64,000 nucleotides of DNA from the human T2T-CHM13v2.0 reference genome, Homo sapiens: the NCBI RefSeq assembly GCF_009914755.1, contig NC_060927.1, one strand, 5' to 3'. Positions 1-64,000 of the stretch are shown one piece after another. A model generated the notes under the pieces. It ran no database searches. It saw nothing but the letters and a program-made list of their open reading frames with translations, and was not told where the DNA came from. Position 1 is the stretch's first letter. The number at the start of each line of letters is the position of its first letter. The position numbers were made by a program, and so were the translations under genes.

Positions 1-270
1 CTCATCAAATGCATGAGTATAGCTAGAGAAGAAAGCAAAAATGTTAGGACTTGTGGTCTCACATACTCCAGCCTTAAAGAGATCAATCAGATGATGACAT
101 ACAAGCAAAGGTGTCAGAGAAAAAGAAGAAAATAAAAAAGAAAATAAAATAAAACGAAAGAAAATGTATTTAAAAAGGAAGTGGTGTTCAACTGGGGCAA
201 ATGCTCTTCATAAGTCAAGATAGATACAAATGGATTTAGCAATGTGGAAACAAGCAATGTAACCTTGGTA
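1..270 (-). mobile_element. LINE-2 fragment
   Basis: Motifs such as 'caaatgctcttcataagtcaag...ggatttagcaatgtgga...accttgg' resemble the antisense L2 consensus. Boundaries approximate. Confidence 0.6.
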
Positions 271-384
271 ATTGCCAATTACTATACGATATATAAATTA
301 ATCATATAATCACCTGAAGAAATGTAAATTTGCTACTGCAAAACAATGGTACAATAAGATTCAACTACAGGAAAATTCACCATA

Positions 385-930
385 GTGAAAGAAGGCTAGG
401 AAGATTTCTTAGAGAAAATGATGGTCAGAAAAATGCTGAATAACTAGTGAGCATTAACTGGGCAACAGAGGGAAGAACTGCCCAAGTCAAGGGAATGTCA
501 GCAGGGGACTAAAAGACAGCAAGTAGAGTTTCTGGAGAACATCAAAGGGAACGAGGGTTAAAATTAGAGGGGATAGATAGGCAGCCCATGCAGTGCCTTG
601 ATATTTACAGGGTTTTCTTTTTTCTGTTGGGTTTTTTTTCAATTATTATTATTTCCTTGTTTGCTTTTTTCTTATTCTAAGAACAATGGGAAGCCATTAA
701 GTGGTTTTAAAAGGGAATGGGGTAGAGATAGGGGTGGTGGAATATTCTTACATTCACACTTTGAAAAAGATCACTGGCTGCTCATGAAAAAACAGATTAG
801 TAGAGACTACTATAGATGACAAAGAGAAAAGGTGAATTGCCTGGAAACTTACAGTAGTCCAGGGAGAAATAATGGTAGATTGGCCCAGAGTGGTCAGTGG
901 TAATGTCAGAGAGAAATTGGCAGATTCACG
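385..930 (-). mobile_element. LINE-2 fragment
   Basis: 'ttattctaagaacaatgggaagccattaagtggtttt', 'gatcactggctgct' and 'gtagtccagggagaaataatggt' are typical antisense L2 3'-region motifs. Confidence 0.7.
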
Positions 931-1486
931 AGAATAGAAATTCCTTTCAAGAATACAGTTGAAACAGCAGTCAGAAAAAATTAACTGAACTTGAATTAAA
1001 TAAGTGCCCTTAAATATTTGTGAATTATTTAAAACATTTTGTTATTCTTCATTTATCTTCATTGCCATCAGTACTGGAGACCAACAAGCAGACACCTAGA
1101 ATGACAGTCCTGATCTTGTCCTCATGTTAGCCCACAGGAAAGTACATTTATGGTGTACTGTGTAAGACAAGTGAAAGTGAAGGGAAAACCATAAATTTTA
1201 TTACTGGAATAATAAGATAAGAAGATAAGATCTTCTTTACCTAAAGTAGTTCTTGTCTGTATTACTGATTCTCGTAATCGAAAATTTCATACATATAAAC
1301 AATTTAGGTGGGAGGAAACTTTATATTAAAAATAACTTGTCAAGAATGACATGCCAAACAAAGCTCATGTAAAAACTGCACACCTAAATTGTATATTCTA
1401 GTTGTTTCTATTTTGAACAGGGCAGATGAAAAGTTACTTGTACATTTGATTCTTGATTATCATGCAATACAAGGTTATTTTAATGA

Positions 1487-1852
<366 letters not shown>

Positions 1853-4800
1853 TAATTTAACTCACTCTTTATGTGTTTTCCCATCTTGGCCAAGCAAAAA
1901 TTACCTACCAGCAGAACAGGATTTCAAAACGTTTCCGTGTAATCTGTTTTCTCTAAGATGGGTTAATCATCTGATGGGCACTGAGTTCACTTAATAAGCA
2001 TGCTGTCTAGAGACAAGGCAGGAATGCTATTTGGCCTGAACAATCACCAAATAGTTCCTGAAGTCATTACCTTACACCTCAGCCAGAAGTTATCTTGGGA
2101 AAGACAATCAAATCTCTTGGCTGCTTACCCAGAGTTTGAGAATCCCAGTAACGTATATTCACAATGATTCACAATGGCATAGGATTGTGATAGCAAATTC
2201 AAATGGAAACTAGGAAATAGAGAGCAAATATCTGTGTATATTAGACACAGCTTCCCCTAGAAATAAAGATAGATGCTCCTATGTAATCTGATGTTTGATT
2301 CATTGAAGACCTGAATTCTGATTGTCAGCAAATAAAACATCACTTTTCATGCATGAAATATTTTTTCCTTATAAAACTGAGGGATTAATTTAGATTTAGG
2401 TAAAATATAGCTGAGATACAAGATAGGTTTTCAAACTCTTTACAAGCCTTTTGGGAAGTGTTAACAAATGCTTTGGGATTTTTCACACTCAAATGTTATT
2501 TAACACATCTGGCACAACAGGTGGCATGGCCAGTAGGTCATTTCAGCATGATAATTTGACTTCATATTTATTAGAGCAAAATATGTGTTTAATGAGTATT
2601 TCTTTTATCACTATTTCAATCATCATAACTCACCATATCTCTCTTTCTTTTTCTGCCTTTTTTCTTTTTAAATATAACAGACAGGTTAAGGGAATGCAAG
2701 TTTTAAAAAGTCTTAGTCATTTTCAGGAGATTTCTTAAAACAAACAACCCACAGCATAGTAAGAGATATACTAAAAGAGCATTTCTTATCATCTTTATTT
2801 GTTCTATTTTAAAATGTAGCAACTAGAAATGTATTTAGTGACACAACAACTCATTCACATTTAATTATTCATCTATTCATTACCCAAATATTTGTTGAGT
2901 TTATGTGTAAGGCCCTAGTCAAAAGTAGTTGTAATATACAGTTTATATTTTAAAATTGATTCCACCACTTAACAGATATATCAATCTCAATGATTTAAAA
3001 TAAAGTATGTATAGTACCAAACATGAATATATGTTTAAAATTTAATTTTGGCAAAAAATTACCCCAGGAAAATAAACATCACCATTTTGCCCTACATGAT
3101 GACATTTATCATTGGCTTCCTAAAACATAATGGAAAGGAAGTTTGCATTATCACTTTATATATTCTATTATTAAACTTTCACTTATACTGATTTCCATAC
3201 CCAAATAAATCTTGACAGAATAGAGTCATACTGCTTTGTTGTTCAAAAGTTCTCTGCAGCCTTAAAGGTAACTGTCATCTTGTAAGCAATGTTTCAAAGT
3301 AGATTAGAGTCTGAACATTAAGTTTTAGATGTCAATTATCTTTATAACTTATAAAACTGATAGAGATGAATACATTTAGATACATTCTATGTTATTAAAG
3401 TTTAAACAAATTAATCAGGATCTGTTTTCTTTTAAAATTATATAACTGCCTTAGCTCTATTGATATTTGTAAAAATATAAATGCAGAATTCAGAATTAAC
3501 CCTGCATAATTAGAGAAGAGGAAAAAGTAACTTAAGGGGAATAATAATGTTGCTGAGAAATGAATAGGATGACAATACAATGATTAAAAATTCATATAAA
3601 ATGCAAGTTGCATCAATTATAAGGAACACAGTGTGAAAGGGTGTTCCTATGTTGAAAGATAATAAAAACTATTTTAATTTTAAATATCAAAGCATTTATA
3701 GTTACAGGTGAGGAAGCACTGAAAATAGATAAAATTTAACCATCTAAATATCAGAAAATATATCAGCTATCTCATATAACATAAGCTATTATTGGTAACT
3801 TTAAAAACAACAAAAGAATGTCAAGAAATCAAAAATTTTAAATGTGAATCCTTATTATCAAAGCTTGTGATAGTGATGCCCAAGTGTGCATTCAAAACAA
3901 TTACTTTTTTTCCAGCTATTTAGAGTAATATGCAAAGTGCAAATGGGAGATGAAATATTTAATTCTTATTCTCGCAACTGGATTCAGCTTAATCAGTTTT
4001 ACCTTAGAAAGAGATCTGTTATGAGTAACAGTATTAGATGTTAAAAGTAGTCACATGCAGTTAATGTCAGGGTGAAACAACTGAAATCAAAGGAGGAAAT
4101 TAATTACATAGACATTCTAGTTGGAATCCAGTTGGCATGCATGATCAAGTGGGTCACATTTTGTTTTCTAAGGAATTTGGTAAACAAGTCTGTGTCTTTT
4201 GATATCTGTACACAGAGTGTACTATTGCTACTCATTTGATCTTACAGAATACTATAGTCTTCCATAGGTTAACTGATTGTATGCCCTATCTGTATGCCTT
4301 ATTCCAGTGAGCCCTGTAATAGCACTTGGTCCAACAGCTTCAGTAATAAAGATAATGAACTCTTCCTGGCACTGTGGAGGTCAAATGATTCATAATTTTC
4401 AATACTAATTCCAAAGACTTGCTAATGTGACCACTATTTCAACCTAATTGACTATTCTTTAGGTTTGTTATTTGGAAGGCCTTAATTTTTGCTCTATGTT
4501 GGTATTTATCATTATTATTTGCACCGTCTGTCTTGTTTATTCTCCCTCTTTTTTTGCTTCTTTTTTTCTTTTCTTGCAACTATAAAGAATATGAGGCCAT
4601 AATCATTCTCTTTTTGTATCTATGCAGTTTACCACCAGATCCTGCAGGTTTTAAAATTATGTAAGAATTCACATTGATATTTAAGAGTTTCAAGTCCCGA
4701 AACATCAGCTGGCTCCCTTCAATTAATTGCTCTTTTTCTGCACAAGGAATCTGCCCACACAACTTACCTTGATGTACTTGGAGCCAATTTCTTCTGACTC

Positions 4801-5382
4801 ACTGTAGCAGTTCTGTAGCTTTCCGGCTGTGATTAATTCTCACATCTGATATTAATTTATATGCTCACTCTTAAGTCATATACTCTTCATTTAGATCTTG
4901 GTTCTATACTCACCTGATCTAGCAGCTTTATCCAGAATAGTCCAAATAAGCCTAGGTAATCCTAGTTCAGGACAACAATTCTCTTTCTTTCTCCAAATGA
5001 ACAGGCACTTTTATGTTTCCAAGTGCCACTGAAGCATCAATTTACTGAGATACATAGCAGTTAACATAATTAAATTGAATCACACAATGAGCTTTGTTGA
5101 GGTCTGAAGGAATTAATAGAACTCCAGGCAAAGAAGAGGTTAAAATTTTTGAACCATTTTAGCTAAGCATCTGAGATGTTTAGATATCATCTTCTATTTC
5201 AGTATAAGGAGATCTAATTTCAGCCAATCGCTGCCCTGTTTATATTTTGGAAACTTCTCCAAATAATTGGAAAATGCATTAGTGCAAAGTCACTCACTCC
5301 TGTCTTTGATGATTTATTTCCCCTCAAGAGAAAAAAAAAATACAATGACATGTTATTTAGTTGCCAAATAAAAAGTTGTCTC

Positions 5383-5742
<360 letters not shown>

Positions 5743-7929
5743 TCAAATATACTTGTTACTCCACCCATTTAATTTTGTATTCTCCTCTTTCATTCACTTA
5801 AAAAATAAAATTGGAACTTATTTATTTTCCTTAAAAAATCATTCTATACTTCACAGAGACTATTGGAAACTACATTTCATAAATCAGTTGAATTATAAGG
5901 AATCATGCAGTGAATTCCTAAACCCCAAACACTCTTTTTTTATAGCTTTTACTTCTTTAGAACTTCTAGACGGATATAAGTTACTTGTTTGTCCAGTAAC
6001 TTGACTGCTTATTACATGTTTACCACTGCTGTAGCAGCTAGATTTGAAAATAAAGGACGTTTTCCAGCAGTACCTAACGCTTATGGTCACATTATAGAAT
6101 ACAAAAGCACACACTGACTTTTTCAGGAGTTTTAAAATAAGTATATTGTTATTTTATTTTCCTCTTTAGAGGCTTAGACATTGGTCAGAAATAGCACTGT
6201 GGCAGTCATCTAGTGGTTCCTATGCCAGGTTGCAGGCATTGGCCTGAGAGGTATTCTGTTACATTCAGTGGGTGAATTCACCTGATGAAGCATGTTATAG
6301 ATGTTATACATACATGTCTTTCTACCTATGTTAACCTTCCCTGAGACCTTGTGTGGGAAAGCCACTATAAAGACATATTCTAAATAGGTCACTCACTGTC
6401 ATGATCTGGTTGTGTCTGTCTCTCCATTATGTCTCTCTATTATCCGCAAGTACATGATGGACCCTTAAGATAATAAATTAAGTTAGATTGGTATTTTAAA
6501 ATTTAACTATCAGAGGCTTAAATTATAAATGAGGTATAAATTGCTGTTTTAATTAATATTATTTGATAGAGTAGTTATTTCAGAGCAAAAATTAAAAAAA
6601 TTGGAGAAATCATGAAATATAATTTTGCAAAACAGATACTTTGAAGCTATGTTGGCAATTACAGCATGCCTGAAATCTATCTAAAATTTATCTTTTCCAC
6701 ATTAAAATATTTTTAACTATTAATATGATCTTAGCATTTCAGGTGGCAATCCTGTGACATTCTTCATATCCAAAGACAAAAGCCATCTCTAGGACACAAA
6801 TAAAACTTTCCAGTGGAGCTTGCTGGAGCACTTCTCGAATTCCTATCCAGCACCGTCATTCTACAATCTGTTTTCTTTCAAAGGGAATATATTTCAACTG
6901 AGATTTTTCCTCTTTGACTGCATGTTATATAAGTACTTCACTGATTTAGTTCTTTCTACTAGGTGATCACATTTTCCTTTTTCTGAGTCTACCGATTTCT
7001 GCAATTTATGGACTGAGCATCTCACACTACTCTCTGGGTGGTTTATGTAAATAACAATAATAAAAGCCCCTGAAGCTGCATCCCTGTTCCCAGTGGTTTC
7101 CCACTGACCTCTTTCAGCTTGAAAAGGTTCTATCTATTGCTGATTTTTTTTTCCTTCCTACTGGCAATTTTCAGCCTACTGTGCTTCTTCATCTCATTTC
7201 TTGACTCTTTCTTGACTTAAGAATTAATTATTGAAATGTATCAGATGCACTCTGAAAATGTCAGTGTATTTAGTTGGATTTACAAAAAAGCACAGCTTTT
7301 CAGCCAACATGATATTGGAAGTGAATATCAAGTAGCACCTTTCTCCACACATCCTTTTCACAGGCAACAGAAAAACATAAGGCAGATGATCTATACCATC
7401 TCTGAAAAGGTTTGTGCTGCATAAGGACATTTGTCTCTATCGCTTTAAAGCATAATGTTTACCTTTGCATTTTAGTGCCTTTTTTCCCATTGAAACTTTA
7501 ACAAACACTTTGTATAGAACTACAAGAGACTCACAGAAGCTGTCCATCTATCCTCCTGCCTCCTAACCAGCCTGGGGCTAATTTAATCTATCCAATTCAG
7601 ACAGTTATTGATCCCAGTAAAAAAAAGAATTCACTACCTCCCTTGTATTGGGTAGAATATTCTACAAACCTGTCCTCACAAATCCAGATACAGGAATTCA
7701 TACACTGAATAGCGCAAAGAGGCAGCTTTCAAGTGAAAACAATTTAAACTCAAAGGTTAAAATCACCTCAAAAGAGATTCTAAAGTATTTATTAAAACAT
7801 CTCAGGTATAGATTTAGGAAGAAAAGAGACATTGTAAGTCATAAGAGAAAATTTTAAAAGATATTTAAATAAATATATATTTAAGTAGTTAAGATTTCAT
7901 CCATATTAAATTGTAAAATAATTATTAGG

Positions 7930-9135
7930 CAAGTTCTACTTTAGGTACTTCTGTTCAATGGTGTATACAAATAACAAAAGAGACAAAATCCCTAGCCTCA
8001 TAGAGCATATACTCCAGAGGGGGAAGACAAACAACAATAATAGCAAGATGAGTAGACATTCTAGTCATGTTTAAAGGTGATTAGTACTATGAAGAAAACA
8101 CAAGGAAGGGATCTGAGACATGCCTAGTGGTAGGGCAACTGCTACTTAAACTGGAGTAATGGAACTCATGGAGAGTACAATGATGGTTACCAGAGGCTAG
8201 GAAAGGTAGTGGGGGATTTAGGGGATGGGACAAGGAATGACTAATGGGTACAAATAAATAGTTACAAAGAATGAATAAGATTGAATATTTGATAGCACAA
8301 TGGGGTAACTAAATTCAATAATAAATTTAATTGTACATTTTTAAATAATCAAGAGTATACTTGGATTCTTTGTAACACTATGGATAAATGCTTGAGGTGA
8401 AGGAGATCGCATTTACTCTGAAGTAATTATTATACATTGTGTATCTGTATCAAAATATCTCATATAACCCATAAACATATACATCTGCCATGTACCCACA
8501 AAAAATAAAAAAATATAAAGATAAATAATAAATAAATAAATAAATAAGTAAATGAAATACTCGGGGTAAGGTCTTAATGAGAAGACGATGTTTGGACAGA
8601 ATGAAGGTGGGGAGGGAGCAGCCATGAGGCTATTGGGGGATGAGCACTATGAGTTAAGTATAAGATCAGAGCAAGGGCCCCAAGGCAGGAGTATGCTTGC
8701 CATGCTTAAGGAGCAAGGGGTCTGGAATGGGTGAAGAAGATGGAGGCCAGGATCAAAAGGAAGTCAGGAGGAGAGAAGAGTGGATGAAATTGGTGGGGTA
8801 ACAGGACCTGGTTGCATGGGGACAAGTAGGCCAGCTCAAGGGCTCAACTTTTACTCTGAGTGCAATGGCAAAGCATTGGCAGGGCAGCGGAAGAATGGCA
8901 TGCTCTGCCTTATGAATTTAAATGGAAATTATGGTTGCTTTGTTGGTGAGGGTTCAAGATGTTATTGTAATACTATAGGGAAGAGTTAATGGTGGTTTTT
9001 ATTATGTGCTAGTGTGGCGTTGGTGAGAAGAAATTGCATTTAATTTAAAATTATAGCCAGGAGACTTTTCTGGAAGTTTGGAGGCAGAATGCAGAGAAAG
9101 GAAAGAGTCAAGGGTGTCTCTAAGGCTTTGGCTGA
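7930..9135 (-). mobile_element. LINE-2 (L2a-like), interrupted by an L1MA 3' end
   Basis: 'agacaaaatccctagcctcatagagcatatactccag' before the L1. 'ttttactctgagtgcaatggcaaagcattgg...gagtcaagggtgtctctaaggctttggctga' after it. Ends at the first base of the inverted-repeat arm. Confidence 0.75.
8161..8545 (+). mobile_element. L1MA-type LINE-1 3' end with A-rich tail
   Basis: 'atgatggttaccagaggctaggaaaggtagtgg...ggataaatgcttgaggtga...gtatcaaaatatctcat...gtacccacaaaaataaaa'. Confidence 0.9.
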
Positions 9136-9562
9136 TTGTTAAAAGCCCAAGCAATTTCTACCTCAGTGGCTTTTGATGTTATTACTGGATTGCCATAAAA
9201 TAATTGTTCATAATGAGGTTCTAGTTGCTCTTTGGGGAAATTTTAAATTGAAGTTGTTAAAAATAAAAAATCTCCATGCTTTTAAAAAGTACTAGTAATT
9301 ATTCAACATTTTTATTTTGTTGGATAATGGTATTTTCCTGACTGTGTGTCTTCTTTTATTTCCTAGTTGACCATAAGTGTTGTTGAACTTTTCATTGTGT
9401 TGGAAGGGGGAAGGCTAAAGTTGGGGGTAGACTTTGATTCTGACACAACAAATAAATGGATCATGGAGAAAATAAAAAAAACAGGCAAAAGAGAGATTAA
9501 CAAGGAAGGAGTCTCAGAAAGAAAACAGTCAACACGATTCAGAAGTAAGATGTAACTTTATA
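9136..9562. repeat. Left arm of long inverted duplication
   Basis: Reverse complement of 9796-10232. Manual alignment gives about 25 substitutions plus two short indel regions over ~430 bp. Confidence 0.97.
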
Positions 9563-9577
9563 TAAAGAGTGTTACGT

Positions 9578-9782
9578 GGGCTGGGTGTGGTGGCTCACGC
9601 CGGTAATCCCAACACTTTGGGAGGTGAAGGTGGGAAAATCACTTGAGACCAAGAGTTCAAGACCAGCCTATGCAACATTGCGATACCCCATCTCTACAAA
9701 AAATTAAAAATTATTCAGGCATAGTGGTGCATGCCTGTAGTCCCAGCTACTCAGGAGGCTGAGGTGGCAGGATGGCTTGAGC
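9578..9782 (+). mobile_element. 3'-truncated AluJ forming the spacer of the inverted repeat
   Basis: ggctgggtgtggtggctcacgcc...tctctacaaaaaattaaaaatta...ggcaggatggcttgagc, then an abrupt end within the right monomer. No A tail and no 3' TSD. Confidence 0.93.
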
Positions 9783-9795
9783 TGTTGAATGAAAT

Positions 9796-10232
9796 TATGA
9801 AGTTACATCTTACTTCTGAATCGTGTTGAATATTTTCTTTCTGAGATTCCTTCCTTGTTAATTTCTCTTTTGCCTATGTTTTTTTTCTTGTTTTCTCCAT
9901 GGTCCATTTATTTTTTGTGTCAGAATGAAAGCCTACCCCCAACTTTAGCCTTCCCCACTCCAATACAATGAAAAGATCAACAACACTTATGGTCAACCAG
10001 GAAATAAAAGAAGATACATAGTCAGAAAAATACCATTATCCAACATAATAAAAACGTTTAATGTTTACTAGTACTTTTTAAAAGGATGGAGTTTTTTATT
10101 TTTAATTTTAACAACTTCAATTTAAAATTTCCCCAAAGAGCAACTAGAACCTCATTATGAACAATTATTTTATGGCAATCCAGTAATAACATCAAAAGCC
10201 ACTGAGGTAAAAATTGCTTGGGCTTTTAACAA
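9796..10232. repeat. Right arm of long inverted duplication
   Basis: Begins tatgaagttacatcttacttctgaatcg and ends ttgcttgggcttttaacaa. Reverse complement of 9136-9562. Confidence 0.97.
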
Positions 10233-12589
10233 GCATTGCAGCTATGCAAGATTCCTTCTTGCTCATTTCTGATTTCTAGAAACATACCTGTTGATCATTA
10301 GCACTGTTATCTTATTACATAAATAGAACTGATGGATGTATATTTGGAAAAGCCCTGTGTGTTTTTCTCCACCTACTCATTGAAAACAAAGGCTTTAGAA
10401 GGAAAAATATGGAGAATTTGTATTGTAACATCGATATTCTAAGCACAAAAACAAGTGTACCATATAACTGCATTTTTCTAAATTCAACAAAATGGTATTT
10501 TGTGCCATCATTTCATATGTGCCTGCCCTCCTCCTTTTCTTTTTCTCTTTCTCTTTCATTGTCAGTATTTTCCTCATATCTTTCATCCCTGTGACTCCAT
10601 CCTGCAGCTCCTGAATAAAAGTCTCTTTCTCTACACTTAATGTCTCATGTCTGCTTTAGAGTCTTATCCCAGTCCTAAGATCTTCTGAGGAAAAATTTCT
10701 CAGGAATCCCTCTGAACCATCTAGAGCTCACATTGTCTTCCCGTGACTCAGGGGGTAACTCTCCCCAAGCTGCCCTTCCAATTTCTCTTCTACTCATTGA
10801 TTTTTCTTCATGTTGTCAGAGATAGATGTGTCTTATCTCCCCACCTCCATCATGTCTTTTCAAATCTTTTGTTAAGTCCAAGTTTTTTCTCTGAGGGCTG
10901 AGGCTTTTAAAATCAAAAAGCTAGGAAAGAGTTCGTTTTCCTCTAATTTTTGAATTTACATTTTCCCTGTTGTCAGGATACTGAATAACCTGACTTCTGC
11001 CTGATTTCAGAAGGTAAAACAGGATGAAGAGAAGACCAAAGCAGATCTGGAAATATAAGAAAAATATGTAATAATATTTCAAAAATATTAACATTGACTA
11101 CCAGAAATACTACAGATAACATCCTGTACTCGCTTGACTCTTAAATTGCTTGTTTATCAATTCACCAACACCAAGCAATTTCATTTACATTTTGGAGAAT
11201 TATGTATCCTGTTTTCAATATTTTCTTTTACTCATGCATTCTTCATCTATGAAGCTTCCATCTTACGAGATGGAAATTAAATAATTTCTTAAAATTAGAA
11301 ATTAATTTGTTTTATGATCACCTATGAATAGTTAACACATTACTTAAACACAGATCTTCATATTATGTGACAAACAATTTTCTACTTAACACTTCCTTGT
11401 ATGTTTGTATATTAATATAAATAAATTGTCTGCCCTCCAATTAGAAGGAAAGAGTAAATAAGATACTTGTAGTACATGATGAGAGATTATTAGGATACAG
11501 GAGAAAGTGAAGGCAACATCAATGGGAGAAAAAGAATGAGAGGCAGAGAATCAACCCATCTTGGCTGAGCTGCTTCAAGAATGGTAAAACCTTTATTCTT
11601 CTATGATGTTCTGGTGCCTTATAAAGAGGATACTAAATGGGTATGACAGCAGAAATACAGTAAAGACTATAAATGTAATATGCAGGCTGTTTCAGTGTTT
11701 AAAATAGAATGAAAAATTTGGAAATTTATGAACATTTAGAATCTCATTAGTTTCATAAATAACCACAGTCTCAATGAGATCATCAAAACTGCTAGCATAA
11801 TCAGGTTTATACTGATTTACTTTTTAATATTACTCATTTTGACAATGAGGAGCAGTTTCTGAATGAATTATGTGCTGTAGGATGACACTGTATGGAAAGG
11901 AGAACTAGAGTGGGCCTCATATGAGGAGGCGTACTAACTGATACAGTAAAACTTTTTGATATAAAGGAGTTTCCTCTATAAGCTGCTATGGCATTTAATG
12001 CAAAGAAATATGGTTCATTTTTAACATTTTATTATAATATAAAACATCCTTTCAATATGTTTTTAAAAATGCATGTGTGTGAAATTGTTTTATAAATTGA
12101 GAACTTTTCCCCCTGTTGAACCATAATCTCCATTAGTAGAAAAAGAAGATTATGTAGATTTTTTTCTCTATCAAACCCTCAGGAACATTCCTCTTCCAGA
12201 CATCAAAGCCTTTCTCTCATCATACTGCTCTTAATAGGCCTCAATATTGTTAGCTTTTAAAATGAAAGTATTGAGAAGTTCATTTATATTCTTCTTATAA
12301 TCAACTTTATCTTATTTATGTCTAGACATCCATTTAAAAAAAAAATAAGCAGACAGCATTGCCAAAAGAAACGAAGCAGGCGAAATAGCCTAAATTGTCC
12401 TTATGTCTCCTTTCTAGTCAATTTATTTCTCTACCCAGGTTTCTGATGGGTATCTGTGTTTGTGCAGGAACTCTGACTGTATCTACTTCAGCTGAACGCT
12501 CACTTATCTGAGTCTAATAATGTCAGGGCCCTAGATGCAAATAGGATGGAGAAGACTGGAAGAGAGATTGTGTTAGTCACATCACGCAT

Positions 12590-12860
12590 TTCTCAGTTTC
12601 ACATCATCTGAAAAACTTTCCCTGCCTGGTTTCCTCAGTCTTTCCACAGCTGCCCTCATCCTAATCCCATTTAGGGGGGTTTCCTTTATGCACTTTTATG
12701 GTGGCCTGTATTTGCCTCTCTCAGGTGTTTACCACATGTTTTTGTCTTTATTGATATGTTCTTTTATCTTTCTAAACTGTAAGGAACTTTACTAGTTCTT
12801 AATATAGCAACTAGTCATCTGTAAGTATTCAATGTTGTCTGGTGGATAAATGAATTAATT
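12590..12860 (+). mobile_element. LINE-2 3' end
   Basis: 'cacatcatctgaaaaactttccctg...aactgtaag...aagtattcaatgttgtctggtggataaatgaatt'. Confidence 0.6.
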
Positions 12861-15800
12861 ATAAAAGTATTCAAACAGTGTACATCAAAGAAGGCAGCTC
12901 AAGACATGCTGTAAATATGAGATAATAATAACTTTTGATATTAAGTTGAAAGCTACAAGATATCAACAGTGTCTTTAGATAAGTTCAATAAGCTTTTCAG
13001 AGTATAGCTTCAACTGTGCTTATGATTCATATCTAATGCAGAATAACAAGAGAAATTCATGGGAAAAAATATGCCACCTACAAGGAACAGATTTGCACAA
13101 TACTCCTTATCATTAGTAAACAGAAAATGTCAGAACAGGTGTATACTTTTGAAACAAAAGAATTCAATACCATATACAAAACAAACAATGGCAAGAACAA
13201 CAACAAAAAACTGATATCAAATGTATCCCCAATTTGTTACTAATTACTAATTACTTAGTAATTAGTAATACTAAGTGCAGATGCTTTTCTAAACACTTTT
13301 TACTCATTTTCTTACTTCATCTGTATTGCAACCCTAGAAGAAATAGTTATATGAGTTTCATTTTTATAAAAATAATTAGCGTGATAATTATTCTTCAGTT
13401 ATCTTTACTTTCACAGCATAACCCATTTTTTCCTACTTATCATTACATTATTAAATGCTTTAATGAAGTACAAATCAATTTTGTTAGAAATTGCCAATCT
13501 AAAAAGAAAAAGATTACTTGCTCTAAATTGATACAACCCGGGATATATCTGTATCTTGGAACATTTTGTGGTATAAATAAATTTTAAAAATGCTGACAGA
13601 GAAATCTCTACAGCAAACTATAGACAAGTTTTGTGTATTTGTGTTGTGTGACTGTGCATAGAGAGGAAGAAATATGTGGTAGTAACATGACAATCACTAA
13701 GCCCAGAATATTTTCATATGCAGAGGTTCATGAATTTCCTTGGGATTAAAGTAAATGTGTTGTGAATTCTACCATTCCTTTTGTTTTATTTTCAAGTGCT
13801 AACATTTGCCTATCCCTAAATAGTTTTTGTTTGTTTGTTTAGTTGGGAGAATTTGGGTATACAATTTATATCAGTATTTTTGTTGTTATTGTTGCTATTT
13901 GGGTGCTTTGTGTATGGTATTAGATTCCTTTGTTTTAAGAGTATATACCTCTTCTGATATTATCTGTTTAGTAATGATCACGTGTATGGTCAACTCTTCT
14001 CCTTTTAGGTGATGTAAAATTTTTCCATGAATTACTCTTTGTCATTCTGCGTTAGATATAAATCTTAACAATTTTTAAAGCTATAGTCTGAGAAGTTTAT
14101 TGAACTCATCTTAAGACTTTTTTGTATCCCATATCTTTCTGTTTAATATCAAAAGTTCAACCTTTGATCATGCATTTTTACTTTCAGAAGATGTGTAGTA
14201 ATTTTCTCACCAACTCCACATCTTTTGAGATGTGTTTTCATCATGAATGAGTTTATTTTGACATCCAGATAGCATTTGCTGAAATGTGAATGGTGTGTTC
14301 TCTGCTACTTAATTTTCTAAGGTCATCCCTCCAGCTTTCTAAAATTTGTCATTTATTCATCTGTCTTTAAGCTTGCAATTGGAAATTTGGGAACAAAGTG
14401 GAATTGTACAAGCAGCAGGACTGAAAATACAAATATTCTTCCTCTTGTTCCTTGTCATATTGGAAATATTCTATGATTCAATGAAGAACACTTTGAGATA
14501 CAGAATAAGGGGTTATGGTAAATATAGTGAATATTCAATCATTGTGTTCTTTAAATGTATTTATAATACATACAAAAATACAACAAAGAAAATATTTTAT
14601 TATTTCCCTTTCTCATGGTAAGAACAGCTAGATTCTTTAGTGGGGCATTTTTATTAAAATGAGTAAGAAATATATCAAGTGCCATGGTACAGAATATTTA
14701 CTATCTTGGATGTCTGATGTTGCTCTGGCACTAAGATAAAAAGAATTAGAGCATTTTTTTTTATTGACTAGTTTCCTAAGCTAGGGTCCTCCATGCTATC
14801 AGTGTGCATACTCAGGGAACAAATGTAATTTCATATGTGACACCATTTACCGTATGTTATAATTTGACAAGCTTAGTGAGAACTTGGTTCATGAAAAGCA
14901 AACATTCATAACTTTCTTTCTTGGAAGCCTCATTACAAAATTACATATAATATAGGCATTAGATTTAGAATTTAAATAAGAGAGGAATTTAATATCAACT
15001 AAAACAAGCATAAAAGAACATTTTGAAAAGTAATTACCCAGAAATCTTGAAACTGGAAAAGAAAGAATGTAGGTCAAAATTGGAGGTCCTAATGTACAGT
15101 GAGTCATTCAGCTGGGAAGAAACCCGAGAGGTGAGGCAAAAACTGGGTAGGGGCAATGGTGGTGGAGGTGATAGAAAAGAACCTAAGATAAAAATCTAGT
15201 CAAGGGGTCTAACATTCATTGAGAAACTATGTGTAGTGAGGAAAGGAACTACCTATGTCTGAACATGAAGCAAACCAGTTGTAGGTTGAGCTTCATTTTT
15301 CTCAACGGCAAACAGTTTTCATATGTTTTCAGGATTGAAGAGTAAAACTCTTAAGGATATCCTTGGTATTATTAGATGTCATCTTACAATATTTATCATC
15401 TTAATGACATGTTTAAATAAGTATGTTTTATAAAATATATTTGTTGAGAAATAGAATTTTATTTCTATGTTCCTATTTCATGGAAAGGTTATTCAGAATT
15501 CTCATATACATCTTTGGCATCAGAGACTTGTCATCAATACACCCATGTGTTGAGTCATTTAACATGTGTTTCTCAGAGCACGTCTTCACATCCATTTAGG
15601 TTCTTTGAGACGCTGCAGCACTCTCACATTTGTCTATGATGCAAATTTTAATGCAAACCCAAAGTACCCATTTGCTTTGCATGGTCTTCACCAGACAGTC
15701 AGTTAATATATTTCTTAAAGGATCTTTTAAAAACTCGACAACCAACACTTGCAATTATCCAGGCATATGCTTATGACTAAGCCCATGTTAAATTCTGTTT

Positions 15801-15974
15801 GCTTTTATTTTATGTTTGTAAAGATCATCTCAAATGACCTTTATAAATATCAGAACTATCACTAGAGGATGTCATTAGGTAAATGTCTCTTCTGACAATA
15901 GTAGTATGAGAGCCTTCGTAAGGACTAATACCTATGGTAATTTTTCTTAGAAATGATTTTAGATGAAATGAATC

Positions 15975-16390
15975 AAAAAGGGCCCTAGCACAAAACACTC
16001 AACTTTAAGATAATTTAAATAGAATTTAACAAAGAGATGTTTAACAAAGAAGTGGATAGTGTATAGGAAAAGAAACAGTGCACTACCCCATGGTTGGTAA
16101 CAGGGCAGCTACCACCAATACTCAACCTGAAGATGCAAAAGGAGATAATGATTTCCAAGATAAGAAAGAGAGAATAGTGTAGAGAGAGCCACTTTCAAAG
16201 ATGAGGCCTAGCCAGCATGATGCAACCCTGCTGGGATATGAGATTCTGACCTTTTTCTTTCCTTTTTCTGATCTGCTGAAAGAGTTCTGCACTTGTCTAA
16301 CTTAATCAGAAGCCTCCCAGGGCAGAAACAGGTAGAGAAGGATCAGGGGTGTGTGGTGTAGATCTAGGCAGTCAAATATAAGATATGCAG
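15975..16390. mobile_element. Old ERVL-type solo LTR (LTR41-like; family uncertain)
   Basis: 'acactcaactttaagataattt...gtgcactaccccatggttggtaacagggcagctaccacc...cctgaagatgcaaaagg' resembles ancient ERVL LTR consensus from memory. Confidence 0.5.
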
Positions 16391-16466
16391 CCCAGGAAGA
16401 ACTTTAACATCTCTCCTCCCTTCTCTTTTCTTCTCTCCCTTCTCCTTATGTCTCATATGTGTGCGT

Positions 16467-16467
<1 letters not shown>

Positions 16468-16500
<33 letters not shown>
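16468..16500. repeat. (CA)n microsatellite
   Basis: Uninterrupted CA run of ~16 units. Confidence 0.98.
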
Positions 16501-16503
<3 letters not shown>

Positions 16504-17756
16504 GTTGACTTAAGCTTTTCCAAAGTCCATCAGCAGGTCAGCATGTGGGATTTGGATTCTGACTATATGAAAGGATTAAACTTTTGCATTGTTACCCAGG
16601 AAGAAAGAAGACAAATTATCTGAAAACAAAAATAGCCATTCTGATGCCTCCTGTCTCATTGTCTAGTAAGTCATCCTAAAGTTATTGCCCAAATGCAAAC
16701 ATTAATGTCCAGATTGCCCCACTCGTGGAAAGAAAAAAATCATGGATTTTTTTTTCTGCAAGTAAATACAAAAGTTTCAACACATAAATAGAGTGAAGGT
16801 AACACAAATAGTTTTCAGATGAATTTAATCATTCAGATGCTGAATATAAATGACAATCCAAAAAACATTGGCCAATTAAGAAAATAAAGGAAAAGAGTAC
16901 AAAAGCAGAGGCTGGAAAACAAAGCACCTTAAAAAATACTAAGGAGGCTTCCCAGGTTTGCCATGGTGAATTTTTTCCTTACTCAGTAGGTACAAATAGA
17001 AAATGTTCACAGAAATATTTTTGTCATGCAGCTGCAAAGGTAGGCAGATCTGCTTTCTATGATTGATGATATCGTTTTTCCTTTTAACATGACAGAATTT
17101 GTTAAAAAAAGAAAAACAACTGTGCTCCCAGGGATATTGGGAGCTGTGCTGTAGACAGCAGATGTATGGTTCGTATCTAATATCCAAATACATTAAATAT
17201 ATATTTTTTTCAAATGCTATGGCATTATTAGAAAAGCGGAAAGACAGTCCTGGCTTTGATGAAGCAAGAAAGAAAGGACATTATAAAGGAACGCTGGAAG
17301 AGGCAAAAAGAAGAAAGAGGAAGGGGAAAGAAAGGTAAAAGAAAATAAGTATCAGAAAATGATGTGGAGAGAGTGTAAACGTAGAAACAGGAAAAAAAAT
17401 GTGATTGCAAGAAGAAATAGGCAGACACCAGAACCCTGATATGTGACATTTGTACATATAAATTTAGTGAAAGACAGTTGCAGTTTCTCCTGTCATAATA
17501 GCCAATGGGTTAAACACTGACATACACACACACTGTACACAACCTTTGTACCTGTTGGCATCACATAAGAAGTCGGTCTACTTCTAGTCTACCTTCTCAA
17601 GTACAGCTCTATGCCTCTTCATGGGAGGTGATCTGGTGCTAGCTAAGAATGACTAGGAACAACATGAGCAGACAATATAGGAACTAGAACAGGTGAGTAC
17701 AAAGCGTGCAGTAAGGGTAGAGAAAATTATGACACCTGTTCTGATATGACTCCTAT

Positions 17757-18416
17757 TGTTAGTGGCCGCGAACTCGTATGGGTCTGCAGCAACCTCAATT
17801 CTTGCTGCCAGAGAAGAAAGAATTCAAGGGAGGGGCAAAAGGCAGAGTGAGAGACTGAGACAAGTTTTAGAGCAGGAAGGAAAGTAAAGTAAACTTGGAA
17901 GAGGGTCAAGTGGGCAACCTGAGAGATTCAAGTGTGTGGCTTGACCTTTGACTTGGGGTTTTATAGGTTGGCGTTCTTGCAGGGTCTGATTTTCTTCTCC
18001 CTGGACTCTTCCTTTGAGGTGGGCTGTCTGCATACGCAGTGGCCTGCCAGCCCTTGGGAGGGGTGCACGTGTCGTGTGTTTACTGGAGATGTATGCGTGC
18101 TCACTTGAGGTGTTCTTCCCTTGCCAGTCTAATGTTTCTAGAAGTCATATACCAGTTAAATGTGGCCATTTTGTCTCTTAATGTGCACACTTGAGCCCAC
18201 TTGCCCAGGTCCTGAAATCTTATTGGAAAGCTGCTGATCACCAGCTTCAGGTGTTTCTATCTATTGGGAGACTGCCATTCCCTGACACCAGGTGCAACCA
18301 ATTATTCTTTTAGACAGTGAAACAACCACCTGACCATCACCTGATGGTTGCCTGACAGTCCTGGTGGGGGGCCCTCTCCTGCTCTGATCATGTCTAACTA
18401 GCTACCTACTCTAACA
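17757..18416 (-). mobile_element. ERV1 solo LTR (MER50-like)
   Basis: 660-bp GC-richer block bounded by tgttag...ctaaca with a near 4-bp TSD ctat/ctct. The minus strand begins tgttagagtaggtagctagttagacatga. Confidence 0.85.
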
Positions 18417-19021
18417 CTCTAACACTAAGGATTCACAGATTTTTAAATCACTATCTCATATGGAACTCACCGTAAGCCTAGAAAGGTATTTGAGTAGCTT
18501 TTTACTTGTCTTCTATAATGTACCCTAGTTATTTTATGAATTTTCGTATGCTTTACCTACAGATCACTGGTTATTAGAACCAAGCAACCATGGGTCTGCA
18601 CTTTGTTTGATTTGCCAGTTTCAACATTTATTTAATTTGATCACAAAATAGTGCTAATCAAATTCTCCAAACAAGTTTTGTGAGAATGTAAAAACAAAAA
18701 GAAAACAATAATAATAAAAGCCATTACTGATTATTTCAAATTTCTTCAATAAAACAAACATTAACATTGTCATGACTGTCTCAATTTTTTTAAAAAGAAA
18801 CTAACATTTTAACAAAAAAACAAACAAACAAAAAAATACCACCATAGAGTATTGACATTTTTTTAAAAGCAGCGTGCAACTCAAAAGGATCTTGGCTTAT
18901 AGAAAAATGAAATAGAAATATCCTTAGAAGGTAAAACGTATTGATTTAAATTAACAGTAAATTAGTCAGATTCTTTTCAGTTGCAAGTTACAGAAACCCA
19001 GTTCTAATAACTTAACCATAT

Positions 19022-20184
19022 TTGATGTTTTTTACAAAAACTCTCTGGCACCAACTGGACGTCCTACAATTTAACTCAATTCTGATATATTATCTAGAGT
19101 TAGTGCAGTCCCACAAATTAGGAGTCAGTTGCACAAGACCATCCCCAATTCCATTGTCAGCCAAAGTTATGGTATCCTCAAGTTACCCATACTTGACCTG
19201 GCTGACCCAAAATGTGGGGGTTCCCTCAAGCCTTTCCTCTCCTCCCCCTCCAGGTTGGAAAATGTGTTAGAACAATTTACAGAACTCAGGAAAGCACTAC
19301 CATTATATTTTTATTATAAAGAATACAACCCAGGAATAGCCAAATGGAAAAGATGCTTTAAAATGGTATGTGGGAGTGGGTGGGTAGCCCAGAGCTTCCT
19401 GCCCTCTCCAGACATGCCACCCTGTCAGCAAACTGTTGTGTTCAACAACCTGAAACCTCCCCAACCTCATTGTTCAAGTTCTTACTGAGACACTTCATTA
19501 CTTGGACACTGTATTAGTAGTCCATTCTTGCACTACTATAAAGATTTGGCAATTAATAAAGAAAAAAGTTTAATTGGTTCACTATTCCATGGGCTGTACA
19601 GGAAGCATGGCTGGGTAAGCCTCAGGAAACTCAATCATGGTGGAAGGTGAAGGGGAAGCAGGCATATTTTACAGGGCTGGAGCAGGAGGAAGTGAGAGAA
19701 GGGGGAGGTGCTACACACTTTTAAACAGCCAGATCTCCTGAGAACTCACTATCATGAAAACAGCAAGAGGGGAATCCACCCCCATGATCCAATCACCCCT
19801 CACCAGGTCCCTCCTCCAACACCAGGGATTATAATTTCACATGAGATTTGGGTGGTGACACAAATCAGAACCATATCAGATATGACTGATTAAATCATGG
19901 CCACTTGATTAAACTCAACATGTAGCAACTTCCCTCTTCTCCAGGAAGTTGGGAGATGGGGCTGAAAGTTCCAAACCTCTAATCACTTGGCAAGCCCCTC
20001 CCTTGACACTCTCTAAGAGGCCACCATGACACACCTTGTTAGCATAAACTCAAGTATGGTTGAAAGGGGCTCATGATGAATAACAAAAGACATGCCTATG
20101 GCTCAGAAAATTCTAAGGGTGTTTGAATCTCTTGTGACAGGAGTCTAGGACAAAGACCAATTTTTTTTTTTTAATTACACCACA
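19022..20184 (-). mobile_element. MER21-type LTR, interrupted by MSTA
   Basis: 'caccaactggacgtcctacaatttaactcaattctga' ... 'ggacaaagaccaa...ttacaccaca'. Confidence 0.85.
19510..19878 (-). mobile_element. MSTA MaLR solo LTR
   Basis: tgtattagt...ggctgtacaggaagcatggctgg...gagatttgggtggtgacacaaatcagaaccatatca. Confidence 0.92.
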
Positions 20185-21052
20185 GCATAAAAAGAGATTT
20201 AATGGTCTATATGTCTGGAAAGTTCAGGGTGACCTTTAGACATGACTGAACGCAAGGGCTCGAATAATGTCATCATCATGTCTTTTTCTCACAAACTTCT
20301 TTTCTCCACTTTCTTCTAACTCAAGTTTATTCTTAGATGGTCTTGGACCAAATTAGGCAATGATTAATTCTGATTATTGAATCCAGATTGCTCCAGATCC
20401 TTATCTACATATATACATGATCATTGGCTCTCCCAATGTTTGAAGACATTGCATATTGAATACACATATAATTAAATTTTATTTGACATTGTCAGTTATG
20501 CTAGTTTTACTGCATGGTACAATGGGATTTGTAAAAGAAGATCATGTAGTAACTGCTTGATATTGTAACCTGTGATATTATATGAACTGTATTTATTCTT
20601 ACATACGGACATCATATTAAATATATAGCCTACATATGTAAATACCATATTAAATATGTAACCTATTTATGAGGTTAATGTCAAAATATTAGTTTTCTTT
20701 CAAATTATCTCAGCATAGATATTAGGATTATATTACTAACTTTTTAGTCTTTTTAATCCAATTTGAACAGTATCGAATAGTTTTTTGTGTGACAGAAAAT
20801 AAATTATTTTATTTTTGAATCAACTCTATGATTTTAAGAAATATTGATCGGGTTATTTCCCAAAGCTGAAAATTTAGGACAGACAGAGACGTTTTATATA
20901 ATTGGATCTCCTGCACAGTAGAAGGAGTGAAATAGGCAAGATGGTTTAATAAAAATATCATTTGACTTTTCACAACAGTGAAGTGATTCATTGATCTCCA
21001 CTTGGGTTGTCAGAGCTCAGGAGACGAAGTTTATCAGAAGTGAAAGTTGATG

Positions 21053-21110
21053 AATATTGGCTGTTTATGGCTTTATAAAATAATATTGGCTGTTTATGGC
21101 CTTATAAAAT
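21053..21110. repeat. 29-bp tandem duplication (2 copies, 1 mismatch)
   Basis: aatattggctgtttatggc(t/c)ttataaaat occurs twice in tandem. Confidence 0.95.
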
Positions 21111-21279
21111 ATTAATATTAAGTAAAGGAATGTTTTAACTAATGAAATTTACTATAAGCCTATACTTAGATACCACAATGACAACTTGGAGAAGAAATTA
21201 ACATTTGCAATGATATTAGAAGACTATAAGAAAAGGACTAAAGATAAGAGTTTGGCTTGAAGACGCGTATTTGTTCATG

Positions 21280-21890
21280 CTTTAACTTATTTAACATTCA
21301 AATATTTTAATTGAACACCTACATTACGAAAGACAAATATTAAGTTCTTGGTTTAGAGAAATAAAGAAACATGGCTCATGTACTTAAGGAGCTTGCAATT
21401 GAGGAGTCCCAATACTTTAATTTTTGTTTCAAGAAGCATGTAACCTGGTCACAGAAATAGACGAGTAAATGGATAATTTAGAGTGTGATAAATGTTAGGT
21501 ATATAGATAGTAGATGATACAGAAACATGAGATGGAGCATTTAAAAAAAACTGGAATAGGCACTAAAATACGAGGAGTGATAAAGGCTAAAATTTCAAAG
21601 CTTAATAGAAGTTGAGCCAGATACTGAAGGGATGGGCTACTGCACATGATTAATGATTAATGCAGTTGAGAAGAAACATAGTATTGTAGATTCTAGGGAC
21701 TTCAAGTTTTTTATGACTTAGTATATAATGCAAGAATAAAGTGATTGGAGATGAGGCTGGAGAGTGAGAGATGATTGAGATACTAAAGGAGGCATTTGAT
21801 TATAATCTTTGTGATCTATTGAAAAATCTTTAATGATTGACATTCAAATGTATGTTTGAAAAGATTCCTCTGAGTTTTAGTAGAGTGGGT
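21280..21890 (-). mobile_element. LINE-2 fragment including 3' end
   Basis: 'caaatattttaattgaacacctac...taaggagcttgcaat...ggagatgaggctggagag...tttgaaaagattcctctg'. Confidence 0.7.
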
Positions 21891-23479
21891 TACTTTATCC
21901 TAGGCTGACTGAACTTAATAATCAAATGGAAGTTTTATAGATTTCGCCAGGGTGTGCAGAGGATGTAAAGTACCACAGACCAACAGATGGAAAAGTGTAA
22001 AGTTACGTTGCTTTATTTGTTTTTTAATTACTCCGGATATATTATTGACGTGGCAGTGCTCACTAAGAGACAAAGGGAGGTAGAAAAACAATAATGGACA
22101 GGGATATATATAAGCTGGGAAATGTTTTGGTGGTAGCACAGAGTTCCGTAAATTAGCACCAGGTTGGTACTGTCACATAATTTGTTGGTAGGAGCACAAC
22201 AGAGCAGCTTGTAAGAACAGATGAGCCAGGGCACAAATAAAGCAATGAACATTAATCAGCAAAACTTAATTTAGCATTGGACATCTAGATGGCACTCAGT
22301 GATGCTGATCATTATTACCATACTGCCATGCACAGAGGGACTCAAAAAATATTAGTTGATGGTAATTATAAACTCAATGAGAAACATGACTAGCATTCCC
22401 CACCCCCATTTAGGCTATCCTTTCCAGAAAACATTTTCATGTTTATGACCACTAGTAAAAGACACCTTGTGGAGAAATACTTTGACCATTATCTAGGCCT
22501 AAAGATACTCTTAATTTTATGTGTTTCTTTATAAAACACAGACAAATTTATTCATACACTGTATTCTATTTCCAGTAAAATGTTTTATCTATTTATGTTC
22601 CTGATGACTCAATATTTAGTTTGGTTTTATTTGAGTCAGAGGTTTAAGTATGTAATCCATTAAACTTAAAGACAAATATTACTAAATATGACTGGGATGT
22701 TCAATGTAGCAGTAATCTCACCCAAGGTGAATCTTATTGGCTATTATATTGCCAATTTCACTTGAAGTAGTTGATCTCACATTAATGAGTCTTTTTTGGT
22801 ACTAGAAGTATCAGTGTTCTGGCTTGACTGTTTAAAAGCTTGTCTGCATGTTTCTTAATTTTGTCCCAAAGACAGAAAAATTATGAATATAAATTTTAAT
22901 ATATATTGCTGAGCATGAGAAGGGGTAAAGTGGGGGTGGGGACACAGAACTTAAAATAACTAATTCAAATATGATGTACTCATACCTAATAAAGTCCAAA
23001 TGATAATAAGAAATAATGCTATTGCACATGTAGGTCCAGCTATTATTTGGAACAGTTTATCATTTACTATACAGAGAGGGAATCAAACAGAGGCTGATTT
23101 CATTTATTAATTTTTTAAAATAATAAATGTATGGATATATGATTAATGCTCTCTCATCTTCCTTTTTATCATGCTTAGAATATCTTACCAGAGAATAAAA
23201 GACATTGCTTGAGATCCTCTGCTATGGTTCTTTATTCCTGCCTAGTTCTCTTCTGCATTACCCAATTTTCCTCAAATATATCCACTTTAAGCACTTAAAT
23301 TTCAAGCATAGAATGAAAAGGTAACACAATATCAAAATGTTATGTTTTAACACACGAATATGGTCTACTATATAAGCATTTTACTTCTGATGAAATACAG
23401 TATAACGCAATGCAACACAAACACAATAAAATAATGTATGATATTGCATAAGCAATAAAGATCACTCCTACCTGGGCGT

Positions 23480-23789
23480 TTAAAATTACTGTTCTCTAGA
23501 ATTTGTCTGGTCTCTATGCCATCATCATTCTAGATGGCAACATCTTTTATTTCAAGCTTAGCATGGAGAAAGGAATAGGTAAGAAAGGAAAGGGGTTTAA
23601 ATTCTGTTTATTCATAAGCTGCCACATAATACTTTGCTTTATATTTCACTGACTGTAACTTAGTTAGATTGCTACATCTAGCTGCAAGAGATTCTGGAAA
23701 TATAGTCTTTATTCTGGAAGTCACCTGCCCACATAAAATTATGGGATAGGAGAACAGATACTGGGAAATCATTAACAGTCTCTGCCATA
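23480..23789 (-). mobile_element. MLT1-type MaLR LTR fragment
   Basis: 'acatctagctgcaagagattctggaaatatagtctttattctg...aacagtctctgccata'. Confidence 0.7.
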
Positions 23790-25353
23790 CTGGGGACCTT
23801 GGGGACATTACGTTGTGTCCTTTCTCTACTTTGATGTTTGTTTGCTAGCTTTCAAGCAACAGAATTACAAAACTCTTTTTCCATACACTTTCTCCAAATT
23901 CTACTATAAATATCTTCTATGACAATAAAAAACTTCTGATAAATAAATTTATCATGGTAAACATATAGACTTTAAGTACATAAATTTATGGTAAAGAGAC
24001 CCCTCCAGTACTTCTTTTCTTAATGTCTTATAGTTTCATCAAGTATTAGAAGGACCTTTTGTGATCTCTACTTGAATGTTTTTCTAATTTCACTTTTATA
24101 AAAGAAACATCCACATATAATGTCAGATTTGCTAGATATATGAAGTTTTCTGAAATCTCACTGCTCTGAAAGAAATGTTTTTCTAAAAATCAAATGTACA
24201 CATTGGGAAAATGTTCAAATCAATGTACTAGTTGTTATGTTCAAAATTCCATTACTGTTAAAGAGATTTGCAGGCGTAACTTGCACAGCAAGTTACTCTG
24301 AAATTTTTCCCAGCTGTGTCCTTGAAAGATGGATACTTCTTTTTTTTTTTTCGTTTAAGAAAATCATTTTATCTGAGCAGTTGCTTTTCAATTTATCCTT
24401 TTGTACGTTGATGACATTTATTCTACACAAAATGTTGGACTTACATGTAAAGGAAAAAATAAGGTATTTGTCCACTGCATCTGTATGAGTCATAAACAAC
24501 TCATCGACATGAACTTTAGCACCTTAACATAGTTCTAGTATGGAACTTCTGCATAATTCATCATAAAAGAACATAAGGCATTCAGAAGTCAGTGTTCATT
24601 CAAAGATGTGCTGCAGTATTAGCAGCACAGGAAATATGCCTTCTCTATACAGAATTTACACAAGGTAGCTGATAAGTTTTATGGTTCATAATGGAGTTAT
24701 TTTGATCCCTTTTTAGTTGTTTGAGAATATCTTGAAAGTAATACATTAAGATAAATTATATTGAAATCAATTTTCTTAACACATTATATATTTGTATACA
24801 TTTCCTTGGAAGGTTAGTTAATAGCAATTTTATTCAAATTTCTTTAAAATATTGTTTGAAAAATAGGTAATAAATTAACATTCAAAGAACAAAATGGTAG
24901 AAAGGTATACACCCTTTAAATATTGTGAACATGATTTTTATTGCTACATGATAAGAAATAGAAAACTGATTTATATCACGCATGAGTCCTACTGTTAGTA
25001 TTTTATAGTATTAGAGTTAATGCCTTGGCCATTTTCTTTAGTTCAACTCTCGCTAAGGCAGGAGACGAAGTCCCTATCAGGATTACCTGCAGGAACATTT
25101 GCAAAACACTCCTGAACACCACTATCTACCAAAACTGTGCCTTACTGAGCCACAGAGTATTATCTTTGATTGGACTATTTTGTGTCCTTCTGTTTGGGAC
25201 ATAAATAGGGATGGAAACCCGTTTTCTAGACACTCTAACACACATAAGGTTTCCATTTTTAAAAGTAATTATCAGTTCTTTAAAGCAAAAATATGTATAT
25301 ATTTATTGATCAACCTAAGTAAAAGCAATAATGGTATGAATAAAAACTGTTGA

Positions 25354-25675
<322 letters not shown>

Positions 25676-26592
25676 ACAAAACTTATTTTAATAGATACTG
25701 ACTTTACACTAGTAATAGGATAAGGATTTCAACCATTGGGAAAAGAGATGATCTCATTCTTGTGTGTTTGTTAGTAGCATTGTGCTGTCTTTCATATAAA
25801 GCAGGCTTAGAGTGCTTATGAATTCTGCCCTCAAAGAGCTTACAATATTTCATCAATTTCTTTGACTAAGAACAATTTATGAAGGCAGCTCAGCTGAGGG
25901 TCGTCCAACAGGTAGGGAAATGAGAGCCTCTGGCCTGAAGTGGAATGTGAGTGGTACACACCAACAGCCACTCCTTGTTTTGTTTTAAGTTAGGGAATTT
26001 ATGTATGGCTAATCTGAGTTTTGTGGAAATACTAAATGAAAGGAGGAAGAATAATTTATTGGGGTTAGAAAGATTTTTCAAATAACTAGGTCAAACTTGA
26101 AACAAACAAACACGGGAAATCCTTTACATAACTAAGTGTAGAAGAAAAGTTACAGTGCAATCAGAAACCCCCTTACTTAAGGGAGATAGGAGAGTTTGTG
26201 ACAAATGAACTTAAGCATTTATAGAAAATCTGTTAATAGTGACACAATAGTCCCCCTTGAGACTCTTTGCCGTGTGTACCTACCTATCTTCTCCAGTGTT
26301 ATTTCTTTTGGCATAACTCCCAGTTTGTTTGTTTGTTCATTTGTTTGTTTGTTTGTTTGTTTTACTACTCAACATTTACTGGAATCAACATTAATTTCAC
26401 AAATTTGAGATATTTCTCATGCTGTTTTTCCACCTCCCCTTTCTCTGTTTCAAGTCCTCCCATTCTTAATGTTCCATTTCAATCCCCATTCTCTGCCAAG
26501 CCTTCCCTAGTTACCTACACCTCCAGTTCCCTCCCCTCTTGAAACACTTCCCTACATTGTTTTGGCAATTTACAGCGTGAGCCACTGCACTA

Positions 26593-26595
<3 letters not shown>

Positions 26596-26633
<38 letters not shown>

Positions 26634-26640
26634 GTCTCTG
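26596..26640. repeat. (CT)n microsatellite
   Basis: CT run with ctgt interruptions. Confidence 0.95.
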
Positions 26641-27080
26641 TTATTTTATTTATCCTATTAAAGTTTTTGTTCTTTTCATTTTTACCATAAAGGCATAAAT
26701 AATGTACTATATATATGTATATACTATATACACACATACACTGCCTATAAAATATGTACTATATAGCATCCATATATATGTATAATATATTATTAATTAT
26801 ATGCCAAAATATCCCTGTACTTTGATATTTGCTTTTCCCCAGTTATCATGACACCTTATGAAATTTATGGACAAATTTAGATATAAATTTAGATTTGGAC
26901 AAATTTAGTTTATTCACTTTAACTGTATATACCATTTTATTATATATTTTAAAATTTTATTTTATTTGCTAATATCTCTGATGATAGTTCTTTGGGTTGT
27001 TTCTAATTTCTCATTATTACAACAAAGCTATAACACACATTCCTGGACATTATTGACAATATTTATTAGAGCTTCCTGAT
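26640..27080 (-). mobile_element. Old L1ME-type 3' fragment
   Basis: 'ttattcactttaactgtatataccatt...ttgggttgtttctaattt...attattacaacaaagctataacacacattcctggacat'. Confidence 0.6.
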
Positions 27081-27599
27081 AAGACAATGAGTTCCTTAAA
27101 GGAAGAAGTGCTTTTTAAAATTTCCCACTTGAAAACTAGCATACAACTGACTGCATCATTGCAATACTCTGCTGACAGTTTGGATGGAGAGCAATGAACC
27201 TGGATCCAGAAGCAGGAGCCTCTGTTCTATATATAAAAAGAAACTACTGGGCAGGAAGGGATTCCAACTATGATTATTTGGTATCCCATGCTAACTTCTC
27301 ATAATACAGGTTCTATCAACTAAGATTGTGTTGCATTCTCCTTTACTTCTGTAAGACTCACCCTGATTTATTTTATTTCACTGTTGTATGGCACTTTACT
27401 GATATATTCAGAATGCTGAAGTCCTTTGGAAATAACACCATCTTCACCCATACAAAGGTAGCTTTATATTCATTTCCCTTCTGGTGGTTCATTTATAGAA
27501 GCACATGATTTATTGCCACCTTAACAAATTATTCTGAGTGAAGAAAGTATCTCTTCATTCAACTGTGCTTTCTTAGAAACATTTCTTACAGCATTTAAG

Positions 27600-27960
27600 T
27601 GGGTTGGTGATGTGGCCATCTCTCATTTTGACCACTGCACAACTCCTCCTTGGTCTTCCTGCTAAACGTTATCCATCCTCTAATCAATTGCCAGTCTGCA
27701 GCTGACAAAATGATCCTTTTCTCCAATTGCTTTGACTGTAATTCTTTTCTCATTTCTTTCCTCCCATAGCTGCATAATCTAGTCATTAGGCTGGAGAATA
27801 TCAGCTCTCATCCCACAGCTTTTCATCAAAGAGTGTTAGATTTGTTTTCTCTGTCCTTACCCATACCCTCTTTACTGATATTGCCTGGCAGTCTTACCAC
27901 ATCCCTTTTTACATTCAGCCTACTTGCCTCCTTTTCTCTTCAGAGCATTCTCTGCCTTGG
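27600..27960 (+). mobile_element. LINE-2 fragment
   Basis: 'ccatctctcattttgaccactgcacaactcctccttggtcttcctgct...gcagctgacaaaatgatcctttt'. Confidence 0.55.
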
Positions 27961-28759
27961 CTTACAAGAACTTTGTCTTCTTTCATTACACTTTTAATAG
28001 AAATTTGGTACGATTTTATAATTTATAAAATGAACAGAGGGAAATGGGAAAAAGAAATAAGAACATAATGTTATCAACTCAGTATATGTACTATCGTAGT
28101 GTTAGTATATTTCTTTTCTTCCGCATTATATTAAAAAATTCAGTATCAAGTTTATATCTAATTTGTATCTTTTTTCTAAGTACTATATTATAAGGATTTT
28201 ATAAATATAAAACATTTTTGTATGAACAGCAATTTCCCAGAGGAAAATAACAGTACATGGTGATACACTATAAAGTATTCCATTTAATGATATAGTTAAA
28301 AATAAAATTAATAATGTGACTGAATTATTCTGGCAATTAAAAAGAATTATCAATTATCAGCAATAGATGGAGTCATCCAGAGATGGGAAGATGAAATCTT
28401 TTTAAATAAGACAATGTCATGAGTAGACATGCTCTGTATAAGAAACAAATGCATAAAGAATCTGGTAAAAAGCTAGACTGGAGGAAACAGAATACTCGTA
28501 TACACATAGGAAGGAAGCAGATATTTTATGTTCAAAGTCAAGTCTTTAGCACCAAGGAGTATTTGTTGTTATATAACCAAACCTAAAATTAGCATTTGAA
28601 AGACTTAACAAGGAATATTTTCTCATGTAAAATGTTATTCAGTTCCAAATTCCTTATGTATTAAGAGATGCATCAGCATATCAAGAGTGGGGTCATTTCA
28701 AGAAAGGACTGTGGAAATAACCTTTGTTACTCCTAAAGAAATTGCAAGTTCCTAGATGA

Positions 28760-28965
28760 TTAATAATAATTGTTTATATTACTATAGCAAAAGTGTTATA
28801 AGGTCACTTTTGTATTAATTATCTCCTTTTATGTTCTCAACAGAGTTGTAAAGTAGGTTTTATAATCATCCTATTTATAAATGGATAAACCAAGGTCGGG
28901 GAAGTTAAGTGATTTACTGAAGATGGTGAAGTTAGTAATGGGTATACAAACCTGGACTACTGATT
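28760..28965 (-). mobile_element. MIR SINE
   Basis: 'aagtaggttttataatcatcctatttataaatggataaaccaaggtcggggaagttaagtgatttactgaag' matches the MIR core in antisense. Confidence 0.8.
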
Positions 28966-31900
28966 TATTCTGTTTTTTTGTTTGTTTTTTGTTTTTTTCT
29001 AAAGTGCTGCTTTTTCTAATAATTTTAGGGAGGTAGGCTTTGGGAAGAATGTCAGAGAATGTAAAGAGCTCAACTTTGAATTTTTAATATTATTCCCTTC
29101 TTGGTTGTTTGATATGTGTCCAGCTATGTAGAAAGTATGTTTTCTAAGCTTTCGCAAAGAAACGCTTCAGTGAATATGAAATGTCTTCTCAGCCTTACAG
29201 CTATTATTCTGATGTCCTCTGGCAATTACTTTTGTAAAGAAGACAGAAGCCCTTTGCTTCTTTTGAAAATTATCAACCTGGATGCTTCTAAGATTTTAAA
29301 ATAGATTCTTAAAATATTAAACCTTTCGAACTCCTGCTTAATTGAGGATTCATTAATGTTGTCTGTGAGGTGGTGAGAATGTGTAATCCTCATATTAAGT
29401 ACATTTTTCATTTCAAAATTTATTTTTAGTTATTACAGCCAGAATTATGCTTGATTTTCCCTCTAACATTCCCAAGGTCAATCCTCAACTCCAATCTATC
29501 ATATATGTCATCTTCTTTCCCAGTGTTTTAATTCAGATGTCATAGTATCTCCCTATTTCCTGGGAGCTTTTCAATTTCCTCTAATTCCTTTATTTGGGTT
29601 CTAATATCAGAGATGCTCTTTATTTCTAACTCAGATTTTAGCTATTCAATCACATTTTTAATTTCCTTGCATTTCTTTTTTACTTCATACATTTTTATCA
29701 TGTATTTCTTATTTATTATTTTTACTTGATTTTTTCATTTCTCTCCTCCTATTTCATTGAGTCCACCTATCTTGTATCTTATTGAGTATATGACTAAGAA
29801 AATGTCCTGTGTAGGGTAATTAGTATGTATGGCAAAGCCCTATCTATGTTTTTGTTTTGTTTACTCATCCACGAATGAGGAAATTTTATCCAATGTTTGT
29901 GTTTTCCAACAGAGTGCTCAGATCACATTTGATTCCACTTTCTGGCAGCATGAATGTTGAATAAATGCCCCTCATATGCAAATGAAAGGGAGGAAAATGT
30001 GCATATTTCCTGAACCAGTTCCTGGTGTCTAAATGGCATGCAACTACTATAGACCTGTTAGAATACGATGCAGTTTTCTATTCTCACCATCTTTTGGCCT
30101 GATAGTCTGAATAGAGGAAGTACATAGAAGAGAGTAATACCTAATTTTTACAAGGGCAATGCCTGTATTAATTGTGTCTATTTTACTTTAAAGTGTTCAA
30201 ATTTCCTTCCTGACACTGCAAGCAAGTGCCAATTCTCCATATAACAAGGTGTATAATGTACCTAGAGTATATGTGCTCTAGGTAAGATAAACATACAAGT
30301 TATTGTCCATAAAAGGAAAAATTGAGAATGAAAGAGCTCTCTATTAATAGTTATGTCAGGGCCCCAGAACATACTAGGATTGTCCCTGGCAAACTGGGAA
30401 GTATGCTCACCTAAATTCTAAAACTGTTCAGATGGATAAAGAAGAGGTTCTTAGATCTAAAAATTCGTTGGCTAAAGAATAATATTCTGCTCCTTGAAAA
30501 CATAGCCACTATGTGGTAGAAGGATGGACACTAAGTTTTCAAGTGAGTGGCACATGCCTTGCACATTTGGAGCAACCAAGAGACTCCTGTACACATTTTA
30601 GTTTTGTGATGCTGGAATTTTGCTCTTGCAATTGCATAGGAAGGGAAAATAAATAATTCTTTACGTCAGTTTAGTTATGTTGGTCTTGTAGTTCAGATAT
30701 ATTTTCCTGAAATGCTTCTGATATGTTGATGAGTCCCATTGTCCAATTTTATCATGAGCTTTCATTTTTTTTCTGTCTCCATAATTATATTGTTGAATAG
30801 CAGGAGAAAGTAAATCAGGCCATGCTAGCAATATGTCATTTGAATTTCTGTTTCTATTTCATTCAACTTGATAATATATGTTCTTAATCATGTGCTGAAA
30901 TCTACTTCACATTAACTCTTTATGTATTGTGTTTAATAAATATATGTTCAGTTTTTGCCATCACTTTTTGTCATAGATTAGCAGCTCCCACAGGGTATGA
31001 AACAACAAATTGACTCAATAAAAATTTATGTTGATTATCTACTATTGTACCATATTTTTTAACTTACTTGAAATATATTCAATACACTTTACCCAAATGA
31101 ATAGATGTCAAATATTTTACTGCTAGTAACAAAGTATGTACCATAAAGTGAAACATTCCTAATTGTCTTATTTAGTTTTATTAGTGACCACCTTAAAGTT
31201 CACTCTAGTGATTTAAATATATTACCGGGTTTACCATGATGCACACCTAACCTCTTAATGGCTGACTGTGTCAATATTGGGCATAAGCCAGAAGGATACT
31301 GCTCCCAATGTACAAATAAGCCGGCGGCTGCTTCGAAGGCATGTAATGAAATGATAAAGTGTGCTTAAGCAGAAGAGATTTCAAAATGTAAAATTGTGTT
31401 TTCACCCTCATGATCTAGTTTTAAGTAATATATTACTTCTCTATTATATGCAACCTTGGCTATTTTATTGATAAGAAGAAATTAAATTTGCAGAGTAGTC
31501 ACTTACTAGTGCAAATTTAATACATGAAGTTTTCTTCTCACTAAATTTCTTGTGGCTGGTTGGATTATCGTGATCTTTTATTCTATCACCCAATATCCAG
31601 TCTGCTGTGCAGTAGATGTCAGTCATGAGAGTGCTGCCACCTCCAACCACGACCTTCTGGCACTTCCACATCCCAAAATGCTAAATGTGGCATTACAGAA
31701 ACAATTTAAATTTTCAGATCCAAAATTCCATATGCACCAAAAAAACAAAGGGTCTGGCCACATTAAAAAGTGGGTTACAGAAGGACAATATGATGCACAT
31801 ACCTCCATCTCTATTCCAGAAGTGCTCATCAGAAATAAAATTATAAAAGATGCTGGTAGAGCTACCTGTTTAATAAGTGATTGAAACCGACTGTAATTTA

Positions 31901-32175
31901 GCATCTTAAACTTACGTATGTATCTAACCTTTTGCATCTGTTGTACAACAGATTTATTAAAATCTATACAACAAAGATAGTAAATTATCATATCTGTTTT
32001 GTTGATTATAACTGATTATTGTTCAGACGATAATGTATCTTTTTAAGTTCTTCTTTCTTACATAGATTAGCTTCAATGGTAATTATTTGATGGTCTCATA
32101 TTAATTCCTTTACCATAAGTTCATTAACAAATGGTTTTCAGGTTACATGGATATTTATTTAAAATATATTTTACT

Positions 32176-32503
<328 letters not shown>

Positions 32504-32686
32504 TTTAAAATACTTTTTTTTAATCTAACTGGGAAAAATAATATGAACAAAACTTCTTGGCTAAATTGATAAGTCTACACAATAGCAATCACTGTTAAAA
32601 CTCTAACATTCATAGTAAAAAATCATAATTTACTTCCCAGTTTGAAAATTATTTTTAGATATCTACATGCTACTGATGGAATCTGA

Positions 32687-33528
32687 ATATATATATACAC
32701 ATATATAGTATAAATATACACATATACACACATATAGTATATATACACATATATACACATATATACATATATAGTATATATACACATATATACATATATA
32801 GTATATATACACATATATACATATATAGTATATATACACATATATACATATATAGTATATATACACATATATACATATATAGTATATATACACATATATA
32901 CATATATAGTATATATACACATATATACATATATAGTATATATACACATATATACATATATAGTATATATACACATATATACATATATAGTATATATACA
33001 CATATATACATATATAGTATATATACACACATATACACATATATACATATATAGTATATATACACACATATACACATATATACATATATAGTATATATAC
33101 ACACATATACACATATATACATATATAGTATATATACACGTATATACATATATACATATATAGTATATATACACGTATATACATATATACATATATAGTA
33201 TATATACACGTATATACATATATACATATATAGTATATATATACACGTATATACATATATACATATATAGTATATATATACACGTATATACATATATACA
33301 TATATAGTATATATACACGTATATACATATATACATATATGTATATATACACGTATATACATATATGTATATATACACATATATACATATATACATATAT
33401 AGTATATACACATATATACATATATGTATATATATACACATATATACATATATACATATATGTATATATATACACATATATACATATATACATATATAGT
33501 ATATATATACACATATATACATATATAT
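32687..33528. repeat. TA-rich compound minisatellite (27-bp and 35-37-bp units)
   Basis: About ten copies of tatatacacatatatacatatatagta, followed by longer variants, some containing cacgta. Confidence 0.97.
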
Positions 33529-33879
33529 GATTTGTTCTATATATTTTGCATACCAATTTGATACTTCACATATTAAAAACTTCCTCTACTTCATTTTAAC
33601 AGATGACAATGCTTGGTTTTGCGTGATTTTGACCTATAAGTAGAAAATATAGTATTTTGTGACATCTACATTTCAGTGTCAAGATATCAATGAGAAAAAA
33701 AGGGAAAACAAAGCAGCAACTAAGCTCATTTAGTGTTTTGATGCTAGAACATAAAACAGTGATGGCTCAAATAAAAATATGTGTTCAAATGCAATGTACT
33801 TGCATGTTGCAAATTTATATATGATTCAAAAAACAAACAAAAAAAACAGCATTTCTTCAGCCTCTTTCAATAAGATATA

Positions 33880-34005
33880 GAAATAGCACTGGATTGGGAA
33901 ACAGAAAACCTGATTCCTCAGACAACTCTACGGGTAACTAACTGTGCTATGGTGGCAGTTGCTTCAACTTTCTAGGCTTCAGTGTTCTTATCTGAAAGAT
34001 AATAA
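33880..34005 (+). mobile_element. MIR fragment
   Basis: 'agcactggattgggaaacagaaaacctg...ctaactgtg...gttgcttcaactttctaggcttcagtgttcttatctgaaa'. Confidence 0.7.
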
Positions 34006-34148
34006 AGTAAAATATTATAGTCATCGATGTCATTTCTAGACCAAAACCCCAATTCTATGTGCTTATTTGAGAGGGAGTCTAAAATTTCAAGAATCCTCAC
34101 CTGGCTGTAAAAACCACTAAAAATGAAGCACAGGTAATGACATATCAA

Positions 34149-34424
34149 TTTTTTGTTGTTGTTTGAGATAGGGTCTCGCTCTGTCACCTGGGCTGGAGTG
34201 CAGCGGCACCCTCATGGCTCACTGCAGCCTTGACATTATGGGCTCAAGCAATCCTGATCCTTCCACCTCAGCCTCCCAAGTAGCTGAGACTAAAGGCATG
34301 CACTACCACCACTAGCTGTTTTATTATTATTATTATTTGTAGATAAAGTGTCTCACTACGTTGCTCAGGCTAGTCTGAAACTCCTGGGCTCAAGTGATCC
34401 TCCCATCTCTGCCTTCCAAAGTGC
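34149..34424 (-). mobile_element. AluJ lacking its first ~30 nt
   Basis: gagatagggtctcgctctgtcacc...ctcctgggctcaagtgatcctcccatctctgccttccaaagtgc. Confidence 0.93.
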
Positions 34425-36814
34425 CAAATATCCAAATGCAATGATGTTATATGATAGGGAGATTAAATATGAAGATTGCTTTTTGATTTTGATTCTAGAA
34501 ATATGTGAGAATTTTGTCTAGATGAAAGCAGCAAGTGTATAGCAGATAATAGGAAACATCAAGCCATGGCACTGTAATTGTCTGGGCTATCCCTTCAAAT
34601 TTGTTAACTAACTTCCTTTCTCGTTCATGCACCTATTTAAGGCCACAAAAGGAGTTTTCTGGTCTTAAATTACTTTCTACTTCTCTAAATCCAGACATGA
34701 TTTTCCATATACTTTGATAATTTTCAAAGGGCAGATATACAATAGTCTTAACTTTTTAAGTTAGCAATGTAATAAATTAGTGTCTGGACTTCGTCGTCTG
34801 TGATACATGTCATGATACATGTCACTTATCCTGTGTCTCATGATAGGTGTAATTTAAACTGTGCCCCTCGTTGGCTCTGGCAACTCCTTTCTCATATGGA
34901 TTAAGACAGTCCTCTTATTTTTAAGAATTAGAAAACAATAACTCTTCCAACAAATTTATGTGAGCCCTGAAAGTAAGCACTTTATCAATCTAAATTAGAC
35001 CATAAGTGTTTTGTTTAGTGAAGCATAGGTTACAGTTCATTGGGTCAGTAACATTAAATAATTATCATATTAGAATAACAGGATTTCCTGAACTTCTTAA
35101 ACCCATTGGTCAATTCACAAATCAATCCATATCTTTCTTTAGGGAAATTAAATAAAAATTAATGTTCCTATGGTTGCATTAATGTAATGCTTATTTACTA
35201 TTTTAAGTTGAATAAACTGAAAAGTTTCTCAAGAGTCTAGAATTCAGTATTTTTCTACTATTTGCATGGGGAAAACAAAGCTTGCTTATAAAGTATCATA
35301 AGTTATTTGAGCAAAATATATATCTCCCTGATATTATTCGTACTATACTTAATATTTTGAAATTAGTTTTAGCTTTTGAATCTAGACTTACATATTACAT
35401 GCTTTTAAACAGATACTAAACATTTGACGGAAATACTAGAAAAATGTATCCATAGAAGCCGCTAGGTAGGAATGAACAAAGGAATTTCTAAAAGGGTCTA
35501 AAAAGGGTCTCTCTTTGCAGGTAAATAATCAAAAAGAAATGGAGAACAGGCCAGACATTTATGACACATTGATAGAATTATTTCTGAAAAGGATTTTTCT
35601 TTCCAAAATGAAATATGTTTTTCTTCAAGTTCCATCTCTCTAGATGGCCGATCTATAATGAGCTGAAGAAGGGATTTTGCTCTTTCCCAAAAGTGTTTTC
35701 TGAATGATCAGAAAGAACTAGTTCCATTTCTTTCCAAGTTGAGCCAGAATGTCACAAATCAAGAAAGGTGAAGTTTTTCAGCAAAAGGGATAGTAAATGC
35801 ACTGAACTTTCACAAGCTGCTGTAGTATTGTATTTTTTCTTTCTTTCTTTTTTTTTTTTTTTTTTGGTACGTGTATAAAATGTATTGATAAAAGAATCTG
35901 TGCACCTCTGACACTATTGGAAGCAAATGAAAATATCGTGGGGAGAAAATAAAGTTGAGGTTAGCAAGATCAGTCCTAACCATAGCATTTATGAAACATA
36001 AAACAAGTTGGACCAGCTTTAAAACTGTGCAGGATAAGACACTCACATGCATCCAACTGGAAAAAGATAATTTTCATAATATTAACTGGTCATTAACTGA
36101 CTTTTTTCTTTTTACTAAAACTAACTCTTCCTAGTTACGTTTAGCTTTGGAATTTCTGCATTCGAATATTGGAATTTTCTTTGACTTACTTAGATCTGTT
36201 CTTATGTGTATGTATGCAGAAAACGTGTGCATTGTCATTTTATCTGTGTGTATGTGTCCATCTAAGTAGAATTTATGGAATATCTAAGTTCTTGAATATA
36301 AGCCTTGAATTAAGATACAGACAAATTCTCAGAAACAAACAAAAATGTATATATTTCTAACTCAATTTCACTTCTTTTGGCACTGGTGATCAATAAAAAG
36401 TATAGAGTTGATTATAGAATTTCAAAGTGTTAATTAATAATTAGTAATAAGCAGGGAATGTTAACCTCCCTCTTTTTCAGCAGCCAGGAAACTGGCATTC
36501 AGAGATTAACCAAGAAGTTCAGTTTAGAGGAGGAGGATATTTTGCAAACCTTAAAATACAAAATGCCACTGACAGTCAAGAAGCATCTATCTCTATTTAA
36601 CTCCCATCACAGTCTAGAACAGAAGCTATGTTTTCTTTTTTTTTTTTCCCTCACAGCTGCTGAGAGCAGCCTTAGGTGTACAGTAACTCAGATCTCCTTT
36701 TTGTCTGCTTTCATTTCCAGTTTTTTTTTTTTTCTTTTCCTCATCCATTTTCATTCTTTTTTTTGATTCTAGCTAAAAATGTGATCATTTTGCTGTATGA
36801 TTCCCTGTGATAAA

Positions 36815-37239
36815 TATATTAGTTAGGTAAAGCTAGCTCCTATAACAGATAGATCCCAGTTGCATAATTGATTAAGCAGCTGAGATACACATATTTTTTC
36901 TTGTTCGCATATTGATCCCAAGAGTGGGCCTCTTCCCCAAAGAAATTCAGGAAAACAGGCTGACAAACAAGAGCCTTGTCATCTTCTTAAAACACAAAAC
37001 AAAATAAAAAAGACCTGTCAAAATGTCATAGTCAGCCAGAAGAAGAAGAAAACATAGCAGAGTGGTGTGAAACTTTTTAATGGCTCAACCCCAGGAAATA
37101 AACAGCCCCTTTTCCTTACGTTCCTTTGTCATTTAGCCACACAGTCACACTTAATGGAAGAGTAAGATGGGCAATGCAGACCAGCTGTAAAGATAGGTAC
37201 TGGAGGAAAAGTGTTTTCATAGCTAGCAGTCTCTGCACA
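36815..37239 (-). mobile_element. Old MLT1-type LTR
   Basis: 'tattagttaggtaaagctagctcctataaca...attcaggaaaacaggctgac...gcagtctctgcaca'. Confidence 0.65.
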
Positions 37240-40166
37240 AGGAACTTAACATTAAATGCTACTCTTAGTCCATTTAACCCTGTCACAAAAACATCTATAT
37301 CCCCAAATCTGTATTTTCAGATGACAGAAATGGCCAACATAAAAAGTCTTTCACTTATTTGTATAATCAATATACCAATTTTTAAACTTTGTCAAATAAG
37401 CATTTGTATGATTACTTGTTTAGGAGTTCATTAGTTGGATTATCACTTTTCCATACAATGGTATTGCTTTCAGGCACATTTACATCTGAAATAATCAACA
37501 ACATAGGATATCTTTCAGAGAAAGACTAGAGATTGATGCTTATTGGTTTAATGTCCTTGATTTCTCATACTTTAAGTTCCGTGAGTGCTGGGGTTCGTGC
37601 CAATCTTGATCATTCCTGATCCTCAGTATTAAAAATGATGCAGTTTTCATGGAAAGTATTACTAAATAAATATGTACAAGTGTGTGGTGAATGAATACAG
37701 AAATACTAGAAATTGATGTAATTTTATCTTAATAGACAAAATTTTAATATCGATAGACTATTTCCTTTTCAAAGGGACATATTTTACCTATCCAGGAAAG
37801 CATAATCTTGTTTTTGGAGGCTGATACTTTTTGCTTTGAAAGTTGTATTTGAAAAATTGTTTTCATTAACCTTGGCACGTAGCTTTTGTACTTTTCATTA
37901 GATCCTTTATCTACATTTTTAAAGCCTCATACCTCTATTTCCTCTTCATTTTTTTTTAACTAAAGAACAGGAATATTGTGTTTCTAACTGAAAATAACTA
38001 AAAGGAATCTAAGAACAAATACGGTAAATGTCTCTCAACAAACAGTTGTACAGTCTCCTGGTTTAGATGGACAGGAGAAAATAATATTCGGATGATTTCC
38101 ACATGCATATCGGTGTTCTTAAATTTAATGTTGATAGCCTACAGATATTTTATGCAGTATTATTTATGGTAGAATTTCTTAACATAAGAAAAAGGCAATT
38201 AATCACAGAAAGGCAATAATTTTCAGCAGTTTAAAGAGGAAGATTCTATAGTCACCATATGCCAAGCAGAATGCACAAGGAAATGTTTTAATATGTAGAT
38301 AGTCCAGAAGTGGTTTTCATCTGTAAAAATTATGATGCATCTTATTTAATGCTAAATTTTATTACCTTTTTTGCAAAAATATTATCCTCATGAAACATTT
38401 TTATTAGTCTCTTGCAACCAGAAATATTGCTACTGTTTATCTTCCCTAGTTTTTTTTTTAATCCTAAGAATAGCTCTGGAATTAGAAAAATTGTGGTTTT
38501 CTTTAAAACTTCAATTTTAATCTTTATTTTACTGAAAGATTATGAAGTCTGCTCTCATAATAGGTCACCTAAATTAAGTTAGACATAACATTATGGGCCA
38601 CAATTATTTTGAATAATTTTGGTAGTTATTGTTAGGATTGGGAAGCCTATGAAAACACTCGGAAAGTAGCAGAGTGGTAGAGTTGAATTATATTTCAACA
38701 CCGATAGAACCACTAGGTTCAGTGTAATTAAATTTTCATGATACACATGTATATAGTTAAATCATTGCTAGTCAGTTAAATCTAGAAAATACACATACAT
38801 GCACACACATAATTTCAGATAGATATATATGTGTACTTACATATGCACACACACACACCCTTATATAATCATGAAGATAAGCCCTTTACTATAGCACTTT
38901 TATCATGTGATTTTCATAAACCTACATCAAAAATAAGGAGTGAACAAAATTCAACATTAGAAATAAATGGAATATTTAACATACTTAAGGTGACCATACT
39001 GAGCATCTGTGTAGAGCAGTAAGGATTTTTAGTATCTAATGCAAGTTAAAACCCAAATTTCTAAAGCATACTCAATAGGTTTGTCTCATGACATTTACAA
39101 TTCTTTCAAATCTTTAAATGGGAGTCCATTTACATTTCTGCAAAACAATTTAATTTATCCTACTTTCAAAGCTTTGTGCCCTATTATAGTATAATAATAT
39201 TACTACTGATATCATCAGTTGTATTAATGCAGGAATTAATACTATAATCACTATATTGGTGATTGGTTCAGGTCTTAAAGACATAGTTCAACAAATTTGC
39301 ATAGCATTCAACAGATTGTGATGACTATATTGTAGCTTTATAAACTTGAAAATCAAAATCCACTCGGAATGATTTATTAAGATAATCGTTTGTACTCAGA
39401 ATTTTATAAACTGCTTTTTAAAAATTTGCCTATGCTGAATTTTCTTGTTTTTCTTAGGAATTTTGCTTCCTCCAAATTCAGCTCTATAAAATAGATTTGG
39501 TGCTATACTAAGTGCATTTCTGTTTTACAAGATTACTAGAGGTTGATCTTCCATTATTTCAGTTATATACAATCTGATACAATAAACTTACTGATATGAA
39601 AAAGGAATTATACTCTCATTTATGAGAAAACTATGCTCCAACCCAGAGATTCTATTCAGATAAATCCACTCATGTCCACATGTTATTAGGTACTAAATTA
39701 CCTTTAAAATAATTCAGTAATTTGAAAAGTAGAAGATTTTTATTAAAGGATTTTTAGAGCAAAAGAAGAAACATAATTTTAGTACAGGCAACTATTTCTA
39801 ACACGAATTCATTGATCTAGAAAATTACTTTAATGCACATATCAATATACAAGCCAGTTGCTTTTATTTCAGCAATTAAAAATATCTGTGAATTTCTCTT
39901 GGGGGTTATAATGAGAATATATAAGAAATTTTCATAGTAAAACCATAATTATACTTTCATTATTGTTATACTAGTAAAATGAAGTTTTAATTAATAAAAT
40001 GTTGAAAACAGGGAAAACAAATCACTCATTCTAGGCTTATTATAGTCTTCATTGAGAAAAATACATCTTTAAGTTTTTTTAAATGATAAAACAGACTTAG
40101 TAGCCAAATAGTTTAAGAATTGAAAATTAAAACATTGTAAATCTTAAGGAAAATATGACACACAAA

Positions 40167-40173
<7 letters not shown>

Positions 40174-40206
<33 letters not shown>
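40174..40206. repeat. (AC)n microsatellite
   Basis: Uninterrupted run of ~16 units. Confidence 0.98.
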
Positions 40207-40210
<4 letters not shown>

Positions 40211-41042
40211 GAAAGAGAGAGAAAGATAATGTTATTTTTATGTCTCCAATTTGTGAATACTACTGAAGTCAAATCACCATTTTCATTTTTAATATTATTT
40301 AAAAACCCATACCTGTCATGTCTGGCATAGGAACTTAATAACTTATTATTTGAATGAACAGTTGAATAGAACATCATTTAATGTAAGATCTAGTTTGAAA
40401 TTCCCATCTTGCCATTCTCTAGCTGTTTACTTTTAGATGTATTACTTATCTTTATTTATGTTGTTGACAATAACATACACCTTGAAATTATTTCTGCTCT
40501 TTAATTGTGAGAGAATATATTTTTGTGCACCACAGAAATGTAATATTTCAATATAAGTGTTAAGGCATTTTTGATAAAATATTAGATTTCTAATGCCTTA
40601 CATAAGTAAATACTCAGTGCTAATTGTTTTTACTTCCCAATCCTGGTGATTATATATATTTTTTGTAAATATTACCAAGTCAAAAGAGAAAAATGAATCC
40701 CAGTTACCTCTAGGTATATGGTATTTGCAAAACAGAATAGATGTCTGACACGCCTGAAAGTTCTGCTAAATAATATGACTTAATTTGATATGGTCTTTGA
40801 ATCACAATTTAATGCATTCCTGTGTATTTGTTCCCCTAGTATAAATCAGGTTATACATTATTTATTCATGTTTCCTTTTAAACCGTTTCAAATTCATTGC
40901 TTGTTATATTTCCAGAATGTACATAAATATGCATAGTATTTCTTTCTCTTACTTTCATCTACTTATGCAAATTTTTCATTTTGTATTTCAGCATTATCAT
41001 TTTCATAAATAAATTTTTTATGACATTCTCATGGTATTCTAA

Positions 41043-41394
<352 letters not shown>

Positions 41395-42186
41395 TGCTAT
41401 ATTTTAAACTCAGGTTTTCATGGTTGGTTCTTCTGCTCTCATGTTTTCCTATATTCCTCTACTATTCTTTTTACCTCTTACTCTTTCTCATTTCAATACA
41501 CCTGATTTAAAGTAAAATTCGGTTTATGAAGAGATCTTCCACACTGGCATTATTTAATAGAAGCATGTAAACTCAGTCTTCAATAAGTACTTTCTCTCAA
41601 ATTGTCTAACATGTAGGCAAACCAATTTAAAGAAAAGCTTTTTATGTGTTCCAGTATAGAGCAGTGATAAAAGCCGGTCTGTACCATCAGAAATAATGAA
41701 CAATTTTCGTGAAGCAAACTCTAATGTCAAAGTGGATGAACTCACAGATATTACCCTTATCTCATTTTAATATGCATAGGTATACAAAATATGCATACGT
41801 AGGTGTTATATTGTCTTCAACACCTCGACCAGTGAACAGTACAATCATCCATTATGACTTCTGTGTGAGGGCAAAGAGAGGCGACCTAGGATATTCATAT
41901 GGGCTGAGCCTAATTTGGCTCCTGCCCTAAATAATGGTAGCATGAGGAAAACATTTGGAAATGTTTAGGGGGAATAAAGATAAAAGCAACATTATTAGTC
42001 TGTTTATATTATTTTGGTGTTCAAAAAATTCGCCTGTTGAAAAGCATTATTTACAAATGATGCCATTGTGTTTCCTGTTTCTCAGGAAGATAAAGAAGAA
42101 TCCATATGTGTATATGTGGATATACACACACATATACACAATTTTAAATAAAAATGCTCATTTTAAAAAATTATTCTGAATATAAC

Positions 42187-42551
42187 TTACATGGTTTGGC
42201 TCCGTGTCCCCACCCAAATTTCACCTTGAATTGTAATCCCCATAATCCCCGCATGTCAGGGGAAGGACCACATGGAGGTAATTGAATCATCATGGGAGCA
42301 GTTTCTCCCGTGATGTTCTCGTGATAATGCACGAGATCTGATGGATTTATAAACATTTGGCATTTCCCCTGCTTGCACTCACTCCATCCTGCCACTCTGT
42401 GAAGAAGGTTTCTCCTTTGCCTTCCACCATGATTGTAAGTTTCCTGAGGCCTCTCAACCATGCAGAACTGTGAGTCAATTAAACCTCTTTCCTTTATAAA
42501 TCTCCCAGTCTTGGGTATTTCTTCATAGAAATGTGAGAATGGAATAACACA
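42187..42551 (+). mobile_element. THE1C/D MaLR solo LTR
   Basis: atggtttggctccgtgtccccacccaaat...gtgagtcaattaaacctctttcctttataaat...ggaataacaca. TSD ataac/ataat. Confidence 0.93.
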
Positions 42552-43198
42552 ATAATCAACTTATCTTTTATGTATATGAGGTCACACACCTCCTCCTGTT
42601 ACTTTGCTAACTTGTCACCCTCTCACTTAGCCTCACTCTCCCTTTCTCCTAACACTGCTTTAGTTTCCTTTTACTTCTCTATTATCTCCTCTGACCAAAA
42701 AATCTTTGCATAAATTTTAAAGACACACTCTTCATACACTTTATCTTCATTGTGCAACACACAAAGATCTATTGGACTTCAGCAATAAACAAAGAAATCC
42801 ATCCTGCCAAATGTAAGTGACAGCATATGCTTTCTTTTAAGACAAGGAGACTTAGGACTTGATTAGATTTAATTGATGTTAAATCTAGGGGTGAAATTTT
42901 GCTTTAAGCCATTGTCCAAATACAAGAGAGTACTTTACAGTATAATACTTAAGGATAATTCTAAGTATTTTAGGGCCATGAGTCTCTATGGGGCATATTT
43001 TTGGTCAAAGGAGAACTTGCATTCTCCTGAGTTAATGATTTTTTTTTTTAATCAATGCAATGACTGTTGCAGTCAGTAGTCAATAAAATAAAGTTTATTT
43101 TTACACAACTTTATATTTGTAAAGCTACTCTTTAAAACAATCTTACCATGCCTAAAGCCTCTGCAGTTTTGCGCTGAGCATCTTTTATTATTTCTTAT

Positions 43199-43568
43199 TT
43201 TATTATTCTGTTCTCATGCTGCTAATAAACACATGCATGAGACTATGTCATTTATAAAGGAAAGAGGTTTAATTGACTCACAGTTCAGCATGGTCGGGAG
43301 GCCTCAGGAAACTTACTATCATGCCAGAATGGGAAGAAAACACATCCTTCTTCACATAGCAACAACAAGGAGAAGTGCAGAGTGAAGAGAGGAATGCCCC
43401 TTACAAAACCATCAGATCTTGTGAGAACTCACTATCATGTGGGCAGCATGGGGGTAACCAACCCCATGATTAAACTACCTCCCACCAGGTTCATCCCACA
43501 ATACGTGGGGATTATGGGAACTACAATTCAAGATGAGATTTGGGTGGGGACACAACCAAGCCATATCA
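43199..43568 (-). mobile_element. THE1C-like MaLR solo LTR
   Basis: ttctcatgctgctaataaa...gagatttgggtggggacacaaccaagccatatca. TSD cttat/cctat. Confidence 0.93.
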
Positions 43569-44609
43569 CCTATATTTTAAACATTTACAGATACTATATT
43601 CCCATCATATGTGTATCACAAATCAGGATGGGAACTGCATATTTGCTAAGATTATTATTCAATGAAAAACTGAGTTTTTATTTGTTTATGTTTTTATTAG
43701 GTGCCTTTATCTACTTAGTTATTTTAAATACGAAAGGAGCTAGGTAGGTAGTACAACAGGCAGGCTCACAATGATTGAACTGGTGAAGATATAGATACGA
43801 AGGACTAAGTAACATCTAGTGGTCCAATTGGAGTTGATCAATATGATAAAGAAAAAATAAATATTTCTTAAGCTTCCATAACACTTAAGTAATGAATAAT
43901 AATTTCAGAATAAAGACCACAATTATTTAAGTGAAATCTGAAATGCGAGTTAAAGTGTACACTTGTTTAACTCTCATAATAGTTTTTATTTTTATTTTCA
44001 TTTGCTTTGTTAATGCTGCCATCAGAAAAATAAGGGTGTGACTAGTAGGCCGACATGTACATTCAAAAAGGGCTGTGCGTACTGGACAGGCAATGATACT
44101 ACTGACCTTAAAATAGTGTACTTATTCAGAGATGCTTTTCCTGAAGTGAGAAAACACTGGAGCTAGTTCTTCCCACTCTTGTCCTCAATCTTTCTGTTGA
44201 ATCAAAGCAAACATTCATGAAATAATTGTCTATAGAACAGAGAAAAGTCTACTGGGTCACAATGAACTTTATACAACACCATTGATACTAACTTATATGT
44301 CATAAACAATAAAACAAGAAAAAGATTTAAACCCTCTTAAATACCTTTTCTTAAATCCTCTTATGGACAAATTTCTTGAAAACTGTTGGTTACGCTTAGT
44401 ATCTTCATTTGATCACTTCCCAAAACATTGCCTTCTGCTTTCTCTTTTCATTTTTTCAGTTAGCAAAGTCCCTCAGGCATATGTTGATCAGTCCTCCTGG
44501 ATATGCTTCTGATCTTTTATAAACCTTATTTTCCTGCAACATTTGAGCTGTGAAAATAATCTTAATTTTTTTCTTGCCTTTAGATATGTGATTCCCTCTA
44601 ATAATCAAC

Positions 44610-44985
44610 TACTTCAGTGTCCTTCTCCAATAGCTGCTATTTTGATCATGTATCCCTGTATCTGTTCCCTCAGGTAGTCTCTTTCCATACAGACTTTGGG
44701 CTTAACCTTGTGACTTGTTTCGGCCAATGAGACAATAACAAACATAAAGCAAGAGGGAATTGGAAAGTGCTTGTTCCTTGGACCATGCTCTTGGGACCCA
44801 GGAGCCATGAAATCAAGCCTAGTCACCACCTGTCACCCCAGCTGACGGCCAGCCTATCCCCAGAAGCCAAGTCCCCAAAAGCAGATGGCTGGCAACTAAC
44901 TGTAGATGCATTAAGAAGCACAGCCAAGATCACAAGAACTGGCCAATGAAGCCCAGTTTAAATTGCTACCTATGAACTTTTCCTT
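44610..44985 (+). mobile_element. MLT1 (G/H-like) LTR fragment
   Basis: 'ttgtgacttgtttcggccaatgagacaataacaaaca...aagtgcttg...ctcttgggacccaggagccatg'. Confidence 0.7.
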
Positions 44986-46236
44986 TTGTGTCGGTACTTG
45001 CAACTAATTAAGATGGCATCCCCATCTATTCTATCACGTAGCTGGAAAACCAAGGTCATGCTCAATGGTTTCCTTTCCATTCTGTCCTTCATGTAATTGG
45101 CCTTTAAGTCTTACTGCTATTTTTAAACTTGAAATTGTTTTAGTACTGAACTATTTTATGAACTTAGCATATATTTGTCATTATCTGATATGAATTTAGG
45201 TACTCTCTTTCCTTCCTTTAGGTTCTATATTCTACTTTCTCTTTCATAACACCCTATTTCTGATTGTCTACATGGTGCAAGTTATGCACCAGGCCATGAA
45301 CACAATGGAGAGTCTATTTCAAATACTTTATTTTATTTGTTACCTAAAGTCTTCTGAAAGCCTTTCATAGTCCTTCTTCTAAGAGAGAATGTAGAAAATG
45401 AGAAAATAGTCTATTTTTGAGGGATTTTTAATTATAAAAATTAAATCAGGAATTATATCTGTGGTTGTTTAACTGAGATGTAAAACCTCCATCATCTTGA
45501 TTCTTTGTTTAACCAAAGACTGTTTGCACAGCTTGCAAATAATACTTCTGTAGGAAATTAAATCTTTATAATGCCTCTGTCTCAGGGCCATGTTTTGCCA
45601 GTGTTTTGGAGACCAGACTTTCTATTTTCTTTCACAAAGCTAAGTAATACCCACAGAATCCTTGAAGAAATTTAAAATTAACAATTAGAATACAAGAAAG
45701 AAAAACTGTAAAATGTTTGGCATTGGAAATTTATGTGAGTGAGTGTCTTTTCTAAACACACCTACTGTAAATGTTATGCACAGGAAGCATTTTGAAATAC
45801 TGCCAACATTTTTTAGCCACTTATGCTTTGCTACTTTGCTCAAAACGACATGCCCTTTCCAAAGTAATCATGGAAACAAATGAAAACATGGCTTTTGCCC
45901 AGCAGCCACTTAGTGTAGCTTTTGGAGTTGATTGAGTATATAATAGAACATTCTTAATGCTGACTTTATTAAAACAACTTCTATCAATTATTATACTATG
46001 TTATTTGTGCTTATGCACTTTGCTATTTCTTTTCATTTGAATTTAATGTGGTTTACTCATAGGAGGTGTTCAATAAATAATGTTAGAATAAATGGAAATT
46101 AACAAACATTATATGATCTCTGTTCATTTTTTCTGTAACTTTTTAACTCTTTTGTAAACAGGAAATATATCTACTCTGCTATAATGAATGAAGGAAATAT
46201 ATAGTTTCAGAGGCTAAGAAATACACTCCATTTCTT

Positions 46237-46524
46237 GCCGAGTGAGATGGCTCATGCCTATAATCTCAGCACTTTGGGAGGCTGAGGCGGGCGGATCACG
46301 AGGTCAGGAGATCGAGACCATCCTGGCTAACACAGTGAAACCCCATCTCTACTAAAAATACAAAAATTAGCCTGTAGTCCCAGCTACTTTGGAGGCTGAG
46401 GCAGGAGAATCGCTTGAACCCAGGAGGTGGAGGTTTCAGTGAGCCAAGATCGTGCCACTGTACTCCAGCCTGGGCGACAGAATGAGACTCAGTCTCAAAA
46501 AAAAAAAAGAAAAAAAAAAGAAAA
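46237..46524 (+). mobile_element. AluSc8-like element with ~19-bp internal deletion and 21-bp TSD
   Basis: 'aaaattagcctgtagtcccagc' lacks the start of the right monomer. TSD aagaaata(c/t)actccatttctt at 46216-46236 and 46525-46545. Confidence 0.95.
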
Positions 46525-48371
46525 AAGAAATATACTCCATTTCTTTCGAATCTTTCTTTCTCTCCTTAAATTAATGTATTGCTTAGAGGAGAAAACTTGC
46601 TTAGAAACAATACAGAACTTTAGAATACTGAATTTGGATACAGGTAATAAAACCAAGTCTTAGAAAAGTGATAGCCACTCCCCTATGTCAACGTAATCGA
46701 GGGTAGGGAGATTAAAGAAGAGAGAAGGAACAGCTACATTTAATTTAATCATATTGCATTCTTCCAAAAGTACATTTAAAACTCAACTCAGCAAAAATGA
46801 GATTCAGTAAACAGTGCAAAACTTAAGTTTTAAGTTATTTTTGTCTTAGAAATTTTTATCAAAACAGGGCCCAATATTAGTACATAAACAAAATGTAAAT
46901 TTACTCTGGTAATATGCCAGTTGATGATTAGGTAGTTTTTCTATTCATATAAGAAGATAAGTAAGAAATAACCAGTTTTCTTACTTCATATATTCAGACA
47001 CTTTTTTGTTTTTATCTTGAAACAACCAGCATAACCAAGGATTAGATTTATATACTTAAGATAAAACTCTTATGTAAGAACAGCAGAGTTTATAAGATTT
47101 GGTTAAATGAAGTAGCAAATGCACAAAAATAAGCCATTAAAATAGCTTAACAGTCAACTCAAACCACTGATGAGCACTATTTACAGATAAGTGTATGCCT
47201 TACTTCTCACCAACACTTCTGCTTCTTATTTGGCATATGTCCAAGTTTCTGCTGTGGTAACATTTGCTCCTGGGAGGAGATGAAGGAAAAAGGGTCCATA
47301 AGGTTCCCATTGGTCCAGACAGTAGAAACATCTGCTGGATTCATCAGCAGCTTGCTGGCCCAAGTCAGTAGGGAGAGTTGACGCTTATCAACCCTGCCAT
47401 ATGAGTCCATATTTCCTGTGTCCTGGAGCTACACAAGCTAATTCAAGAAAAAAACGAAAGAAGTGCATTACATGCCAAAATTTCCTCATTACATAAGCAT
47501 TATATATTTTTAAGTAGCTATCATGGTATTATAAATTATGAGTTTGGTACTGATGAAATTCAAACTGTAACAAACAGCAGAGTTTACTGGATTATCTTAT
47601 CATTAATTAGGTCGTTTTGATTAATGATGGATTCTAAGCATTTAGAACTTTGCTTAGAGATATTTGACCCTCAAACTTGAGAAGTTGGTTATTGTTTCTC
47701 TTTGGTGAGAAAACATTTGTCAGAAAAATATGCACCACTTTTTTTTAAAGTACGATCATCTTTGTAGGTCACTTTAAGATTAGCTGGTCAATGACTTTAA
47801 CAATGGGACTTGAAATTACAGCCTCAAATGTGAGCTTAATAAATTGTTACTAAATATAACTATTGATCTCTCTCTCACACACACACACATGCGTGCATGC
47901 ACGCTATCTCACACACACTGCACGCACACACATTTGTCATTTCAAAAGTAATAGTTGTATTCAAAAGTGTATCTTTATTCCCATCTTGCTCCCAATAACC
48001 AGAACACTTGGAATTTCCTGCAGTTGTCCTCTGTATCTTTGGCTAATTCTATTCAATGCCCTTAATTTGAAAAATCTGTAGCTTCCGATGATTTATTTAT
48101 TAAAGTTTTTAGTAACAACTAAGTCACTGGAAGAAAATATGGATCAATTTTTAAAATTATAAACAAGGGATTGCTATGAAGCAATAAGGCTAATTTTTTA
48201 TTATAACTTCTTTGAAAGAGGAATTTTAGTAATGACAATGCAGTTGAAATTTTTTTAATGGACTGATTTTAGAAATACAACACTCAGTTTATATCTAAAT
48301 TTGAGTAATAAGAATCAGGTATTATTAATATGACAGTGTAGCTGAGAAGAAAGAAAGAGATCTAAATATAT

Positions 48372-48372
<1 letters not shown>

Positions 48373-48418
<46 letters not shown>
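48373..48418. repeat. (TATC)n tetranucleotide STR
   Basis: About 11 perfect units. Confidence 0.98.
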
Positions 48419-48534
48419 ACACGTTTGGTTTCACATCTGTTAAAGCATATGAGACTAGCACATTGAAATGAAAATCTATTGTTGCACAAAGTGTACACAG
48501 AATTCATGTCATAACTTATTTAGTTCTAATCCGA

Positions 48535-49188
48535 TATGGATTTTTGCATCTATGTTCATCAGAGATATTAGCCTGTAGTTTTTGCCTTTGTGTGTGTGTT
48601 TCTGCCTGGTTTTGGTATCAGGGTAATACTGGTCTCATAGGATGAGTTTGGAAGTATTCCCTCCTCCTTGATTTTTTTGAAACAGTTTAAATAGAATTGG
48701 CATTAGTTCTTTAAATATTTGTAGAATTTGACAGTGAAGCCGTCAGGCTCTGGGTTTTTCTTCTACAGGAGACTTTTTATTGAGGCTTCTATCTTGTTAC
48801 TTTTTATTAATCTTTTCAGATTTTGTATTTCTTCATGATTCAATCTTGGTAGGTTGTAGGTGTCTAGGAATCTGTCCATTTCTTCTGCGTTTTCCAATTT
48901 ATTGGCATATAGTTAACATAATAAACTCTAATGATTCTTTGAATTTCTGTAGTATTAGTTGTAATGTATCATTTTTCATCTCTGATTTCATTTACTTGGG
49001 TCTTTTTTCTGTTTTCCTCAATCTGGCTAAAGGTTGGTCAATTTTATCTTTTCAAAAATCCAACTTTACATTTTGTTCATCTTTTATATTTTTTAGTGTC
49101 AGATTCATTTATTTCTGCTCCGATCTTTATTATTTCTTTTATGCACTAATTTTGGGTTCAGTTTGTACTTGCTTTTCTACTTCTTTAG
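48535..49188 (-). mobile_element. L1M ORF2 internal fragment
   Basis: 'gatttttgcatctatgttcatcagagatatt...ggttttggtatcagggtaatactgg...gagtttggaagtattccctcctc' is antisense L1 ORF2. Confidence 0.92.
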
Positions 49189-51297
49189 GAAATAAGACAA
49201 ATAAGTACAATTTTAAGCATGAATACTGAGACTAATCTGTTATTGGAATTATTAGAATAGCCTGAACCTCAGCAGATATACTAAGCAGAAATTTGATTTT
49301 GTGTTAATCTGAATATTGTAGTTGCGGTGCCCACTTTGCTAGCATAGTAGCACAATTCTAGGTTTCATGGATACAATAATATCCATGAAACACACCAAGC
49401 TTTATCCAATACCAAGTTTACCTGAAAGTCATATAAGACAGGTGATACAACAGAATGTCACCAGCTAGCAGAGGCCCTGGGACTCCTTGAAATGCTTCTG
49501 AATGTGCATAATAGCCATTTGTACTAAAGATTAGACTGAGTTAGCATGAGCAACCTCAGCTCAGGGAAGCTTCCATCTTTGGAGTCTATTCAAGCATTTT
49601 TGTCTTGCTAGTGACACCGGCTATTCGAAATTCTTCCATCAGCTTCCATTTTCTTGTACAACTAAATCTAATCAATACTGATAATTTATTATGCAATAAA
49701 CAATCTCAACAATAGCCTGCAGGCACTTAGCCTAGTACATAGCAACTTCCTCAGTTCTCATTTATTTTGGATCCAGTACAAATCTATGAATGATTTGAAT
49801 TGCAAAGATGATTCAACCAAGAGGAAACTGCTCAGGAGTTCCGGATACTAGAGGAAAGGTCAATGATTCGTTATTAGCCCTTTCCTCCCAATATGATAGT
49901 GAAGTGACCATTGGCTTTGCTGTGAATGTATTTTTTCCAGGTATCATTTTGCAACTATTCTCCAGAATCTGCATTCATAAATTTAAATAATTAAAGATTT
50001 TTACACTTTCACCTTAATTTTTATTGAAGTTTAATAATTTAAATTAAAAACACTTCATTATAATTTTCTAATGAACAGATTAAAAATGTAGTAATCCCAA
50101 AAAAGGATACAAAAAAAGTATTAATTCTCAGTTTGCTTTATCAGAAGTATAATTTCTTTAGCAAATTTATCTGTAGAAATCTATACAAAGTACCAAGTTT
50201 CATTTTAATATGTTCCCACAACAGTTTCCACTAAACTCTCATAGGGTAATGTTCCCCTAGATCTAATGTGGCACTACAAAGGGCTTGAACATCAAAGCAT
50301 GCAAACATGGACAAGATGGGTGAAATCAACATTAATGAAATCTTTGTGCATTCAAAAATGATCAAACAGTGGAAAATACATCCTTTTAACCACTGTGTTA
50401 TTTTACATTGTTTTTAAAAAAGATAGTTTGTTCGTTAGGGAATATTCCAAGTTTATTTCTATGTTACTACATATTGATCAACACTTAAATAATTAAGGTA
50501 CTATCATTTGAACACAATGTTTATGTGTTCAAAAATATGTGCCCACCATGTCTAAGGCAGTATCTTATGTCTGTCAGAGAATGAAATATTATGTGTATGT
50601 ATACCTCTGCTATCAAGAGCTTTATACGTCTCACATTCATATATCAATGGTTACCTTGGCGATAAAAACTCTGGTTTTGGAAAAGAAAATTATTTCTATG
50701 ATATTAGTCAAAGGAGAAGTTGTATTTATAAAGTTTATATTTCACAGGGGAAAAACTTAAATTTTGTGTTACTGCATTTTTGTAGTCTGCTGGGAACTTG
50801 TTCATTTGAAAGCATAGTATTGTTATTCACTCAAAGAAATATATATTTGAAAAAGAAAACTGTTTTAAATATAATATTTACACCCATAGGTGGATTACCA
50901 GAAATATTTTCTTTTCTCCCAAAAAAATATTGCAGTTTATAAGCCAGCAATAAAATAAATGACCAGCATCATTAATAACAAGGAACTTACCAAGCCAATG
51001 CCATTTTAGAGTGGAAGTAAAGGACACATTTTTCATCAAAGAGTGAGGAGGATGTGAGCATATAGATAACAATCCTGTTTTATACAAACTCAAGCTAGTA
51101 AAAGATGGGTCTCCATTTAATAGGAAGTATTTTGCAGTGTAAAAATTAAAATCACGAAATTGTTACCTCTGTAAATCAATTATCCCAGGATTTAATGGAT
51201 TCTTTAATATTTTCTCAATGAGGTACTTGATTGTAAACACAATTTTTACAATGATTCATCTTCAAGGTTAAAAATGCTTGACTTAGGGATCATGATT

Positions 51298-51537
51298 AAG
51301 TCATTCCTTGGTGTTGGACAAGGGGTATTGGTTCCAGAACCCTGACTATACCAAAATCCAGGCATACTCAAGTCCCACAGTTGGCTCCGTGAAACCTGCT
51401 TATATTAAAAGTTGGCCTTCCATATATGTGGGTTTCTCATCCTGCAAGTACCATATGTTCAGCCTGTATTTGTTTGAAACATATGCCTATATAAATGATC
51501 CTGCACAGTTCAAACCCATCTTGTTCAAGGGTCAGCA
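51298..51537 (+). mobile_element. MER8 (TcMar-Tigger non-autonomous DNA transposon)
   Basis: 'ttggttccagaaccc...ataccaaaatcc...catactcaagtcccacagttggc...cacagttcaaacccatcttgttcaagggtca'. Confidence 0.88.
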
Positions 51538-51544
51538 AATTAGA

Positions 51545-52038
51545 AAACAGCATTTTCTGATAATGTAAATGAGTCATATCACTTCTTTCAATGTCTTGCC
51601 GTTGTGTGTAGAATAAGTGTAAGCTCCTTATTATAACCTAACAAGTCCTGCATGATCTGGCCTTGAACTTCTTTTCTGCCTCATCTTGGGCTATACCATT
51701 GTTGTCTGTTGTGTGCCAGTCCTATTGATATTTTTCAGTTCTTTCAACAGCTAACCTATTTCCTGCCTCTAGCTCAGGACTTTTGCATTAGCTGATTTAC
51801 TTTTTGGAATACTGGCCCTGGTGTCTAACATTCTTGACCTCAGGCTATTTTTAAATGGCTGACTGTTTCTCGCCATTTAACTAAGTCTTTATTTATGTGT
51901 GCTTTTTTGTTTTACTTTCCTTAGGCTGTTAGTTCTGGTGGGCAAGAATCATTTCTAGCTGTTCACAGTTGTTTTCCCAACACATACTATGGGAATCCTG
52001 TTCTGGTATAAAACATACATTTGTTGAATAAACTAATG
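51545..52038 (+). mobile_element. LINE-2 3' portion
   Basis: 'aagctcctt...aagtcctgcatgatctggcc...tcaggacttttgcattagctg...catttgttgaataaactaatg'. Confidence 0.75.
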
Positions 52039-55000
52039 TCATTGAGGTATATTTTATCAGTAAAATCCACTAAAAATGTAAAAGCAATTTCAGGAAACAT
52101 TGTTATATTTATAGTTCATATCAATAATATAAACTGAAATTATACACTATTAAGTGACATATGCATATGTTGGATATCACTTTCTCTTACACATATTTTA
52201 TATCTATGCCATTTTGAAATTTCTTATTACATTCCGTAATTTAACGAGTTAGAATCCAAACATCTATGTAGCTATTTTACATAAATAACTTTATTTAGTG
52301 CACCAATGCAATTATTTTAATTTTTTACAGAGAAGAATACAGAAAAAGAATATTAATGTAGAAGCAATTTAGATAATAATCAATATAATTTTATGCTTCC
52401 AGAGTATGCATATAACAGGTGCAATCCAAAATAAAAATAACGTCAAAATATACATACAGTAAGTCAAATAACTAGCAACAATAAGTCAGGAAACAATTGA
52501 TTTGAGTTTGAATAATTTTTTTTTTTCATTTGGAATTAGGAAAAACCAGCATGAAAACCAGACTGAAGTCCTAGTATCTTCTCAATTCATAACTTTCCTT
52601 ATAATCTTTATCGTATTTGGCTAGTCATATTTTCTATATTCACATATTTGAAAAAATTCTGTATTTGAAATAAGGTTTTTAATGATACTTGCCTTTCATA
52701 GATTTTTGTCATTTCATTTGCTTCTAGAAATGTTATTAGGAATTTCAATTTTTATTGAACTTATGTAATTTTTAAAATATATTATAATTCAGTATTATTA
52801 GTGACTTTCTTTACTATATCAACCTTCTAAGACCTACTGGATGAAATAAATATATACACACATCATTTCCCTTTTTTGAGCCTCAGATTGAAGTTTTTCC
52901 CAGGGACTTCAATTTTAAACAGTTATGTCCCACCCAGTCAATTGCCTCCAGAAAATTGATTATTGTATGCTCAGCACTATATTCCTCACCCTCTCTCCAG
53001 AAGAGTCCTACCATCTGTGTGTTCCTTTGCAGGATATTTCCTCCAGTTTGACATCTCAATTTAGAATTTAGTAACATGATTGAGCTTCACTATGAACCAG
53101 ACTGTGATTGTGGTCATAAATTTCTTTTCTCTGGAAGGCTGCCTCTCAAATGTTCATCAGTTAGCAAGTAAAGCTAGTCAGTTCTAGATCTTACTCATTC
53201 AACCTGAAAATAATATTCTAGAAAGATAAAATAACTTTATGTATACATAATAATTACCATGTAAGCCTGTTTTAAAATCACAGAAATCATTTTAAAACCC
53301 TCTTATTCTTTTATATTGCCTTGAGAGACATACAATTTTCTTTTCATTTTGAAATTCTTTCATTTGCTTTGGATTCTTTCACATTACAATATTTGAAGAT
53401 ACATTTGTAGAGGAACAAAAGTAGCCTGGTGAATATAAATGAGAACAACTCATCAAGTTCACTTTTTCCTTGAAAAATCATGTGTTCATTGAATAAACTA
53501 TGGTTTGAATTTTTGAGAAAACACTGAACATTTTATGGAGTGAATTAAATATGGATAAATTAATAAAAACAAAATATATTTTAAAGTCTTCATTACAAAA
53601 ATCTATTTTTGTTATGAAGCCATATATTCGTATTTATTCTATTTGACTAATTGCATGGTGTGTAAACAAGTTTGTGTTCATTTTGCATTTTGGCAGGGTA
53701 ATAAGCAGAAAAGCTAAGAATAGAAAGAATTGACTTTGTACACATACAAGTCAAAAAAGTGTTGAGAACTTTAAAAATCTGATAATGTTTTAAGACATGC
53801 TAAAGCAATGCAGCCACTGGGTAAGAACATAAAGCATCCTTTAAATAAAGTTTCCTAGGATTTTCTAAGTGCTCTCTGAAGTTTGGGATATTGTAAATTA
53901 AGAAAAACTTTAGTGATATGGCCGAGTAAAACAAAACTAATGGGAGAAATTAGAAAAATGTATTTTATATAGAAATAATAACTGTGCTGGGAATATTAAA
54001 GAAAGCTGAGATATCACAATCATGCAAAACATTTTTGAAATGGAGGGGAAGACAATGAAGTTATGTTTCACCTACATTACAAATTTCTCCACAGCTGGCT
54101 TTGATCCTGATAATCAAGAATTTATTCCAAATATAAGTCCTGTCATAGACACAGCACATGGTAGCTAGTTCTGGTATAATGTTATGTGTTATCTGGGTCA
54201 CCTACTCACAGGTACTGTATAGGTAAACTGGAAACAATCCAGGGGTTATCCCATAAGTTCCCTGGTCTGCTATGAGCAGCCTAGAAAACTATTATCACAT
54301 TCTGGAAAAAAGAGAGGTAAAATTTCTACAGGAGAATTATAATTCTCTGGGTCAGGAGCTGTGGGAGCCACTGTAAATCTGAAGGAGCCTTTTGTCATGG
54401 ATCAGAAGCCAACAAAGAACTAGGGCCAAGCTTTGGGTACACAAGAGTTTCTGCTCCCAGAGTTGGTAGCAGAATGGGCTGCTCACAATGGCCATAGTGA
54501 ACGCTAGGATTCGGTCTACGGGATTGTAAGGGCTGAAGCTGCCAATCTGGCACTGTTACACTCTGATATCAGGAGGCGAAAGCCCTTCCAACCTTTTCTG
54601 GCCTTGCAAGACCCAGCTGCCAGCCAGCTTTGTTTCTTCCCTGCCTTGGTCTGGCAGTTGCAATGGAATACAGGTCTCCAAAGTACTTCCTGTCTCTGTG
54701 GAAACTGGCAAGCGGCACCAGACTGATGGCCATGCTCCACAGTGGCTGGGCAGAATGGTGGCACGGAAGGTGGATACCAGGTGTTGTACTCTAAAAGGCA
54801 GGCTGAATTCAAATGGATGAGGTAGAATCAAAGAAAAATAAAATATTATGTGGTTGCCTAGGACAGCAGACAACTTAAAGTCTTTCAGACAAACCTAAAA
54901 GCTGCAATAAAATGATTTTTAAAAATGACTACAGAATTCTAAGTATTTGAAAGAACAGAGGGGCATTCCAAAAGTGGAAACATTTTGCACTTAGTTATCA

Positions 55001-55359
55001 GTCTTAGTTTTTCCTCTAATTTCCTATCTCACATGATAGAGCATTCATTGCACTTCTCTGGAGAATTATAAGCCGGCCTTAATGACATTTGTGCTTTTCA
55101 GTCCAGTAGGCTTTAGAATGCAATATGTGCTTCAGTCCACACAACTACTGAGCCACAACTTTCACATTAGAAGGTTATTTGTTTAGAATGCCTTCAGTAA
55201 TTTAGTGGAAGTAATAGCATGCTATGTGTGCATTTAGATATATTTTTAGACTCTAATTTAGGCAACAAGAATGATCTTGAACTTTCTAAGACACAGGTTC
55301 TTTGTATAAATACCCCTTACCAGTTGATGGAACAGATGACGGAGAGAGGGGTGGGGAGG

Positions 55360-55415
<56 letters not shown>

Positions 55416-55437
55416 AAAGAGAGACAGAGAGAGAGAA
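55360..55437. repeat. (GA)n polypurine microsatellite
   Basis: GA run with few interruptions. Confidence 0.97.
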
Positions 55438-55487
55438 AACAAAAAAAAACTGAAAATAGTTGAGGGGAAAAACTTAAAGAATAGTAG

Positions 55488-55860
<373 letters not shown>

Positions 55861-58796
55861 AGTTGAGTGTTATGTTTAAGAATTGTTAACTTATTTTGTA
55901 TCTCCTGATCCATTTAGCATTTGTGTTTTCACAACCAAGTTATAAGAGGACCTTAATATAAGAACAGTATTTTTGTTAAATGAGGTTCTTGAGAGAACAA
56001 AAAAATATTTTAAAAACAACCAAAACATGATGTATGCTATTTGATTCAGGTGTCTATGTCTCTGTTGAATTAACTAATTTTGTAGATTAAGTTGACAGTT
56101 TTCACTAAGGACAAATATATGCCAAAATGAAGGGTCAAAATACTTGATATTGTTTATCTTATGAGACTTTTATACTTTATTATTGAAAAATTGTGTCTTA
56201 AATATTCTTAACATCTTGTTTTTTGTTTGTTCCTCTTCACTGTTTTAAATCTGGTTCTTCCTTCAAAAAAGTTTTGCTTATTTTTAGGAACTAAAGAATA
56301 GTGAGAGGACTTAAGTTCCTCTTAAATAGCTCACAAAATTTGATCATTGACCCTCCAAAACTACCAACTAACTCACTTCCTCTCAAACATGCAAAGCCTC
56401 AACCTCTGCCTGTCTCTCTAGGTATATCTCGGGTGATTATTGCTCTTAGAGAGCAAGCACTCATGTGCAGTGTGCACTGATCCACTGCTATGGCCACATT
56501 TAATCTTTAGCGCAGGAAGAGAGATGGAGAAAACCATTGCCACCACTCATCATCCAATCAAGAGATAGCAAGGCTTGAATGATGTTATTTTCGAAAGCAG
56601 AGTGATGCTTTGGGATCAGTGTTAAAACATGCATCATCCTAGTCTCTTTCAACAATACTTATTTCAAAGATCTCTCTTTACTACTTCGCTTATTGCTTTT
56701 ATGCTCTAAGGTTACATCATAGCCTATCACAGAGGTAAGAGTGGCCATAATTTTAGAATTTTCTTCTTTATGTCCTATGTGATAGTGTGCTGGATTCTTG
56801 GTGGTTAGACAGTGAAGGCACCATGGAACATTTGAGGGAGGGACAGCTCTTAACTAACTGAGGTCAACAGGAGTCAAGACTCAGTTCACTTGATTCTGAA
56901 CTTGATAATTCCTAATGTATTCAAAAAAGGTTTGACCATTCTTTCTCTAAGTATATGACAGATGGCAACATTGAAGGAATAATGGCAACTGCTCAGTCTG
57001 CTATTTAAAGATAGGACCAGGAGAGTTATTTTTTCAGGATATTGAATCATTGCTCTTCATTAAAATGTATTTCATGGCAATAAATTAAGAACATTATTTC
57101 TGCATAACTCCTGAAACTAACTTAGATGGTTTTCAACCACTGGTGTTAGTTAGAGAGAACTAAACTTGGCAGCCAAAGAAAAACTAGCAATTCAAGATCA
57201 CTGTTCACAGAGTAGAGGAAAAAAGGGAGCCTATTTGAAGGATTTTTATTGGAAGAATTGTGGGTACGAATGGGGAAAAAGCTAAAAATACGCACAGAAG
57301 CACCAAAAAGAGATATCAAGGATGGGTTTCAGAGGTGTGCTGTAAATGTTTACCAACATGCTCTATGGAGAAAATCATTGAGCTGTGGTGTTTGCCAACT
57401 TCCCTAGTTAAAATACACCCTCTGTGGTCAGTTTCAAGCTGCCAACCTATGTCACTGAGCATGAATTGAGACGAGTTTCACCTACTTGATGCTCTGGAGC
57501 TGGTGTGAGCCAACTCCAGCACATTAAGCTTTTACTTGGATTTCAAATGTTCATTCTCTTATTAAAAATAGGTGTAAAAGGTCTAAATGCATCTTTGACA
57601 TGTTTGACTATAAACTATGTTTTGCTTTTATCACAGTTGTTTAGTCAGAATTGAATTTACCTTATTTTCCTGGCCACTGAAAAGTCTCTATTAAAATGGA
57701 TGTTGATGCAAGATTTATTGGACAAGGAAGAAAAGGTAAAATACTTTCAAAATCACAGAACTGCATCTACCTAAAAAGGCTTAGGTAGGGCTTATACTTA
57801 ATATTCAAAAAATGTTAATTATATGCCTATTTTTCCCTTTAAGGTGCATAAATATGGCATAGTCCTGTCATTTCAGGTCTTATTTTAGGGGTTTAATAGT
57901 CAGATATATCTGTTCTGGATCACCATCTGTTTTATCTTCATACATATAATCCTTATGTATTTTACTTATAATTTTAAAAAGTCTTAAGATGTGATACTAA
58001 TATATCTTTAAGGTTTTTATGATTTAAATTTTCCATATATTTTCTCAGTGAAGAATTAGTCTTTCTTTTTGGCCTTCCATCTTGACCATGAACAAATGCA
58101 TGAGACTTAAGTTACCTTGGTCATTCTACTGTCAAAAGGGCCCCTGCAAATGCCAGCCATTGTTTTAAGATGGTGCATTTACTTTAGATGATGAACACCT
58201 TTTGAGAGCTTCTATTTACTATCCAATATGGTAAACAGTGTAGCTGATTAAAAGATAAGTAAGATGTCTCAGTTACTATAACCTTAATTGGATTAGAATC
58301 AAGTAAGGGAGAGAGATATTTACACAAATGATAAGAGGAAGTAAACACTAGAAGGAGAGGAAGAAAATAATAAATGTAACTTGCTTGGAAAAGTAGCCAG
58401 CTTCTAAGATTCCCAACTGAAAGTTTTGTTTCTTTTAAATCCTGTCATATGCTTGTTTGATAAGAATGACTCCTCTGAAATCTAGGATGGTGGTGAGCTT
58501 AGCCAGACCCAGTGTTATTTTAAAATAAGCTCTCGATGATATGACCAATGTATATTAAAAATCCTTGTAGATGGTAAACAAGATCCATACTGTACCATCT
58601 GGGCTGTTTTCTTCCTGGTCATTACACTCTCTCCTAAAGTATCTAATTACTTTGCGGACTCCTTAGTAAGCTTCTCTTTCTTTACCCATCCTTCAGATGT
58701 TGATTCATACAAAGCAAGGCACATAGTAGGTTCTCTATATAGTAGGTCATCTATGTAATTATTGAATTAAGGCCAAGATTTTTAAATTTTAAAAAA

Positions 58797-59010
58797 TATA
58801 TTTTAATTGACAAATAATAATTTTGCATGTTTTTGGGGTACAATGTGATTTTTTGATCTATGCAAACATTACAAAAATATTCCATCAAGCTAATTAGCAT
58901 ATTCATCACCTCACCAACTTAACCATTATTTTTGTGGTAAGAACATTAAAAATCTATTATTTTGGTAATTCTGAAATACACAACATATTATTATTAATTA
59001 TGGTTACCTG
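58797..59010 (-). mobile_element. L1MA (8/9-like) 3' end
   Basis: 'ttttaattgacaaataataatt...ggggtacaatgtgat...tcaagctaattagcatattcatcacctca'. Confidence 0.85.
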
Positions 59011-59754
59011 GTAGCATACTAATTTTGCTAATTTGAAAAATTAGTAACTTCTTTGGAAAGACTCTAAGATTGAATGGAGACCTTGAACCATGAAGAGTTA
59101 AAAGATAAAGTAGCAGCTAACTCATGCTCTCTTCAGGTTAAAATCAGAAGTAAAAGGCAATTCATAGCTTTGAGACTTTTGACTATCTACAACAAAGCTT
59201 TTGAATTGATTTTGGAAACCACATATCCCAAGGGCATTTAGGATTAGGAGATTCTCCACAGAAGCTTGCTCTGTATTGGGAAAAACTAAGTTATTTGACT
59301 GCAGGGATTTTAGGCTGCGGGTCCTAGAGAACTAAAATCATACTTCAAAGTCAGAATACATGTGGGGAGAAGATGGAGGGAAGCTATTCTAATCTCCAAC
59401 CTGGAAGAACGAGGTATAGGTAAACTAGTGTATATTAAATATCTGGCATGTAGAGGACTCTAACAAACATTAGTTTCTTTCTTCTATGGTCCAGTAAGAA
59501 AAAATAAATTATAAAAGTAAGGTATCAATAAGATAAGATATTTAGGGACAGTTAGTTATCAAAAATACGTTATCAAGAGGATAAGATATTTAAGAACAGT
59601 TAGTATTGACATCTTAAATTTCCAATTTAAAGTTTCAAATGGTGACTCATTTGTTTTCATTGTTGTCTAATTTACATTTAAACAAACAGGGATAAAGCCT
59701 TTGTGAATAGATAAGAATGAAAATGTTGAACTTTCAGAACAAACTCCAAATGGT

Positions 59755-59880
59755 TCATTGACTTTGTTTCACCATGGAAAAATCACTTCACCTCCCAGTG
59801 TCAGTTTGCCCATCTGTGAAATGAGAAGGATGATATTTTCTTATGGGAATGTTTTGAAAATTGTTTTGTAAATGTAGTGG
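59755..59880 (+). mobile_element. MIR fragment
   Basis: 'aaatcacttcacctcccagtgtcagtttgcccatctgtgaaatgagaaggatgata'. Confidence 0.75.
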
Positions 59881-60652
59881 ATGAGATTTTCGCAAGCATC
59901 ACTGCTCTTTTTCCACTTATTTAAAGAAGCAAACAGTCTTATTTATGTACTGGTTGATCATCAAAATGTCATCTGGGCTGAACCATGTATATTTTTATTA
60001 GCAATTGCGTGCTTTTTATTGCTTAAAGAATAACTCCCTGATTGCTCAATTTATGCATTATATCAATATCAGGGACCCAAGAAAAGTGTTTTGAAACCAT
60101 TTGGAGCTTCATATTTCTGAGCTCCTAATCTCTGGTAATTATTTCTTCTTTCTGTCTTACATCATGTTTTCTCTGATGTGGTTTTTCGCCTCACCTCACT
60201 TCACAAGATTGATAGTTCTCCATGTCACCTTGCTAGAGGTCACCTCTGAGCTGAAGGCAAAACACATCCCACTGTGGCTCCTGTTGACTTTCAAGTCAAC
60301 TATCCAGGAATTTATTCCAGACATTTTCTAACCTCAATTTAAAAACTCCACCCTAAAAATTACAGGGCGATGGCAACTCTGAGAGGTTGGCATTGAGGAG
60401 ACAAAGCCTCTGATATCAGATTTTTTACTTGATAGGCTTAATTTTGTAAGGTGATCACGAACCTCTATGCTTGTGTCATTTAGGTGTGGAAAGAAATTTT
60501 CCCCTTCAGAATCTTCTGTCTCTTATGGTGCCAATCAACACACTTCTGGGTAATAAGATTTTTTTTTCCAGTGGGGGAACAGCGCTTATCAAGCATTTTA
60601 TTTATTGAGCCACAAATAGCCTGTATTTGCACAATAAGAAAATTACTTCTCT

Positions 60653-60958
<306 letters not shown>

Positions 60959-61099
60959 AAGAAAATTACCTGTCCAAAGCAGAAGTGCCCAGTTTTAGGA
61001 AAATCTTTTTGTTACATAGCAATAAACATTCTCTTCTATAAAGTTAGGTGGAAACTTGTTATTTTTTGGATAGAAACCATCTGAGTTTTAGAACTTTAT

Positions 61100-64000
<2,901 letters not shown>

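What the first reader, a model, noticed from the sequence alone, without database searches (positions are those of the whole stretch)
9136..10232. ~1.1-kb fold-back of apparently unique DNA: two ~430-bp inverted arms around a truncated Alu
Seen: 9136-9562 is the reverse complement of 9796-10232 at over 90% identity by manual alignment, with only a ~233-bp spacer. The arms resemble no transposon I recognise and there is no TSD, so this looks like a local inverted duplication rather than a MITE or an inverted Alu pair. Known: long, closely spaced inverted repeats are unstable, and when transcribed they form long dsRNA that ADAR, Dicer/Drosha, PKR or MDA5 can act on. Inference: this locus could act as a hairpin-RNA or endo-siRNA source, an editing hotspot, or a splicing-modulating stem. 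The ~8% inner divergence suggests it has persisted a long time.
Basis: partly seen in the sequence, partly recalled or inferred. Interest (0 to 1): 0.85.

Follow-up and report, generated by a model that had tools for sequence, protein, structure and literature searches.

The report
Old local inverted duplication in CADM2 intron
A 1.1-kb stretch inside an intron of the brain gene CADM2 is a real fold-back of unique DNA, most likely a tens-of-millions-of-years-old copying accident that now sits there harmlessly, though its RNA would fold into a long hairpin.

Summary
Arms 9133-9562 and 9796-10235 are reverse complements, 403 of 441 aligned columns identical. They flank a 233-nt spacer holding the first ~200 nt of an old Alu with no 3' part and no A tail.

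The arms are not a transposon. In the 3.1-Gb genome each arm finds only itself and its partner. The same search recovers 77-85% identical copies of two nearby repeat families. Both flanks are unique, and there is no outer target-site duplication.

The best reading is a local inverted duplication made by a replication template switch or fold-back. The inner end of the left arm falls exactly on a perfect 12-nt palindrome. A second, older unique inverted repeat (about 79%) lies 2.7 kb downstream.

Arm divergence is uneven: 1.6% over the outer 124 nt and 7.9% over the inner part. This suggests later gene conversion.

Both strands fold into one long hairpin. The arm differences show no bias towards keeping RNA pairs (8 against 7 wobble-compatible transitions), and no known RNA family matches the arms.

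RNA roles such as editing or small RNAs could not be tested here. It is an ordinary though uncommon neutral relic.

The parts
9133..9562 (.). Left arm (430 nt). It is probably the ancestral copy, because it continues without a break into the 5' flank and intact 5' end of the Alu.
   Evidence: alignment to the right arm. (only two genomic copies). Which arm is ancestral is inference.
9133..9256 (.). Outer high-identity block of the arms (partner 10112-10235): 2 substitutions in 124 columns. It is bounded by the 6-nt indel.
   Evidence: Against 24 in 305 inner columns, Fisher p=0.013 for a split chosen after seeing the data. In the change-point scan, 67 of 2000 permutations reach the observed value.
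9556..9567 (.). Perfect 12-nt palindrome CTTTATATAAAG, centred at 9561|9562, which is the inner end of the left arm. Read another way, a 7-nt direct repeat (TATAAAG at 9561-9567, TATGAAG at 9796-9802) brackets the spacer.
   Evidence: 48 of 63960 centres in the window have a half-length of 6 or more. Sequence.
9563..9795 (+). Single-copy spacer. It holds about 15 nt of unique flank, an Alu from its intact 5' end (about 9578) to about position 200 (about 9782), and then 13 nt (TGTTGAATGAAAT) of unknown origin.
   Evidence: Junction words occur once in the window. In the genome the 3' junction word occurs once, and the 5' word has one other hit with 3 mismatches on contig C2, judged to be chance.
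9796..10235 (.). Right arm (440 nt), the reverse complement of the left arm and probably the derived copy.
9423..9661 (.). RefSeq 'silencer' feature from the hub table. It covers the inner 140 nt of the left arm, the palindrome junction and the first ~84 nt of the Alu. It holds only one arm, so it says nothing about the hairpin.
   Evidence: Hub annotation only. Its source experiment was not seen.
12911..14181 (.). Neighbouring second unique inverted repeat. Its arms are about 12930-13235 and 13850-14157 (78.8% over 311 columns, spacer 614). A 32-nt near-palindrome (13237-13268) sits at the inner end of its left arm. It is not part of the finding but bears on how the finding arose.

Best explanation
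This is a fixed, local inverted duplication of unique intronic DNA and is selectively neutral. It most likely arose when a replicating or repairing strand left its template inside a resident old Alu, at about Alu position 200 (window about 9782). After a 13-nt filler it copied the 430 nt just upstream in reverse, starting at a small palindrome (9561|9562) and running to 9133. It then returned to the original template at 10236, losing the Alu 3' part and whatever followed it. In the four-point template-switch scheme this is the 3-2-1-4 pattern; it can equally be called a fold-back with a single-copy spacer. The arms have since diverged by about 8% in the inner part. The outer 124 nt were probably homogenised later by arm-to-arm gene conversion. 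As DNA it persists because a 233-nt spacer and about 8% mismatch make hairpin or cruciform extrusion unlikely. As RNA it is transcribed only as part of the sense CADM2 intron. There it should fold into a ~430-bp imperfect duplex that nuclear ADARs would edit promiscuously before the intron is degraded. No dedicated function is proposed. Shown here: the structure, its uniqueness in the genome, the truncated Alu, the palindrome at the junction, the uneven divergence, and the lack of pairing-directed substitution. Inferred: which arm is ancestral, the switch mechanism, gene conversion, the age, editing, and neutrality. The confidence given is for the whole statement: that it is a local, non-transposon inverted duplication I hold at about 0.85, the one-step switch history at about 0.55, and neutrality at about 0.8.
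For: Only two copies exist in 3.1 Gb, with either arm as query, even at E<=10. The same tool finds 39 copies at 77-80% identity of a family at about 8149-8543, from 8515 first-look candidates of which 40 were scored. It also finds copies at 82-85% identity of the family forming the inverted pair at 42179-43576. A transposon family as young as the arm identity implies would therefore have been seen. Both flanks are single-copy. There is no outer TSD. The Alu has an intact 5' end but lacks its 3' third and A tail; retrotransposition does not produce this, but a breakpoint does. A 12-nt perfect palindrome sits exactly at the arm/spacer junction, and such palindromes occur at 48 of 63960 centres, so roughly 1% is expected within 3 nt of either inner edge. 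A second unique inverted repeat 2.7 kb away also has a near-palindrome at its inner edge. These two are the only single-copy inverted repeats among 22 rows (arms >=200 nt, spacer <=2 kb) in 264 kb of contiguous sequence. Published precedents, read as passages: single-copy spacers and 2-8 bp of inverted microhomology or inserted bases at human fold-back junctions (PMC3907307); template switching at short inverted repeats, with later enlargement of spacers (PMC10766186); the 3-2-1-4 pattern giving single inverted repeats in apes (PMC7954356). On stability, replication stalling in eukaryotic cells was lost when the spacer grew from 12 to 52 bp (PMC7999016). On neutrality, 15 transitions split 8 (G:U on + RNA) to 7 (G:U on - RNA). 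There is no Rfam hit in the arms above noise, and no stop-to-stop ORF longer than 64 aa lies within the arms.
Against: No other primate genome was available, so the pre-duplication state, the polarity and the age are all untested. The 13-nt filler has no identified template. No clear microhomology is readable at either switch point. The palindrome admits a different history: a zero-spacer palindrome that was interrupted later. The divergence gradient is only modestly significant and its split was chosen after seeing the data (p=0.013; scan 67 of 2000). Diverged copies below about 75% identity could escape the word-based first look of the genome search, and no Dfam or RepeatMasker library was at hand. 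A RefSeq silencer overlaps the inner left arm, so some regulatory activity of the sequence cannot be dismissed. The wobble test has little power (n=15).
Confidence: 0.6

Rival explanations
1. Two-step history. A snap-back at the short palindrome first made a zero-spacer 430-nt perfect palindrome centred on CTTTAT|ATAAAG. This unstable structure was then stabilised when a ~228-nt fragment (10 nt, Alu 1-200, 13 nt) was inserted at its centre with a 7-nt duplication.
For: The spacer is bracketed by TATAAAG / TATGAAG. Removing the spacer and one copy of this repeat restores a perfect palindrome across the centre (sequence). This explains the 12-nt palindrome without any coincidence. Insertions in palindrome spacers, and secondary events that enlarge spacers, are described (PMC4057610; PMC10766186).
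Against: No source locus was found for the inserted fragment. The 3' junction word occurs only here. The single other hit of the 5' word (3 mismatches) is an Alu that is only 172/202 identical, with indels, and looks like a different subfamily. This history needs two events. The Alu 5' flank also reads like an ordinary A-rich target site native to the locus (recalled preference, not tested).
Confidence: 0.2
2. A non-autonomous DNA transposon or MITE with long terminal inverted repeats, into which an Alu later inserted.
For: It is palindromic overall. TTAA lies 6 nt inside each end. NCBI's mask is not a sensitive repeat annotation: the multi-copy family at about 8149-8543 is absent from the hub's list of the longest masked stretches, although one search shows it to be multi-copy.
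Against: There are 0 further copies in the genome with either arm as query, while the same search finds families at 77-85% identity. There is no TSD. The repeat runs 6 nt past the TTAA, so TTAA is not a target duplication. The Alu lacks its A tail and second TSD.
Confidence: 0.03
3. A functional long-hairpin RNA locus, kept because its duplex serves as an ADAR sink, an endo-siRNA or miRNA precursor, or a regulator of CADM2 pre-mRNA or chromatin.
For: It lies in the sense direction inside a gene that the hub table shows spanning the window. The predicted hairpins are very stable (-726 and -700 kcal/mol). The outer 124 nt are nearly identical. A RefSeq silencer overlaps it (hub table). Non-repetitive predicted dsRNAs are short as a rule, with medians of 75-144 bp (PMC11838218). 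Template-switch hairpins in introns have given rise to primate miRNAs (PMC10710096, abstract).
Against: There is no strand bias in pair-preserving substitutions (8 against 7). Four indels and 11 transversions interrupt the stem. No Rfam family matches the arms; sn1185 at E=0.82 is noise. Both strands fold alike, as any inverted repeat must. No exon lies within 47 kb. No expression or editing data were seen. The one paper linking CADM2 with editing that I opened gives no sites (PMC12238832).
Confidence: 0.07
4. An assembly or read artefact, that is, a fold-back chimera.
For: None, beyond the general fact that fold-back chimeras occur in single long reads (recalled).
Against: The arms differ at 26 substitutions and 4 indels, whereas a chimeric fold-back would be identical. 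The spacer holds a distinct, old Alu.
Confidence: 0.01

Closest known systems
Template-switch (four-point model) and fold-back inverted duplications in primate and human genomes (PMC7954356, PMC3907307, PMC10766186)
   Same: A reverse-complement copy of the sequence just upstream, a single-copy spacer, a short palindrome and inserted bases at the junction, and loss of sequence at the return point.
   Different: The copy (430 nt) is much longer than the tens to hundreds of nucleotides of short-range events, and far smaller than the kb-to-Mb pathogenic fold-back duplications. It is old and sits in the reference rather than being de novo. The ancestral state is not available.
Inverted Alu pairs (IRAlus), the main ADAR substrates in human introns and UTRs
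   Same: An intramolecular duplex of about 300-430 bp in a transcribed intron, with a short loop. Promiscuous A-to-I editing is expected.
   Different: The arms are unique sequence with no Alu similarity. The Alu forms the loop, not the stem.
Non-repetitive predicted dsRNAs of the human dsRNAome (dsRNAscan, PMC11838218)
   Same: It falls in that class by definition: the arms do not overlap annotated repeats, it is intronic, and it lies in a neuronal gene.
   Different: At about 430 bp it is much longer than the class medians (75 bp unedited, 144 bp edited). At about 93% paired it misses the paper's 'long, highly paired' class (>300 bp and >96% paired).
hpRNA / endo-siRNA hairpin loci of Drosophila and mouse oocytes (recalled, not read here)
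   Same: A long inverted duplication of unique sequence that folds into a several-hundred-bp hairpin.
   Different: No small RNAs, no target gene related to the arms, and no evidence of constraint. Human somatic cells process long dsRNA poorly (recalled).
MITEs / palindromic DNA transposons
   Same: Overall symmetry and size.
   Different: No family, no TSD and no recognisable termini.
Palindromic AT-rich repeats (PATRRs) and sex-chromosome palindromes
   Same: AT-rich arms (31-32% G+C), and possible arm-to-arm gene conversion.
   Different: A 233-nt spacer and 8% divergence, against near-perfect PATRRs without spacers. The arms are 430 nt, against kb-to-Mb arms at >99% identity in sex-chromosome palindromes.

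Membership tests
DNA transposon / MITE | Multiple dispersed copies of the element or of its terminal repeats | tested here: not met
   With the left or the right arm as query, the genome returns only the two arms, even at E<=10. The search finds other families at 77-85% identity.
DNA transposon / MITE | Target-site duplication flanking the element | tested here: not met
   The longest shared word in the 30-nt outer flanks is 4 nt, and none abuts both ends.
DNA transposon / MITE | Match to a curated repeat consensus (Dfam/Repbase) | not testable with these tools
   No repeat library is available. NCBI's mask covers only the Alu (hub table).
Inverted Alu pair | Both arms are Alu elements | tested here: not met
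   Alu similarity is confined to 9584-9783 in the spacer. The arms are single-copy.
Template-switch / fold-back inverted duplication | The inverted copy derives from adjacent local sequence, and both copies are otherwise unique | tested here: met
Template-switch / fold-back inverted duplication | Single-copy spacer between the arms | tested here: met
   The 233-nt spacer is not duplicated locally.
Template-switch / fold-back inverted duplication | Short inverted homology, microhomology or inserted bases at the junctions | tested here: inconclusive
   There is a perfect 12-nt palindrome at the inner edge of the left arm and a 13-nt filler at the other inner junction. No readable microhomology is present at the outer junction.
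Template-switch / fold-back inverted duplication | An ancestral state without the copy in outgroup species | not testable with these tools
   No other primate genome is held. The genome tool states that it has no relatives here.
hpRNA / endo-siRNA or miRNA precursor | Small RNAs mapping to the stem | not testable with these tools
   No expression data are available.
hpRNA / endo-siRNA or miRNA precursor | Evolution that preserves pairing on the transcribed strand | tested here: not met
   Of 15 transitions, 8 are wobble-compatible on + RNA and 7 on - RNA. There are also 11 transversions and 4 indels. Power is low.
Known RNA family (Rfam 15) | Covariance-model match at or above gathering score | tested here: not met
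   There are 5 hits at E<=1 in 8000-11500, and all are below gathering score. Four rest on the Alu. The only one confined to an arm is sn1185 at E=0.82.
Long, highly paired dsRNA (putative MDA5 substrate class of PMC11838218) | >300 bp and >96% of nucleotides paired | tested here: not met
   The length is met at about 430 bp. Pairing is (403+8)/441 = 93% counting G:U. The longest perfect run is 98 bp, 9159-9256.
Segmental duplication | >=1 kb at >=90% identity (recalled definition) | tested here: not met
   The arms are 430 and 440 nt.

The most novel reading that the evidence does not exclude
The two neighbouring unique fold-backs mark a template-switch hotspot in this very long, AT-rich neuronal gene. 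The older one is about 79% identical. The younger has outer arms kept near-identical. The younger one would supply a primate-specific ~430-bp nuclear hairpin in CADM2 pre-mRNA that is heavily A-to-I edited in neurons and contributes to local repression, in line with the RefSeq silencer on its inner arm, or to small-RNA production.
Probability: 0.06. Interest if true: 0.6.

Novelty: new member of a known kind. Interest (0 to 1): 0.3.

Why it matters
If the reading is right, the locus is a clean, datable natural example of a mid-sized (0.4-kb) inverted duplication. Its size falls between the short template-switch events catalogued in apes and the large pathogenic fold-back duplications. Its junction features are still legible: a palindrome, a filler and a truncated Alu. 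It also illustrates how unique-sequence hairpins enter introns of neuronal genes, and how a spacer lets them persist. It does not by itself open a new question. Its value would rise only if editing, small RNAs or regulatory activity specific to the duplex were found.

Tried and rejected
- Transposon origin: rejected on copy number and TSD.
- TTAA near the ends as a piggyBac-type target duplication: rejected, because the repeat runs 6 nt beyond it.
- Capture of the spacer from another locus: the only other hit of the 5' junction word (contig C2, 3 mismatches) has an Alu that is 172/202 identical, with indels, and a different subfamily look. I judged it to be chance. The 3' junction word is unique.
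- Templated origin of the 13-nt filler: no second copy in the window at up to 3 mismatches. It shares the 8-mer TGTTGAAT with the right arm about 40 nt away, but I did not test this against chance.
- Coding potential: 17 stop-to-stop ORFs of 40 aa or more overlap 9000-10400, and none within the arms exceeds 64 aa. They were not searched further.
- Profile search with both arms: the tool takes protein alignments only.
The base rate therefore rests on 264 kb.
I could not check whether the locus is listed in the dsRNAscan tables.
- Literature: 'CADM2' with 'inverted repeat' gave 6 papers (5 listed), none on this locus by title or abstract. 'CADM2', 'A-to-I' and 'intron' gave 2 papers; the one I opened names CADM2 only in a gene list.
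- The Lobachev inverted-Alu paper is not held; it is only cited by others.
- The silencer search was seen as a listing only, so the source of the RefSeq silencer feature remains unverified.

Full report
**1. The observation**

The repeat finder reports three collinear inverted segments between 9133 and 10235. A gapped alignment joins them into one pair of arms, 9133-9562 and 9796-10235. The alignment has 441 columns, of which 403 are identical, with 26 substitutions and four indels of 6, 1, 3 and 2 nt (MAFFT agrees). The spacer is 9563-9795 (233 nt).

The inverted local score is 692. The maximum in 100 shuffles of the same 2.4 kb is 29. Of 24 other 2.4-kb pieces of the window, 23 scored at most 29, and the exception is a second inverted repeat.

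In the whole window the three segments of this pair include the two longest inverted matches within 5 kb. The other listed pairs are Alu-sized or lie in a simple repeat.

The estimates of 'over 90%' overall and '~8% inner divergence' are also right.

**2. The spacer**

Alu similarity runs from about 9578 to about 9782.
- Rfam gives only sub-threshold SRP and Alu-related hits there.
- Aligned to eight masked Alu-sized pieces of the window, the spacer matches seven of them at 77-83% identity.
- In every case the match covers only the first ~195-200 nt of the other element.

So the 5' end is intact, while the last third and the A tail are missing. That is the opposite of what retrotransposition truncates, and it points to a breakpoint.

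By recalled diagnostic positions the element looks like an old (AluJ-type) copy. I did not test this.

Between the Alu end and the right arm lie 13 nt (TGTTGAATGAAAT) with no second copy in the window.

**3. Not a transposon**

The assembly holding the window (3.1 Gb, 24 contigs) could be searched.
- The left arm finds itself and the right arm (91%) and nothing else. This holds even at E<=10, and the first look raised only 2 candidates.
- The right arm gives the mirror result.

The search is not blind to old repeats.
- A 6.5-kb query around the locus raised 8515 first-look candidates. The 40 that were scored yielded 39 copies, at 77-80% identity, of a ~375-nt family at about 8149-8543.
- The inverted pair at 42179-43576 proved to be two members of an ~370-nt family with 11757 candidates. 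Each arm is closer to copies elsewhere (82-85%) than to its partner (72%).

An element whose two ends are still 92% alike would belong to a young family, and its other copies would be at least that similar. None exists.

The flanks 8545-9140 and 10228-10900 are single-copy too. The outer flanks share no direct repeat longer than 4 nt. The TTAA near each end lies inside the repeat, not at its edge.

Caveats: no Dfam library was available, and copies below about 75% identity could be missed.

**4. How it arose (inference)**

The left arm runs without a break into an A-rich ~15-nt flank and the intact 5' end of the Alu, as at an ordinary Alu insertion site. The right arm is joined to a truncated Alu through a filler.

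The simplest history has four steps:
- An Alu was already resident just downstream of the future left arm.
- A nascent strand left its template at about Alu position 200.
- After 13 extra nucleotides it copied the upstream 430 nt in reverse complement, from 9562 to 9133.
- It then resumed at 10236, deleting the rest of the Alu and what followed.

This is the '3-2-1-4' order of the four-point template-switch model, reported to give single inverted repeats in great apes (PMC7954356, passages). It also has the architecture of human fold-back duplications. In that study all 21 sequenced junctions had a single-copy spacer; 13 showed 2-8 bp of inverted microhomology and 5 had inserted bases (PMC3907307, passages).

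One new detail supports a hairpin-guided switch. A perfect 12-nt palindrome, CTTTATATAAAG, is centred at 9561|9562, exactly where the copy begins. Only 48 of 63960 centres in the window carry a perfect palindrome of that size. One within 3 nt of either inner edge is therefore expected about 1% of the time.

The same fact can be read differently. The spacer is bracketed by a 7-nt direct repeat, TATAAAG at 9561-9567 and TATGAAG at 9796-9802. Deleting the spacer would leave a zero-spacer perfect palindrome. In that reading the spacer was inserted later and stabilised the structure, as proposed for secondary events at palindromes (PMC10766186; PMC4057610).

I looked for a donor of such an insert.
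- The 3' junction word is unique in the genome.
- The 5' junction word has one other hit, with 3 mismatches.
- Its Alu is only 172/202 identical, with indels, so I take it as chance.

I put the one-step history ahead of the two-step one. Only outgroup genomes can decide between them.

**5. A neighbour**

A second inverted repeat lies 2.7 kb downstream.
- Its arms are about 12930-13235 and 13850-14157, 78.8% identical over 311 columns, with a 614-nt spacer.
- It too is unique in the genome.
- It carries a 32-nt near-palindrome (13237-13268) at the inner end of its left arm.

I fetched 200 kb downstream and scanned 264 kb of contiguous sequence. The scan gave 22 inverted-repeat rows with arms of at least 200 nt and spacers of at most 2 kb. 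Only these two had no other local copy. All the rest had self-hit depths of 4 or more and are Alu-type or simple repeats.

Two such events within 5 kb in 264 kb would happen by chance about 4% of the time. This is my own rough, post hoc estimate. It hints at a locally switch-prone sequence context but does not establish one.

**6. Age and later history (inference)**

Divergence is uneven: 2 substitutions in the outer 124 columns against 24 in the inner 305.
- Fisher p=0.013, for a split at the 6-nt indel chosen after seeing the data.
- In an unbiased change-point scan, 67 of 2000 permutations reach the observed value.

The inner 7.9% (about 8.3% corrected) is of the order of the human-macaque distance, by recalled values. 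That suggests an origin some 20-40 million years ago if the arms evolved independently. The near-identity of the outer block then suggests a later gene-conversion or arm-correction event. The neighbour, at about 21% divergence, is much older.

**7. What it does**

As DNA: longer arms, higher identity and shorter spacers make palindromes dangerous. In eukaryotic cells, replication stalling at inverted Alus disappeared when the spacer grew from 12 to 52 bp, and the single-stranded zone at the fork is only 100-200 nt (PMC7999016, passages). With a 233-nt spacer, 8% mismatch and a longest perfect run of 98 bp (9159-9256), this repeat should be stable. That fits its persistence.

As RNA: the hub table places it in a CADM2 intron on the sense strand, 47 kb from the nearest listed exon. 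Both strands fold into one long hairpin, at -726 and -700 kcal/mol, as any inverted repeat must. Counting G:U pairs, about 93% of columns pair. That is long for a non-repetitive predicted dsRNA, where medians are 75-144 bp. It is below the '>300 bp and >96% paired' class that the dsRNAscan study found to be rare, with 2,018 of 5.1 million predictions, 88% of them intergenic (PMC11838218).

I expect promiscuous nuclear A-to-I editing in neurons and nothing more. The expectation of editing is inference.

The test I could run for selection on the duplex was negative. Of 15 transitions between the arms, 8 keep a G:U pair on the + RNA and 7 on the - RNA. In addition there are 11 transversions and 4 indels. 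No Rfam family matches the arms, and there is no meaningful ORF.

The RefSeq silencer (9423-9661) contains one arm only, so it does not bear on the hairpin. I did not see its source.

**8. Verdict**

The structural interpretation is supported. The functional suggestions are untested, and the one available indirect test shows no signal.

This is a new example of a known kind of event. It is somewhat unusual in size and in the legibility of its junctions, and mildly interesting for having an older twin next door.

Literature searches found nothing on this locus.

Noticed in passing
window 12911-14181: A second unique inverted repeat lies 2.7 kb downstream. Its arms are about 12930-13235 and 13850-14157, 78.8% identical, with a 614-nt spacer. 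It is single-copy in the genome and has a 32-nt near-palindrome (13237-13268) at the inner edge of its left arm.
   Followed up: partly
window 42179-43576: An inverted pair (72% identical, spacer 639) made of two members of a multi-copy ~370-nt family. There were 11757 first-look candidates, and the best other copies are 82-85% identical. This is an ordinary inverted transposon pair and was used as a contrast.
   Followed up: yes
window ~8149-8543: A multi-copy ~375-nt interspersed repeat, with 39 scored copies at 77-80% identity. It is absent from the hub's list of the longest masked stretches, so 'unmasked' in NCBI's file does not mean unique. Its family name was not determined.
   Followed up: partly
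window 32687-33528: An ~840-nt AT-dinucleotide-rich tandem array with periods 2, 27 and 37. It is its own reverse complement at about 73-76%. AT-rich tracts of this sort are recalled as fragile-site features. It was not examined further.
   Followed up: no
window 1563-1851 / 5384-5669; 41105-41382 / 46248-46506; 55545-55862 / 60651-60965: Three inverted Alu pairs, 77-83% identical and 3.5-4.9 kb apart. They are the usual intronic substrate for editing.
   Followed up: no
L023 (G000:C2:11173300-11174200): An Alu on another chromosome whose 13-nt 5' flank nearly matches the flank of the spacer Alu, while the Alu itself is only 172/202 identical. I judged this a coincidence of A-rich target sites.
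   Followed up: yes
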